From the NCBI GenBank assembly GCA_963693055.1, contig OY843751.1:4800001-4864000 (forward strand): a DNA stretch of 64,000 bases. Reading direction: 5' to 3'. Origin of the DNA: a bacterium (GTDB lineage: Bacteria > Zhuqueibacterota > Zhuqueibacteria > Residuimicrobiales > Krinioviventaceae). The notes beneath the pieces were generated by a model that saw only the letters and a program-made list of their open reading frames with translations, searched no databases and had not been told where the DNA came from. Every line of letters starts with the position of its first letter. Position 1 is the first letter of the stretch. The position numbers were made by a program, and so were the translations under genes. Below, piece by piece: positions 1 to 64,000 of the stretch.

Positions 1-723
1 GTTGAATATTTCAGGATTCTTGCTAAAATTCTCTCCAAGTACTGCAACATTAAAATCCAAACCTGCTTTATTCAAATCAAATAAACACTCAAAAAATCCA
101 TCCGGATTTTTATCAAATTCCCATCGATGGTTCCACAAGATCAAAGGTTTGTCTTTACTTAACCCATCAGGTTTGAATGCATCAAATTTTTGCAGATCAA
201 GCCCCAAAGACAATACCTCTGCTTTTTCTTTGATCTCATCAATACTGCGCAGTTCATTATAATCCGGAAAATGCTTTAAAAATCCAGGCAATTCAGCTAA
301 AAAACTGTCACAATTGAACCGCGAATTAAAAAATACCCTGTCAGCAGCAAGTGCTGAAGCATAATTGATGAACCCATAATGCCGGTCTCGTTTGTATTTC
401 ACATCCCGGTCATCGGGAGACCACGGGTAAACCAACTGGTTCTCATGACAATATAATGCAACCGGAATATGGGATGTTTGTTTGCGGGTCAGCGCTAAAA
501 AGGTTGAAAGGTCCAGCATGTCTGTTGCTAAAATGAGATCAGGTTTCAACTTTTGTTCTATAAATTGACGCGCCAGCGTAACCGCACCGCCGTGCATTCG
601 CCATTTCCAGAACTGTCCTTTCATAGACAGAATCTCAATCTTGTGCGAACTGTAATGCTGCAATCCTTTGGCCCAGTCTGCATGAGATCCGGTAAAATAG
701 GGTTCAATTAATAAAATATCCAA
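1..723 (-). CDS. DUF3524 / GTDC1-like GT-B glycosyltransferase (runs off the window edge; not in the ORF track)
   Basis: Manual translation from TTG at 723: MDILLIEPYFTGSHADWAKGL...WKWRMHGGA...HENQLVYP...ILWNHRWEFDKNPD, motifs typical of DUF3524/GTDC1; frame stays open to position 1. Confidence 0.85.
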   Translation of the reverse strand, partial: MDILLIEPYFTGSHADWAKGLQHYSSHKIEILSMKGQFWKWRMHGGAVTLARQFIEQKLKPDLILATDMLDLSTFLALTRKQTSHIPVALYCHENQLVYPWSPDDRDVKYKRDRHYGFINYASALAADRVFFNSRFNCDSFLAELPGFLKHFPDYNELRSIDEIKEKAEVLSLGLDLQKFDAFKPDGLSKDKPLILWNHRWEFDKNPDGFFECLFDLNKAGLDFNVAVLGENFSKNPEIFN

Positions 724-1058
724 AATCAATCCTTAATAAATTTTAAAATCAATAGTAAGGTATATAACATAGAGCATTAAAAACAAAAATCAAAGTCTGA
801 TTTATTTTTTTTTATTATCTGGCAATTTTTAATTCCAGATAATACGTATCAACCCAATTGATTACGAATACAGGAATAAGAATTCCACCCTTCGTGTTAT
901 AAAAGCCGAATTCGGAGGTGCTATTTTCAAAATGAAATATTTTACAGAAATAACTGTTTATTGACAGATTATTTTTCTCCAAAGCACTTGAACCGGTTCA
1001 AATTCTTTATAAACAATTCATACAGAATCATAAACCTTAGATTCGACAAGGAGTTATA

Positions 1059-2210
1059 ATGAAAATCGCAGTCCCCAAAGAGATCATTGCCGGCGAAGAG
1101 CGGGTAGCCCTTGTTCCCGCTGTTGTCGGAAAACTGGTAAAATCGGAATACAATGTTGCTGTCGAAACCGGAGCCGGTACAGCATCCGGTTATACGGACG
1201 AGCAATATAAAGAAGCGGGAGCTTCTATTGCCAACTCTGTTTCCGAGGTATATAACGGGGCCAATGTTGTTCTCAAAGTTCGTCCTCCGGTAGAACACCC
1301 CACGGAAAAGAAACACGAAGCCGAGCTCATGCCGGATGGCTCTTTGCTGATCAGCTTTTTAGAAATACTTAGAAACCCCGCAATTGCTGAAACATTGGCA
1401 AAAAACAAGGTCAATTCTCTGAGCATGGATACGGTTCCCCGTATCAGCCGCGCCCAAAGCATGGATGCACTGTCTTCTCAGGCATCTGCCGCCGGCTATA
1501 AAGCCGTATTGATCGCTGCTGAAAACTCGCACAAATTCTTTCCCATGCTTACCACTGCCGCAGGTACCATCCCTCCTGCCAAAGTTTTTGTCATTGGTGC
1601 AGGTGTTGCCGGTTTGCAGGCCATTGCCACAGCAAAGCGCCTGGGCGCCACCGTAGAAGGATTTGATATTCGCCCCGCAGCCAAAGGTGAAGTGGAAAGT
1701 CTGGGTGCCAAATTCGTAGAGGTAGACCTGGGTGAATCTACAGAAGCAGGCGGCGGTTACGCCAAAGAAGTGTCCGAAGAAGCAAAAAAGAAAGAACACG
1801 AAGCAGTACATAAACATGTAGCCATGTCCGACATTGTTATTACCACTGCTGCGGTGCCCGGTAAAAAAGCGCCCCTGCTGGTTACTGCAGATATGGTTAA
1901 AGATATGAAACCCGGCAGCGTCATTGTTGATATGGCAGTTGAACAAGGCGGCAATGTTGAAGGCTCAAAACCCGGTGAAATAGTTGAATTAAATGGTGTT
2001 AATATCATTGGGCCGGTAAACCTGCCAAGTAAAATGTCAATTCATACCAGCATGATGTATGCTAAAAATATCACATCGTTGTTGAACCTGCTTCTCAAGG
2101 AAGGTGAGGTTGTATTTGACTTTGAAGATGAGATCATCAAAGACAGTTGTATAACCCACAACGGTGAGATTGTTCACGAAAAAACCAGACAGTTATTATC
2201 AAATGCATAA
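1059..2210 (+). CDS. pntAA: NAD(P) transhydrogenase subunit alpha part 1 (domain I)
   Basis: ERRVALVP, RISRAQSMDALSS, GAGVAGLQA Rossmann motif, GGGYAK loop; SD AAGGAG. Confidence 0.95.
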   Translation: MKIAVPKEIIAGEERVALVPAVVGKLVKSEYNVAVETGAGTASGYTDEQYKEAGASIANSVSEVYNGANVVLKVRPPVEHPTEKKHEAELMPDGSLLISFLEILRNPAIAETLAKNKVNSLSMDTVPRISRAQSMDALSSQASAAGYKAVLIAAENSHKFFPMLTTAAGTIPPAKVFVIGAGVAGLQAIATAKRLGATVEGFDIRPAAKGEVESLGAKFVEVDLGESTEAGGGYAKEVSEEAKKKEHEAVHKHVAMSDIVITTAAVPGKKAPLLVTADMVKDMKPGSVIVDMAVEQGGNVEGSKPGEIVELNGVNIIGPVNLPSKMSIHTSMMYAKNITSLLNLLLKEGEVVFDFEDEIIKDSCITHNGEIVHEKTRQLLSNA

Positions 2211-2224
2211 GAAAGGAAAGTTGT

Positions 2225-2509
2225 ATGCCTGAACAATTATTAATGGGTATAACCGTTTTTGTGTTAGCCATGTTTGTCGGCTTTGAAGTTATAACCAAAG
2301 TGCCGCCAACGTTGCATACACCACTCATGTCTGGTGCAAATGCAATTTCCGGTATTGCCATAATTGGTGCGCTGTTGGTTACAGGCCGCACAGATTTTTA
2401 TCTTGAACTTGTACTAGGTGTAGTTGCTGTTGTTTTTGCCACCATAAATGTTGTGGGTGGTTTTCTTGTTACAGACCGAATGTTGCAAATGTTTAAAAAG
2501 AAAAAGTGA
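2225..2509 (+). CDS. pntAB: NAD(P) transhydrogenase subunit alpha part 2
   Basis: VPPTLHTPLMSGANAISG, NVVGGFLVTDRML. Confidence 0.95.
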   Translation: MPEQLLMGITVFVLAMFVGFEVITKVPPTLHTPLMSGANAISGIAIIGALLVTGRTDFYLELVLGVVAVVFATINVVGGFLVTDRMLQMFKKKK

Positions 2510-2519
2510 GAAATAAATT

Positions 2520-3920
2520 ATGGATGGTTTATCAACGTTTATTACCCTGTCCTATTTGTTATCAGCCGCGCTGTTTATATTAGGACTCAAGTATATGAGT
2601 TCTCCGGCAAGTGCCCGCCGGGGAAACCTGTTGGCCGCAATTGCCATGTTTATTGCGATTGTTGTAACTTTGCTCGATCGACAAATCCTTAGCTACTCCT
2701 GGATCATTGTCGGTATTATTATCGGTTCCGTCATTGGAGCTGTTGCCGCCCGTCTTGTAAAAATGACAGCAATGCCTGAAATGGTTGGTATTTTTAATGG
2801 ATTTGGCGGTGGCGCCTCTGCACTGGTTGCGATTGCAGAATTTATTCGCTTAACCGCAGAGCCTAACCCTGTGATCCCTATGGATATTTCAATCACCACA
2901 ATCCTGGGTGTTATAATTGGTGGTATTACTTTTAGCGGCAGCTTTATTGCCTGGGGTAAACTGGCAGGCTTTATCTCCGGTTCTCCTATTACTTTTCCAT
3001 TACAAAAAGTAGTCAGCTCGCTGGTAATGGCTGCAGCAGTGGTTATTTCTGTTTATATCATTGGCTGGGTACCCGACATTGTATTGTTCTATGTGATCAT
3101 TGGTTTATCATTACTCTATGGTGTTCTGCTGGTAATCCCAATCGGTGGTGCAGATATGCCGGTTGTGGTTTCGCTGTTAAACTCTTTTTCAGGTCTGGCA
3201 GCTTGTGCCGCCGGATTTGTAGTGGGCAACAATATTCTCATCATTGCGGGTTCTCTTGTTGGCTCCGCAGGTTTAATATTAACCCAGATCATGTGTAAAG
3301 CCATGAACCGTTCACTTACCAATGTTCTCTTTAGTGCATTTGGTACAGGCGACATGGCCGCAGGCAGCACAGAAGCAGGCGGCGACAAATCGGCTCACTC
3401 GGTTGATGCTGAAGAAGCGTCTATGGTTATTGGTTATGCCCAGTCCGTTATCATTGTTCCGGGTTATGGTATGGCCGCTGCTCAGGCACAACATGCTGTA
3501 CGTGAACTTACAGAGCTGCTTGAAAGCCGGGGAGTTGAAGTAAAATTTGCTGTGCACCCCGTTGCCGGACGTATGCCTGGCCATATGAACGTATTACTGG
3601 CAGAAGCAAATGTTCCTTATAATTTGCTGCACGATATGGATGATATCAATCCTGAATTCCCACATACAGATGTTGTATTGGTTATTGGCGCGAATGATGT
3701 TATTAATCCCGCCGCGCGAGAAGACAAGTCCAGTCCCATATATGGAATGCCAATTCTGGATGTTGACAAGGCCCGTAATGTGATCATAATCAAACGTAGT
3801 TTGAATCCGGGATTTGCCGGTATCGACAATGAACTATTTTACGATTCCAAAACGCTCATGTTTTTTGGAGGTGCACGTCAGGCAGTTCAGGAAATTGTAA
3901 GCGAAGTAAAAAAATTATAA
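2520..3920 (+). CDS. pntB: NAD(P) transhydrogenase subunit beta
   Basis: PIGGADMPVV, CKAMNRS, HPVAGRMPGHMNVLLAEA, GANDV. Confidence 0.97.
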   Translation: MDGLSTFITLSYLLSAALFILGLKYMSSPASARRGNLLAAIAMFIAIVVTLLDRQILSYSWIIVGIIIGSVIGAVAARLVKMTAMPEMVGIFNGFGGGASALVAIAEFIRLTAEPNPVIPMDISITTILGVIIGGITFSGSFIAWGKLAGFISGSPITFPLQKVVSSLVMAAAVVISVYIIGWVPDIVLFYVIIGLSLLYGVLLVIPIGGADMPVVVSLLNSFSGLAACAAGFVVGNNILIIAGSLVGSAGLILTQIMCKAMNRSLTNVLFSAFGTGDMAAGSTEAGGDKSAHSVDAEEASMVIGYAQSVIIVPGYGMAAAQAQHAVRELTELLESRGVEVKFAVHPVAGRMPGHMNVLLAEANVPYNLLHDMDDINPEFPHTDVVLVIGANDVINPAAREDKSSPIYGMPILDVDKARNVIIIKRSLNPGFAGIDNELFYDSKTLMFFGGARQAVQEIVSEVKKL

Positions 3921-3942
3921 AACCTCAACATACCCAACTCGA

Positions 3943-3972
3943 GAAAAAAGCCGGCCCTGCCCGGCTTTTTTT
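3943..3972 (+). terminator. Rho-independent terminator after pntB
   Basis: aaaaaagccgg-ccctgc-ccggctttttt hairpin with U tract. Confidence 0.85.
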
Positions 3973-4120
3973 CTGCCACCATTCCGCCAAAATGGCGCAC
4001 GTCATTTTGACAAAAATACGACTATCTGGCACAATATCTGCCAACCCATACAAGCCCCCAAGAAAGCATCACTTAGCACAAGTCGTTGTTTACATAAATC
4101 TTATGTATGCATTATATTTT

Positions 4121-4137
4121 TTGGCACGCAAGTTGTA
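4121..4137 (+). promoter_or_regulatory. Putative sigma-54 (-24/-12) promoter of hsp20
   Basis: TTGGCACGCAAGTTGTA (GG-N10-GT), about 55 nt upstream of the ATG; a second GG-N10-GC candidate at 4027-4041. Confidence 0.5.
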
Positions 4138-4191
4138 TAATAGCCGAGTAGAAAACGAAACATATATAAAATTAATATAAAGGAGAACATT

Positions 4192-4629
4192 ATGTATCTA
4201 GTAAGACGTAACAACCCGGCAAGCAATTTCCCACATAGTTTTGATCGTTTCTTTGAAGATTTTTGGAATGCACCCGCAGCACGTGATTATGATCAGGATT
4301 CTGTTGTATGGTCACCTCGCGTAGATGTTAAAGAAACCAAAGATGCTTATGAAGTATTGGCAGACTTGCCAGGATTGCAAAAAGAAGATATTTCTATTTC
4401 ACTGCACAACGATGTTTTAACTCTGAAAGGTGAGCGGAAATACAAAGATGAGAAAGAAGATGAAAACAGCTATTACGCTGAACGTTCTTATGGAAGCTTT
4501 TGCAGATCGTTCCAATTGCCCGCAAAAGTGAATACAGATAGTGTAAATGCAGAATACAAAGATGGTGTTTTGCACTTGTCAATCCCCAAAGCTGAAGAAG
4601 CTAAACCCCGCGATATTCAAATCAAATAG
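4192..4629 (+). CDS. Small heat shock protein, Hsp20/alpha-crystallin family
   Basis: PRVDVKE, DLPG, ERSYGSFCRSFQLP, AEYKDGVL, C-terminal IQIK motif; SD AAGGAG. Confidence 0.95.
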   Translation: MYLVRRNNPASNFPHSFDRFFEDFWNAPAARDYDQDSVVWSPRVDVKETKDAYEVLADLPGLQKEDISISLHNDVLTLKGERKYKDEKEDENSYYAERSYGSFCRSFQLPAKVNTDSVNAEYKDGVLHLSIPKAEEAKPRDIQIK

Positions 4630-4633
4630 CCTC

Positions 4634-4659
4634 AAGCCCCCGAAAGGGGGCTTTTTTTT
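4634..4659 (+). terminator. Rho-independent terminator after hsp20
   Basis: aagcccc-cgaaag-ggggctt followed by T run. Confidence 0.9.
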
Positions 4660-4687
4660 GCACAAATTCTAAATTAATTCATTTTTT

Positions 4688-4717
4688 TTGAATCTTTTTG
4701 ATTTTAAATCCATCAAA
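4688..4717 (+). promoter_or_regulatory. Putative ECF-sigma promoter of the Otr/YeeE operon
   Basis: TTGAATC-N16-CATCAAA; the same motif occurs at 45339-45368 on the minus strand. Confidence 0.5.
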
Positions 4718-4727
4718 CAATTGAAAT

Positions 4728-4745
4728 CTGTAAAAATATTCACAG
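4728..4745. promoter_or_regulatory. Rex-like palindromic operator
   Basis: CTGTAAA-AATA-TTCACAG, 11/14 match to TTGTGAA-N4-TTCACAA. Confidence 0.35.
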
Positions 4746-4840
4746 CTTTATAGAAACGTGTGTTTTTTTAACGATTTTATATTATATTCATGTATTCTGG
4801 GTCATGAATCACAAAACTATCAGAAAGAATCGGAACAAAA

Positions 4841-6277
4841 ATGAAGAAAAAAGCATTAACATCCCTATCGATCTTGCTGACAATTATCATTGTCATTACA
4901 ATCCCGGTAATCTGGTTGCTAAATCCATCAACAGATAAAAAAGATGCCTGGGCCAATGTACCGAAAAAATTACCACAAACCAATCATGCCGATCTTTTGA
5001 AAGGACCCTTTAAAGACGGGCCCTCTGTAACCCGGGCGTGTTTGGAGTGTCATCCTGATGCCGGCGATCAGGTTATCCACTCTGCTCATTTTACATGGGA
5101 AAGCCCGGCAATAAAACTACCCGGTAGAGATGAGCCGGTTGTTTTGGGCAAAAAGCACGCAATGAATAACTTTTGCATTGGCATTACTTCAAACTGGCCC
5201 CCTTGCACCGCCTGCCATACCGGTTACGGCTGGGAGGACGATTCTTTTGACTTTACCAATCAGGAACTCATCGATTGCCTGGTCTGTCACGACCATTCAG
5301 GCCAGTATGTAAAAAGCAAAGGCGGGTACCCGGCACCGGATGTAGATCTTGTTGCTGTAGCCAAAAGTGTGGGTCCCACAACCCGAGACAACTGTGGCGG
5401 TTGTCACTTTAGAGGTGGTGGTGGTAATGCAGTAAAACATGGTGATTTGGATGAAAGTCTCTACAATCCCAGCGAGAATATCGATATCCACATGGGAAAA
5501 CATAACTTTTTATGTACCGATTGTCACCAGACCGAAAACCATAATATTAGAGGCCGATCCATATCTGTAAGTGCTGACAATGAGAATCAGGTTTATTGTA
5601 CAGATTGCCATGACCAAAAGACGCACAAAGATGAACGCATTAATACACATACAGCTTCGGTTGCCTGCCAGACTTGTCACATTCCTCATGCCGCAGTCAA
5701 AGAAGCAACCAAAATGCATTGGGACTGGTCTGAAGCAGGTAAAGATTTACCAGAAAATCCTCATGAATATTTAAAGATCAAAGGTCGTTTTGTATATGAA
5801 AAAAACATTCAACCCGATTATTTCTGGTTTAATGGAAATGCCAAACATTACGTAATGGGAGACAAAATAGATCCCACTCAACCCACATTGATGAACGAAC
5901 CGGATGGCAGCATCAAAGATCCCAATGCCAAAATCTGGCCGTTTAAACTACATACCGCTAAACAAATTTATGACCCGGTTAACAATTATTTACTGGTCCC
6001 CAAAACTTTTGGTAAGGGCGGTTTCTGGACTGAATTTGACTGGCAAAAAGCCGCAGAACTGGGTTCCGAAGCAACAGGTCTTGATTACAGCGGCCAATTT
6101 GGATTTACCAATACGGTCATGTTCTGGCCCATAACCCATATGGTGGCATCAAAAGACAAGGCATTGCAATGTATTGATTGTCACGGAGAAAGTGAAAATA
6201 CAAGAATGAACTGGTCTGCGTTGGGTTACGATGGCGACCCCATGTTGACTGGTGGAAGAAAAAATAAAAATCTATAA
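4841..6277 (+). CDS. otr: Octaheme tetrathionate reductase (Otr) family c-type cytochrome
   Basis: N-terminal membrane anchor; 8 CXXCH motifs (CLECH, CTACH, CLVCH, CGGCH, CTDCH x2, CQTCH, CIDCH); Otr motifs GKKHAMNNFC, GYGW, GGGGNAVKHGDL. Confidence 0.9.
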   Translation: MKKKALTSLSILLTIIIVITIPVIWLLNPSTDKKDAWANVPKKLPQTNHADLLKGPFKDGPSVTRACLECHPDAGDQVIHSAHFTWESPAIKLPGRDEPVVLGKKHAMNNFCIGITSNWPPCTACHTGYGWEDDSFDFTNQELIDCLVCHDHSGQYVKSKGGYPAPDVDLVAVAKSVGPTTRDNCGGCHFRGGGGNAVKHGDLDESLYNPSENIDIHMGKHNFLCTDCHQTENHNIRGRSISVSADNENQVYCTDCHDQKTHKDERINTHTASVACQTCHIPHAAVKEATKMHWDWSEAGKDLPENPHEYLKIKGRFVYEKNIQPDYFWFNGNAKHYVMGDKIDPTQPTLMNEPDGSIKDPNAKIWPFKLHTAKQIYDPVNNYLLVPKTFGKGGFWTEFDWQKAAELGSEATGLDYSGQFGFTNTVMFWPITHMVASKDKALQCIDCHGESENTRMNWSALGYDGDPMLTGGRKNKNL

Positions 6278-6294
6278 ACTATAAAGGATTCGCA

Positions 6295-8928
6295 ATGCTA
6301 AGCAAACGCTTTATATTTTTCACAGTCTTATTCACACTACTGACAGGCCAGGTTTTTTCCGAATCCCTTCACCCGGATGTAAAGTTGCTTGACCAAAACG
6401 GGAACCCTGTAATTTCCAGTGATTTACCTGTATCAACCATAAAAACCTGTGGAACCTGTCACGATGCTGAATACATTGCATCAAACAGCTATCACAGTAC
6501 TGTTGGTTTTGATAAAAATGCTGACGATGAAACTATTGATCCCGGCTTCTTTAACAATTGGGACCCTGTCATCTACCATCGTATGATGAATGATGAACTC
6601 AAAAATGGTAACCTGGGGCTTGCAAACTGGGTCATGACCTATGGTAAAAGACACGTAGGTGGCGGCCCGGCTGAATTCAACCAGTCAATGAAAAAATTGA
6701 ACGCACCCAATGCTCAATCAAGCAACACTGAAAGTCACTGGCTCAATCCCGAAACCAAAACAATAGAACCCTGGAATTGGCAAAACTCGGGAATTGTTGA
6801 AATGAACTGTTTTCTATGCCATACTCCAAATCCAGACAACCAGGCAAGAATGGATGCGCTTGAACAAGGTCACTTTAAATGGGCAAACACGGCAACATTA
6901 ACAGGTATTGCGATTAAAAATGGTGACCATTATCGCTACAATACCAACAGTATAAATCCGGATGGCACGGTAAAACGATCTGTTTTTCAGGTTACCGATC
7001 CATCGAATGAAAATTGCGGTCTCTGTCATGGACTGGTTAAAGACGATGAATCTCACCCTGTTGTGCTTACCGAATGTACTCCAGAAAATTGGTCTACTAT
7101 GACTACCGGACAGATTTTCTCACCGCAACGGATATCTGACAGTGGTTTGAATCTTGAAAATAAATCAGAGCTGGCTTATGCCTGGGATGTGCATGCGGAA
7201 AGACTTGTAAATTGTGTGGATTGCCATTTTTCAATCAACAATCCCATCTATTATCAGGAATCTGCACTTACACGGCCCGCACACCTGAATTTTGATGCAC
7301 GCCGGATGGATATTGATGATTACCTGTTAAGACCCAGTCACGACTTTGCATTCGGACCCGGCAACCATAATCCTGAAAGCAATACTTTTAGCAACAATAT
7401 GAGAAGATGCGAGTCTTGCCATAATATTGAGGCAACACACGATTGGTTACCATACAAAGAAAGACATATGCAAACCATGACTTGTGAATCCTGCCACATC
7501 CCTCATATTCGTTCAACTGCCAAACAAACTGTTGACTGGACAATGATCCACCCCGATGGTACACCAAGAACCGAATGCAGAGGTACAGATGCATCGGCCC
7601 CTAACAGCAACACATTGTTAAAAGGATACCAGCCCGTACTTTTGGGACGCATTGAACCGGATGGAAGCTCACGTCTTGCCCCCTATAACCTGATCACCTC
7701 TTGGTTTTGGGTACAGGGTGAAAAAGAAGCGCCTGTATTGTTGAGCGACCTGAAAAAAACGCTGTTAAATGGCAATGATTTTGATCCTCAGGTTGTTAAG
7801 TACCTGGATGCGAATCAAAATGGGTCTCTTGAAGACAGTGAAATGGTGTTAAACTCGGCTGAAAAAATAGATTTTATCAAATCCCGACTTTCATCTATAG
7901 GCTTGATAAATGTTGCAATCAAAGGTGAGGTGAATCCTTACGGACTACACCACAACGTTACGCATGGTGACTGGACAACCCGTACATGTGAATCCTGTCA
8001 CAGTAACAAATCTAAAATTTCTCAGCCCATGGTTCTTGCAAGCAGCTTTCCCCCGGTTGTTCCGCAAATGATAAATCGTGGTTCAATAATCCCCAAAGGC
8101 AAAGTAATCACAAAAAATAAAGTGCTGGTCTTTAAACCAGCGCCGGACAGAAATGGATACTATATTTTGGGTCACGACAAAAGTCTGGTTGCGCAAATAA
8201 TTGGCGCCTTGATATTTATATCAGTTATTATAGGAATAACCATTCATGCAACTTTGCGTGTAATTGCAACGGCAAAACACAAACATGAAAAAGGTCCCTT
8301 TAAAAGTATTTACATGTACACGGTATATGAAAGATTCTGGCATTGGATGCAGGCAATAGCCATTATTGGTTTAATTTTTACTGGCTTGACTATCCATTCT
8401 CCATTGATATTCAAGTTTATGCCCTTCCATGTTGCGGTAATTATTCACAATGTACTGGGTTTTATTTTACTGGGTAATGCATTTTTAGCTGCTTTTTATC
8501 ATTTTTCAAGTGGTAAAATCAAAAACTATTTGCCCGAACCTAAAGGGTTTTTCAGTCAGGCTATAGATCAGACCCTGTTCTACATCAAGGGCATTTTCAA
8601 AGGTCAGCCTCACCCCTTTGAAAAAGATGTTGATAAAAAACTGAATCCGTTACAAAAGATAACCTATCTTATTATATTAAATGCATTGCTGCCAATTCAA
8701 ATCATTACCGGCATTCTGATATGGGGAGCACAAAGATGGCCGGCATTGGCAGAATCGTTGGGTGGCCTGCTAATATTGGTTCCTATACATTCACTTGTTG
8801 CATGGTTCTTTGCTGCTTTTCTCATGCTGCATATATATTTAACCACTACCGGTTACACAGCTACATCTGCTATTCAGGCGATGATAATCGGATGGGAAAA
8901 AGTTCATACAAATCATAATGGAGATTAA
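6295..8928 (+). CDS. Heptaheme c-type cytochrome fused to a C-terminal HyaC/FdnI-type cytochrome b
   Basis: Signal peptide; 7 CXXCH (CGTCH, CFLCH, CGLCH, CVDCH, CESCH x3); membrane domain with YERFWHW, NPLQKITY and His ligands. Confidence 0.85.
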   Translation: MLSKRFIFFTVLFTLLTGQVFSESLHPDVKLLDQNGNPVISSDLPVSTIKTCGTCHDAEYIASNSYHSTVGFDKNADDETIDPGFFNNWDPVIYHRMMNDELKNGNLGLANWVMTYGKRHVGGGPAEFNQSMKKLNAPNAQSSNTESHWLNPETKTIEPWNWQNSGIVEMNCFLCHTPNPDNQARMDALEQGHFKWANTATLTGIAIKNGDHYRYNTNSINPDGTVKRSVFQVTDPSNENCGLCHGLVKDDESHPVVLTECTPENWSTMTTGQIFSPQRISDSGLNLENKSELAYAWDVHAERLVNCVDCHFSINNPIYYQESALTRPAHLNFDARRMDIDDYLLRPSHDFAFGPGNHNPESNTFSNNMRRCESCHNIEATHDWLPYKERHMQTMTCESCHIPHIRSTAKQTVDWTMIHPDGTPRTECRGTDASAPNSNTLLKGYQPVLLGRIEPDGSSRLAPYNLITSWFWVQGEKEAPVLLSDLKKTLLNGNDFDPQVVKYLDANQNGSLEDSEMVLNSAEKIDFIKSRLSSIGLINVAIKGEVNPYGLHHNVTHGDWTTRTCESCHSNKSKISQPMVLASSFPPVVPQMINRGSIIPKGKVITKNKVLVFKPAPDRNGYYILGHDKSLVAQIIGALIFISVIIGITIHATLRVIATAKHKHEKGPFKSIYMYTVYERFWHWMQAIAIIGLIFTGLTIHSPLIFKFMPFHVAVIIHNVLGFILLGNAFLAAFYHFSSGKIKNYLPEPKGFFSQAIDQTLFYIKGIFKGQPHPFEKDVDKKLNPLQKITYLIILNALLPIQIITGILIWGAQRWPALAESLGGLLILVPIHSLVAWFFAAFLMLHIYLTTTGYTATSAIQAMIIGWEKVHTNHNGD

Positions 8929-8934
8929 TAATAA

Positions 8935-9465
8935 ATGAAAACCAACCAAATTGAAAACGGAAAACCGTATATGAATCCCTATCTTGCAGGCACCCTGCTT
9001 GGGATCGTACTCTTTTTAGCGTTTTTCATTACAGGGAACGGATTGGGTGCATCGGGTGGTATTAATAGAATCCTACTCTATCTGGAAGACGCGGTAGCTC
9101 CAGCTCATGTAGACCGTGTACCCTATCTTTTAAGCATGGCCGGTGGAGATAAAAACCCACTAGATCACTGGATCGTCTTTTTAACCATAGGCACCTTGCT
9201 GGGAGGTTTTATATCCGGTTTAATCCATAAACGGGTAAAGTTGAAAACAGCCAAAGGCCCCAATATCACCAACTGGCAGCGCTGGGTTTTAGCGTTTGCG
9301 GGAGGTATATTTATGGGGTATGGCGCCAGAATGGCCAGAGGTTGTACTTCGGGTCAGGCACTCTCCGGAGGAGCGGTCTTGTCCGCCGGAAGCTGGGCGT
9401 TCATGTTTGCGGTTTTTGCAGGCGGTTACGCGGCTGCATGGTTTGTTAGAAAAATCTGGAATTAA
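8935..9465 (+). CDS. YeeE/YedE sulfur-compound transporter (half-size)
   Basis: NPYLAG, GLGASG, GARMARGCTSGQ. Confidence 0.9.
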   Translation: MKTNQIENGKPYMNPYLAGTLLGIVLFLAFFITGNGLGASGGINRILLYLEDAVAPAHVDRVPYLLSMAGGDKNPLDHWIVFLTIGTLLGGFISGLIHKRVKLKTAKGPNITNWQRWVLAFAGGIFMGYGARMARGCTSGQALSGGAVLSAGSWAFMFAVFAGGYAAAWFVRKIWN

Positions 9466-9483
9466 AAAAGGACGGATAATAAA

Positions 9484-10710
9484 ATGGCACCTTTCCCTAT
9501 AGATGCAATTCTTGGTAAATTTGGAGCTTATCTGATCTATCTGCTGATCGGAGTAGGATTTGGCTCTGTATTAGAAATGGCAGGTTTTGCCCACTCGCCC
9601 AAACTTGCCGCTCAATTTTATCTCAAAGATATGACGGTCTTAAAAGTCATGTTTACGGCTATTATCGTTGCAATGACACTCATATTCCTCTCATCAGGGT
9701 TAATGCTGCTCGACTTTGACAAGCTGTGGGTAAACCCCACCTACCTCTGGCCCGGCATTATAGGTGGTTTGATTATGGGTGTGGGTTTTATTATTGGTGG
9801 TTTTTGCCCGGGAACTTCATTGGTTGCGTTAGCAACATTAAGAGTAGATGGCTTCTTTTTTGTACTGGGTGCAACCACCGGAATCTTTATCTTTGGAGAA
9901 ACTGTTAGCAATTACACAGGCTTTTGGACATCTTCCTACCTGGGACGCATAATTCTGCCAGAAGTCTTTCATGTACATACAGGTGTAATAGTCTTGCTTG
10001 TTATACTCATGGCTCTTTTTATGTTTAAAGGTGGAGAGATGTTAGAGGCCGCCATTGGTAAGAAAAAGGTCTCTAAATCAAAGTGGAAAATTGCCGGTGC
10101 CTCGGCTTTGGTGATTTTGTCATTACTGGGTATAGTAATTGGACAACCATCTGTGCAGGACAAGTGGGAAATGGTCTCCAAAACTAAACAGGTGCTTTTG
10201 GATGATCGCCAGGTCCAGGTTCATCCCGGTGAGTTGCTTGACCTGATGTACGATGACAGCAAAAATCTGGTATTGCTTGATGTTCGGCCGGAAAAAGACT
10301 ATAATATATTCCACATAAAAAACGCAAAAATGGTTGAATTGGATGATATCCCTCAATACGCTTCAGAGCTGCTGCATGAACCGGCAAATACAGTTATTGT
10401 AGCCATTTGTAATAATGAAAAACTATCTACTACAGCATGGAAATGGTTAACCGCGCTTAATGTTCCCAATGTTTACATTCTTGAAGGTGGTATCAACAAC
10501 TGGCTAGACATTTTCGGTCACGAAGGTCATGAAAGCTGTTATACAGTTAAAGATAAAGACGATACTTCTTTGCGGCATATTTTCAATTCAGCACTAGGGT
10601 CACGTTACGATGCGGCAGAACCGGAACCGGAACATCAGGAATCAAAACTTTTATTTGAACCCAAAGTAAAAATCGCCACCCAGGTAAGACGTCAAGGTGG
10701 CTGTGGATAA
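9484..10710 (+). CDS. YeeE/YedE domain fused to rhodanese domain, C-terminal GGCG
   Basis: GGFCPGT in the membrane domain; LLDVR..HI, AICNNE, ILEGGINNW rhodanese motifs; ends RRQGGCG. Confidence 0.88.
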   Translation: MAPFPIDAILGKFGAYLIYLLIGVGFGSVLEMAGFAHSPKLAAQFYLKDMTVLKVMFTAIIVAMTLIFLSSGLMLLDFDKLWVNPTYLWPGIIGGLIMGVGFIIGGFCPGTSLVALATLRVDGFFFVLGATTGIFIFGETVSNYTGFWTSSYLGRIILPEVFHVHTGVIVLLVILMALFMFKGGEMLEAAIGKKKVSKSKWKIAGASALVILSLLGIVIGQPSVQDKWEMVSKTKQVLLDDRQVQVHPGELLDLMYDDSKNLVLLDVRPEKDYNIFHIKNAKMVELDDIPQYASELLHEPANTVIVAICNNEKLSTTAWKWLTALNVPNVYILEGGINNWLDIFGHEGHESCYTVKDKDDTSLRHIFNSALGSRYDAAEPEPEHQESKLLFEPKVKIATQVRRQGGCG

Positions 10711-10740
10711 AAAAAAAGCCCTTTAAAAGGGCTTTTTTTT
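10709..10740. terminator. Bidirectional terminator between convergent genes
   Basis: aaaaaaaagccc-tttaaaa-gggctttttttt. Confidence 0.9.
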
Positions 10741-11332
10741 ATTTCAAAGGCTGTACAGGAATTCCCCTCCTGAACACTCTGATTTTTCCATTATCAAAAT
10801 TTAATTTTAGTGACAAAAGCAGCATTTGCGCCAGAGGATCTTTATCTGCATTATACGCATTCACCATAACACCAAAACGTACAGATTTCGATTGTCCCGA
10901 TTCTATCAGCAGATCAACATCTGCCTGGGTATCAAAATTTTGTTCAGTTAATGATTTTATTAACCGGGGATTTTGCTGAATTTCATTTATTGATGGTTTT
11001 ACCAGAAAAGCTTTGCTTGACAAATTTATATCCAGAATTTTTTGTCCCGCTAAAGGAATCAAAAATCCTGCGCCATCAGACATCTTTTCTATAGATTTTA
11101 ATGAAAAACTGGCCGGTCCCTGATTTGTGATGCTGGTTTCATATATGGCTAAAAATGCCCACGATTGGGTAGCCTCATCGTAAACCGGTGTCATCAAAGT
11201 ATTACGTTCTTCAAGTTCAATATCAGACAATGCTAATTGAAAAGCCTGGTTTGCCTTAAACAGCCCCATTACTGCTATTCCCAGGGCTATAATTGCAATG
11301 GCATATAAAGTAATCGTTTTCCACTTCATCAA
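10739..11332 (-). CDS. Hypothetical protein with N-terminal membrane anchor
   Basis: 197-aa ORF, hydrophobic N-terminus, no recognised motif. Confidence 0.7.
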   Translation of the reverse strand: MMKWKTITLYAIAIIALGIAVMGLFKANQAFQLALSDIELEERNTLMTPVYDEATQSWAFLAIYETSITNQGPASFSLKSIEKMSDGAGFLIPLAGQKILDINLSSKAFLVKPSINEIQQNPRLIKSLTEQNFDTQADVDLLIESGQSKSVRFGVMVNAYNADKDPLAQMLLLSLKLNFDNGKIRVFRRGIPVQPLK

Positions 11333-11382
11333 TAAATCTCCATTTAAAATTTTAATAATATAGGAAAACGAAAAATAAATTC

Positions 11383-12210
11383 CTATTTTATTAATAATAT
11401 TTTATGAAATGCAAACATCTGCCCCAAATTGACGCGCACGTAATACACACCAGATGGAACAGAATTCCCGTTCATATCAATCCCAGACCATAAATATTCA
11501 TACGAACCCATTTCAAGCTTTCCAAAATCATTAAATGATATTTTATTACTCAAAATATCAAAAATTTCAAGATGGACATTTCCACTTTTGGTAATATCAA
11601 AATGTATCCGCGTTGAATTGTTAAAAGGATTCGGATAGTTCTTAACAACCAGATTCTGGTTAATCGGATATTCCGGTTCTTCAATTTTTGTATCAATATT
11701 CCGTACAACTGCACGGAGGAGAAAATCCAGGTCTTCTCTCAGCCACCAGCTTCAGCAGTCGGTATCGTATGAATGCAGGCTTATGGGTTCCTGATCATCA
11801 ACACCAATTGCAAAAAAGTTGTTTGGATTTTGTGACAATACAAAAAAGAAATCATCATCAACATTTAGGTCCAAAGCACCGAGATCATATTCGTTCCACC
11901 CTGCATGCCCACCAGATATTACAAACGGCTCAACAAGATCATTTCCATCCCAGGGTTTACCATCCAAATCAGCAGGTAATATTGACAACTTGAATGCCGT
12001 AGTCTCATTTACTTTGGGCATATAATATTTAATTTTCATCAATTTTGCAGGGTATTGAGAGGGAGAGAATTTTGTAACTACATAGATACCATTTTGTCCC
12101 ATTATAAAAGTATCGTGCGCAATTCCATTATCATAATACAACTCTTCATCAGCAAAAGTAACCGCAAAAAGGGTCAAAACCCATAGACACAAAATTTTAG
12201 TTATTTTCAT
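11383..12210 (-). CDS. Putative secreted selenoprotein (in-frame TGA at 11752-11754, Cys-Sec) with C-terminal FlgD/T9SS-A-like domain, 275 aa
   Basis: Signal peptide; ...SYDTDC-TGA-SWWLREDLDFLLRAVV...KNYPNPFNNSTRIHF...WSGIDMNGNSVPSGVYYVRV...HKILLIK-TAG; 122 open codons after the TGA. Confidence 0.7.
11700..11740 (-). promoter_or_regulatory. Candidate bacterial SECIS hairpin(s) downstream of the in-frame UGA
   Basis: Hairpin 1: GAGAAGA-CCUGGA-UUUUCUC (+14 to +33 after UGA). Hairpin 2: UCCGUGC-AGUU-GUACGGA (+35 to +52). Neither is a perfect consensus match. Confidence 0.45.
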
Positions 12211-12235
12211 CCAGGCCTCTTAAAAAAATCAGATA

Positions 12236-12274
12236 TAAACACCAAAGGCCCCATAAAGGGGCCTTTGGTGTTTA
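12236..12274 (-). terminator. Strong hairpin/terminator after the PorV-like gene
   Basis: 17-bp perfect inverted repeat taaacaccaaaggcccc-ataaa-ggggcctttggtgttta. Confidence 0.8.
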
Positions 12275-12295
12275 ACAACTCATTCGAAAATGAGA

Positions 12296-13315
12296 TTATT
12301 TCATATAGATGCTCCAGGAGATTCTATGTACAGAGCCAAAAAGTTCACCAAAGTCACCGTAGGAGTAATCAAATTTTACACCATAGTTACCCAGGGGTTT
12401 ATTGACACCAACACCAAAAGTCAATCCTTCTTCATCATAGTTAAATTTGTAACCACCGCGCAGGAACAGCATATTACTCATACCATATTCAGCACCAAGG
12501 TGAATACGTTCAGAGTAATCTCTGGGGTGAATTGCATCTACTGCAACTGTCAGTTTATGCATATCACTATCTGCGAACAAGGTCATTACATCCATTGCCA
12601 TACCAATATTGAACATCAAAGGCAATTCAAAGCGTTCAAACACATAACGACCCTGGCGGGAAAAGTTGCGGATTGACATAGCAACGCGCAAATCTTTCCA
12701 ACCTGTGTAATACAGGGTACCAAAATCAAATGCATTTACAGTTTGTTCATTTTGTACAACGGTTTCACCATAGACTTCATGCAAGATCAAGCTTTCATAC
12801 AAGTCCTGTTTAACCATTTTAATCTGGGCACCGATAGAGAATTGGTTACTGATACGACGTCCATAAGACAATCCTACAGCATATTCACCAACTTCAAAAT
12901 CACCAAGGTCTTCATAACCCTGATTTCTCAGTATAGGATCAGCTCCATCATACGGACGTGTTTCTGTCATTGTACCATAGTCCATATAGATCAAGCTAAC
13001 ACCAAAAGTACCCCAGTTTTTAAAACCGTAAGCAATACCACCGGCATAATGTTTAATGTCGGCAATCCAATTGGTTTGGTTCATTGCAACTTCAAAGCCA
13101 TCAACAAAAGCGAGACCCGCCAGATTCGAAAACATAGATGTAGCATCATCAGTTACGGCTGCACTGGCACTGCCCATTGCAGAAGCACGACCACCTACAT
13201 CAATTTTTAAAAACGGCATACCCGTTTGACCTAATTTATCAATAGCTTGTGACGCAGGACTGAGTCCCAATATTAATAGCGCCGTCACCAGCAAATAAAA
13301 AACAGTTTTTTTCAT
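12296..13315 (-). CDS. PorV/PorQ (UPF0164) family outer membrane beta-barrel
   Basis: Signal peptide, FLKIDVGGRASAMGSA, NLAGLA, LFLRGGY, C-terminal HRIS. Confidence 0.85.
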   Translation of the reverse strand: MKKTVFYLLVTALLILGLSPASQAIDKLGQTGMPFLKIDVGGRASAMGSASAAVTDDATSMFSNLAGLAFVDGFEVAMNQTNWIADIKHYAGGIAYGFKNWGTFGVSLIYMDYGTMTETRPYDGADPILRNQGYEDLGDFEVGEYAVGLSYGRRISNQFSIGAQIKMVKQDLYESLILHEVYGETVVQNEQTVNAFDFGTLYYTGWKDLRVAMSIRNFSRQGRYVFERFELPLMFNIGMAMDVMTLFADSDMHKLTVAVDAIHPRDYSERIHLGAEYGMSNMLFLRGGYKFNYDEEGLTFGVGVNKPLGNYGVKFDYSYGDFGELFGSVHRISWSIYMK

Positions 13316-13351
13316 TTCATTTCCTCCTTATTCATGCCTTTTACCCAAAGG

Positions 13352-15409
13352 TTATTTAACCACTACAAATTTGCCAATTGCAGTTTCACCCGTGGGGCTG
13401 CCTTGAGGACCATCTAATTCTTCAACAACAAACAGATAGATACCGCTCACAATTCTCATTGAAGAGAAAGTGTCCTGACGGGTCCATTCTTCGTCACCTG
13501 TTCCTTCGTTATGATACAGAGTCTGTACCAGGTCACCTGTCATTGTGTAGATATGGATATTACAATAAGCAGGTGTATTGAGGAATTTAATTTGATCTTC
13601 TTCATATTTGTAGCGGGAAAGGGCATTAAAAGGATTAGGTACAACAACTACATTGTCTTTCCAGTTTGCATCCGGTGAACGTGTAGGTGCAACAGCTTCA
13701 TCAACTCGATTATCTCCGGATTTCAACTGACCGGAACGGTTCAGCAGCATACTGCTTTCGGTTCCATCATTGGTGTACGCGGTTACATAATACCAATAGT
13801 TTTGTCCACGGATCACATCCGTATCAATATAACTATGAGTTGACGCACCAACATCTGCAAGTAAAACAAATGTTGTATCAGTTGGTATAGCCAATTCCGC
13901 TGGGCGGTAATAGTTACGATAGATTTTGAATCCGGCAAGTCCCGGGAAGCCATCAGCTTCTGTTCCCCAATCAATTTCAATTTGATCAGGAACTGAGGTC
14001 AATGTTAATGAGGGAGATGGTGGTGTAGCAGGAACCATCAACTCACCAGTACCCTTGAGAACGTTACTGTTTTCCCAGATTCTTTTCAGCATTCCGGCCT
14101 TTTTAAAAACAGAATCTTTACCGGTATCAATGATCATGTCTTTTTGTACCTGGCTCAGAAAACTACCTTGAACTCCTAGATCCATTACATCATAAGGCAT
14201 TTCAACATTAAGCTGACTAGAGTATCCGGCTTTATAAGCACGACCGGCATCAATAGCCAGACGATGGTTTATAGAACCACCAATGTAAGCAACAACAATA
14301 CGCACATCTTCACCTGGAGCCATCTGGTAAGGACCAAAATGGAAAGAACCGGGTTTTGCTTGTTCTTCTACAGGATTACTCACATGTGCTGCCCAACTGT
14401 CAATCAAGCTGCGATACATACCGCTTGCATCTGTCTGCAGACTGGGGTTAGCTGTATTCCAGGGGCCAGACATGAATTCGTAAATTTCATCATGGGTTGC
14501 TTCACTCAATGAAGGAAGTAACTCACGCTGTGACCAACCGGCTTTATGTGGTTGTGCAGGATCGTCAGTATCATCAGTAGTGCTTTTATCCGCATGAAGT
14601 ACCTGCATACCCATATATTGTGGTTTTTCAAAGTTACCCCAGATCAGATCAGGGTTAGCTTTGTCATCTTCAGGAATTTCAGGTTCATCTGCTTCCCACA
14701 TATAATAGAGACGCAGCGAATCCTGGCCACTTGCGTAACCAGCGCCATAATAATCTGACCACAAGTTACCAGGATAATGATCACCTGTCATCATTTCGGT
14801 TACAATACTAAAATAAACATCATTTTTAGCTTCGTTAGATGCGTTTTCAAAAATCCATTCATAAACAACAAAGTCGTCATATTCTTGATTGGCACACGCG
14901 TAAACCCAACGTTCTACATCAATACCGGTCCAGGTATTCCACTTGCCATAGACCATACCGTCTGCAGGAATATTTTCATCAACCGGGTCGGTTTTGTACT
15001 GAGCGTCAGTCCAGTCACGGCCATCAATCATTCTGATGGGGGGTGCGTATTTGAAAACACGTTTAAAAGCACCACTAACGGGCACAATAACGTTTTCAAT
15101 TTCGGTAAATTTACTTTGTATACCCTGGGCAATTTTATGTTCCCAAGGTACACCATTACCGTCCGTCCAACTCATTTTAACACCAACATTGATACCATTA
15201 ACAGATGAAACTTCTCTGGCATCACTGTCAAGATTTTCATTCCAGGTTTGGGGGTATTGCATTGACATTGCACTGATCGTCTCTCCCGGTGTCACCTGGA
15301 TATCACCGAATCGCAACTGTCTGGTAGACGACTGACCCAATAGTGTTGAATTTATGAGCAACAGCAGAACAAGAACAAATAATCCGCCGTACTTGAAAAG
15401 TTTTTTCAT
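13352..15409 (-). CDS. Secreted protein with FN3-like domain and T9SS-like C-terminal domain
   Basis: Signal peptide; PPSPSL..W..GFKIYR..YYVTAY FN3-like segment; VVVVPNPF..IYTMTGDLV..SGIYLFVVE..GKFVVVK. Confidence 0.8.
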   Translation of the reverse strand: MKKLFKYGGLFVLVLLLLINSTLLGQSSTRQLRFGDIQVTPGETISAMSMQYPQTWNENLDSDAREVSSVNGINVGVKMSWTDGNGVPWEHKIAQGIQSKFTEIENVIVPVSGAFKRVFKYAPPIRMIDGRDWTDAQYKTDPVDENIPADGMVYGKWNTWTGIDVERWVYACANQEYDDFVVYEWIFENASNEAKNDVYFSIVTEMMTGDHYPGNLWSDYYGAGYASGQDSLRLYYMWEADEPEIPEDDKANPDLIWGNFEKPQYMGMQVLHADKSTTDDTDDPAQPHKAGWSQRELLPSLSEATHDEIYEFMSGPWNTANPSLQTDASGMYRSLIDSWAAHVSNPVEEQAKPGSFHFGPYQMAPGEDVRIVVAYIGGSINHRLAIDAGRAYKAGYSSQLNVEMPYDVMDLGVQGSFLSQVQKDMIIDTGKDSVFKKAGMLKRIWENSNVLKGTGELMVPATPPSPSLTLTSVPDQIEIDWGTEADGFPGLAGFKIYRNYYRPAELAIPTDTTFVLLADVGASTHSYIDTDVIRGQNYWYYVTAYTNDGTESSMLLNRSGQLKSGDNRVDEAVAPTRSPDANWKDNVVVVPNPFNALSRYKYEEDQIKFLNTPAYCNIHIYTMTGDLVQTLYHNEGTGDEEWTRQDTFSSMRIVSGIYLFVVEELDGPQGSPTGETAIGKFVVVK

Positions 15410-15473
15410 ATTTATTTCCTCCTAAACAGAGTCCACAAGTTTGATTCCGTTGAAATAACTTGTATTAATGATA

Positions 15474-18400
15474 TCAATAGAAATTAATTTTGATACCGAA
15501 AAAGATATCACGTTTTTCCAGGAATGTCCATGGAGTAAACGACGGCATTACGATATAATCTTTGCCGTTGCTGTCTGTTGGGTAATCTCCGGGACGATCG
15601 CCACCTTCAATGTCCAATGAATTCATATAAGCTCTGAATTCACCATTCCACCATTTGTGATCGTTCCATGCCCAGTTTCCATTAACACCTGTGAGAACTC
15701 TGTTATCACCATAAGAATAATCATCGGGATAGGTCATATTCTTGTTATTAAATACGTTAAAAACATCTACGTAAAATACGGTTTCCATGCCCCATTTATG
15801 GAACAGACGTTTGGTGAAACGCATATCTGTTCTTTGGTAGGGACGCCAGCGGATATTGTCTTCTACATATGGAATACCTTTGGGATTCCAGGTGAATACT
15901 TCACCCGCACGCCAATAGTACAAGAAATTCAGGTTCATGTCAGCAAAAACCGGGTAACCTGCAAGCCTGTAACCAAAATCAGCTGGTGTATGGAAATCTA
16001 CATTAACTTTCCAAACCGGGCGAGCAACAGGTTGTGTAATATCAGTATTCCATAATTGATCACCACTATTGGGATCTTCACGGTAATACTCGGTACCGTA
16101 ACGACCGCGGCTTGAGATCATGTATTCATAACTGGTAAAACCGGTTACAAATGTTCCACGACGCAATTCAGCCATCAACTCGACACCACGAATATCGCGG
16201 TACTGGTTGTTTTCCGGGAAACGTACATCCGAACCTTCCATAGGATAGTAACGGATTTCGTTATATTCGTCAGACACGTCTTTATAATAACCGGTAGCGG
16301 TCAACTGGAACATGTCCATTAAATTATGAGCATAGCCCACTTCGTACATGATGGTTTTGGGAGGAACTAAACTGGGGTTACCCAGGTTTGAAATTCTCCA
16401 GCCATCAGTTGTACGTTGGCGATAATAGTACAAATCATACGCACTGGGCCATTTGTAAAAGTGGCCATAGTTAAAAAAGATTTTTGCGTCGTTTGAAATT
16501 GGATGAGAGATACCAACACGCGGGCTTATACGCGCCTGCGTAATACCTTCCCAATTCAACATATCCAGACTGTCAGACTTGCCTGCCTGCAGAAATCTGG
16601 TATAGGGAGATGCGTTGGGATCATTAGGATCAGTATTATTGATCATTTCACCGCGTTTTTGTACGTCCATACGCAGACCCAGGTTTGCAATCATACCCTG
16701 GAATTCAAGTTTATCTTGAACAAACAAGGCACCTGACCAGGGTTTTGCTTTGGCAAAGTACCAGCTACCACCGTTAACGGAGGGATCGATTTCGCCATAT
16801 TCACCATGAATTTTATCATGTTGTAATTCAAAACCGGCTTTAATCTGGTTAAAACGGTTAACCTGACTGGTAACAGCGGCTTTTAATACATATTTACGGA
16901 ATACAGAATTGTTTTCACGCAGGTTACAAGATTCCATACGGTATTCACCAGTCACATCACGCCAGTTCACAGGACCATAGCCCCATGGACCTTCATCGTA
17001 CCAGTAATCACCAATTTTAACACGTGCGTAATTCTGCCAGTTTTCCCAATCATAATCACCATTGTCAATATGTTCCTGGATTTCATCAGCAGTACCTAAA
17101 CGGCCATACTGTAAATGGGTTGCGTTCCATTCATTACCCTGGATTTTAATGGTGTTACGATGATACATATCATGACCTTCTTCAGTCAGCAGATGGCTGA
17201 ATGTAACTTCATAAAATGTTGAAGGAGATAATACGTGCGTAAACTGGAAGCCCATTGAAACACGTTCCTGAACTGCGGTAACGTTACAATAGGGGTACCA
17301 CATTTTGTTTGCGGCAGACATACTGTTGGGAACATCACTTTCAAAACCAGAGCTATTGCTGGAGAAAGCATTGTTGGTAATTTCAATACCAATACCGCCA
17401 CCCTGGCTACCATTTGTACCACTCTGTTTTCCATATAAAAAGTTGAGGTTCAACTTCATAGATTCATTTAAATTTGTGGTTAATTTAAGGTTCGTCAGGC
17501 GATCACGATAATGATCTTGAGGAAAAACACGTGCGTAATATGTTTTTTCTTCTCTATGAGAAGCAAAGAATTTAACACCATTTAAAAATGGAATTGGGCC
17601 GCCAAAAGTAAAGGACCCGACAAAATCACCTTCATCACCATATTCGTACACGTCATCTTCATCGGGATCAATGCCGGTAACATCGGCATTTACCTTACCT
17701 TGTTCTGCAAGGCTCAACAACAATTCTAAATTATCTTTGGATCTGTGGCGCCACAAGTACAGTGCCAGATTTTCATAAGGTTCACCATAGTGGGGATCAC
17801 CAGGTTGCAGGGTACCATTGGTTCCCAAAACCCATTTGGATGAATCCCACCAGTTAGACAATTCAGCACCGCTTGCGTCAACGGGAATACCATTTGCGCT
17901 TACTTCAACACCTGAATATTTGAACCAGCCGGGGAAAAACTGACTTGCTGTACCCACTTCCCCCATGCCACCTTCACGGTAATATCCGGTCCACGCACCG
18001 TCTTTGGCGTAAAGAAACGGGCGTACCAAAGGCGAATCTTTACCATAGATCATGGGACCAAAACCCTTTAAAGCAGCTGGGCTGTATTTAAAATCAATAC
18101 TTCCGGTGTAACGGTCGCCACCTTCTTTGGTAACAACATTGATCAATCCTGAACGAACATTACCATATTCAGCATTGAAACCACCGGTAATAACCTGAAT
18201 TTCCTGCACAGCGTCCATATTAATCTTCATATAAGGACGATTGCGGATTTCATCAGTCATTGCCATACCATCGGTGATCATAGCACCATTGGTATAATCC
18301 TGACCGCGGAAACGCGGGTGAGATGCATTCGCACCAAAACCGGAAATACCAACCTGCGCATGCATTACATTTGCAAGGTCTTTGTATGCAGCATTTTCAA

Positions 18401-18827
18401 GTTGTTCGGGGGAAATAATTTGTTGGGTGCTGGAAACATCGAGGGGAACAATTGCGCGTTCTGCAACTACTGTAACTTCCTGAGAAGCTTCCAGAACTTT
18501 TTCTTCGAGTTTAAAATCTGCGACCGTTGTGCGGTCAACGTTTACACCTACTCCTGTAAGTTTAAGAGGTGTGTAACCAATCATTGTAGCGGTTAATGCA
18601 TATTGTCCTGGACGGATATTAATAATAAAATAATAACCATCAAGGTCTGTTGCAGCACCCATCTGGGTACCTTCAATCACAACATTAACGCCAGGGAGTG
18701 GCTCCCCTGTTTTTGCGTCTGTTACTCTACCTGATATTTTACCGGTTGTTGCCGAAAAACCCGTACCGGCAATTAACAGGCCTAGTATAAATACACAGGC
18801 GAGTTTAAATATTACACTTCTCTGCAT
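15474..18827 (-). CDS. TonB-dependent receptor with carboxypeptidase-regulatory-like N-domain
   Basis: TGKISGRVTDAKTGEPLPGVNV, GGFNAEYGN..SG.INVVTK plug motif, SPRVGISHP, C-terminal aromatic residue. Confidence 0.93.
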   Translation of the reverse strand: MQRSVIFKLACVFILGLLIAGTGFSATTGKISGRVTDAKTGEPLPGVNVVIEGTQMGAATDLDGYYFIINIRPGQYALTATMIGYTPLKLTGVGVNVDRTTVADFKLEEKVLEASQEVTVVAERAIVPLDVSSTQQIISPEQLENAAYKDLANVMHAQVGISGFGANASHPRFRGQDYTNGAMITDGMAMTDEIRNRPYMKINMDAVQEIQVITGGFNAEYGNVRSGLINVVTKEGGDRYTGSIDFKYSPAALKGFGPMIYGKDSPLVRPFLYAKDGAWTGYYREGGMGEVGTASQFFPGWFKYSGVEVSANGIPVDASGAELSNWWDSSKWVLGTNGTLQPGDPHYGEPYENLALYLWRHRSKDNLELLLSLAEQGKVNADVTGIDPDEDDVYEYGDEGDFVGSFTFGGPIPFLNGVKFFASHREEKTYYARVFPQDHYRDRLTNLKLTTNLNESMKLNLNFLYGKQSGTNGSQGGGIGIEITNNAFSSNSSGFESDVPNSMSAANKMWYPYCNVTAVQERVSMGFQFTHVLSPSTFYEVTFSHLLTEEGHDMYHRNTIKIQGNEWNATHLQYGRLGTADEIQEHIDNGDYDWENWQNYARVKIGDYWYDEGPWGYGPVNWRDVTGEYRMESCNLRENNSVFRKYVLKAAVTSQVNRFNQIKAGFELQHDKIHGEYGEIDPSVNGGSWYFAKAKPWSGALFVQDKLEFQGMIANLGLRMDVQKRGEMINNTDPNDPNASPYTRFLQAGKSDSLDMLNWEGITQARISPRVGISHPISNDAKIFFNYGHFYKWPSAYDLYYYRQRTTDGWRISNLGNPSLVPPKTIMYEVGYAHNLMDMFQLTATGYYKDVSDEYNEIRYYPMEGSDVRFPENNQYRDIRGVELMAELRRGTFVTGFTSYEYMISSRGRYGTEYYREDPNSGDQLWNTDITQPVARPVWKVNVDFHTPADFGYRLAGYPVFADMNLNFLYYWRAGEVFTWNPKGIPYVEDNIRWRPYQRTDMRFTKRLFHKWGMETVFYVDVFNVFNNKNMTYPDDYSYGDNRVLTGVNGNWAWNDHKWWNGEFRAYMNSLDIEGGDRPGDYPTDSNGKDYIVMPSFTPWTFLEKRDIFFGIKINFY

Positions 18828-18944
18828 GGAATAACCTCCTTTACCCTAATTAATAGCAGAAGGAATTAATAAATCTACCCAATTAATAACCTTTTACCAA
18901 AAGACTACCCTTCTTTTAGTAAAAATAGTTGTTGCTAAAAAACT

Positions 18945-18963
18945 GGCTGCAACACCTCCTTTC
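18945..18963 (-). promoter_or_regulatory. Extended Shine-Dalgarno-like (STAB-SD-like) element in the TBDR leader
   Basis: GAAAGGAGGTGTTGCAGCC, 17/19 match to the complement of the canonical 16S 3' end; about 118 nt upstream of the ATG, which has its own AAAGGAGG. Confidence 0.5.
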
Positions 18964-19526
18964 ACTCACTTTAAAACCGTTAATTGTTAATGTATCTATC
19001 AATAATTAATAATTATAAACTTAATGATTTCATTCATATATTTTACAATAGTTTACAATTCAAAAAAGAGCAAAAAAATATACTTTTTAATTGTATTACT
19101 AAAAATCTTATCAGAAAAAAATTGATTAAATATTGTCGATAAAGCTTGCGCTCTGTTGAATGTTATAGGAAAGATATGGTAGCAAGTTCTTAACATTTGT
19201 CCTCGTGGTTTAACATAGCTTAATATTTAAAATACTAAGCCACGTAACAAGTTGATAATGTTAATAGTTAAATTATTTGAATATATACAATTGCATTATT
19301 TTATATCAAATTAATATTGTTACTTTATTTAGCAACTCTGAAAAAAAATCTACAAATCTTTACATACAAATTTTAACATATTCTAATATAAAACTTATCT
19401 GTATATGGTGCAATGTTTTTTTCGTCAATCCTATTTTTTTTGTAAAACAATGTAAACTGAATTCTATTACATTAAACCTATAAAAAACATTACACTAGAA
19501 AGAATTTTTATCATTTTGATATTTTT

Positions 19527-21077
19527 TTATTTAAAAGTGGGGTTATATTCACCTCTTTTTTTGAAACCTTTGAATTGTCTCATGCGACTAAAACGCGGAT
19601 AGCTCTCAAAAATATCACCATTGCCAGTCACCCGAGGATCTCCCTGTACTTTTAACAATTCAAACAAACGGGTTTTTAATTCAGAAAGCGTAACCTGATA
19701 TTCTGCTACCTGTGCCAAATTCTCAATACAATCCGGATCTTTTTCCAGGTCAAACAATTCACTTTCAGGTCGTTTGGCCATAGCCATTTCGAAATATTTT
19801 TTATATCCTTTTTTATCCTGATTGTCAATCAAAAGTGTTTTGGATGGGCATCCATCAATATCATGAAAGCCTTCAGGATCGCCGGAGCCAAAAGGATCGC
19901 CCGCCGGCCAACGGTCTGGCTTAAAATTGTGGATATATAAATATTTTCCTGTATTGATTGCCCGACTGGGATACCCAAAATTCTCAGGTCGGGCATGGGT
20001 ATGTCTTTCACGACCGGTAAGTACATAATCCCTTTCTGCATCTATTGTTCCGGATTTATCAGAATACAGTAACGGCACAAGGCTCTTGCCAATCATATCC
20101 GGATGGGGTTGTACACCTGCCACTTCAAGGAATGTGGGTGCATAATCAATAAAACTCACCAAATCTGAAATTTTTCGATTTTTTTTAATCTTTTTAGGCC
20201 AGCGCATGGCCAATGGCAAGTGGGTTCCATGGTCATATAAATTTGCTTTGGCCCGGGGGAATGGCATTCCATTGTCAGCAGTTACTACAACCAGGGTATT
20301 CTCCAACTCGCCATTTTTCTCCAAAAGTTCAAGAATACGGGCCAGGTGCATATCAAACCATTCTATCTCTGTAGCAAAATCCAGCATATCGCTGCGGATT
20401 TCGAGTACATCCGGTAAATATTTGGGGACATCAACATCATCGGGATTTTTCCCTTGTTGTATGCCCGCACCTTTTAAATAAGAACGATGCGGTTCATGCG
20501 CGCCATACCAAAAGAAAAAAGGTTTTGATGCATCACGTTTTTCAAAAAACAATTTAAAATTTGAAGCATAGTCAGTGTTACTGATCCCCTTGGGTGCTTC
20601 CATCTTCTTTTCATTATATTCCGGCCCCACAGGATTCCGGCTCCAGCCTGCGTCTTTCCAGTTACCCGGTGCCCACGGTTTACCGGTGTAACCCAACTGG
20701 TACCCTGATTCTTCAAGCATGTCTGTAAATACAGTGAATTTCTTGGGAAAGAGACTGGCGTGTGTACCGGCTTCTTCAAGCTGCCAGATATTTCGACTGG
20801 TAAGGATTGATGCACGTGAAGGACTGCATTGCGGAGCAACCGCATAAGCCCGTTCAAAAAGAACACCTTCTTTAGCTACGCGGTCAAATGCAGGAGTCTT
20901 TACATATTTACATCCCGATATGCCCGTGTATTTCCAGGTCTGGTCATCTGATATTGCAAACAAAATATTGGGGGGCGACACTTTTGGAGCAGTGCAACTG
21001 TTCAAAGATAGAATGGAAAATCCTGCTAAACCTGTCCCCATTCGTTTTAAAAATTCACGTCTTTGAATTGTTTGCAT
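19527..21077 (-). CDS. Sulfatase (FGly-dependent) with Tat signal, probable lipoprotein
   Basis: QRREFLK Tat motif, LNSC, PNILFAISDD, CSPSRASILT, ADNG; start moved to ATG 21077 after AGGAGG. Confidence 0.92.
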   Translation of the reverse strand: MQTIQRREFLKRMGTGLAGFSILSLNSCTAPKVSPPNILFAISDDQTWKYTGISGCKYVKTPAFDRVAKEGVLFERAYAVAPQCSPSRASILTSRNIWQLEEAGTHASLFPKKFTVFTDMLEESGYQLGYTGKPWAPGNWKDAGWSRNPVGPEYNEKKMEAPKGISNTDYASNFKLFFEKRDASKPFFFWYGAHEPHRSYLKGAGIQQGKNPDDVDVPKYLPDVLEIRSDMLDFATEIEWFDMHLARILELLEKNGELENTLVVVTADNGMPFPRAKANLYDHGTHLPLAMRWPKKIKKNRKISDLVSFIDYAPTFLEVAGVQPHPDMIGKSLVPLLYSDKSGTIDAERDYVLTGRERHTHARPENFGYPSRAINTGKYLYIHNFKPDRWPAGDPFGSGDPEGFHDIDGCPSKTLLIDNQDKKGYKKYFEMAMAKRPESELFDLEKDPDCIENLAQVAEYQVTLSELKTRLFELLKVQGDPRVTGNGDIFESYPRFSRMRQFKGFKKRGEYNPTFK

Positions 21078-21094
21078 ATCAGACACCTCCTGAT

Positions 21095-21670
21095 TTATTC
21101 TAATAAATTTGCCTTCTTGTACTTCTTGATTGAAGCTTGCGTACCTTTATCTAAAATATAGGTCAAAGCTTGAGAAGATTTTTCAATAACAAGGGGAAGA
21201 TCTTCTTTTTCATTGGGTTTAAAACCACCCAACACATATGCGGAAACATCTTCACCCTCCGCGGGACGAGAAACACCAATTCTGAACCGATAAAAATCAC
21301 GGGTACCCAGCCGTTGCGCAATGGATTTTAATCCATTGTGTCCGCCCAGCCCGCCACCTTTTTTAACATCCAGGTAGCCAAAATCCAGTTCAATATCATC
21401 ATAAACCACCAACAGTTCTTCCGGTTTAATTTTGAAAAAATGCAAGAGCTCTTGAACGGACTCACCGCTTTTGTTCATATAGGTCAACGGTTTCAGGAAA
21501 TAAACCCGTTCCCCGTTAAACACCTGCACCGCGTACACTCCTCTGAACTTTTTAACCCAGCTAAGCTGTTGTAAAAACTGGCAACATTCCGATATCATCC
21601 AACCCATATTATGACGAGTACCGGAATATTTTTCGCCGGGATTTCCTAAAAACGTTACAAATCTGAACAT
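21095..21670 (-). CDS. pth: Peptidyl-tRNA hydrolase
   Basis: LGNPG..Y..TRHN.G, KPLTYMNKSG, GGHNGLKS. Confidence 0.95.
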   Translation of the reverse strand: MFRFVTFLGNPGEKYSGTRHNMGWMISECCQFLQQLSWVKKFRGVYAVQVFNGERVYFLKPLTYMNKSGESVQELLHFFKIKPEELLVVYDDIELDFGYLDVKKGGGLGGHNGLKSIAQRLGTRDFYRFRIGVSRPAEGEDVSAYVLGGFKPNEKEDLPLVIEKSSQALTYILDKGTQASIKKYKKANLLE

Positions 21671-21704
21671 AAAAAATCTTTCATTTTAGTTTAATTTATT
21701 TACA

Positions 21705-22421
21705 TCAAAAAGCAAAAGAAAAATGAACCATTAAAGGTTGAGTTGATTCAGGCGCCTTGCACTCCAAAAGTTCTGAAAATCCTTTTCCAATTAATGTGCC
21801 CAAAACAGCCCCGGCAACAACATCCGAGAACCAGTGCCAGTTTGAATGAATGCGCTGCAACCCGGTCACCGTTGCCATGGTATACGCAGGCACTCCCACA
21901 TCCGCTCCATATAGTTCATACATGACAGAAGCCACAACAAAAGAGCTCGATGTATGTCCCGATGGAAACGAATATTTGTTCTGCTTGCCCGGTCGTTCAC
22001 GTTTTACCAGGGATTTTACCGCAAATGCTAAAACTCCATTTACGATAAATGCTTCATTGTAAACCTGAAGATAATCTTTAAACTCTACCTTGGGGCGGTT
22101 ACTGCTCCAATACTCTGCTGTAATAAAAGCATTTCCAATGATCCAGTTCCAACCATTGCCATACATATCGGCTACATGTGATACCAGCCCTGGCATTAAA
22201 TTACCCTGAAAGCTATTTTTCACACTATGGTCAAAGAAAGTAGCACCGGCTATACCTCCGGCAGCCAGTAAATAGTATGGATCGTTAAAACTGTTATGTA
22301 CTCCATCCCCTAAACGATGAATATAATCTTCGGTCCTGCTTGCAAACGAGGCAGACATGCATTGTGTGACAATGAATAATAATAGAAAATATACAGAATA
22401 TCTGCATAATGAGCAATTCAT
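21705..22421 (-). CDS. PAP2 family phosphatase
   Basis: K..VKRERP, SFPSGH, RIHSNWHWFSDV. Confidence 0.88.
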   Translation of the reverse strand: MNCSLCRYSVYFLLLFIVTQCMSASFASRTEDYIHRLGDGVHNSFNDPYYLLAAGGIAGATFFDHSVKNSFQGNLMPGLVSHVADMYGNGWNWIIGNAFITAEYWSSNRPKVEFKDYLQVYNEAFIVNGVLAFAVKSLVKRERPGKQNKYSFPSGHTSSSFVVASVMYELYGADVGVPAYTMATVTGLQRIHSNWHWFSDVVAGAVLGTLIGKGFSELLECKAPESTQPLMVHFSFAF

Positions 22422-22424
22422 AAT

Positions 22425-23411
22425 TTATCCAAAAGGTTGAATTACAGTGATATTATTGAAAACGGTTTGTATATCAGATAAATTTGAGGATTGAAACAAC
22501 AATTTCACATTAGGGCCCGCATCAATGGTTATATATACCGGTATTCCCTGCGATCTCATTTGCCAAACCTTGTGAAATACAGCAACGGTTTCCGGCTGCC
22601 AATACAATACCGGCGGCCAGGTGTCGATCATGGTTGCATGCATTGCCAGCGCATTTGATTCGCTTGACCTTCCCAACAAATCAAAATCCTGTGTTTTTAA
22701 TGCGGCCAAAATCGCATCCAAATCTTTTTCAACCCGTTTGGGCCAGTTTTGATAAAAAACAGACGTGTCTACGGTTCGGTTCATAGCGACACGGGAGCTG
22801 ACAGGTTTTTCCGATTCGGTTACATGCACAATACCAATGCAAAAGCCCGGCCATTCAAATGGCAGCCGTTTGGCAAAACTGTCCATACCATCGTCAAGCT
22901 CCCCCCGCTCCCATAAAACAAATCCCTGATAAATGGAGCGACAGGCGCTGCCGCTCCCCATTCTGGCAAGAACAGATAACTGGTCATTGCTCAATACGTT
23001 ACCCAAAAAATCATTGATGGCCATAACCAGGGCAGCATATCCCGAAGCGGACGATGCAAGTCCCGCCGCAGTGGGAATATTGTTTTCCGTTTCTATTGAA
23101 AAAAATTGATCCACAGGTCTAAACATGTCTAAAAACGCAATTAAGCGTTTTACAAAAACAGATTCAGAATCTATCAATTTTTTGTTCAACAAAACCTTAT
23201 CCGCTTTACTATTTAGAGAAATTGCAGTGCGTGTTCCCAGGCAACCCAAAGAAACGGACAAGCTCGAGGTTGCTGGTAAATTCAATATTTTATCACGCTT
23301 ACCCCAATATTTACACAAGGCAATATTAGAGGGCGCAAAAGCTGATCCTGTTTCTTTTACAGGCTCAATGACACTCGGCAGGAATTGTTTAACAATATCA
23401 AATGTATTCAA
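22425..23411 (-). CDS. mvaD: Diphosphomevalonate decarboxylase
   Basis: NIALCKYWGK, PTAAGLASSASG, ARMGSGSACRS, TIDAGPNV. Confidence 0.96.
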   Translation of the reverse strand: MNTFDIVKQFLPSVIEPVKETGSAFAPSNIALCKYWGKRDKILNLPATSSLSVSLGCLGTRTAISLNSKADKVLLNKKLIDSESVFVKRLIAFLDMFRPVDQFFSIETENNIPTAAGLASSASGYAALVMAINDFLGNVLSNDQLSVLARMGSGSACRSIYQGFVLWERGELDDGMDSFAKRLPFEWPGFCIGIVHVTESEKPVSSRVAMNRTVDTSVFYQNWPKRVEKDLDAILAALKTQDFDLLGRSSESNALAMHATMIDTWPPVLYWQPETVAVFHKVWQMRSQGIPVYITIDAGPNVKLLFQSSNLSDIQTVFNNITVIQPFG

Positions 23412-24324
23412 CGCGCAATCCTTCTCTGCTTATTGACAGCGGCAATGTCTGGTAGCCAGTAGGTTTACCTGTACCTACTGCCACAACACAATCCCCCAGG
23501 CCTGAACCGGAAATCTTTGAGCCCAATATACCATCCTCTGAACGGAACGCACAATTAATTTCAGCCAGCAATTTATTACTTACACCAATGGCATCCATTA
23601 ATCCCTGGTTCACATTCAGGATCTCGCCAAAGGATTTCCAATCTTGCCTTTTTATTGCTTGCACAGCACGCTCAACACTTGTGTCCATAAGATCAAAAAT
23701 ACTTTTATACAATTCCGGTTGAGCATTGCACCCCTTGTTCACAATATCAATTACTTTAACGGTAGGTAATTTACTTCCAGAATAAATCACGGTTATGGGG
23801 AAAATCTCATTCAGGGATTCTAACTCCAGAGGAACCATACGATAACTCGCAACACCACCAAACACACTGGCAGCCAGGTCAGCACCGGAACCAGTACCTT
23901 GAACCGTATGTATGACTTTTAATCCCTGGTCAAAGATTTCTCTCTTTATGATCTCTTTACCCGTGAGTTGACAAATTCCTCCAAGCATAGCAGCAGTTAC
24001 CGCTGCGGAAGATCCCAGCCCAACCTGGTCTGAAAAATCTGTAGTTATTAAAAGATCAAATCCAAACTCGAGTTTCTGACCGAATTGTCGTATAGCTTCC
24101 AACACAAACCTGAATTTGGGATGGTCACTCAACATTTCAAGGGAACTATTGTATTCTCCAAGATCTGATTTTATATGGATTTTTGAATCATTGCGCTTTG
24201 AGAAATCAAGATACATCCGTTGATCTACAGCACAAACCAATGCGCGCCTGCCACGTAGCACGGCATGCTCTCCTAAAAGAAATAATTTACCAGGGGCAGA
24301 TACCCTAAATGATTCTTGCACCAT
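23398..24324 (-). CDS. GHMP kinase, probable phosphomevalonate kinase
   Basis: APGKLFLLGEH, GLGSSAA, QGTGSGAD, KISGSGLGDC; operon position; start moved to ATG 24324. Confidence 0.85.
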   Translation of the reverse strand: MVQESFRVSAPGKLFLLGEHAVLRGRRALVCAVDQRMYLDFSKRNDSKIHIKSDLGEYNSSLEMLSDHPKFRFVLEAIRQFGQKLEFGFDLLITTDFSDQVGLGSSAAVTAAMLGGICQLTGKEIIKREIFDQGLKVIHTVQGTGSGADLAASVFGGVASYRMVPLELESLNEIFPITVIYSGSKLPTVKVIDIVNKGCNAQPELYKSIFDLMDTSVERAVQAIKRQDWKSFGEILNVNQGLMDAIGVSNKLLAEINCAFRSEDGILGSKISGSGLGDCVVAVGTGKPTGYQTLPLSISREGLRVEYI

Positions 24325-25303
24325 TTTCCTCAACGCTAATAGGATATACAGAATACCCAAATTCATCAACAATTTCCGGATCAACCTTTCCGGCGAACAT
24401 AACAATACCCGCATTCTCACCTCTTACCGCACCTGCGCCACATGTTTTTGCCGCGCCACCCATATTTTCAATAATAGATATAAATTTTTGAACTTTTTCA
24501 GGTACCACTCCAATTTGGGTCAACAATGTATGGTTACTGCGAACAGACTGTAAAAATCTATTTTCATTCTGCAATTCCAAAGATGATTGCATTGTTTCAG
24601 TGACATCTTTAAACTCAGACCAGATACTGCTGTTCGCAAAATTTTCTCTTACCATATTTACACATTCACCGGTCCCTGAAACCGGTTTTCCGGTATAGGC
24701 AACATTCAACGCCCAAACAGGTGATTGTATTTTTTGTGCCTGCTTGTTCCGATATTTTACACATCCACCATGCAGAGCAATATATGGATCAACACCACTG
24801 GAACGGCCATGCAACAGATTTTCTGCTTCCAATGCAAGATTATAAAACGGTCCATCATCTTTAACATGTAAATGTGTGGCCATGGCCAATAGTGAGCTTA
24901 CAATAACAGATGCCGAAGATCCCATACCACCCCCAATTGGTAGTTGAGATGTAACTGTTAAATCGAATCCTTGTTCCGGAATTAAATTGTAATTTTCTGT
25001 TAAACTTGTGATCAAATAAACAAACAAATGAACAGGATCAGTTAAAACCTGGCTAATTTGAATTTGTCCATCTATATAATTTTTATATTTTATTAACAAT
25101 TCATTTCTGATCTCTGGCAATTCCGCAATAGCAACACTTTTGTTAATACCAAGATCAGGTAACTGAACTAAAATATCTTTAATTTTTAATGGTTTAACCT
25201 GGCATGTAGAAAACCGGTCAACAGCCATAACCAGGGCCGGGTTTCCATAAACTACCGCATGCTCTCCACTGATAATGATTTTACCGGGAGCAACAGCCCT
25301 CAC
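24305..25303 (-). CDS. mvk: Mevalonate kinase
   Basis: APGKIIISGEHAVVYG, PIGGGMGSSA, HGRSSGVD, KTCGAG. Confidence 0.9.
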   Translation of the reverse strand: MRAVAPGKIIISGEHAVVYGNPALVMAVDRFSTCQVKPLKIKDILVQLPDLGINKSVAIAELPEIRNELLIKYKNYIDGQIQISQVLTDPVHLFVYLITSLTENYNLIPEQGFDLTVTSQLPIGGGMGSSASVIVSSLLAMATHLHVKDDGPFYNLALEAENLLHGRSSGVDPYIALHGGCVKYRNKQAQKIQSPVWALNVAYTGKPVSGTGECVNMVRENFANSSIWSEFKDVTETMQSSLELQNENRFLQSVRSNHTLLTQIGVVPEKVQKFISIIENMGGAAKTCGAGAVRGENAGIVMFAGKVDPEIVDEFGYSVYPISVEENGARII

Positions 25304-26469
25304 TCTATCTCCTGATAGATGCGTTTCTGGTTCTGAATACCTGCCAATCGAAAGCGACCGGTATTGTGTTTTTTAATTTCAATATCTTTATCAGATTTGG
25401 TATAGGCATTATAAAATTTAGAGTATTCCGTATATGTCAGAGATTTTCGATTGTTTAAAAAGTCCTGACGTTCTTTTGTATGCAAATATTTTTCATAACC
25501 GGTCAAAATCTCACCACTGAAAAACTCGCCTACACATCCGGAACCATAACTGAACAAACCAATGGTTTTTCCGGTCAAATCGTTAGAGCTATTATCAAGC
25601 AGAGACAATAATCCTAAAAATAAAGAGGCTGCATAGGTATTGCCAACTATCCGGTTATAGACCAAAGATCTTTCAATCTGGGCCATAATCTCTTCTTCTG
25701 TCATTTCTTTTTCGCAAAATGATTTTGCAAGATGGAAATGCGCCTTTTCTCCCATGCGGGAAAAAGGTAAATGATAACAAAAATAATCACAATCGGGATA
25801 AGTTCTACCGGATTCTCGGCTATATTGCTGCCAAGATTCTGACAATGCTTTTAAATACATTTTAATAGAAAATTTGCCATCTACCAGCGCTTCATCGCGA
25901 TAGTTGGGACGCCAAAAATCCATAACATCTTCTGTAAACATGCCAGATTCCGGGTGAAACATTAAAATACGCGGATTTGCTGAAATCACCAAAGCTACTG
26001 CACCTGCACCCTGTGTGGGTTCACCTGCCGAACCCAGACCGTATCTGGCAATATCAGATGCAACTATCAATATCTTTTTGTCTGGCTTGGCATAAATATA
26101 AGGTATTGCCATTTGAATTGCGGCTGCTCCACTATAACAGGCCTGTTTGAGCTCAAACACTCTGCAATTTTTATTTAAATTTAACAATTGATGTAAATAT
26201 ACGCCTGCGGCTTTAGATTGGTCGATTCCTGATTCTGTGGCAAACATGACGGTATCTATTTTTTCCTTGTCAATACCTTCAAGTGCCTTGAACGCGGCAT
26301 TTGCGGCCAGAGTTACTACATCTTCATCGGGAGGTGGTGTAGACATTTTTTCCTGTCCTATTCCACTGTAATATTTAGATACCGGTATATTGCGCTCGTT
26401 TGCAATTTCTTCCAGATCCAGATAATAATGCGATGTAGCAAAATCAATTGATTCGATTCCAACTTTCAT
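25300..26469 (-). CDS. mvaS: HMG-CoA synthase
   Basis: ATESGIDQSK, KQACYSG, EPTQGAGA, DFWRP, SYGSG. Confidence 0.96.
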   Translation of the reverse strand: MKVGIESIDFATSHYYLDLEEIANERNIPVSKYYSGIGQEKMSTPPPDEDVVTLAANAAFKALEGIDKEKIDTVMFATESGIDQSKAAGVYLHQLLNLNKNCRVFELKQACYSGAAAIQMAIPYIYAKPDKKILIVASDIARYGLGSAGEPTQGAGAVALVISANPRILMFHPESGMFTEDVMDFWRPNYRDEALVDGKFSIKMYLKALSESWQQYSRESGRTYPDCDYFCYHLPFSRMGEKAHFHLAKSFCEKEMTEEEIMAQIERSLVYNRIVGNTYAASLFLGLLSLLDNSSNDLTGKTIGLFSYGSGCVGEFFSGEILTGYEKYLHTKERQDFLNNRKSLTYTEYSKFYNAYTKSDKDIEIKKHNTGRFRLAGIQNQKRIYQEIE

Positions 26470-26481
26470 AAATAACCTTTT

Positions 26482-27519
26482 TCAGATAATATTGTTCCAG
26501 TTTATAATTAATGAAAAATTACGATGTAATGCTTTAATATTTTTCATGCTCAGCAAAAACATTGCTGTAACAAATTCTTTTTTTAAACGTTCAATCACCT
26601 CAATAACCTTTTCGGGTGATTCCATTGCAGGTTTTAAAAAAGGCTTGGCAATACCACATAATGTAGCTCCAAGCACCACCGATTTTACCATATCGATACC
26701 GTTTCGAACACCACCTGAGGATGTCAATGTAATGCTATTGTGGTATTTTGACAAATTCTTGAGAGCTATAGGAGTAGGAATTCCCCAATCCTGAAACAGC
26801 TCGCCCAAACCTTTGCCATCATTATTTCGATAGTCCTCAATACGGCTCCATGAAGTACCACCGGATCCGGCAACATCAATATACCGAATTCCTGCTTCAA
26901 TTAATAATTCAGTATCTATCTCTGATATACCCGAGCCAACCTCCTTAACGATTAGCGGTACAGACAAATTTTTGACAGTATCTGACATTTTATCTTTCAA
27001 ACCGGAAAAATCGGTATCCCCTTCCGGTTGAATTGCTTCCTGTAATGGATTCAGATGAAAATACAGCGCATCAGCATCCAATATTTCTATTGCACGTTTA
27101 CAATGCATCAGATCAAATCCATAATTGAACTGCACCGCACCTAAATTTGCAAATAACAAGGCATTAGGAGCAAAGGATCGCAGATCAAAACTTTTTTCAG
27201 CCTTAACATTTTTAAACATTACCCGTTGTGACCCCACGCCCATAGCCACACCGGTTTCCTGGGCTGCAATCGCACAATTTTTATTTATTGTTCTCACCAA
27301 CTCATGATCTCCACCCGTCATGGACGAAATCAATAGTGGAAAGGAAAGACGCTTGCCCATATAGAGAACAGAGGGATCAACTTCTTTAATAGAAATTTCT
27401 GGCAATGCCCGATGAGTCAACCGGATAGTATCAAAATAGTTTTTACCCCTGTCTATATGTTCTTTATCATTTACTATATTGATGTGTTGAACTTTGCGCT
27501 CGTTGGTGAGGTCGCTCAT
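26482..27519 (-). CDS. fni: Type 2 (FMN-dependent) isopentenyl-diphosphate isomerase
   Basis: RK..H, SMTGG, GSQR, HLNPLQE, KEVGSG, GGTSW. Confidence 0.96.
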   Translation of the reverse strand: MSDLTNERKVQHINIVNDKEHIDRGKNYFDTIRLTHRALPEISIKEVDPSVLYMGKRLSFPLLISSMTGGDHELVRTINKNCAIAAQETGVAMGVGSQRVMFKNVKAEKSFDLRSFAPNALLFANLGAVQFNYGFDLMHCKRAIEILDADALYFHLNPLQEAIQPEGDTDFSGLKDKMSDTVKNLSVPLIVKEVGSGISEIDTELLIEAGIRYIDVAGSGGTSWSRIEDYRNNDGKGLGELFQDWGIPTPIALKNLSKYHNSITLTSSGGVRNGIDMVKSVVLGATLCGIAKPFLKPAMESPEKVIEVIERLKKEFVTAMFLLSMKNIKALHRNFSLIINWNNII

Positions 27520-28553
27520 TATCTCTCCATAGACTCATGCGTTTGCATCAGCTCTCCGGGGTTTGTCAATGCTGCAAGTAAAGACAATTCTCCACATAAT
27601 ACGGTGGCAGCGGCAATGACTGCAAGGCGTTTTGCATTTTCACCGGGTTCTCTTTTTTTAGTACAGCCCAACAATTCAAGATTTTTGTTTACAAATGTTA
27701 AATCCTTACCATTGCCTACCGTGCCCACAATTAAATGGGGCAAAGTTACTGAAAAATACAGGTCTTCATTCCGCTGTTGTGCAAAAACAAATCCCTGAGA
27801 ACCTTCCACAATATTGGCTGCATCCTGACCTGTTGCCAGATAAAATGCCAGTAACATATTGGCAAAATGGGCATTAGCACTGCGCAGTCCACCGGCCAAC
27901 ATTGATCCCATTAAATTCTTTTTTAAATTCAGATCAACTATCTTTTCAGGTGTCGTTTTCAGGTAACGGGTGCAGAGCTTTCTTGGAATTGTTACCTCTG
28001 CAATAACATTACGGCCACGCCCCAATATTCCATTCACAGCAGACACTTTTTTATCTGAACATAAATTACCTGAAACAGAAACATATTCCAGTTCCTTAAA
28101 TTCGTTCAACAACCATTCCAAAAAAGCATCGGCAGCTTTGGTCACCATATTATGACCGGAAGCGTCACCGGATTGAATTTCAAGACGGATATATAATAAA
28201 TTTGCAGTTAATTGATGATGAATATCCAAAAATGCTGCAAATCTGCTTGTAGATTCTACAACTGTTTTAACCCGCTCACGATTCGTATGCAAAAACTGCA
28301 CTACATTTAACGCATATAACGCATCAGGAGCTTCTACCAATACAGACCTTGTCATCCGGTCGTCAACTACAACAGCCTGAATACCACCCGAACGTAACGT
28401 AACACGGGCACCACGATTTGTTGAAGGCCATAAAGGAGATTCAAAAGTGGCCATGGGGACCACAATTTCTTCATTCACTATCGGCCCTTTAATTAAAACA
28501 GGACCTATGGTCTGCATTGGAATTTGTGCAAATTGTTCGGGATGTTCTCCCAT
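27519..28553 (-). CDS. HMG-CoA reductase (short class I-like form)
   Basis: PMATFES, DASGHNM, SGNLCSDKK, ATGQDAAN, CGELSL. Confidence 0.93.
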   Translation of the reverse strand: MGEHPEQFAQIPMQTIGPVLIKGPIVNEEIVVPMATFESPLWPSTNRGARVTLRSGGIQAVVVDDRMTRSVLVEAPDALYALNVVQFLHTNRERVKTVVESTSRFAAFLDIHHQLTANLLYIRLEIQSGDASGHNMVTKAADAFLEWLLNEFKELEYVSVSGNLCSDKKVSAVNGILGRGRNVIAEVTIPRKLCTRYLKTTPEKIVDLNLKKNLMGSMLAGGLRSANAHFANMLLAFYLATGQDAANIVEGSQGFVFAQQRNEDLYFSVTLPHLIVGTVGNGKDLTFVNKNLELLGCTKKREPGENAKRLAVIAAATVLCGELSLLAALTNPGELMQTHESMER

Positions 28554-28676
28554 GAATTGATTACTCGCTTTTGTTTCGAATTAATCTACTAATTTAGAGT
28601 TTTTTTTAATTTATCCAAGATTTAATCTGTATATACAGCAAGAATATTCGAACAAAATCCCCCATAAAAAAATTCT

Positions 28677-29795
28677 TTATTTTACATTTTTTTCATAAAA
28701 ACGATAAGTTTTATACCGCTTTGCATCCAGATCCTCCAGGGATCCTATCATTCGTTTATTGGTTTCAACAATAATTGAGCACTCGGATTGTGGAAAACCC
28801 ATTTTTCGGCCCTGTTCAATGGAATTCAAATAAAATACTATTTCCAGCCCACGGTGCCTATATTCAGGTAATACCCCCATTGCAATAGTTCGTAAATTTT
28901 TAATGCGTTTCATCTCATTCAACATTTTAAATATTCCAAAAGGTAAAAGGCGTCCATTGGCTTTTTGAATGGCCGGATTAGCATCTTTTAGGGTCAACGC
29001 AAAACCCACACACTCGTCACCAACATACGCAAAATAGCTCAACTCTTCAACCGCAACATATTTCAATTCTCCTGCCATATAATGCAACTGTGCATCTGTA
29101 AGCGGTACATGTCCCCAGTTTTCCATCCAGGCATAATTAAAAATTTTGCCAACCTTGAGTATAGCATCATCCAACTCTTTAATCGACAGATTTTCAAGCC
29201 GAATATTGTTCTGCTTAATCACCCGGTCTCTGATTTTATAAAAAGAAGGTTTTATCTCTACATCTGCATTTACCATAAAAGCATACCAGTCAATGGCTTT
29301 ACTCATACCATTGCCCTGTACAAGGTCATTATAGTATGGCGGATTATAAGACAGCATTATTACCGGCATGGAATCAAAGCCTTCATACAACATGGCACAC
29401 ATATCATACAAGGTAAAACTGATAGGACCTACCATTTTGCTTTTACCTTGCTCAGCCAGCCATGCTGAAGCATTATCCAGCAATGCGTCAGCAACCTGCT
29501 GATCGTTTATACATTCAAAAAAACCGAAAAAACCTGTTTCGTGGTCATGATATTTTTCATATTGCCCACTGATATGAGCAGAAATACGCCCCACAATTTC
29601 TCCATCTCGCCAGGCAAGAAAATATTCAGCTCTGCCAAATTCAAAAAATACACCTTTTTCTTTGTTCAAAAACTTGAGCTGATCAGAAAGTAAAGGGGGA
29701 ACCCAATAAGGATCATTCTTGTAGAGCGAAAAAGGGAATTTAATAAATTTTTTCAAATCTTGCTTACTAACCACCCTGGTAACCAGTATTTGCAT
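28677..29795 (-). CDS. GNAT family N-acetyltransferase (YghO-like)
   Basis: FIKFPFSLY..DPYWVPPL, GFFGFFEC, YNPPYY, GVLPEYRHRGL. Confidence 0.8.
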   Translation of the reverse strand: MQILVTRVVSKQDLKKFIKFPFSLYKNDPYWVPPLLSDQLKFLNKEKGVFFEFGRAEYFLAWRDGEIVGRISAHISGQYEKYHDHETGFFGFFECINDQQVADALLDNASAWLAEQGKSKMVGPISFTLYDMCAMLYEGFDSMPVIMLSYNPPYYNDLVQGNGMSKAIDWYAFMVNADVEIKPSFYKIRDRVIKQNNIRLENLSIKELDDAILKVGKIFNYAWMENWGHVPLTDAQLHYMAGELKYVAVEELSYFAYVGDECVGFALTLKDANPAIQKANGRLLPFGIFKMLNEMKRIKNLRTIAMGVLPEYRHRGLEIVFYLNSIEQGRKMGFPQSECSIIVETNKRMIGSLEDLDAKRYKTYRFYEKNVK

Positions 29796-29911
29796 AACTT
29801 GCTCCGTTTTTCACATGTTGAACAATTAATGTATTTTTTTATTGAATTTTATTTGTATATTTATTATATTTTAAGGTTTTGATGTTTAACATATAAAGAG
29901 CGAGAGGTCCA

Positions 29912-30166
29912 ATGGCACATCATAAATCAGCAATTAAACGCATTCAAACCAATGCGCGTGATAACTTGAAGAATAAAGTTTACATGTCTTCATTAAAGAC
30001 ACAGGTTAAAAAAGTTAGATCAGCAACTACTAAAGAAGAAGCTGAAACTCAGTTTCGCATTGCTTCTTCCAAACTCGACAAGCTGGTAAACAAGGGCATT
30101 ATCCATCGCAATAAAGCTGCAAACCAGAAATCACGCCTTGCTGCGGTTGTCAACACTATTGAATAG
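29912..30166 (+). CDS. rpsT: 30S ribosomal protein S20
   Basis: MAHHKSAIKR, LDKLVNKGIIHRNKAA. Confidence 0.97.
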   Translation: MAHHKSAIKRIQTNARDNLKNKVYMSSLKTQVKKVRSATTKEEAETQFRIASSKLDKLVNKGIIHRNKAANQKSRLAAVVNTIE

Positions 30167-30192
30167 TATTCAAAAAAAAATTGACAAAAAAT

Positions 30193-30222
30193 AAACCGGG
30201 TCAATTTGCAACCCGGTTTTTT
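30193..30222. terminator. Terminator between rpsT and guaB
   Basis: aaaccgggt-caatttgca-acccggttttt. Confidence 0.8.
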
Positions 30223-30241
30223 AGTTTATATACTCGTTTAA

Positions 30242-31717
<1,476 letters not shown>

Positions 31718-31763
31718 TTATTCTCCAAAAATATATCTATTCCAAATGATTACCTATAATTGC

Positions 31764-31813
31764 ATAAAAGCTTATGATGTCAACATAGTTATCCTGTCAT
31801 CATAAGCTTTTAT
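31764..31813. repeat. 16-bp perfect inverted repeat upstream of guaB
   Basis: ataaaagcttatgatg-N18-catcataagcttttat. Confidence 0.75.
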
Positions 31814-31939
31814 CAGATTATCCAAATTTTTTCAATCAAACATTTCTCCGGATAATGTATCTAAAAGTTTAACAATTTTTTAATTAAGAATCAACTGTTT
31901 TTTCAAATGATTAATACAGTTTTAGGTAATCCTGATGTA

Positions 31940-32623
31940 TCACATTTCCCCAAAGGTCTGAAATTCCGCATACAATTTAAGAATTGCCGGAACATAACCT
32001 CGCGTTTCTTTCCATAAAATATTATCATTTTTGTTAGACGCTAACCATAACCGTGCAATACGGGGGCCTGCATTATACGCTGCCAAACCGCCATCGTGAT
32101 CATACATGGTTACCATTTCATTCAGATACCTGCATCCCAAACGAATATTGATTAATGGATCATTCAACATCTTGCTGGATGTCCATTCAATCCCCTCTTC
32201 TGCAGCCAAATATTCCCCGGTTGATGGCATGATCTGCATGAGTCCCATTGCACCCACCCGCGATACCACCTGAGGATCCCAGGTATTGGCACTTTCATGT
32301 GTAATGGTAGCCGCTATAAAATCTATATTCAGATTCGGGTATTTCACACTCATCTCATAGATCTCGTTAGCAATATCAACCCTTTGACTGTCATTCATTT
32401 CATTGTTGTATTTCTCAATGATGTCTAAAATTTTGTTCACACTTTTGCTGCGTTCCTGATCTACCTGAGCCATAGATTCATGAATAATTATACTTTTACT
32501 TATATCGGAAATATACTTTTCCTGACTGCTCTTGCTTTCAATTACCGCAAAAGAAACGACCACCATCACCAATATAATTAAAAGTGCACCAAACAGAATG
32601 CTTATGCTGTATTTAATTCTCAC
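31940..32623 (-). CDS. Lytic transglycosylase (SLT domain), membrane-anchored
   Basis: ITHES, GAMGLMQIMP, AYNAG, ETRGYV. Confidence 0.92.
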   Translation of the reverse strand: MRIKYSISILFGALLIILVMVVVSFAVIESKSSQEKYISDISKSIIIHESMAQVDQERSKSVNKILDIIEKYNNEMNDSQRVDIANEIYEMSVKYPNLNIDFIAATITHESANTWDPQVVSRVGAMGLMQIMPSTGEYLAAEEGIEWTSSKMLNDPLINIRLGCRYLNEMVTMYDHDGGLAAYNAGPRIARLWLASNKNDNILWKETRGYVPAILKLYAEFQTFGEM

Positions 32624-32665
32624 ACCTACTCCAAATTACTTCTAACTGCTTATTAACAACACAAT

Positions 32666-32681
32666 ATCAATTTTTATGCCA
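32666..32681 (-). promoter_or_regulatory. Putative sigma-54 promoter of the SLT gene
   Basis: TGGCATAAAAATTGAT (GG-N10-GA), about 43 nt upstream of the start. Confidence 0.4.
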
Positions 32682-32975
32682 GAACAATATAAAAAAATCG
32701 ATAAAAATCACAACAATTGCGAATTATTGAATTCGTTTTCAACATTATACGCACAAAACCTCTCAAGAGATTCATATTTTATAATCACAATAGTAGTGTA
32801 GTAAAATAGTATGGTTTCTGCGCAAATTTTTCATTTACATGAAAAATTAACACCCTATTTTATCCATCATTTTAAAAACATGAATGTAATCACTTGACAT
32901 ATTTTCAATTCTTTTGTATACTAGACAACATAAAGAATATTTGCTTACAGCCTTAAACAAATCAGGAGGCTAGTT

Positions 32976-33818
32976 ATGCGCGAATTACCGTATGATAGTG
33001 TGGTGCAAAATGTAGCTGAACTTTGCATCAACGCAAACTATCAACTAGGTGATGATGTCATCCAGTCATTTCAGGAAAACCTGAAAAAAGAAAACTCTCC
33101 CACCGGCCGTGCAATACTTGAACAGCTCATTGAAAACGCAAAAATCTCTAAAAACGGTGTATTCCCACTCTGTCAGGATACCGGTTTTTCTGTGTTTTTT
33201 GTAGAAATGGGTCAAGATGTGCATATAACCGGCGGAACACTGAACCAGGCCATTAACGAAGGCGTTCGTTCAGGTTACAAAGATGGATATTTACGAAAAT
33301 CCATTGTTGAAGATCCATTACGCAGGGTAAACACCAAAGACAATACCCCTGCCATTATCTGGACCGATATAGTTCCGGGAGACAAGTTAAAAATTACCAT
33401 GGCCCCAAAAGGCGGTGGAAGTGAAAACATGAGTGAAGTTGCCATGCTCAAACCTGCCGATGGCGCCGAAGGCGTCAAAAACTTTGTTGTAGATAAAGTC
33501 AGCAGATCTGGTGGAAATCCTTGTCCCCCTATCATTGTGGGTGTTGGCATTGGAGGTACTTTTGAAAAAGTCGCCTGGCTGGCAAAAAAATCACTCACCC
33601 GTTCAATAGGTGACCGCAATCCGGACCCCTTTTACGCGGACATGGAATTAGAATTACTAGAAAAAGTGAACAAGTTGGGCATTGGGCCCCAGGGTTTAGG
33701 CGGCAATACAACAGCTCTGGATGTTCACATTGAAGTGCATCCGTGTCACATTGCATCGTTACCGGCGTCAGTGAATATCCAATGTCATTCGGCCCGGCAT
33801 AAATCGGTTGAATTGTAA
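32976..33818 (+). CDS. Fe-S fumarate hydratase / tartrate dehydratase alpha subunit
   Basis: CQDTG, KGGGSEN, GGNPCPP, IQCHSARH. Confidence 0.93.
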   Translation: MRELPYDSVVQNVAELCINANYQLGDDVIQSFQENLKKENSPTGRAILEQLIENAKISKNGVFPLCQDTGFSVFFVEMGQDVHITGGTLNQAINEGVRSGYKDGYLRKSIVEDPLRRVNTKDNTPAIIWTDIVPGDKLKITMAPKGGGSENMSEVAMLKPADGAEGVKNFVVDKVSRSGGNPCPPIIVGVGIGGTFEKVAWLAKKSLTRSIGDRNPDPFYADMELELLEKVNKLGIGPQGLGGNTTALDVHIEVHPCHIASLPASVNIQCHSARHKSVEL

Positions 33819-33843
33819 TTTTGTAAAAACAGGGAAACCTATT

Positions 33844-34401
33844 ATGGCAGAAACAATATCTTTAACAACTCCACTTGACGAAAAACAAGTGGAAAAGCTG
33901 CATGCCGGAGACAATGTATTGATCACCGGTATCATCTACACAGCACGAGATGCGGCGCATAAACGTCTTGTTGAACTGCTTGATTCCGGCCAGGACCTCC
34001 CCATTGATGTTAAAGGACACCTGATATATTATGTTGGCCCATCACCTGCGCGTCCCGGACAGGTAATTGGTTCAGCAGGTCCCACTACAAGTTATCGTAT
34101 GGATCCTTACGCTCCTAAAATACTAAAAGCGGGTTCACGAGGTATGATTGGTAAAGGTGAAATGGGCGCCAATGTAGCCAAAGCACTTCAGGAGTATAAA
34201 GGTGTTTATATGACAGCGGTAGGAGGTGCAGCAGCATTGATAGCCAAATCCATTCAAGACAGTCAGGTAGTGGCTTATGACGAACTTGGTGCTGAAGCCA
34301 TTAGAAAGTTAACAGTAAAAGACTTTCCGGCCGTAGTTGCTCAAGACGCGCATGGCGGCAATAGCTTTGTTGACGGCCGGAACCAATATAAATCGGATTA
34401 A
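33844..34401 (+). CDS. Fe-S fumarate hydratase / tartrate dehydratase beta subunit
   Basis: TARDAAHKR, AGPTTSYRMD, IGKG; start moved to ATG 33844. Confidence 0.93.
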   Translation: MAETISLTTPLDEKQVEKLHAGDNVLITGIIYTARDAAHKRLVELLDSGQDLPIDVKGHLIYYVGPSPARPGQVIGSAGPTTSYRMDPYAPKILKAGSRGMIGKGEMGANVAKALQEYKGVYMTAVGGAAALIAKSIQDSQVVAYDELGAEAIRKLTVKDFPAVVAQDAHGGNSFVDGRNQYKSD

Positions 34402-34405
34402 AGCA

Positions 34406-34786
34406 TCAGGTACGGGCGCCAACCAAATTGGCGCCTGTTAAATTTGCGTCTCGTGTATCTGAACCCGTCATATCAGCTTCACGTAAATCGGAATGCCATA
34501 GATTTGCATTCTTGAAATTGGCGTTAGACATATTTGCACCAATAAACTTGCATTCACGCAAGTCTGCATGCCAAAAATCGGCTCCCCTCAGATCAGCTTT
34601 AGTCAAATCTGATTTTCGTAATTCTGCCCTTCGAAGATCTGCTTTGCGGAAATCAACCCCCTTTAAATCCTCAGAAAAAAAATCAATCCCCCTTAGATCT
34701 ATACGTTCATTGGGATTCTTTTTTCTCCACTCGTTCCAACATTTTACACCCTTTTTCAATACCGCCACTTGTTCCGGATTTGCCAT
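34406..34786 (-). CDS. Pentapeptide repeat protein
   Basis: MANPEQ..WNEWR N-terminus followed by A(D/N)LXX repeats. Confidence 0.9.
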   Translation of the reverse strand: MANPEQVAVLKKGVKCWNEWRKKNPNERIDLRGIDFFSEDLKGVDFRKADLRRAELRKSDLTKADLRGADFWHADLRECKFIGANMSNANFKNANLWHSDLREADMTGSDTRDANLTGANLVGART

Positions 34787-34861
34787 CTTCTTTTCCTTAA
34801 CCTTTAATATTTATTGCAATATAATGCATTTTCTAGCAGCAATCAAATATTTTTTAACCAT

Positions 34862-35692
34862 TTAGACAGTCGGTTTGGGTGCCGCCGGAACATCCGGACT
34901 TTCAACAAAATCTTTATTGAGAGGTATCAAATGTATACTCTTTTTCGCCTTGCCGGTTTTCAATGTTTTCAAAAACATTTCTTTTTTCAAGAGCTGAATT
35001 GCAAATGACGGATCCACATCTTTGGGACAAACATCTGAACACGCACCTGCAAAGTGACAGTTGGGTGCTCCGTGCCCTGAAAATGTAATTTCCAAACGCT
35101 CATCGCTGCCTTCATCCCGGGAATCTGCATTGTAACGATATGCCTGTGCAAGTGCCTGAGGACCGGCAAACTGCTCATCCGTAGCAACCGTGGGGCAGGC
35201 GGCAAGGCAGAGCCCACATTTAATACAATATGCGAACTGGATGTAATTCACCAGCTCTTCAGTACTTTGAAAATATTCACCCGTGGGCATATTTTGCTCT
35301 TTAAGGTCCTTGCGAATCAAATAAGGCTTGACTGATTTATGTTTTTGAAAAAAGCCTTCAAGATCAGGTACCAGATCCCGGATGATATCATAATTGGGTA
35401 ATGGTTTGATCTGAATACGGGATTTATGTATATGCAATATTTGATTATTACAAGCCAACCGCGGATATCCATTAATAAACATCCCGCAAGACCCGCAAAC
35501 ACCCATACGGCACGACGATCTCCAGGCCAGTCCCGGCTCAAGATGTTCTTTAATCCAGTGTAGACCGTCAAGTACTGTCATTCCCTTGGTAACCGGCACA
35601 GTATATTCCTGCATTCTTGGCGCATCATCGGTCTCAGGATTGTATCGTAATACTTCAAACACAACATTTACATTATCAGCTAGAGTAGTCAT
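34862..35692 (-). CDS. sdhB: Succinate dehydrogenase/fumarate reductase iron-sulfur subunit
   Basis: CRMGVCGSC, CIKCGLCLAACP, CHFAGACSDVCP; start moved to ATG 35692. Confidence 0.95.
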   Translation of the reverse strand: MTTLADNVNVVFEVLRYNPETDDAPRMQEYTVPVTKGMTVLDGLHWIKEHLEPGLAWRSSCRMGVCGSCGMFINGYPRLACNNQILHIHKSRIQIKPLPNYDIIRDLVPDLEGFFQKHKSVKPYLIRKDLKEQNMPTGEYFQSTEELVNYIQFAYCIKCGLCLAACPTVATDEQFAGPQALAQAYRYNADSRDEGSDERLEITFSGHGAPNCHFAGACSDVCPKDVDPSFAIQLLKKEMFLKTLKTGKAKKSIHLIPLNKDFVESPDVPAAPKPTV

Positions 35693-35702
35693 AATAATTC
35701 TC

Positions 35703-36065
35703 CTAATTGACAAACACGAATACTGCCGCAAACGCGCCATACGCAAACAAGGCCAGCCCCAGAATAGTTAAAAACACTGAAATGGATTTTTCAGCGCTTT
35801 TTGACATGGAAATCTCGAATAAAATATTTTTCAATCCATACAAACCATGATACAAAGCTGAACCCAACAATAATATATAAGTGATCATGAAAAAAATGTG
35901 CTTACTACGGTGGAATACAGATTCCGCACTGATTGGCTCACTGTAACCCAACCCTATGGCTGCCAGTATTTCATCCAGGTGCATAATAAACATGTGCATA
36001 CCCAAAAGGAAAAATATTACAGCACCCGCTAAAAGATGAAAAACCCATAATTTACCTTCTCGCAT
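35703..36065 (-). CDS. sdhD: Succinate dehydrogenase small membrane anchor
   Basis: 3 TM helices, His ligands, YHGLYGL; operon context. Confidence 0.8.
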   Translation of the reverse strand: MREGKLWVFHLLAGAVIFFLLGMHMFIMHLDEILAAIGLGYSEPISAESVFHRSKHIFFMITYILLLGSALYHGLYGLKNILFEISMSKSAEKSISVFLTILGLALFAYGAFAAVFVFVN

Positions 36066-36080
36066 AACATTCTCCCTTTT

Positions 36081-36530
36081 TTACAATACGTAAAAATCCA
36101 AACCGCCCAAAACAATTAAAATGGCGGTTAAAACCATTGCCAGAATAAAAAACGGACGCTGTCTGCGTACCGCATTTGTATAGGGAATGACCGGACGTCT
36201 GGGTTTCCCCATCAGCAATCCCAATTCTGTAAAGAGCAGACGTAAACCATTTAATGCATGGTAAGCAAATGCTACAAAGACTAAGAATTCACCAAATTTA
36301 AAAAAAGGAGTTTCCAAAGCATGCATGGTTTGGTCCCATGCTTCCTGACCCCAAATTCGGGTACCTGTTGCAAAAATATGTAATATAAAATACAATAAAA
36401 TACCTAACCCTGTAAGACGGTGCAGGCTGTACGCGTATCGCTCCATTCCATAACGTCCACCGCCAAGCCAGCCCCACAGACCAAGATTATTTTTCTGTTT
36501 TTTTATCTCTTGATTCATAGTAAGCTCCAT
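36081..36530 (-). CDS. sdhC: Succinate dehydrogenase cytochrome b subunit
   Basis: LHRLTG, YHALNGLR. Confidence 0.88.
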   Translation of the reverse strand: MELTMNQEIKKQKNNLGLWGWLGGGRYGMERYAYSLHRLTGLGILLYFILHIFATGTRIWGQEAWDQTMHALETPFFKFGEFLVFVAFAYHALNGLRLLFTELGLLMGKPRRPVIPYTNAVRRQRPFFILAMVLTAILIVLGGLDFYVL

Positions 36531-36532
36531 GA

Positions 36533-38251
36533 TTAATACTTGCGTTCAACGGGTTTCCAGGTAGATATTACAACCGGCTTGTAAGAAAATTCCATACCAC
36601 CTTCTTTAGCTGTTGCCAAAGTGTGTTTTAACCAGTTATCATCATCACGAACAGGATAATCACGACGTGCATGCGCTCCACGGGTTTCCTTTCTTTCCAA
36701 TCCTCCGGCAACCATTACTTCCGCCAATTCAAGCAAATTCATTAGCTCTAAAGCGTGTATTAAATTGGTATTATAAGTGCCTGATTTATCCTGAATACTA
36801 ATTTTCTTGTAACGTTGTTTCAATTCTTTGATTTTATTTAATGCCGTTTCCATACCCTCCTGGGTTCTGAAAACGCCAACATTTAAATCCATTGTTGAAC
36901 GCAATTCACGTCGAAGTTCATATAAATTTTCTTCGCCGTCCATAGCACGGATCTCATCGGTTACCCATTTAACCTCTTCATTAAACCGTTTTTCAGAGAC
37001 CTGGGGCATACCTTTTTGATCAACACAATATTGTGCGGCTTGTTCACCCACAATTTTACCCCACACCAGACACTCGGCAGTTGAATTTGAACCCAACCGG
37101 TTTGCTCCATGCAGGCTGACACACGCGGCTTCACCTGCCGCCCAAATTCCGGGGACACGTGTAGCACCGTCAATATCAGTTTCAATTCCACCCATTGAGT
37201 AATGTGCCACCGCACGGCACGGGATAGGCTCCTTTATAGGATCCAGATCGTTATAATGTAAACACACCTCTCTTATTAAAGGCAGTCTGTCATTGATCTT
37301 GTCTGCTCCCAAATGACGCAAATCCAGATAAATATAATCCAGTCCACCCGGGCCTTTAAATCCACGACCAGCTTCAATCTCTTTAATTTCAGAACGCGAC
37401 ACCATATCACGCGGAGCGAGTTCCATGCGCTCTGGTGCGTATTCTTTCATAAAACGTTCACCCTCACTGTTAACAAGGTAACCGCCCTCGCCACGACAAG
37501 CCTCGGTCATTAAAATGCCCGAAGGTACCAAACCCGTGGGATGAAATTGTACAAATTCCATATCTTCCAAAGGAATTCCCGCACGGTAAGCCAGTGCCAA
37601 TCCATCACCGGTTACGGTTTGAGAATAGGTTGTAAAACCAAACAAGGTCCCACTTCCACCACTGGCAATAACCAGACCTTTACCACGGATCAGGTTAAAC
37701 TCTCCACTGGCCATATTGAATGCAGTCAAACCCTGGAATTGATTGTCTTCCACAATGATCGATGTAACAAAAAACTCGTTATAATGGGTTACATTATCAT
37801 ATTTTAGCAATGTGTCGTACAAGGTCTGCAATTCAAAAAAACCGGTCTTGTCTGCAGCCAACACTGCACGGGGATAACTGTGTCCCCCAAAGGGACGTTG
37901 GGCAATTTTTCCGTCTTCCCAGCGGGTCCACGGAATTCCCCAGTGTTCAAGCTGACGGATCTCGTCAGGAATGATACGCACAAAACGATGTACTACATCC
38001 TGGTCTGCAAGGAAATCGCTTCCTTTGACTGTATCCCAGGCGTGAAGATCAAAACTATCTCCTTTGTCAAGACGCAAAACCGCTGCGGTTCCGCCCTCTG
38101 CGGCAACAGAATGGGCACGCATCATTTGATTTTTCGTAATGATTGCAATTTTCAACTTTCCCTCAGACTGTCGTGACGCCTCAATAGCTGTGCGTAAACC
38201 CGCAAGTCCTGCACCAAAGATGACCAGATCGTGATCAAGGACATTTAGCAT
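36533..38251 (-). CDS. sdhA: Succinate dehydrogenase/fumarate reductase flavoprotein
   Basis: GAGLAG, RAHSVAAEGG, QFHPT, HYSMGG, HGANRLGSNS. Confidence 0.97.
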   Translation of the reverse strand: MLNVLDHDLVIFGAGLAGLRTAIEASRQSEGKLKIAIITKNQMMRAHSVAAEGGTAAVLRLDKGDSFDLHAWDTVKGSDFLADQDVVHRFVRIIPDEIRQLEHWGIPWTRWEDGKIAQRPFGGHSYPRAVLAADKTGFFELQTLYDTLLKYDNVTHYNEFFVTSIIVEDNQFQGLTAFNMASGEFNLIRGKGLVIASGGSGTLFGFTTYSQTVTGDGLALAYRAGIPLEDMEFVQFHPTGLVPSGILMTEACRGEGGYLVNSEGERFMKEYAPERMELAPRDMVSRSEIKEIEAGRGFKGPGGLDYIYLDLRHLGADKINDRLPLIREVCLHYNDLDPIKEPIPCRAVAHYSMGGIETDIDGATRVPGIWAAGEAACVSLHGANRLGSNSTAECLVWGKIVGEQAAQYCVDQKGMPQVSEKRFNEEVKWVTDEIRAMDGEENLYELRRELRSTMDLNVGVFRTQEGMETALNKIKELKQRYKKISIQDKSGTYNTNLIHALELMNLLELAEVMVAGGLERKETRGAHARRDYPVRDDDNWLKHTLATAKEGGMEFSYKPVVISTWKPVERKY

Positions 38252-38542
38252 GAATACCTCCGAAAAAATATCAAAAGGATAAATGATGGTATGGTATCAT
38301 AAAGAATTTTGATAAAACATGGAAAATTTTGCAAGTGGGGAACCATACGCTTTACCAAGTTTTAAAACATAGGTACTATATTGTTATGGTGTTCTTTACA
38401 AGATAGCATACTTGTATACTGTTGTCAAGAGAATTTTAGACTTTTCACTAAATATGTACAATTTAACCTGCAATATTTGTTTTTTCTTGCGTATTCAAGC
38501 AGAGATTGCTATACTACAAATGGGACAATGGAGAAATGCGGT

Positions 38543-41500
38543 ATGGATATTTATTTCGAACGGCTAAAAAACAGGGCCGGCGATCTGGGCAATCATTATA
38601 AAAAGTATATTGTAACCATAGATAAATATATCGATAAAATGATGGGGCGCCTTGAAATGGCCGGCGCGTTTGAAAGAGTACATCTATGGGGAACAGCTCA
38701 CGATTATGCCGAAGAGATGAATATCATCGCAGAATTGGGTAAAGATGAGCAGGAAAAACTGAACGATCTGGGATGTTATTTTGCAATTCAATTCCTGCAA
38801 ATGAACATTAACGCACTCGACACGCTGGTTCTGGAGCTCACCCGCAACGAAAACAAACTCCAGGTCTATAAAACCTTTATGCTGCGCACCGGCCATGATT
38901 TCAGATTTCTTACCGCAGCCTATATGGATAACCTGCTAAAGCTTTACATGCCTCCCGATATAAATCCGGAATTTGTATTTCTGGGTGTAGGCACCCGTTC
39001 AGATCAGGATGACATTGATATTGGTGTTGTAGACAAGGGAGACAAACACCGCGACATTTTAAACAAGTGCATTGGTAAAATGAATGCCGAAATGTTTAAA
39101 AAAGCCATCAGTTTACACTTTCATATCTCTGAACATGTAGGCAATGAAACTTCATACTCTGCGTCTATTGCGGAATACAGTGAATTGCTCGATAATGAAA
39201 TTCATGATTTTGTAATCATAACCGAGATGCTTGGAGCCGCAAGAATACTTGGCAGCCGTAAACTCTTTTTTGATTTCAGACAAAATATTACATCCCGTTA
39301 TTATTATTACAATTCGGAAAGCAAGGGGCTTAAATTTCATGAAGGCTATCTGAGGGGAATTGTTGGTGAAACACGCTCCTTTATGTTTAGAGAGCTGTCT
39401 AAAAAAATGATCAATCCCAAAGCCGATGGTCTCAGAATGATCAAGGGATTGCTTTACGCGGCAAAAACTATTTACTATCTCCGTCAGGTTAATTCCTGGG
39501 CAATTCTTGACGAGCTGTCACACAAGGATAAACGCAGAAGTCATTTGTTCTCTAATCTTGAATGGCCACTTACATTTTTAGAAGTGTTCCGCTACCTGTA
39601 CCAGCTTTTAATAGCACAGGAAGAAGAGATCTATCTTAACGACAGAGGCACAAAACACAATCTCGATCAAATTGCAGAGTTGATGGGTTATAAATCCATA
39701 GGTGCGGCATCCGCAACTGATTTCCTGTTAACCGATTATTATAAAAATATTATGCAGGCCAAAAGTACAGTAAAAAGCCTGGTCCCGTTTGCGGTTCAAC
39801 ACCTGGAATCTATCACCATATTTGGCAAAGTACTGCGCCATAAAAAGGTGACAGAAGAAGGTGAAAAACGCATTGGTAATCTTGCTGAACGTTTTTTAAA
39901 AGAAACTCTGTTTTTCAGAGGCACCCGGTTCTGGGATGATATAATAACCGTGCTGGACAGCAAAAATGGCCGGGTATTGAAACGATTGGCAAACGATATA
40001 AACGCACTTCCGGAAGATAAAAAAGAAAAAATGCTGGAGAAATTCAACCACTGGGGTTGGAACTCGTTTATTTCACTATTTTCTTTGATCACCTTGTTTT
40101 ATAAATACAGATATGAAATTCCTGATCCCACACTATACTCTCAATTAAACAAAATATTCTTTAAACGTCTGATTGTTGCTGAAGAAATAGCCCAACGAAT
40201 CAGTACTGTTTTTACGCATTTTCCCCAGTTACTTCATGAATATGTTTCGCTGCTCAGTGAAGATCAGCAGCGCAAATTATATCTTTCTCTTGATTACAAT
40301 GTTTGGGACAAGGAAGTAGAGCCCGCTAGAGACAGACTGCGATACCTGTTAAAGCTCTATTTCAGCACCGGAAAATATTACAAACTTCGCATGAAATCTG
40401 TTTTGGCGAAACATTCCGCATACCTGAACTATCTTGACAGCTTTGAACAGCTTTCGCTCATTGGTAAAGGCACACTCGCAGAATCTGAACGGACCAAGCA
40501 AACCCGGCAAAAGTTTGATCACTTAAAGTCGTATCATGAATTTGAATTTTTTCGTGTAGGCATGGTTGCCCTTCATGAGACATCCTCGGTGGGCATTTCC
40601 GTACAATACACAGATTTTTCAGACAATTATCTTCGTCTGTTATTCGATACCTGTAAAAAAGAAGAAGATGAAAACCGAGGTTATAAAATAAAAACCCGTG
40701 ATTTACTGGGAGTTTTTGTAACAGGTGGCCAGGGACAAATGCAGGCGTTTGATGATGATTATGATCTCATTATATTACTCAACTCGGATGATAAAAACAT
40801 ACAAAACTATTGTTTCCACATCATCAAGAGAATGCACAAAGAGATATTAAAATGCGGAATCCTTCCGCATTACCGCCTGGCCGATCTGATTGGAAGCTAT
40901 ATCTGCACATTTTCACAACTCCGTTCAGTCCTTATGGATAAAACCTTTGACAGATTTATAGACAAAGCGCAGCTCATTGGTGCCCGTATGATTATAGGCA
41001 GCAGTATCTTGCAAAAGGAATTTCAAGACAAATTATTAACACCCTTTATTTACAAAGATAAAGAAAACTTTAGTTTTGAACTTGTAAACGAGATTGAATC
41101 CAGACACAATTATGAATTTGAAAACAAACCCAGCGAGATCAATATCAAAGAAACCAAAGGTGGTATTAGAGATATTGAATTGCTATTGTGTTTGTTTAGA
41201 GCAATATACCAGATACATGAACCCTCAAATTTTAAACTGTTTATTTTACTACAGTCTATTTTACCCAATTACGCCCATGAATTTAAAAAATTGTTCAGGT
41301 CGTATGACTTTTTACGTCGAATGCGCATTCTTTATAGATTGAGTGTATCAGCGGAAGATAATATAGAGCAGGAACATTTGGCCCAAGTGTTGGAAAACAT
41401 GTCTCATCAAAATAAAAAGCTAACCCCAGAATTGTTGTTCAAAAGAATACAGAGCACAACCCGCTCTATAAACCGAACAAACCAAAATATAATTCACAAA

Positions 41501-41569
41501 GTTATTCTGCCCCAAATTGCAGGGCAGAATAACAAAAATCTATTAACTAAAAAGAATAAGACGCAGTAA
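38543..41569 (+). CDS. Divergent GlnE-like protein with two nucleotidyltransferase modules
   Basis: GVGTRSDQDDIDIG and TGGQGQ..DDDYDLII acidic motifs, two GAR motifs, NIKETKGGIRDIEL, YDFLRR; start at 38543 inferred from GGAG. Confidence 0.6.
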   Translation: MDIYFERLKNRAGDLGNHYKKYIVTIDKYIDKMMGRLEMAGAFERVHLWGTAHDYAEEMNIIAELGKDEQEKLNDLGCYFAIQFLQMNINALDTLVLELTRNENKLQVYKTFMLRTGHDFRFLTAAYMDNLLKLYMPPDINPEFVFLGVGTRSDQDDIDIGVVDKGDKHRDILNKCIGKMNAEMFKKAISLHFHISEHVGNETSYSASIAEYSELLDNEIHDFVIITEMLGAARILGSRKLFFDFRQNITSRYYYYNSESKGLKFHEGYLRGIVGETRSFMFRELSKKMINPKADGLRMIKGLLYAAKTIYYLRQVNSWAILDELSHKDKRRSHLFSNLEWPLTFLEVFRYLYQLLIAQEEEIYLNDRGTKHNLDQIAELMGYKSIGAASATDFLLTDYYKNIMQAKSTVKSLVPFAVQHLESITIFGKVLRHKKVTEEGEKRIGNLAERFLKETLFFRGTRFWDDIITVLDSKNGRVLKRLANDINALPEDKKEKMLEKFNHWGWNSFISLFSLITLFYKYRYEIPDPTLYSQLNKIFFKRLIVAEEIAQRISTVFTHFPQLLHEYVSLLSEDQQRKLYLSLDYNVWDKEVEPARDRLRYLLKLYFSTGKYYKLRMKSVLAKHSAYLNYLDSFEQLSLIGKGTLAESERTKQTRQKFDHLKSYHEFEFFRVGMVALHETSSVGISVQYTDFSDNYLRLLFDTCKKEEDENRGYKIKTRDLLGVFVTGGQGQMQAFDDDYDLIILLNSDDKNIQNYCFHIIKRMHKEILKCGILPHYRLADLIGSYICTFSQLRSVLMDKTFDRFIDKAQLIGARMIIGSSILQKEFQDKLLTPFIYKDKENFSFELVNEIESRHNYEFENKPSEINIKETKGGIRDIELLLCLFRAIYQIHEPSNFKLFILLQSILPNYAHEFKKLFRSYDFLRRMRILYRLSVSAEDNIEQEHLAQVLENMSHQNKKLTPELLFKRIQSTTRSINRTNQNIIHKVILPQIAGQNNKNLLTKKNKTQ

Positions 41570-42329
41570 CAATCAAACCCTGAACGCGGATATTTTCATC
41601 ATAATCATCACCATTCGCATCTTCAAAGGTTTCAGTAAGCAAATCCGCACGATAGCCGGCATTAATACCAAAGCCCGATGGAAAACGATACCCTATACCC
41701 AGATTAATTGCTGCCAATGCCGCACTTATATCTTCATTTTCTTCGCTTTCTGAATAATTTTCACTGGTTAATGTGTATTCTGGCGTCAAAGATCCACCCA
41801 TACCCGCAAGAGAACCAAACAAGTACAGACCTTCTGAGCCCAAAGGAATAACTCCTGAAAGACCTAAACCATACAGCATACCGCTTTCATCGTACTCTAT
41901 AGAGGCTGAACTACCATAGAAATCATCATATGAATAATCCCAACCCAAATTCAGGTATTTTGCGCCAACAAAAATATTAATATATCGGTGAACCCTATAA
42001 CCGAGTGTAAAATTCATATCATTTCGGTTCATGTCTATAGATTCACCTTCGCCCAACTCTGCACCAAGCATTTCAAGGTCATCAATGGGAAAAGTTCCCC
42101 ATAACAGGGATGCGCCAAAATTAACCTTGCCATGATTAATGCTGATGTATGGACCAAAATTATTTCCATTACCAATATCAGCAATTTTTTCACCGTCTTC
42201 GTCTTCAAGACTATACGCTGCATTCCACCAGCTTCCGCCAAGAGTTACAATGGTGCTTTGTGCATAAATAGCACTCGAGAAAATAAAACATAGTACCAGA
42301 ATGAATAATGTCAGCATGTTGCGCTTCAT
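41547..42329 (-). CDS. Outer membrane beta-barrel protein
   Basis: Signal peptide, amphipathic strands, ends ASYSF. Confidence 0.75.
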   Translation of the reverse strand: MKRNMLTLFILVLCFIFSSAIYAQSTIVTLGGSWWNAAYSLEDEDGEKIADIGNGNNFGPYISINHGKVNFGASLLWGTFPIDDLEMLGAELGEGESIDMNRNDMNFTLGYRVHRYINIFVGAKYLNLGWDYSYDDFYGSSASIEYDESGMLYGLGLSGVIPLGSEGLYLFGSLAGMGGSLTPEYTLTSENYSESEENEDISAALAAINLGIGYRFPSGFGINAGYRADLLTETFEDANGDDYDENIRVQGLIVTASYSF

Positions 42330-42344
42330 GATGCCCTCCATCAA

Positions 42345-43202
42345 TTAAAATACAGGTGGCAAATCCACCGGTTTGTCTTTTTTTGATTCTTCTTTACGTT
42401 TAGGACGTGGTTTTTGTTGCTCCGGTTGTTCCTGAGGTTTTTCTTTTGGTGGTGCACTTATAACTGAAGTAGTTAAACGAACATTGTCACCCAGGTGTAT
42501 CATTGTTTTAACCCTAACAATCTGGGCTTCGCTATATTCTTTTTTTACATTAACAATTTTAACAAATCCGATCTTGTCTTCAGCACGCCCAACCGCAGAG
42601 CCACTCAGGTCGGTAATAACATCACCAATGCGTATTACCTCCAGCACCTGCCCCACTTTAATACCATGAATACTGCCAAGGTCAACCAAAATATTACTTT
42701 CAGTGACTTTGATAATTTTACCTTCAACAATCACTTTTTGAGAAATAACGCTAACCAACTCTTTTATTGCAGTAGGCAGACCATCTTCCCCATTGGTGGT
42801 TTTGGTATTTTCTGCAAGCTCTAGCGCACCTGTCTCTACATCAACCAAACGTGTATTGATAATATAGGTACTCCCCAGACGGCTCACACTGCCAATCATA
42901 ATTTTTTCTACATTCAAGAGTTTACCAATTTCGGCAGCTTTATCCATATCCGTTACACCCGTCATTTGAAGCTGCTGTTCTTCAAGCACACGTGTCATTG
43001 CCTGGCGCTCAATTACCTCAAATCGGTTGGTGTTGAACAACTCTGTTCCCATAATGTCAGCAACAGCTTCTGCTGTTTCCGGGTTTACATTTTTGGCTTC
43101 AAAATCCAACACTGCTATTCGTGTTTTATTTTGGGCCATAACCGGCAAGCTGATCAAAAAAATCAGTACAGTACACAGTAAATCTCGATGTAATTTTTTC
43201 AT
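42345..43202 (-). CDS. CsgG/HfaB-like (TolB-N fold) secreted protein with FlgT-C-like domain
   Basis: RIAVLDFE, RFEVIER, IGKLLNV, RLVDVETG, VDLGSIHGIKVG; Pro/Lys-rich tail. Confidence 0.8.
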   Translation of the reverse strand: MKKLHRDLLCTVLIFLISLPVMAQNKTRIAVLDFEAKNVNPETAEAVADIMGTELFNTNRFEVIERQAMTRVLEEQQLQMTGVTDMDKAAEIGKLLNVEKIMIGSVSRLGSTYIINTRLVDVETGALELAENTKTTNGEDGLPTAIKELVSVISQKVIVEGKIIKVTESNILVDLGSIHGIKVGQVLEVIRIGDVITDLSGSAVGRAEDKIGFVKIVNVKKEYSEAQIVRVKTMIHLGDNVRLTTSVISAPPKEKPQEQPEQQKPRPKRKEESKKDKPVDLPPVF

Positions 43203-43385
43203 TATACTCTCTTTTATTTACAAACAGATTTCTACCTGTGTGAAATATAAACAGACAACCCAATATAAACAAGAGATAATTGAATTGTTGTGACACAGAA
43301 CAAATTATATGATCTAAAAATTTTCAATCCACTCTAATAACAGTAGCCCCCTACCATTCATTCCCTTTTGGGCGCTAAATTACTA

Positions 43386-43976
43386 TTAATAATTCTCGTT
43401 TTCAACAAACTCTGCCAGCCTGTCTCGCAAAGCAAGACGCGCCCGATGCAAATTTGACTTGACGGCAGCAAGGCTCATTTCTGTCATTTCGGATATTTCT
43501 TTCAAGGAAAAGCCCTCAATATCTTTGAGGACAAACACACTGCGGAACTTGGGGGGGAGGTCTTCTATCGCCGCTTCCATCTCTTTTTTCAATTCATTAT
43601 TCATCACCGAACGTAAAGGATTTACTCCCAACGATTTGTTAAACACTTCAAGTGTTTCAGGTTTAATATGACTTTCGGAATCATCCAGATTATCCATCTG
43701 CTTTTTCTTTCCCCGCAGGCGCATCAGTGCAAAGTTTGTGGCTATCCGGTATATCCAGGTAGAAAGAGAGGATTGCCCTTTAAAATCAGGTATAGCTTGA
43801 AATACTTTTAAAAATGTTTCCTGTAGCACACATTCGGCTTCCTGCTCATTAGCGAGCAGCTTGAGTGCACTATTAAACACCAAGCCTTCATTCTCGGCTA
43901 CAATTTGCGAAAGAGCCTGCCGGTCTCCCTGCTTGGCTTTTTCTACAAGTATATTTTCTGATTCATAATTGGACAT
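43386..43976 (-). CDS. ECF RNA polymerase sigma factor
   Basis: QETFLKVF, FKGQSSLSTWIYRIATN, EGFSLKEI..VKSNLHRAR. Confidence 0.95.
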   Translation of the reverse strand: MSNYESENILVEKAKQGDRQALSQIVAENEGLVFNSALKLLANEQEAECVLQETFLKVFQAIPDFKGQSSLSTWIYRIATNFALMRLRGKKKQMDNLDDSESHIKPETLEVFNKSLGVNPLRSVMNNELKKEMEAAIEDLPPKFRSVFVLKDIEGFSLKEISEMTEMSLAAVKSNLHRARLALRDRLAEFVENENY

Positions 43977-44080
43977 CTTGACCTGTAATTTGATTAACTC
44001 AAGATGTCCAAATTAGGTAAATTTTTTCTTTAATTCAAGTATTTTTCAAAACTCATGTGGATATCAGCAGTTTTTTAGCC

Positions 44081-44506
44081 TCAATTATTCTCGCTTGGGA
44101 AAATTTCATATTCAACATCAATATCAACCGCTTTTTTCAACATCGCAGAAGCCGAACAATATGTACCCTCTGACAATTCTATAGCCCGTTTTACATCCGC
44201 TTCTTTGATATCGTTGCCCCAAAATTTAAAAGTCAATTTCACACTGGTAAACACCTTGGGATGTTCATCCGCGCGTTCAGCTTCAATATGGCATTCGTAT
44301 TTCTCTACATTATTTCGCTTTTTCTTTAAAATAGAGATAACATCCATTGACGTACAACCACCCAAACCCATTAAAAACAACTCAATAGGCTTTGTGCCGG
44401 CGTCAGAACCGCCCATCATTTTAGGGCCATCCATCATCACCCAATGCCCTGAATCGGCTTTACCCGTCAGTGTTAACCCTTCAACCTGTTTGATTTCTAT
44501 CTTCAT
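44081..44506 (-). CDS. OsmC/YhfA family protein
   Basis: PIELFLMGLGGCTSMDV, ELS..YCS; start approximate. Confidence 0.9.
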   Translation of the reverse strand: MKIEIKQVEGLTLTGKADSGHWVMMDGPKMMGGSDAGTKPIELFLMGLGGCTSMDVISILKKKRNNVEKYECHIEAERADEHPKVFTSVKLTFKFWGNDIKEADVKRAIELSEGTYCSASAMLKKAVDIDVEYEIFPSENN

Positions 44507-44527
44507 TATCAATTTCCATTATTTTTT

Positions 44528-45082
44528 TTACTTGCTCAACAAAGCCTTAATGTCAGTTTCAAATACACTCTTGTCGTTATAACCGATATATTTTTTAACA
44601 ACCTGACCTTTTTGATCAATTACATATGTTGTAGGTATGCTTCGAATTGGTCCCAAAACACTCATTATCTGGTCATTGGCCATTGCATTCTTGTAAGGAA
44701 TCTTGTATTCATCAATGAATTGCTGTACTGCTGCAGTGCCATTTCGTCCAAAAGCAACACCCAATATCTCCAAACCTTTACCATTATACTCGTTGTACAA
44801 TTCAATAAAATGAGGGATTTCTTTTCTACAAGGCGGACACCAGGTATCCCAAAAATCTACAATCAACACTTTGCCTTTAAAATCTGTCAACTGATAGGAT
44901 TCACCGGAAAGTGATGAAACGGTAAAATTACTAACGCCTGTTTTACTGCTTGTTTGTGCTGTATTCGTTGTGTTTGCTTTTGCCTGATCGGGATGGCTTT
45001 CATTCTTACTGCAAGATGAAAGACCAACCAAAAGCACAGCTGCCAACATAACTACCAGTATATTTCTCACTGTTTTTTTCAT
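44528..45082 (-). CDS. TlpA-family thiol:disulfide oxidoreductase lipoprotein
   Basis: Lipobox LSSC, DFWDTWCPPC, IPTTYVID. Confidence 0.92.
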   Translation of the reverse strand: MKKTVRNILVVMLAAVLLVGLSSCSKNESHPDQAKANTTNTAQTSSKTGVSNFTVSSLSGESYQLTDFKGKVLIVDFWDTWCPPCRKEIPHFIELYNEYNGKGLEILGVAFGRNGTAAVQQFIDEYKIPYKNAMANDQIMSVLGPIRSIPTTYVIDQKGQVVKKYIGYNDKSVFETDIKALLSK

Positions 45083-45086
45083 TTTC

Positions 45087-45314
45087 CTAATTCTCCAGTT
45101 TTTTGTTCATACCTGATTTATCAAAGGTCTGCAATATTATTTCATCTACATAATTCCTCAAACGATTTATAGTCTCGTTATCTCTGCATTCTACACCCAA
45201 TTCCATACACATACGATCTTTGAGCATCTCTGCAATGTTGCGATTTCTACAAGATTGAATTCGTTCCTGTATATTGCCGCAATACTTTTCTATTTCAATA
45301 TTTTTAAATTCCAT
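45087..45314 (-). CDS. Small hypothetical protein with four Cys
   Basis: 75 aa, SD GAGGAGG, 4 nt before the tlpA start. Confidence 0.75.
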   Translation of the reverse strand: MEFKNIEIEKYCGNIQERIQSCRNRNIAEMLKDRMCMELGVECRDNETINRLRNYVDEIILQTFDKSGMNKKLEN

Positions 45315-45338
45315 ATTTTTTACCTCCTCTACATTTCA

Positions 45339-45368
45339 TTAGATGAGGCAAAAAAATAAAAGATTCAA
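45339..45368 (-). promoter_or_regulatory. Putative ECF-sigma promoter
   Basis: TTGAATC-N16-CATCTAA, about 25 nt upstream of the ATG of a cluster that ends with an ECF sigma gene. Confidence 0.55.
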
Positions 45369-45461
45369 CAATGGATAGTTTATAATAACACTTTTCATGA
45401 AAAATCATAGCTTTTGTTTAAAAAAATCTGTAATTTAGCACAAACATGTAAAATTTATTAA

Positions 45462-46667
45462 ATGAAAGTTAATCCTATGGTGAAAAATTTTAATATAGCC
45501 ATGATTATTGCCGGCATATTTCTTTCAAGCATCCCGGCTTTTTCTCAAAACGAACTGATCAAAGATCAGAAAACCCATAAAGCATTGTTAAACTATCTTG
45601 AATCTATATGCCAATGGGCAATAGATTCTGACTTGAAAAGCGGTGAATTAAAAATCACAGCAAAGAGAAGAACTTCTGTATTTATTAACAGCAACCTTGC
45701 ACGCATTCTGGTAGCCGGATACGATCTGACCGGAAAACAGGAATATCTTGACGAAGCCATTCGCTGGTTTGACCTCCTTGTGGAATTACAACAACCTGCA
45801 ACAACCGCAGATGGTAAAAAAGCCGGTTGGTGGGGCGATTTTTCACCAGACGGAAATATATATTTTGGTGATGCAGGTACAAGCGCTACCGCATTGGCAG
45901 GCGTTATACGTTATGTAGAGGGTGAAAGACGTAATAAATACATGAATGCTCTTGAGCTTTATGCCAACTTTGTGCGGTTTGGTACGGATAAAGATCCGCA
46001 AGACAAGGGCCGCAACGGTTCAAACGGTTGGATCATTCAGGATGGTGAAGACAAGGGTGCCGTTGGATGTGGATATTATCGTAACGAACTTTCCGAATAC
46101 CCTTATACCATATCTACAAGTGTTACAGGCGCAGCCTTTTTCTCCTGTATGTACGAACTAACAGGCAATAGCGAATATCAGGAAATTGCAGAGAACGCGG
46201 TAAAATGGCTCTTAAAAAAGCGTACTCCCTTTGGTGAATTCCTTTACATTCTACACCAAAAACAACTCGACGAGTGGCCGCTTGATACAATGAGTTATGT
46301 AGCAGACGGTGTGGTTGGCGCTTATATGCGATCAAACAATCAGGAATTCAAAACCATGGTTGAAAAACAAATCGCCCGTAGCGTTCAATGGTTACTGGTT
46401 GGCCAAAACAAAGATGGCGTTTGGGGCGAACTGCGCAGCGAAGATCAGCAACGGAGTCAGGGCGTTCTGAATCTTATAGTCTGGTATTATCATGACGTAA
46501 CCAAATATAAAGAAGTAAAAAATATGGTCCAGGCAAATTGCAACTTTTTTCTCGATTCTGATAACTCGAAGGCTTTTGGAGTTAAAGAATTACCTATTAC
46601 CACAGGCTTTGTAGGGTTGGGAATTGCAGAAGTGCTTGAACCTGGCATAACATATCGATTGAAATAG
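45462..46667 (+). CDS. Secreted (alpha/alpha)-barrel protein, six-hairpin glycosidase-like
   Basis: Signal peptide; repeated helical hairpins YDLTGKQEYL, YELTGNSEY, WLL..QN.DG.WG. Confidence 0.6.
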   Translation: MKVNPMVKNFNIAMIIAGIFLSSIPAFSQNELIKDQKTHKALLNYLESICQWAIDSDLKSGELKITAKRRTSVFINSNLARILVAGYDLTGKQEYLDEAIRWFDLLVELQQPATTADGKKAGWWGDFSPDGNIYFGDAGTSATALAGVIRYVEGERRNKYMNALELYANFVRFGTDKDPQDKGRNGSNGWIIQDGEDKGAVGCGYYRNELSEYPYTISTSVTGAAFFSCMYELTGNSEYQEIAENAVKWLLKKRTPFGEFLYILHQKQLDEWPLDTMSYVADGVVGAYMRSNNQEFKTMVEKQIARSVQWLLVGQNKDGVWGELRSEDQQRSQGVLNLIVWYYHDVTKYKEVKNMVQANCNFFLDSDNSKAFGVKELPITTGFVGLGIAEVLEPGITYRLK

Positions 46668-46671
46668 TAAT

Positions 46672-47637
46672 ATGTATGAACGAATTATAACACATCAGGA
46701 TTTTGATGGCGTAGTGAGCGCAGCTTTGTGCTCATACGCTCTCAATGTCAACCAGCTTGTATTTACCCAGCCTCGAACAGTCTCTGACGCGCGAATAACC
46801 ATTACGGATTTAGATGTAGTATGTGATCTACCCTATCCGCTGGATTGTGGAATGTGGTTTGATCATCACGAAGGCAACCTTGAAGATTTGCAATACCGGA
46901 AAATTGATCCGGCCAATCTTGAAGGAAAATTTGAGATCAAAGACTCGTGCGCGCGGGTAGTTTTTGATTATTTTAATGATTTCCCTGACCATTTTACAGC
47001 CATGGTGGACGAAGCTGACATTATAGATGCTTTCAACTATAAGAACATTGATGACTGGCGACAAGAAACACCCGGCAAGATGATTGATGCTGCAATTAAA
47101 CTCATGGAAAACAGTCAGGAACAAAAACGCCAGTTTCTAAGAAGTCTTGTCAACCTGCTTAAAGAACGCCCTCTGGATAGGGTTGCAGAAACTCCGGGCA
47201 TCATTAAACGCTTCAAACAATTCCAAAACGAAGAGCAGGATATGCTCGAAATACTGGAAAAAAACATCAGTTTCCTTTCCAAAGATACAGATAAAAATCT
47301 CATCATCATCGACCTCACTCCCTATACAAAAAAACCTTTTCTCTATAAACACCTGGCCTACCTACTTGAACCAAAATCTCAGGCTGTCATTCAGATCAGT
47401 AATATTTATAGAAATCGGGTAAAAACCAATGACATCTCGCTTTCAATGTCGCTCACTGTAAACATGAACCAAACCGAACATTCAAAAGACATTGGAGAGA
47501 TTATGCGATTGTTAAATATTGGAAACGGCCACCCTGGTGCGGCGTCGGGCATGCTTTATTGCGATTCAAAGCAAGAGATGCTGAAAGAAAAAGAAGCGAT
47601 ACTTGAACAAATCTATAGCATGTTTATAGAACAATAG
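46672..47637 (+). CDS. DHH family phosphoesterase
   Basis: THQDFDG, CDLPY, WFDHH, GNGHPGAA. Confidence 0.85.
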   Translation: MYERIITHQDFDGVVSAALCSYALNVNQLVFTQPRTVSDARITITDLDVVCDLPYPLDCGMWFDHHEGNLEDLQYRKIDPANLEGKFEIKDSCARVVFDYFNDFPDHFTAMVDEADIIDAFNYKNIDDWRQETPGKMIDAAIKLMENSQEQKRQFLRSLVNLLKERPLDRVAETPGIIKRFKQFQNEEQDMLEILEKNISFLSKDTDKNLIIIDLTPYTKKPFLYKHLAYLLEPKSQAVIQISNIYRNRVKTNDISLSMSLTVNMNQTEHSKDIGEIMRLLNIGNGHPGAASGMLYCDSKQEMLKEKEAILEQIYSMFIEQ

Positions 47638-47641
47638 CCGG

Positions 47642-48025
47642 TTATTTTTTGTTCTTTCCGGCTTTTTTAACATGCTTTTCCATATTCTCCATCACCCTGA
47701 ATTGCACCATTCTCTTAATCAAATCATAAGGCATAGGTTCATCCAACGGAAATTTTACTGATCCCTTGGCATATTCGTAACCACTTAGCTCGGATTGGAA
47801 TTTTTCAATTCCGGAAGGTGTGGGATAAAAACCAATATGAGTTTTATAAGCAGCAAAGTGTACCAAATTGCCAAAAAAAGTAAATGTTGGTATCTGATAG
47901 CTTATAGTTTCCTGAGCATCTGGTGCAGCTTTACGAATCAACGCTCTGATTTCTAACAAAATCTCCTGAACATTTTCCGAAAAGCCATCAATATACTCAT
48001 CAATATTTACAGGTTTATCTTTCAT
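47642..48025 (-). CDS. DUF1801 / YdhG-like protein
   Basis: IDEYI, ETISYQIPTF, HFAAYKTHIGFYP, KGSVKFPL. Confidence 0.88.
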   Translation of the reverse strand: MKDKPVNIDEYIDGFSENVQEILLEIRALIRKAAPDAQETISYQIPTFTFFGNLVHFAAYKTHIGFYPTPSGIEKFQSELSGYEYAKGSVKFPLDEPMPYDLIKRMVQFRVMENMEKHVKKAGKNKK

Positions 48026-48103
48026 AATATTCTAATTTCAATTGTTCAACAATAGAGATTAACAAACAGGAAAGATATTTTATTCACAGGATCCCCTAAA
48101 AAC

Positions 48104-48131
48104 AAAAAAGCCTGATGTTTCCATCAGGCTT
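48104..48131 (-). terminator. Rho-independent terminator after tRNA-Asn
   Basis: aagcctgatg-gaaa-catcaggctttttt on the minus strand. Confidence 0.85.
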
Positions 48132-48137
48132 GTCCTG

Positions 48138-48210
48138 CTCCGGTGGTAGGACTCGAACCTACAACCTAGTGGTTAACAGCCACCCGCTCTGCCGGTTGAG
48201 CTACACCGGA
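48138..48210 (-). tRNA. tRNA-Asn (GTT), CCA not encoded
   Basis: TCCGGTGTAGCTCAACCGGCAGAGCGGGTGGCTGTTAACCACTAGGTTGTAGGTTCGAGTCCTACCACCGGAG folds as a cloverleaf. Confidence 0.97.
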
Positions 48211-48246
48211 TCAAGTCTATAAATATAAGAAAATATTTTTTTAATG

Positions 48247-49233
48247 TCAAGTTTTTTTGATTGATATCATATCGTTTTTAATTTTTTTTTGTTCTCCAAA
48301 ATACAAAAACCGGTCCAACAACTTTACAAATGTGCTCCAGCGGCTATCATGCTTTTTTTCTTTGGCATAAATTCGCTCAAAGGCATTCATTTTAGAATCA
48401 AGCTCATCAGCAGAATAAAGTAAAAAAGCCTCTCTGCTCATAGGCACAATAGGCGAGCCTTGTTCTAGCTTTCCCTGGTGCGAAAGCACAAGGTGCAATA
48501 ATTCATTGCGTGTGCTCTCATTCAAGTCCGTTATAGCATCCATTCGGGATGCTATCATTTGGTAACCAATGGCAATATGCCCCAATAAACGCCCCTGATC
48601 AGTATAATCTATAACAGGTCCCGGTGTCAATTCATAAACTTTGCCAATATCATGCAGCAAAGCACCCGCGAGTAATATTTCTTTATTGATATTCTTATAC
48701 AAAGTGCTTGTTTGTTCTACAATGCGTGCAACATTCAATGAATGTTCCAGCAAACCTCCTTCATAACAATGGTGCCAAAGCTTGCCACCGCTTGCCCGTA
48801 TAATCCTGGGTAAAAGTTTGTCATCTCTATAAATGCTATTCAATAACTGAACGAGCTGCGGATCTTGAAATTTATCAATATAATCATACACCTGATCCAA
48901 TAGCTGTTGCGTTGTTATTTGGGATTTTGGAATAAAATCATTCAATTTTACAGAGTCGCGCTCTGTAACCAAACGGATTTTATTTATGGATAAATGCGGC
49001 CTGTTTTTCCAGTTGATAACTTTGGCTTTAACTTTAACAAGGTCCCCCTCATTCAAAAGCTCTGTGGTCTTTTCTATATTATCCCACAAGGTACCAAAGA
49101 TTCGTCCGGAAGAATCGCCCAACTCTAGAGATAAATAGGGCTCATTTTTCTTTTCGCTGGTGCGTAATTTGATTTTACGTAATACAAAATAGCTGTCAAT
49201 ACGCTGACCTGGTAAAATATCGCTAACCACCAA
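48247..49233 (-). CDS. yhaM: 3'-5' exoribonuclease YhaM family (OB-fold + HD)
   Basis: N-terminal OB fold, HH..GGLLEH, LHDIGK, GHI, SHQG. Confidence 0.85.
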   Translation of the reverse strand: MVVSDILPGQRIDSYFVLRKIKLRTSEKKNEPYLSLELGDSSGRIFGTLWDNIEKTTELLNEGDLVKVKAKVINWKNRPHLSINKIRLVTERDSVKLNDFIPKSQITTQQLLDQVYDYIDKFQDPQLVQLLNSIYRDDKLLPRIIRASGGKLWHHCYEGGLLEHSLNVARIVEQTSTLYKNINKEILLAGALLHDIGKVYELTPGPVIDYTDQGRLLGHIAIGYQMIASRMDAITDLNESTRNELLHLVLSHQGKLEQGSPIVPMSREAFLLYSADELDSKMNAFERIYAKEKKHDSRWSTFVKLLDRFLYFGEQKKIKNDMISIKKT

Positions 49234-49267
49234 CTCCCTCCTGTTGGATTATGGTTTAGAACATTGG

Positions 49268-49942
49268 TTATCTGCGTCTTTCACTACCTCTGCTGCCACC
49301 TGAGTTGGATTCCCGGCGGGAGCTTGTAGAGCTGCTGTTATTATTATCCGAACCAACTGACGAACTCGAGTTGTCTGAGCTGGAACTGTCTGATCCACCT
49401 CTTGAGCTACGAGCTGCAGGTGTATAACTTTGACTACCGCCGCGCTGAGAATCTCTGCGATCGTCAGACGCGCTACTGCTACTGCTGCCAGCACTCGGAA
49501 TTGCCACTTTACCACCTCCTACATTCGTAGGAATAAACACAGGGCCGGTTGTAGCAGCAGGCACATGTACCGGAGCAAGTCCGGACGCACCTGAAACACC
49601 GGATGGCACAGCAGGACCGGTAATCATTGACGGATCATCATAATCAATATACTGTGTGCGTATTGGGGGCAGATCATATGAATCTTCCCACCAGGCAGTT
49701 TGATAGAAAAATTCCCAGGCTTTTTTGCCCTTAACTCCATCTGGCAAAATGGTTGTAGTACCGCTAAATGCTTCCTGATGGCACTCGATACACCCGTTTT
49801 GCAAATGAACGTCACCCAACTCGAGCGGTTCACCATCGGAACCGTTTTGGGGGTGTCTGAATTCTGTATAAGTATAGCAGCCATTCAACAGGAACAGCAT
49901 GCCGCCTAACAAAATGATAGATTTTTTACTTGATCGTACCAT
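49268..49942 (-). CDS. Hypothetical lipoprotein with one CXXCH and a Ser/Gly/Arg-rich tail
   Basis: Lipobox LNGC-YT, CIECH, low-complexity C-terminus; start moved to ATG 49942. Confidence 0.7.
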   Translation of the reverse strand: MVRSSKKSIILLGGMLFLLNGCYTYTEFRHPQNGSDGEPLELGDVHLQNGCIECHQEAFSGTTTILPDGVKGKKAWEFFYQTAWWEDSYDLPPIRTQYIDYDDPSMITGPAVPSGVSGASGLAPVHVPAATTGPVFIPTNVGGGKVAIPSAGSSSSSASDDRRDSQRGGSQSYTPAARSSRGGSDSSSSDNSSSSVGSDNNNSSSTSSRRESNSGGSRGSERRR

Positions 49943-50780
49943 AGTATACAAATTTAAGAATACGTTTCGGTTCAACATTGGTCTCATTGTCCTTTACAAG
50001 CAAGTTCTTAAAATCAAATTCAATAAACATATAATCGGTAAATGCCCATCTAACACCAGCATTAAAATACCCGGTATTGTTATTGGCACCTCTAACTTCA
50101 TCATCATTTGTCGCAAAGTCATATTCAAAGAGCAGTGCAATATCTCGGCTTATTAAAGCATCGATAGCAAGAAACAAATTGGGGTCTTTATCTCCATCAC
50201 CATCTTCCAGGCTGTAATTAATACCACCGTGCATTCCAAACTTGATCAAAGAATTATAACCTTTTGATGCCACTGCAAAAACACCACGTGACTTGTTTGC
50301 GTATCGATCAGAGATCAAAGCAGGATCGCCCTCTTCAGGAAAGGTCTGACTGGGAACGCCTTTCCAAAAAGGGCCATAGCCTTGAGAATCAAAACCCAAT
50401 ACCAATGCCGGCATTGCTAGGGTTTCTTCCATCAGACGATACATAAAATGTATGCCAGGATTGTCATTCCACTTGACAATCTGATCTCCAATAATGTTTA
50501 CACCGCCAAAAGATACACCAAACATCATTCGGTTCGAAATACCTACAGATAACCTGCCAATTGCGCCACCCTGCTCAAACAGACGAATGCTGGTTTTAAT
50601 ATCACCTCCACGTAAAATACTTGCAGTGGGCATATCAATCATTTGCACGGGTTTGGATAAATATGAATCAGGATTAATTCCCGGCAATCTCTGGTTTGAC
50701 AACAAAGAGCGGTCATCAAACTGACCAAATGCTGCTGAAGTCAGAAATGCCAGTAAAACATATATTATCCCTTTTTTCAT
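49926..50780 (-). CDS. YjbH-like outer membrane protein
   Basis: Signal peptide, IDMPTA motif, amphipathic beta strands. Confidence 0.65.
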   Translation of the reverse strand: MKKGIIYVLLAFLTSAAFGQFDDRSLLSNQRLPGINPDSYLSKPVQMIDMPTASILRGGDIKTSIRLFEQGGAIGRLSVGISNRMMFGVSFGGVNIIGDQIVKWNDNPGIHFMYRLMEETLAMPALVLGFDSQGYGPFWKGVPSQTFPEEGDPALISDRYANKSRGVFAVASKGYNSLIKFGMHGGINYSLEDGDGDKDPNLFLAIDALISRDIALLFEYDFATNDDEVRGANNNTGYFNAGVRWAFTDYMFIEFDFKNLLVKDNETNVEPKRILKFVYYGTIK

Positions 50781-50833
50781 CTTTTCGCGTTTCCTTTGTT
50801 TGATTTAGAAACAAGCTCTAACAACTGTAAATA

Positions 50834-51421
50834 TTATAAAACGACAAATACGGAAAAGCCTACACCAATTTTAAAGATCGTCCGCGGTTCATCATATATA
50901 GGTCCATTTGGCATCAAATAAATCACATCTGCCTGAACGCGTAATACAGAAGACTTGCTCATAGCTGAACGCGTTCCTATACCCAAAGAGAAAGCAGGTC
51001 CCGAATATACATCGCCACTTTCTTCTTCATCATCGTTTGAGAATCCATCTATCCACAAACCGGCTTTAACGTTTCCATATACACCCGCAGCAGAACCAAG
51101 GTCTCGTTTACGATAACGCTGACGTGCATAATCATCCGGTACAATATCAAATATACGTTGCGATATACCAACCAGCAATATAGTAGAAACCTGAGACTGG
51201 CCATTCTGAAAATTCATATTAATTACAGGCTCAAATTCTGTAGCTGTACTGCGGCCCCAGTGATAACCAATAACCCAGCGGACATCAAAATTACTATAAC
51301 TTGAATCCCCTGAATTGGATTGAAAAGAAAATAAACCACCGGTATCAACAGAACCTTTACGCTGCGCAAAACCAGCAGTAGCCATAATCAAAACAAGAAT
51401 GAAAAGTAATTTTTTAGACAT
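50834..51421 (-). CDS. Putative outer membrane beta-barrel protein
   Basis: Signal peptide, terminal strand IGVGFSVF; start moved to ATG 51421 after GGAG. Confidence 0.65.
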   Translation of the reverse strand: MSKKLLFILVLIMATAGFAQRKGSVDTGGLFSFQSNSGDSSYSNFDVRWVIGYHWGRSTATEFEPVINMNFQNGQSQVSTILLVGISQRIFDIVPDDYARQRYRKRDLGSAAGVYGNVKAGLWIDGFSNDDEEESGDVYSGPAFSLGIGTRSAMSKSSVLRVQADVIYLMPNGPIYDEPRTIFKIGVGFSVFVVL

Positions 51422-51546
51422 AGTTTCTCCAAATTTCGGAACCGCATAAAGCAATTCCCGGTTTACCAGTTTCTTAAATGTATAAAAAATTACTGAATAA
51501 AACAAGACATGCAGAAAACGAACATTGCTTATCGATTAAAATTTTT

Positions 51547-52326
51547 CTATGTAGGCGGTAATTGATCTTTTTCCAATAGCTCTTTTAAACGGTTGTCCAG
51601 TTGATCAAGCATAATCAATGCCTTGGGCATAAACCGTGATGAATTCTGCGCTTTTTCACGAATCAGAAATTTAGCCGCTACAATTTGTTGAATCAGGGTT
51701 TCTTTAACTTGTGCCCGAAACTCACACTCGGGATAAATCTCATAAAATTCGTCAAACAATGTAAATGAAGCTACAATCTCAGCAAGAACATCCTGCCATT
51801 CGCTCCGCGCTTCTTTATCAAGAGCCATACGGATAATATATTTTTTGTCATGCCTGCGTGATGGATTGTCCCACTGAGCAAGGGCAATATATTTCATAAA
51901 CAAGCGCTGTAAATATATATTATTTTGATACTGACTGTCTTCTTGAGCAATTTTGCTTTTCAGATCTTCTACATCATGCAGCCATACACGATGTTCAAAT
52001 TCAACTTTGTGCAGTTTGTATCTCAATTCAAGATGTGTCCAAGAGCTGACCGGTTTTCCTTTTAAAGAGGCTGGTGTATATTTGACAGATTTGGCATACT
52101 CGATAGCCGCGCTGTCGAGCATGGCATTTCCCGATGAACGTACAATACGAGTTTCCTGAGCAAAACCCAAATCACTCACAAAAACACCCACCAGCGCACT
52201 GCCTTCTATTTTTTCAATTTGTGCATCAAGGGGATAATTAAGATCTCGATCAATAATAACTTTGGGAGCTTTATAGTCCAATAAAGACGCATTACCCCCG
52301 CAAGAAATGAAACCCACCATAATCAA
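51547..52326 (-). CDS. TonB C-terminal domain protein with helical C-terminal extension
   Basis: YPLDA..IEG, RSSGNAMLDSAA, PASLKGKPV; start uncertain. Confidence 0.75.
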   Translation of the reverse strand: MIMVGFISCGGNASLLDYKAPKVIIDRDLNYPLDAQIEKIEGSALVGVFVSDLGFAQETRIVRSSGNAMLDSAAIEYAKSVKYTPASLKGKPVSSWTHLELRYKLHKVEFEHRVWLHDVEDLKSKIAQEDSQYQNNIYLQRLFMKYIALAQWDNPSRRHDKKYIIRMALDKEARSEWQDVLAEIVASFTLFDEFYEIYPECEFRAQVKETLIQQIVAAKFLIREKAQNSSRFMPKALIMLDQLDNRLKELLEKDQLPPT

Positions 52327-52391
52327 AACACAAAAAACACACCAATACAGCCCCCTCTTAAAAGGGATGCTGTAGGTGTGAGATACATGTT

Positions 52392-53813
52392 TTAAAATCT
52401 TATCGATAATGTCCCTACTACTTTGGTAAACGATTTATCTTCAACCGTTGTCGTATTGGTTAAACCATCATAAACGGATTGTTCCCAACTTCCCTTCATG
52501 GTGGCAATATCAACCATTACCTGTTTATCCAGCATTAAACTTAAACCTGCTGTAAGATATTCCTTGTCTGGTTTTTCATCAGCATATTTATATGGCGACG
52601 GACTGGTAGAGTAACCTCCCCGTAACCTTATATTGATTACAGGTACAAAAACTTCAGCACCCAAATGGACTTTGGTTACTGCTTGCAGGTTTTGTTTTAT
52701 ATTAACATTAGCTTCACTCATAGTAATTCCCGAAACCGGGGGTTCTGATTTAAATTTTGCCTGTGACCAATCCTGAAATTCCAAGCCACCCGACAAGAGA
52801 AGGTTCAATAGTTTAAAAGATGCACCCGCTGCAATAGAATAGGGTTCCTGAATTTTATATTCAAATTCACCATTAAAGCCCAATTGTTCAAGCGGAGGGG
52901 TGTCGTCGTATGTTTCATCAAAAGTTTCTGACCAATTCTCGGTTATTGTATAAGTGGTTGGGAACAGTATTGTTGCACCCAAACGCAATGCATCGTTATA
53001 GCGATACAAAGCACCAACTTTGAGGTTTGTTGCACTGAAATCAGAAACAATGCCCTGACCATATGACCAGGTATCCAGATCATTCATAATTACGTTGGTA
53101 ATACCATCTTCATCTTCATATTCCAGATATGAATTATAGATATTCATCAAATCTTTTTCAGTAAAGACCAGATTATAATCATCTTTACCACTGATAAAAT
53201 TAAGCGAAGCACCCAGGAAAAAATTCTTTTGTACTTCAACCGCACCTGATACAACAAAATGGTTCATGGTGCCTTCTTCAATCAAAGACTCGTATTGATT
53301 TAAAGAATCATCAATATCGGTAAAGTATTCAAAATCATCATCCGCACCCCAGTTGGGCAATACATAATCTGCATATGAGGAATAATCTGTATTAAACCCA
53401 TCCAACTCTAGCACATTATCAAAATCATGAACCCGGTTATACCCGGCAGCAAAGACCATACTGCCCTGATAGGTTGGTACAGGAAATACAAAACCAAATG
53501 AATTTAAACGTGTAGCACTATTGGTACTGTTAAATGTTGATCCTAAAAAATTGAGATCATTTTCAGCTATATTGTGTGAAAAACCGATATTCATTTCCAT
53601 TCTACGGATCTGGCCCAAACCTGCAGGGTTCCAGTATACTGCAGAATAATCATCTGCAATTCCCGAGAACGCACCGCCCATACCAATGGCCCGAGCACCA
53701 ACACCGGTTTCGTGTCCTAAAAAGAAAACTTCTTCCTGGGCTGTTGCCGCTCCCGGCAACAGAATACCAGCCAGCACACAAACAGCAATACTCATCATGA
53801 TTAATTTACGCAT
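52392..53813 (-). CDS. FadL/OmpP1/TodX family outer membrane transporter
   Basis: GARAIGMGGAF..ADDYSA.YWNPAGL, C-terminal F. Confidence 0.85.
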   Translation of the reverse strand: MRKLIMMSIAVCVLAGILLPGAATAQEEVFFLGHETGVGARAIGMGGAFSGIADDYSAVYWNPAGLGQIRRMEMNIGFSHNIAENDLNFLGSTFNSTNSATRLNSFGFVFPVPTYQGSMVFAAGYNRVHDFDNVLELDGFNTDYSSYADYVLPNWGADDDFEYFTDIDDSLNQYESLIEEGTMNHFVVSGAVEVQKNFFLGASLNFISGKDDYNLVFTEKDLMNIYNSYLEYEDEDGITNVIMNDLDTWSYGQGIVSDFSATNLKVGALYRYNDALRLGATILFPTTYTITENWSETFDETYDDTPPLEQLGFNGEFEYKIQEPYSIAAGASFKLLNLLLSGGLEFQDWSQAKFKSEPPVSGITMSEANVNIKQNLQAVTKVHLGAEVFVPVINIRLRGGYSTSPSPYKYADEKPDKEYLTAGLSLMLDKQVMVDIATMKGSWEQSVYDGLTNTTTVEDKSFTKVVGTLSIRF

Positions 53814-53855
53814 AATATATTCTCCTATCTCACGTTGCCGTTAGTTTGTTTACTG

Positions 53856-55061
53856 TTAACGTCTGCCGCCTGACCTGCTGCTACTCCCTGAGGAGCTAGA
53901 GGATCTTCCACTGGAACTTGAAGAGCTACTGCTGGAGCTTCCAGAACTGCTGGAGCTGCCTGAAGATCGGGATACACTTGAAGATCTTGATCTTCCAGAG
54001 CTGCTACTGCTGCTTCTACCGGATGATGAAGGTTTGCTATAAGATCCACTACTGCTGCCGCTACTTTTGGTTTTGCGCGTAACTGAACGTGATCTGCTAT
54101 CAGAACTGCTGCTTTTACTGGATGAAGATGGCCTGCTATAAGACCCACTACTGCTACTGCTGCTTCTACTTTTACGTGTAACCGAACTTGATCTGCTGTC
54201 AGAACTGCTGCTTGATCTTGAACGCGTAGAGCTAACGGTTCCTGACGAGTTTGAAGAAGAGCGTGTACTGTTTCTTGTCACTCCACGTGTTGATGAAGAA
54301 TTGCTGTTAGAACGACGACTTGCACTTGAAACAGCAGACGGAATTTTGACGCGTCTGGTTCGTGTAGTGCTTCTGCGAATTTCGCTGCTGTTCGTACTGG
54401 TTGTCGGCTTGCGTGAAACTGTACTCGTTCTGCCATCAGTAGTTGAACCGCGCCTTGCTGTACGTGTTGTACTGTTTGCAATGGACTCACTACCACTGCG
54501 TCCGGTATTGGGTGCAATATTACCGGCAACTGAACGGCTGGCAGATCGTATGGGATTATATGATCTTCGATCAAAATCACGTTGCTTTTGAATATGGCCA
54601 GCGTAACCTACACCACCATAATAGTTTCGGGGGTAATAGCCATTATGGTAATGATGATGTCCATACCAGGCCCATCCACCATAATACGATACAGGTGCCC
54701 AGTAATAGGGATCATAATGCCAGCGATAGTAATCATATCCCCACCAGGGAGACCAATAGTTATGATGTCTCCACCAATACGAACTGGTTGGATAATAAGA
54801 CCAACTGTCATAATACCAGGGATCATAAACATCATGATAAACATAAACATCATGATCGTACTGGTAATATTCAACCTCAGATTCATCCTGAACTTGTTCT
54901 TCAGGGACGTAATCATTTTCAACTACGTCATATTCTGCATAATAATCATCTGCGGCTGTAGTTCTGATGGTTTCCGCACCAAAACGGGTATAACAGCCTG
55001 TCATACTCGTGGCGATAAATATAATGAACAACAAAGCCGGAATATTTTTAATTTTCTTCAT
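53856..55061 (-). CDS. Lipoprotein with Tyr/Trp/His-rich domain and long Ser/Arg-rich tail
   Basis: Lipobox MTGC-YT, acidic linker, YDPWYY/WW repeats, poly-Ser/Arg tail; SD AAAGGAGG. Confidence 0.8.
   Translation of the reverse strand: MKKIKNIPALLFIIFIATSMTGCYTRFGAETIRTTAADDYYAEYDVVENDYVPEEQVQDESEVEYYQYDHDVYVYHDVYDPWYYDSWSYYPTSSYWWRHHNYWSPWWGYDYYRWHYDPYYWAPVSYYGGWAWYGHHHYHNGYYPRNYYGGVGYAGHIQKQRDFDRRSYNPIRSASRSVAGNIAPNTGRSGSESIANSTTRTARRGSTTDGRTSTVSRKPTTSTNSSEIRRSTTRTRRVKIPSAVSSASRRSNSNSSSTRGVTRNSTRSSSNSSGTVSSTRSRSSSSSDSRSSSVTRKSRSSSSSSGSYSRPSSSSKSSSSDSRSRSVTRKTKSSGSSSGSYSKPSSSGRSSSSSSGRSRSSSVSRSSGSSSSSGSSSSSSSSSSGRSSSSSGSSSRSGGRR
54021..54218. repeat. Imperfect 99-bp tandem duplication in the Ser-rich tail
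   Basis: gctataaga at 54036 and 54135; peptide unit SSSSDSRS.SVTRK...GSYS.PSSS occurs twice. Confidence 0.7.
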
Positions 55062-55177
55062 AGGATTTGCCTCCTTTCAGGCGCACCAAAAACACATAAT
55101 TCTCAATCAGCAAGTAATATAACACGTTTCAGTTCTCATTTATTTGACGTATCTGGCAAAAAAAACGTTTACATGGT

Positions 55178-55807
55178 TTATCGATTTTCAAAACTATACT
55201 CGCATGTGGTCCACATCTCTATTGATTTCGCGTTTGCTTTTGCAGGTAAATACTTGCTCTTGTATGCGGCAGAAACCGCTGCTAATTGACAATCTTGATT
55301 ACCTGTCGTATTTTTTGAGACCACAACATCGATCACTTTGCCAGTATGATCAATCTTTATAAGTAATTTTACGTTTCCACCGACTTTTTGTTTCTGCAAG
55401 TTTTTAGGATATTCCGGTAAAACCTGCACAAGCGGCCGTGGAGGAATTGTATCAGGAGCGCCTATGGTAAGCCCGGCATTCCCATCCGGAGAATCACCCA
55501 GGTCCCAGATTACATTGGTCTCATCAATCGTCTCGTCATCCGGAAATTGTGGATCTTCTGACGGCACCGGAATGACAGGGCGTTCGGGACGCGGTTTGCC
55601 TCGCCTAACGTGCTGTGTAGTAACCGGTATGTCTGCAAAAACGAAATCGAATTTTATAACTTGAGGTTTACGGGGAACATGTTTAAATTTTTTAGGCATG
55701 ATATGAAAAAAAATGATGAATATAAAAAGTATGAGAGCTATAGCCTGATTCAAGCGTAAATAATAAAAACGGTGCTCGATTTTATTCTTTTTATTCATGT
55801 AAACCAA
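55178..55807 (-). CDS. Energy transducer TonB-like protein
   Basis: N-terminal TM helix, Pro-rich linker, PEYP..GNVKL..GKV..AA. Confidence 0.85.
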   Translation of the reverse strand: MVYMNKKNKIEHRFYYLRLNQAIALILFIFIIFFHIMPKKFKHVPRKPQVIKFDFVFADIPVTTQHVRRGKPRPERPVIPVPSEDPQFPDDETIDETNVIWDLGDSPDGNAGLTIGAPDTIPPRPLVQVLPEYPKNLQKQKVGGNVKLLIKIDHTGKVIDVVVSKNTTGNQDCQLAAVSAAYKSKYLPAKANAKSIEMWTTCEYSFENR

Positions 55808-55834
55808 AAAGTTACAAAAGCTGCCATCATCTAT

Positions 55835-56590
55835 TTAAATTACTTCCAGTGCACTCTTTTTCATCCATCCAACTTTACCATCGGGCAGTTCAATTTTAAC
55901 AAAATCACCGGATTCATCCGTTATTCTAACTTTTAGACCTTCGTGAAGCGCAAATACTTCCGTTGCATCTCGCGCTGGTGAGCTCATAATGTCAATTTTC
56001 TCTACAAGAATCACACCATATTTATGATATATATCTTCCTGTACCCGCTGCACAAAAACAAAAGTACTGAAAATACATATAATTAAGACAGGGACAAATG
56101 CAATTTTAGCAATTTTTTTCACTTTTTCATTTCGTAAAACCAAACGTACCATTAACAATACCATCAACAATACATAAACAATCAATGTCATAGTGCCCAA
56201 TTGCGATATATTCATCGTATTTTTGGCACTGGTCCACAATTTGGTTGCAATAAATGGCGGCGGAACAGCCAGCTTGTCTACTACCTGTAGCTGTGCAATC
56301 TCTAAATTATATGCCACATCAGGATCATGCGGCTGCAATTTAAGGGCTTTTTCATAATACAATATACTATGACCAATATCACCTAGTTTGTAATATGAAT
56401 TACCCAGATTATAATACAATTCAGGACTAGTGTAACCGGTCTCTATAGCAGACTGATATTTTTCAACAGCTTCAATGTATTTACCCTGCTGGTACATTTC
56501 GTTTCCAGCTTGAAAATTGGCAAGCACCTGGCCCTCCTGGGCTCTTGGCGCCAACAATAACACAATGTATGCAATTATCCACATATTCAT
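55835..56590 (-). CDS. batE: BatE (TPR + SH3-like domain)
   Basis: YYNLGNSYYK, YYEKALKLQP, LHEGLKV..LPDGKVGW. Confidence 0.9.
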   Translation of the reverse strand: MNMWIIAYIVLLLAPRAQEGQVLANFQAGNEMYQQGKYIEAVEKYQSAIETGYTSPELYYNLGNSYYKLGDIGHSILYYEKALKLQPHDPDVAYNLEIAQLQVVDKLAVPPPFIATKLWTSAKNTMNISQLGTMTLIVYVLLMVLLMVRLVLRNEKVKKIAKIAFVPVLIICIFSTFVFVQRVQEDIYHKYGVILVEKIDIMSSPARDATEVFALHEGLKVRITDESGDFVKIELPDGKVGWMKKSALEVI

Positions 56591-58438
56591 TTATAAAGTT
56601 TTTTCCAGACTGATTATTGCTTCTTTTGCCTTTCCTAAAAAGGCTTCCATTTCATAAAGTTTAACATTTGCAGGTGCAAATCTCTGGTAATCACAGTGCT
56701 GAACCAACTCTAAATACTGCTGAATCACCTGCGGTTCTACGTTCTTGTTTTTTAAATGCGATTCCAGCTCCGTTGAAATAATACCTGCTTCTGCCAGATT
56801 TAATTTGTCAGCCGCAAAACCCAGCAATGCTTTCGATACTGCCGCATAATACTCTTTTTGTGTATTTTCTGATAACAGTTTTTTGGCTTTTGACAAGTGT
56901 TTGAGAGCCATTGCATTGGCACGACGACTGCGTGCATAAGCAACATTGCCGCTCATTTTCTCCAGATGCTTATTATAAGCTATGGAACCCATTAATAAAA
57001 GTAAAGGAAAAATTATTACCGCATAAAAAGAAAAACTCTTGTAAATTCTATAGTCAAGCGGTAAAACGCGTACCTGGGCAAGCTTAATAAACCGGATATC
57101 CTGGCCTACCAACCGGACTTCTTCCTTACTTAGCCCAGAGCCATTAACCGCTACAAACTCGTCATTCCCCTTGTCAACCTGTATTACAAATTCCGGAGTA
57201 GTCAACGTTTTATACGTTTTATCTTTGAGATCAAAAAAGGTCAACACATAGGGTTTGATATGCTGTTCACCCGGGAATCTCGGTACCAGCACAAATTCAA
57301 AACTTTTGGTACCGGTAACACCTGTTTGCTGTCTAGAGATGCTTTCAGTTGATTTTGGTGCATACTGTTCAAAATCTCCGGGAAAGCTTAATTCCGGCTC
57401 GGGGATCATTTTAATATTACCGCTACCCGCAATATCAATTTTCAAGGTTATGGCTTCATTGGTAGTAACATGATTTTTATCCAGACTTGCTGACATTTTA
57501 AAATCACCAACAAGACCTGAGAAATTTGCAGGCTTGCCCGCCTGAGGCAAAGCCATTACCTCAATATCAAGAGGCTTTGAAAAGATGGTCTTTGTAACCG
57601 TGCGCGAGAAAAAAGAATTGTCAAAAAAATCATTGAATATATCTCTGTTGTTTCTGCGTTGAGGAACACGTATATTACAGTCAATTGCCAACTCACCAAT
57701 GGTCTTTTTTCCGGGAGATGTTGGGAACAATACCTGTTTTTTTATATCGGCAAGTACATATTTTTTGCCATTAATTACCTCTTCCCAAACTTTGGGACGG
57801 GTCCCCAAATCCACTTCTTCCGCCCAGAAACCGACATTTTCCGGTAATTTCGATGGCACATAATTCTCAAATCCCAGTCCGGCAGCAATAAATACCCGAT
57901 ATGTAACAATTACAGGTTCATTCTGATATACCTTTTTCTTGTTCACAATACCACGAATAAACAACTCATCAGAAGTTGCACCCGCCGCCTGTTGGGACTT
58001 ACCATCTACCCCCGGCTGAGCCTGGGCTTTTTCATCTGCTTTTAATATGGTTAGCTTGACGGGTTGTGAGCTTACCTGATCATTCTTCAAGCTTACTGTC
58101 ATTGCCGGGATGGTGTATGTCCCCTCTTTGACAGCCATATAATAATATTTTTGTGATTTGGTTACAGACATTTTGCCATTGATAAACTGGATATTCTGTG
58201 AAGTGCCGCCAGAGCCCATAAAACGAAAGAAACCACCCATATCCGGGGGATCAGGCAGTTCTACTTTATTCGCATCTTTGCCAGACAATTCAATTGTCAG
58301 CAATAATTGTTGATTAACAGCAAGTGCTGTTTTATCTACAATAGCACGTAATGCCAGAGGATCCTGGGCGAACAGCGTTCCTGTTAAAACCCAGCCCCAT
58401 AACACAATAAAAAATAATTTTGTAAATTTGTTATTCAT
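56591..58438 (-). CDS. batD: BatD oxygen tolerance family protein
   Basis: SQNIQFINGK, LPQAGKPANFSGLVG, GSGNI, CDYQRFAP. Confidence 0.9.
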   Translation of the reverse strand: MNNKFTKLFFIVLWGWVLTGTLFAQDPLALRAIVDKTALAVNQQLLLTIELSGKDANKVELPDPPDMGGFFRFMGSGGTSQNIQFINGKMSVTKSQKYYYMAVKEGTYTIPAMTVSLKNDQVSSQPVKLTILKADEKAQAQPGVDGKSQQAAGATSDELFIRGIVNKKKVYQNEPVIVTYRVFIAAGLGFENYVPSKLPENVGFWAEEVDLGTRPKVWEEVINGKKYVLADIKKQVLFPTSPGKKTIGELAIDCNIRVPQRRNNRDIFNDFFDNSFFSRTVTKTIFSKPLDIEVMALPQAGKPANFSGLVGDFKMSASLDKNHVTTNEAITLKIDIAGSGNIKMIPEPELSFPGDFEQYAPKSTESISRQQTGVTGTKSFEFVLVPRFPGEQHIKPYVLTFFDLKDKTYKTLTTPEFVIQVDKGNDEFVAVNGSGLSKEEVRLVGQDIRFIKLAQVRVLPLDYRIYKSFSFYAVIIFPLLLLMGSIAYNKHLEKMSGNVAYARSRRANAMALKHLSKAKKLLSENTQKEYYAAVSKALLGFAADKLNLAEAGIISTELESHLKNKNVEPQVIQQYLELVQHCDYQRFAPANVKLYEMEAFLGKAKEAIISLEKTL

Positions 58439-58452
58439 CAACACCAATCCTG

Positions 58453-59262
58453 TTACCAATCATGTGTTACAGAATGACGCCCCTGCACTTTTTGTTTGCG
58501 GGCATCTTTTAATTTATCCTGATCTTCCTGCATCGCTTTCAGGATGCGCTCAGCATCTTCTTTGGACATTTCCTGTTCCTGTCCTTGTTGTTGTTGTTGC
58601 TGCTGTTCTTGTTCCTGCTCTTGCTCATCCTGCTGCTGATCTTTTTGATCTTGCTCTTGCTGGTCCTGTTCTTGTTCCTGTTGGTCCTGCTGTTGTTGCT
58701 GCTGCTGATCTTGCTGTTGTTCCTGCTCCTGCTGATCTTGTTCGCCTTGCTGGTTCTGCTGCTGCTGTTGTTGCTGCTGCTGTTGTTGCTGCTCTTGATT
58801 CTGCTGTTGCTTTTCAGACTGGTCTTTAAGTTTTTTACGTACAAACTCTAAATTGTACTTGGCGTCCTGGTCATCAGGATTCAGTTCCAGCGATTTTTGA
58901 TATGCCTGTATAGCATCCGGAAGTTTATTTAAACGATACAGGGTATTACCCATATTATAATATGCTTCAGCCTGTTCAAGGGCTTCATCTGTATTCAGAG
59001 ATGATTCAAATTCCTTGAGAGCTTCTTCATACTTGTTCATTTTATATTGAGAATTGCCAATATTATATTGAAGCAATGACGATTCAGGATCATTAACCTG
59101 AGCATCACGATATTTATTCAGCGCTTCATCATATTTTTCTTCTTCATACAACTTGTTACCTTCAATTACCTTTTTGCGGACTGCCTGTGCAAAAAGCCCT
59201 TGACCGGTAATCAATATAATCAGAAAAAGAATTGTTATTTTTGTTCTTGTAATCATAACCAT
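58453..59262 (-). CDS. batC: BatC TPR protein with Gln-rich linker
   Basis: TPR repeats YNIGN/YNMGN, AKYNL, poly-Q/E/D, MSKEDAERIL, terminal DW. Confidence 0.9.
   Translation of the reverse strand: MVMITRTKITILFLIILITGQGLFAQAVRKKVIEGNKLYEEEKYDEALNKYRDAQVNDPESSLLQYNIGNSQYKMNKYEEALKEFESSLNTDEALEQAEAYYNMGNTLYRLNKLPDAIQAYQKSLELNPDDQDAKYNLEFVRKKLKDQSEKQQQNQEQQQQQQQQQQQQNQQGEQDQQEQEQQQDQQQQQQQDQQEQEQDQQEQDQKDQQQDEQEQEQEQQQQQQQGQEQEMSKEDAERILKAMQEDQDKLKDARKQKVQGRHSVTHDW
58570..58812 (-). repeat. CAG/CAA-rich low-complexity tract encoding poly-Gln
   Basis: About 80 codons of Q/E/D with a run of about 12 Gln. Confidence 0.9.
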
Positions 59263-59267
59263 AAAAC

Positions 59268-60299
59268 CTACATAAAACGTCCACGCCATTCCTGTTTTAT
59301 TCTTTTACGCTCTGGTAAGATAAACTCTATTACCAGTAACAACAATCCAATAACAACAAAATACTGGTAACGATCTTCAAACTGAGAAAACTTTAAAGAG
59401 CCCAGTTCTTTTTTATCCATAGAATCAATATCTTTATAAATCTTGTCAAGCTCATCTTCACCACTCGATGCTCTAAAATATTTACCACCAGTTTGCAGAG
59501 CAATTTTTTCCAGGGTAATTTCATCCAGCTTGGTGATTACCACCTGACCCGAACGGTCTTTTTTAAAACCCATTTCACCATTACCATCCTGAGCTATGGG
59601 AATAGGCTCGCCTTTAGGAGATCCAATACCCACACAGTAAATGATAATGCCTTCTTTTTCAGCGGCTTCGGCAAATTTCATCACTTCGCCCTGATGATCT
59701 TCACCATCAGTGATCAACACCATCACTTTGTGTTTGCGCTCTTTTTGATCAAAAGTCTCAATTGCCTTTTCAATCACTTTACCCAAATTGGTACCGGGCG
59801 TGGGAATCAAATCCGGATCCATAATATCCAGAAATATTTTAGCCGCCCCATAATCAAGAGTTAACGGACATTGCACAAACGGCACTCCGGAAAATGCAAT
59901 TAAACCAATACGGTCTCCGCGCAGTCGGTCAATAAATCCACCTACTTCATGTTTGGCTTTTTCCAGACGACTGGGTTGTATATCCCTGGCCATCATGGAG
60001 CGAGAAACGTCAAGCGCTACAACAATATCAATACCTTCTCGCTTAACCTCTTCAAGCTTTGTGCCAATCTGAGGTCGGGCAAGAGCAATTACCAAAAACA
60101 TGATTGCAAACAGAATTAAACTGATCTTGCCAAACTGACGAGCCCGGCTGGTATTGCGGGAAAGTTTTTTTAATAATTCCAGATTTCCAAATTTCTGCAT
60201 TGCACGTTTTTTTGCACGAAACGCAAAAAAGTAAAAAACAATTAACAGCGGTATTAACCACATCAAGTGTAAAGCATAAATTTGAGCAAAACGTATCAT
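59268..60299 (-). CDS. batB: BatB vWA domain protein
   Basis: LARPQ, DVSRSM MIDAS, PLTLDY, ITDGED. Confidence 0.92.
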   Translation of the reverse strand: MIRFAQIYALHLMWLIPLLIVFYFFAFRAKKRAMQKFGNLELLKKLSRNTSRARQFGKISLILFAIMFLVIALARPQIGTKLEEVKREGIDIVVALDVSRSMMARDIQPSRLEKAKHEVGGFIDRLRGDRIGLIAFSGVPFVQCPLTLDYGAAKIFLDIMDPDLIPTPGTNLGKVIEKAIETFDQKERKHKVMVLITDGEDHQGEVMKFAEAAEKEGIIIYCVGIGSPKGEPIPIAQDGNGEMGFKKDRSGQVVITKLDEITLEKIALQTGGKYFRASSGEDELDKIYKDIDSMDKKELGSLKFSQFEDRYQYFVVIGLLLLVIEFILPERKRIKQEWRGRFM

Positions 60300-60320
60300 A
60301 TACTTTTCACACCTCTATCC

Positions 60321-61313
60321 TTAGGGTATCTTTCGAAACCAGGTATTGGCAAAAAGGATCTCAATTGTCAATAAAACAATTGCAGCCAATAACCAGGGTA
60401 AAAACAACTCTTTATAACGTGTATATTCTTTAACTTCAATTTTCGTTTTTTCCATTTCACCAATCTCTTTATAGATTTGTTCAAGACTGGATTCATCGGT
60501 TGCCCTGAAATACTGTCCACCTGTTATTTCAGACACCCGCCGCAACAGATTTTCATCAATTTCTACAGGCATTTTCACATAACGTTTGCCGAAAATGGGG
60601 TCATCGATAGGGTACATGGCTTCACCGCGCTTGCCAGCTCCAATGGTATATATTCGCACTCCAAAGGCTTTACCCACATTAGCAGCTGTTATAGGATCAA
60701 GCTCACCGCGGTTATTCCTTCCATCTGTAAGCAAGATCACCACTTTACTTTTGGCTTTGCTTTCTTTGAGCCGGTTAACACAGTTTCCAATAGCCATACC
60801 AATAGCCGTACCATCATCGATCATACCAATATGTATGTCTTCAAGAAAACGTAACAAAATGCCATAATCCAGAGTCAAGGGGCACTGGGTAAAGCTGAGT
60901 CCAGAAAAAACAACCAAACCAATACGGTCATTGGTGCGCCCTTTGATAAAATCGGATGCCACAACCTTGGCCGCTTCCAAACGATTTTTAGGTTTAAAAT
61001 CTTCAGCTTTCATACTGCTTGAAACATCCATCGCCAGTATAATATCAATACCCTCGGTAATAATCTCTTCTTCGCTTCTTCCGGATTGCGGTCTGGCAAA
61101 ACAGAAAATTAGAATAATCACTACCAATGTTCGCAATACAAACAGACTGTGACGATATCGCTTCATGGGTGAAGGTTTTACACTTTTCACAATTCCCAAA
61201 TTGGAATAGCGAAGTGTTGCCGAACTGGTTTTATTCTTGCGCAGATACCACAAGATCATTACAGGAACAATCACCAAAAGGGCCAAAAACTCGGGGTTTG
61301 CAAATCTAAACAT
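60321..61313 (-). CDS. batA: BatA vWA domain protein
   Basis: ARPQ, DVSSSM, GTAIG, LLTDGRNN, YFRAT. Confidence 0.93.
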   Translation of the reverse strand: MFRFANPEFLALLVIVPVMILWYLRKNKTSSATLRYSNLGIVKSVKPSPMKRYRHSLFVLRTLVVIILIFCFARPQSGRSEEEIITEGIDIILAMDVSSSMKAEDFKPKNRLEAAKVVASDFIKGRTNDRIGLVVFSGLSFTQCPLTLDYGILLRFLEDIHIGMIDDGTAIGMAIGNCVNRLKESKAKSKVVILLTDGRNNRGELDPITAANVGKAFGVRIYTIGAGKRGEAMYPIDDPIFGKRYVKMPVEIDENLLRRVSEITGGQYFRATDESSLEQIYKEIGEMEKTKIEVKEYTRYKELFLPWLLAAIVLLTIEILFANTWFRKIP

Positions 61314-61314
61314 A

Positions 61315-62388
61315 CTAGGCCTCCTCCCCGTCCTTACGTTCCGGTTCTTCCAGTGCGGGTGTGGAATCTATATCAGCCAGTTTTTGGGGATCTTTTTCAT
61401 ACGCTTCCAACCTGGCAGGACTTTCCTCAGCCAAAGCAGCTGTTTCCTCACTGATAGTTTCTTCTATGATCATTTTTGTCTTTTCAACAAAGTCAAATGC
61501 CTGTTGGGTGCTAGTTTGGGTTTCTGACTCTTGAGGTACATACTTGGCAAATTTTACAAGATCACAACCATTTAAAAAAGAGTCCATCATATCTCGATAT
61601 TCGGTTTCAAGTTGCTGACGCTCCATCTCGTCCAACAATTGAGATGTTGTCATTTCCGGTGCATCAATGTAAAACCGGTTACGAATATAATGTCGAACAA
61701 TATCAGACAATTCAATATAATATGCCTTGAATTGCTCTTTTTCTAAAAAATCGCCCGCAACCAACGCATTCAAAGCCTCAATTGCCACCTCATGCGCGGG
61801 TCTGGGTGGAACCTGTCTTACCGGCAATATAGATTTGCCCTGTTTATACCGACGATACAAATACCACGCTGCAAAAACAGCTGCCAATACCAGCAACACA
61901 ATGCCGCCAATGATAATATATTGACGGTAACTCATTGAAGGTACACGCATGGGTTTAATATCCCGAATATCACTATCAATTTCAGGATTCAAACTCTGTA
62001 TGGTTATCATTATAGGTTCGGTTTTGATGAACCGTACCGTAGAATCACTCTCGGTAGAATACCCAATCTGTAGTTCCGGTATTTCATATTCACCGGTATC
62101 AAAAGTTGACAAGAGATAATCCGTTTGAGATACGGTTTTCCCATCTTCTTTTTGAGGATCAAGGACCTTATAATCCCGCAATTCAAACATTCCCAGATTG
62201 GATGCCAGTTCCGGCATATACACCTTAACATCAGGATCATGAGTAAGGATGACTGAGTATTGGATCACATCGCCAATATAAATTGTGCTCTTGTCTACTT
62301 TGGATTCAACAGAAATGCTTCCCTGTGCCCAAAGTGCGGCTTGACACAACAAGATAATAGCGAAAATGCTTTTCTTCATTGTACGCAT
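61315..62388 (-). CDS. BatD-like/DUF4381-like membrane protein of the bat locus
   Basis: Signal peptide, IRDIKP, TM helix, EMTT, DLVKFAK; start approximate. Confidence 0.8.
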   Translation of the reverse strand: MRTMKKSIFAIILLCQAALWAQGSISVESKVDKSTIYIGDVIQYSVILTHDPDVKVYMPELASNLGMFELRDYKVLDPQKEDGKTVSQTDYLLSTFDTGEYEIPELQIGYSTESDSTVRFIKTEPIMITIQSLNPEIDSDIRDIKPMRVPSMSYRQYIIIGGIVLLVLAAVFAAWYLYRRYKQGKSILPVRQVPPRPAHEVAIEALNALVAGDFLEKEQFKAYYIELSDIVRHYIRNRFYIDAPEMTTSQLLDEMERQQLETEYRDMMDSFLNGCDLVKFAKYVPQESETQTSTQQAFDFVEKTKMIIEETISEETAALAEESPARLEAYEKDPQKLADIDSTPALEEPERKDGEEA

Positions 62389-62407
62389 TTTAATAGCAGT
62401 ATTCCTT

Positions 62408-63340
62408 TTACTGAATCCGGCTTTCATAAAACTTTACACCTTCGGCCCTGATCATTTTTTCAACCAATTCCGCATATGCCTGTTGATATTTTTGTTGATA
62501 CAAGGCCTGCATTACCTGTTCTTTAACTTCATTCAGTGGTTTTTGATTTACAATATTTCCATCTGCATCTTTGTCTGCAAAATCGTCTTTATGTGCTTCA
62601 TAATACAATTCCAAATCATTGGCTTCAACATTAACTTTTTCAGCCACACGTTCCTGCAATAACTTGCGAACCATAATTGCTTTCTTTGCCTGAAACGCAC
62701 TTTCAATCACTTCTGCATCATTATCAAGACCTGAACGTTTGGCCGTATCATACAACAACTCGGTTGCTACAAATTCACGCAAAAACTCTAGTTTTTTATC
62801 CTTGTTTGTAAACTGTTCACGGACCATTGGCGGCAACTGTGACAATTCAAAATCAAGATCGCCTTGGGTAACCTCTCGATTACCTACACGCGCCAGAACT
62901 TCACCAGGACGTTTTTTACTAACTTTGGAAGGATCCATTTGCACAGCTTCATCCAGTACCTGTTGTGCATCTTCGGAACGTTCCAAGCGCTCCAGACAGG
63001 CAATAATCTTTTTATTGACTTCCGGCATCAAACTTTCTTCAGGATACAAATGTTTGATTTCCAGATAATGAGCAAGTGCACTTTCATAATCTTTAATTCT
63101 TTCAAAGTAGGTGTTGGCAATAATATAATTCACATTTGCCCGCTCACGAGTTTCTACCTTGTAATCATCCAAATACGTTTCATAGGCTTCAATCGCATCT
63201 TTGTAAAGAGCTTTATTGATCAAATCACCCGCGTATTCACGCATTTTATCTGCACTTACTGCGGGCTTGTTGCCCTGATTACACCCCACCAACATGACTG
63301 CTACTACTAAAAGCACCCCTACCTTTTGAAAAAATTGCAT
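62408..63340 (-). CDS. TPR + SurA/PrsA-like chaperone-domain lipoprotein
   Basis: Lipobox LVGC, TPR-like helices, VLARVGNREVT, ELLY..A..GLD, YYEAHK..F. Confidence 0.7.
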   Translation of the reverse strand: MQFFQKVGVLLVVAVMLVGCNQGNKPAVSADKMREYAGDLINKALYKDAIEAYETYLDDYKVETRERANVNYIIANTYFERIKDYESALAHYLEIKHLYPEESLMPEVNKKIIACLERLERSEDAQQVLDEAVQMDPSKVSKKRPGEVLARVGNREVTQGDLDFELSQLPPMVREQFTNKDKKLEFLREFVATELLYDTAKRSGLDNDAEVIESAFQAKKAIMVRKLLQERVAEKVNVEANDLELYYEAHKDDFADKDADGNIVNQKPLNEVKEQVMQALYQQKYQQAYAELVEKMIRAEGVKFYESRIQ

Positions 63341-63356
63341 CATCCTCTCCCGTTCA

Positions 63357-64000
63357 TTATCTAAATCTCTTTGCACGCATTCTAAAAAACCGGATCAACG
63401 GCTCGAAATACGATTCATCTGTACGAATATCTATATGGTCTACATTCAAAGACCTGAACAACTTTTCCCTGACTGTTTGATTTTCCTGTGTTTTACCAAC
63501 AAACTCTTTCCTGACCGCAGGATCAGACGTGTCAAGTAAAAAAGTTTCGCCCGTTTCTGCATCCTCAAGCTCAATAAAGCCGATGCTGGGCAGATCCACT
63601 TCCCGGGGATCCGTTACGGTTATGGCAACAATATCATGCCGTTTGTTGGCAATCTGTAATGGTTTGTCATAACCGGTGCTGATAAAGTCAGAAACCAAAA
63701 ACACAACTGCACGGCGCTTTGTTACACGGCTCAGGTATTCCAGTGCTGCACCAATATTGGTTTTGCGACCCTGTGGTTTATGATATAGCAATTCACGAAC
63801 CACTCGCAACACATGAGACTTGCCCTTTTTAGGTGCCACAAACTTTTCAACCGTATCAGAAAAAATGATCAAACCCACTTTGTCATTATTCTTGATTGCC
63901 GAAAAGGCCAGCAAAGCACAAATCTCCGCGGCTATTTCACCTTTCATCTGTTCAAAGGTACCAAATTCTCCCGAAGAGCTCACATCCACCAACAACATAA
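63357..64000 (-). CDS. DUF58 vWA-like protein (5' end outside the window)
   Basis: LLVDVSSS, NNDKVGL, KGKSHVLR, SDF, DAETGE. Confidence 0.9.
   Translation of the reverse strand, partial: MLLVDVSSSGEFGTFEQMKGEIAAEICALLAFSAIKNNDKVGLIIFSDTVEKFVAPKKGKSHVLRVVRELLYHKPQGRKTNIGAALEYLSRVTKRRAVVFLVSDFISTGYDKPLQIANKRHDIVAITVTDPREVDLPSIGFIELEDAETGETFLLDTSDPAVRKEFVGKTQENQTVREKLFRSLNVDHIDIRTDESYFEPLIRFFRMRAKRFR

Follow-up and report, generated by a model that had tools for sequence, protein, structure and literature searches.

Animal thioredoxin reductases are flavoproteins with a C-terminal Cys-Sec pair, and the first-pass annotation likened the Cys-Sec pair of the locus described here to that of such enzymes. 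The vicinal Cys-Sec dipeptide is shared. However, the KSB1 protein has an unrelated fold and is not a flavoprotein, its pair is internal, and its Cys varies within the family. Because the pair does not define the family (see below), the analogy stands as a resemblance of motif only.

Bacterial selenoproteins with a Cys-Sec (CU) pair that rely on SelB and a bSECIS include SaoL (NF040728), HgcA (NF040863), MbdU (NF045648), SaoC (NF040734) and KCU-star (NF033934), as listed in Table 1 of PMC13188914. SaoC is likewise exported and exists in CC and CU forms, according to the accessible part of bioRxiv 10.1101/2022.07.06.499078. The KSB1 gene resembles these CU selenoproteins in its in-frame UGA following a Cys codon, its Cys-Cys homologues, the hairpin within its coding region and its truncation by gene callers. 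It differs from them in fold, in the internal position of the pair at a hairpin tip, in its T9SS-type tail, in the optional first Cys and in its tandem-hairpin signal. With T9SS type A cargo (TIGR04183/PF18962, PF13860) the protein shares a signal peptide and a sorting domain, and its genome encodes SprA, PorU and PorV; unlike such cargo, its cargo domain bears Sec and its tail is made only after read-through of the UGA. Finally, it has the beta-sandwich of the Cwp84 lectin-like domain (PF18560) in common, here without an attached protease domain. We know of no Sec in the Cwp84 lectin-like/PF18560 family.

We compared the protein with catalogued selenoprotein families by HMM or by description, and found no match in Pfam, NCBIfam 20.0 or Table 1 of PMC13188914. 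None of the 119 families in that table is described with a FlgD, T9SS or lectin-like domain, and at E<=0.1 the 23 aligned members are hit by none of the NCBIfam selenoprotein models; for these members NCBIfam 20.0 gave only tail-type models and weak matches. The accessible text and four supplements of deep-Sep (PMC12013277) hold no mention of T9SS, FlgD or KSB1, and neither do section 11 and one possibly incomplete supplement of BSepDB (PMC13326102). A literature search for selenocysteine or UGA together with T9SS sorting or type IX secretion, with most subscription journals outside its reach, returned nothing relevant. This is very likely an uncatalogued selenoprotein family of uncultured KSB1 bacteria, whose SECIS layout departs from the consensus and whose genes keep company with one particular partner system in the genome. 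It would add a fold that is not listed among the 119 prokaryotic families of Table 1 of PMC13188914, and it would place selenium at the outer surface, reached by T9SS-type export, where bacterial selenoprotein chemistry has barely been described.

The in-frame TGA and its homologous column

The window analysed is a 64,000-nt stretch of contig OY843751.1 (positions 4,800,001 to 4,864,000), and coordinates refer to the window unless a prefix is given. The selenoprotein gene occupies 12210-11383 on the minus strand and encodes 275 aa with TGA read as Sec, as judged from translation and homologues. Translation of the window bears out the frame described in the first-pass annotation, namely 152 codons up to a TGA that follows a Cys, and then 122 sense codons to a TAG. 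The TGA (11754-11752) is codon 153 and lies immediately 3' of the TGC of Cys152. The resulting Cys152-Sec153 pair (TGC TGA, 11752..11757, minus strand) holds the sole Cys/Sec positions of the mature protein. The segment after the TGA had also been said to lack a nearby start codon; this holds for ATG (earliest at codon 234) and TTG (earliest at codon 220), but a rare CTG start lies four codons 3' of the TGA.

The complete 6.5-Mb genome encodes tRNA-Sec together with selA, selB and selD above curated cut-offs, so the full set of Sec genes expected from the first-pass reading is in place, and its own selD carries an in-frame TGA. In KSB1 MAGs, selABD but not selC has been reported, in the accessible part of PMC9012183; in contrast to those MAGs, selC is present here. 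Among 15 relatives picked from the homologue search we found selA in 15, selB in 14 and selD in 13, and the corresponding counts for the seven related Sec-form genomes are 7/7, 6/7 and 5/7. Because selA occurs in 15/15, including genomes with Cys or non-Cys forms, the machinery permits Sec reading but does not prove it.

Five further TGAs of the genome lie in frame between stretches with coding signal and lack a Cys/Sec motif (G000:C1:3240300(+), 3474901(-), 932615(+), 2667098(-) and 2230497(+)); they are possibly nonsense changes or adjacent genes. Evidence from conservation is needed because the genome holds such codons, some perhaps nonsense changes. A scan of PNP-type tail motifs in the genome (n=212) found a TGA upstream, before a hard stop, in 66; two passed the filter, and a long open stretch on both sides was seen only for the 12210-11383 gene, a pattern beyond what chance would give. 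A first genome-wide read-through screen was too insensitive, missing both this gene and selD. The second, which does not amount to a full selenoproteome, ranked the gene 5th of 22, along with selD and a UshA-like gene. The latter has a PCG-TGA (CxU) motif and a canonical hairpin, and lies just 3' of another PorV-family gene (G000:C1:3291968, minus strand).

An exhaustive homologue search returned 90 proteins. Besides the product of the gene itself, 13 of these end one column before the TGA and six read through with Cys-Cys, while the remaining matches are Cys-free domain copies, many within larger surface proteins, or weak matches. One of the six Cys-Cys forms is the paralogue in the same genome (HDCCGW). 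A profile search gave 38 clusters, 35 of which end at the TGA column, with one full-length Cys-Cys form and two ending elsewhere; the profile was built from 10 truncated entries and, with its length window, is biased to truncated forms, and the stop codon of most truncated database entries is deduced from the protein end instead of being read in DNA. The 35 truncated entries finish with Asp-Cys (29), Asp-Gly (3), Asp-Ala (2) or Ser-Thr (1). By comparison, a word-index search with the single N-terminal domain found the gene alone, and the family was recovered by the exhaustive and profile searches.

Matches were present in 31 of the 167 genomes of the phylum. The column is TGA in eight genomes (source included) from five families, the frame running on via DxxLRAVVR into the tail, and Cys in four other genomes of the phylum as well as in the paralogue of the source genome. 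A degenerate DNA pattern, blind to Ala-Sec and Thr-Sec forms, gave 112 matches, of which 100 were discarded as chance (no profile match, no PNP tail); the 12 kept are eight repeats of known genes, three new TGA genes from metagenomes and the DNA for one Cys gene. The totals are 11 distinct TGA genes, all with DNA, and seven full-length Cys-Cys homologues. Conservation extends to both sides of the column. Trp, Arg, Gly and Ser are absent from it in all close homologues, and the only sequences that deviate are distant non-Cys outgroup domains. The tree is poorly resolved, with Sec and Cys forms interleaved.

The vicinal CU pair pointed out in the first-pass annotation is found in this protein and in 9 of the 11 Sec genes with DNA, but it is not a family trait. 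The two remaining genes lack an adjacent Cys: L017 (NGA-U), whose product P0006 has no other Cys in the N-domain, and L019 (CYCT-U). Since these are Ala-Sec and Thr-Sec forms, and since six of the 35 truncated entries end in Gly, Ala or Thr, the Cys-Sec pair cannot define the family; the conserved residue is the Sec and the preceding Cys is not conserved.

We counted synonymous/nonsynonymous codon changes in two genome pairs. The first pair gave 23/10 upstream, 2/0 in the SECIS region and 10/17 in linker plus tail, and the second pair 43/18, 1/3 and 24/28, respectively; linker and tail are free of stops in both. By these codon counts the tail is genuinely constrained, though less so than the part upstream.

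RNA hairpins downstream of the UGA

Neither the RNA hairpins nor the conserved gene cassette described below appears in the first-pass annotation; both came out of the follow-up analysis. Two 7-bp hairpins are present in the 60 nt 3' of the UGA in 11/11 Sec genes. Hairpin 1 (11719..11738, minus strand) has a variable loop and a stem starting 13 nt 3' of the UGA, and hairpin 2 (11700..11717, minus strand) has an AGUU loop 41 nt 3' of the UGA. RNAalifold recovers both unaided. In the aligned stems 97.4% of cells are paired, against 45-59% in slid controls, and nine cells carry changes on both sides, with 0/500 shuffles as high; these covariation counts overstate independence because the sequences are related.

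We then recoded each gene synonymously, holding the protein fixed, with 400 recodings per gene. The summed hairpin energy was matched by 0-9 of the 400 recodings in each of the 11 Sec genes and by 76-400 in each of five Cys genes (the source paralogue left out). Taken individually in the Sec genes, hairpin 2 was matched in 0-19/400 and hairpin 1 in 9-76/400 recodings. The codon that closes hairpin 2 encodes the Arg after RAVV, a residue shared by the 11 Sec forms and missing from every Cys form.

The consensus bSECIS places its loop 16-37 nt from the UGA with a G in the first two loop positions (section 5 of PMC13188914). Hairpin 1 has its loop in the canonical place in 11/11 genes (20-24 nt from the UGA) and an early-loop G in 4/11; with an MFE of -7.5 or below required as well, it passes all three canonical tests in 3/11 members. 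In the source gene its loop is CCUGGA and its energy -5.4 kcal/mol, outside the canonical bSECIS model. Hairpin 2 combines a consensus loop (AGUU in 10, GGUC in 1) with consensus energy in 11/11 genes, and its distance of 41-44 nt breaks the 16-37 nt spacing in all of them. Neither hairpin is fully canonical, therefore, since hairpin 1 follows the G rule in 4/11 and hairpin 2 is off in spacing in 11/11. The family thus differs from the consensus bSECIS in that its consensus loop lies 41-44 nt from the UGA and is preceded by another conserved hairpin. Rfam gave no match at gathering score over the selenoprotein gene.

Which hairpin binds SelB can be judged from other genes. A UCCG..AG(G)UU..CGGA hairpin occurs at canonical distance 3' of the UGA, in a different codon phase, in six genes of a second tail-bearing selenoprotein family, WUPxC. 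Because those genes carry a like hairpin at canonical distance, we favour hairpin 2 (AGUU) as the somewhat likelier SelB-binding SECIS. On the other hand, the selD genes of the phylum have single hairpins at the canonical position whose loops vary and in some cases lack an early G, so that hairpin 1 alone could suffice. In the mechanism that we propose, SelB-tRNA(Sec) would act at codon 153, and hairpin 1 would shorten the 41-nt spacer to hairpin 2. If this is true, bacteria would possess a second SECIS class, one that searches built on the consensus would overlook. About 12.6% of bacterial selenoprotein entries lack a canonical SECIS (section 11 of PMC13326102), and the tandem hairpin may serve as a model for part of them.

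Two readings without Sec have to be weighed against these data. One takes the TGA as a nonsense mutation, an assembly error or a codon reassigned to Trp or Gly, and a few other in-frame TGAs of the genome do resemble nonsense changes; however, the conservation data already refute it, the same TGA being present in 11 genes from five families of the phylum and metagenomes. Contigs from two runs of a single sample, which may be the source sample, show 0 differences to the window over 11200-12500, which disposes of an assembly error, and a relative from another study has 107 differences over about 1160 nt (~9%), none of them at the TGA. The code is not reassigned, as the first-pass annotation had maintained: TGA terminates 592 of the 2920 long ORFs of the genome and is an ordinary stop, and the sole UCA-anticodon tRNA called is the tRNA-Sec. 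The other reading makes the TGA a true conserved stop, giving a 152-aa protein ending in Cys and a tail that is vestigial or translated on its own. Every member here is cut short by gene callers, and several genes have a TTG, GTG or CTG four codons downstream, but that start codon is not conserved, being ATT or GTA in some genes. Moreover, the stop would come before the final conserved strands (DxxLRAVV) and deprive the sandwich of them, full-length Cys orthologues exist, the hairpins occur in TGA genes only, and the separate tail, lacking a signal peptide, would not get out of the cell. We consider a true stop very improbable.

Conservation of the UGA, its alignment with Cys and the covarying pair of hairpins behind it make reading as Sec very likely. 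The genome and family show the marks of a bacterial selenoprotein, with selA, selB, selC and selD, a UGA conserved against Cys with conservation on both sides, and a selected downstream hairpin. Decoding would rest on the TGA/Cys column, the Sec machinery and the selection on RNA structure in Sec genes only, and insertion of Sec at codon 153 by SelB-tRNA(Sec) is very likely from these sequence data. For decoding together with synthesis of an exported 275-aa protein, we estimate a probability of about 0.9. The selenoprotein reading of the first-pass annotation is thus strongly supported, and every refuting condition named there was decided in its favour. Gene callers split nearly every Sec member in two.

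Predicted fold and probable export of the protein

A predicted Sec-pathway signal peptide comprises residues 1-20 (12151..12210, minus strand), ending ...VTFA. Its basic N-terminus and hydrophobic core were judged by eye from the sequence, and residues 3-14 form a helix in the model. Residues 21-171 (11698..12150, minus strand) make up an unnamed beta-sandwich domain, as defined by the model and Foldseek, and residues 189-275 (11386..11646, minus strand) a FlgD-Ig/T9SS type A-like C-terminal sorting domain. Pfam recognises the tail alone and gives no match over the N-terminal domain. The tail scores 29 bits for FlgD_ig (PF13860; cut-off 27) and 28.3 for Por_Secre_tail (PF18962; cut-off 27), in agreement with its first-pass assignment, and 23.5 for TIGR04183 (cut-off 23); all three scores are marginal.

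We predicted the structure with Sec modelled as Cys. The mean pLDDT is 88 for the whole protein and the pTM 0.83 for the domain alone. The model consists of an N-terminal helix, an all-beta domain, a flexible linker and an Ig-like tail, and the turn that joins predicted strands 147-150 and 155-158 carries Cys152-Sec153. The closest solved fold is the Cwp84 lectin-like domain (PDB 4ci7; Foldseek TM 0.71 by query, 13% identity). Foldseek with the two-domain model gave poor matches, mostly at a TM of about 0.2. No sequence match to a solved structure was found for the domain, and the PF18560 Lectin_like profile did not match it, leaving a similarity of fold only. In the Atlas, with the Cys homologue P0003 as query, unnamed clusters came first, and the nearest named family was PF18560, below the naming bar. 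A thioredoxin fold with UxxC or CxxU is not what the model shows: it is all-beta, with no Trx among the listed Foldseek matches, in keeping with the beta-rich, non-thioredoxin domain of the first-pass annotation. The Cys-Sec tip is predicted to be exposed in the beta-hairpin turn of this lectin-like sandwich. The scaffold has many relatives, and these are devoid of Cys.

According to the accessible part of PMC11285876, further FCB phyla may possess T9SSs, and the tail is clipped or anchored by PorU. Searches of the genome turned up SprA, two PorU above cut-off and 24 matches to the PorV family; GldM was not found in the genome by a search whose control was also silent. The sorting domain above cut-off and the signal peptide are those of T9SS type A cargo, with the scores marginal and the peptide judged by eye. 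We propose that the signal peptide would take the protein across the inner membrane and that the tail would direct it to a SprA/PorV/PorU T9SS-like route, where PorU may clip or anchor it. Export to the surface through such machinery is probable. Because the export tail is encoded 3' of the UGA, selenium supply would gate export.

Genomic context and possible function

Upstream of the selenoprotein gene, all on the minus strand, lie a TonB-dependent receptor (15474..18827), a 685-aa uncharacterised exported protein with Fn3 and a C-terminal sorting-like domain (13352..15409) and a PorV/PorQ-family gene (12296..13315), in this order. The same cassette precedes the Sec gene in 8/8 Sec genomes, once with an intervening gene and once split over two contigs, and it also precedes two of the three extra metagenome Sec genes, the third contig being too short. 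The best hits of the cassettes of relatives return to this window among many paralogous cassettes, and the genome itself holds many receptor-cargo-PorV cassettes. The PorV subfamily (E<=1e-95) is present in 14 of the 167 genomes, including all 12 with a CU/CC gene, although these counts cover related, non-independent genomes. As for the two genomes without the family gene, the contig of one ends at the apparent gene start and the other, 97% complete, lacks it. The 685-aa protein is highly conserved and has no family assignment; a structure sequence search gave weak Fn3 matches only, and its Atlas look-alikes are mostly from Fidelibacterota, also from Ignavibacteriota and Poribacteria. Between the PorV gene and the selenoprotein gene is a 17-bp terminator-like inverted repeat (12236..12274, minus strand), a hairpin that may separate the selenoprotein gene from the cassette transcript. 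The repeat is perfect, and hairpins like it are present on further contigs from the runs mentioned above.

The neighbours of the Sec forms are mostly sugar-related (LacI, aldolase, GH28). LacI regulators and sugar-acid enzymes recur as neighbours. Two Cys-Cys forms lie directly 3' of an ArsP permease, with ArsR or ArsC and TolC: one has ArsR upstream and an ArsE-type thioredoxin nearby, the other has ArsC next to it. These ars-linked forms are divergent (27-28% identity). The Cys-Cys paralogue of the source genome (273 aa; G000:C1:2356259-2357078, minus strand; L178) is in an ArsR-ArsP operon, and 3' of it are two transposase-like ORFs, a ProC-like gene and an MTH895/ArsE thioredoxin. Three Cys forms stand beside an LVIVD-propeller/Ig/UxxC-redoxin/tail selenoprotein gene, one of them inside a cassette, and one Cys form adjoins another tail protein. 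Members of the WUPxC family, which are split by TGA, comprise a signal peptide, an LVIVD propeller, an Ig domain, a WUPxC redoxin and a FlgD/T9SS tail (L175:8819-10885(+), L176:1822-4023(+), L174 and L221-L224). TGA-containing matches to this family were found in 7/167 genomes of the phylum.

At the surface, the Cys-Sec pair would sit at the exposed beta-hairpin turn of the lectin-like sandwich. Its selenolate, with the neighbouring thiol where present, would capture ions of the As(III), Hg(II) or Cu(I) type, and the protein would thereby serve as an accessory to a single TonB-dependent import cassette. Where the redoxin gene is present, the exported UxxC redoxin would keep the Cys-Sec protein reduced. 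We tentatively favour such soft-metal(loid) binding by the Cys-Sec tip because of the ars-operon homologues, the lone-Sec forms and the metal roles of catalogued CU selenoproteins, which include SaoL, HgcA, MbdU and a CopZ-family form (Table 1 of PMC13188914). Against it, the ars-linked genes are divergent Cys forms, the Sec-form neighbours are mostly sugar-related and the possible terminator hairpin intervenes. Alternatively, the Cys-Sec pair of the same selenoprotein could be a surface redox catalyst or switch, forming a selenylsulfide or reducing peroxides or disulfides, and recycled by a thioredoxin-fold partner. The vicinal Cys is kept in 9/11 Sec genes, the three Cys-Cys homologues named above directly adjoin an exported UxxC redoxin gene with the same tail, and most characterised selenoproteins are redox proteins (section 7 of PMC13188914). 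Yet the protein lacks a thioredoxin fold, the Ala-Sec form without other N-domain Cys (L017/P0006) cannot form an internal selenylsulfide, and the WUPxC redoxin was not found in the source genome with that query; we judge a redox role in place of metal capture the less likely of the two. Metal binding and redox cycling are compatible.

A role in glycan or partner binding, with the lectin-like domain holding the substrate of the TonB cassette and Sec acting as a nucleophile or forming an intermolecular Se-S or Se-Se link, would likewise replace metal capture only. The lectin-like fold, the cassette neighbours (LacI, DHDPS-family aldolase, GH28, sulfatase) and the presence of the family in 12/14 genomes with one PorV subfamily speak for it. 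However, no carbohydrate function has been shown for the Cwp84 lectin-like domain (accessible part of PMC4089489), a glycan role is at odds with the neighbouring ars operons and redoxin genes, and the selenoprotein gene is missing from one 97%-complete genome that carries the cassette. We hold this role to be quite improbable. The whole arrangement, a KSB1 surface selenoprotein with a T9SS-like route, a TonB-cassette partner, a lectin-like scaffold and a tandem SECIS with a distal AGUU SelB site, is put forward tentatively. Since CU, lone-U and CC forms all exist in nature on the same small scaffold, Sec can be compared directly with Cys.

Rfam over 10 neighbourhoods gave tRNAs only and no riboswitch. 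BtuF-like ABC transporter and probable methionine synthase genes lie 3' of one Sec gene (L171:9160-16401), a region with no cobalamin riboswitch at gathering score. At 4841-10710 on the plus strand, genes for an octaheme tetrathionate-reductase-family cytochrome, a multiheme/cytochrome b protein, YeeE/YedE and YeeE-rhodanese converge on the locus; we rejected this operon as a partner, as it adjoins the gene only in a same-genus relative. Downstream of the selenoprotein gene, at 10739-11332 on the minus strand, lies a 197-aa gene of no known family, homologues of which occur near the Sec gene in L143, L168 and L170.
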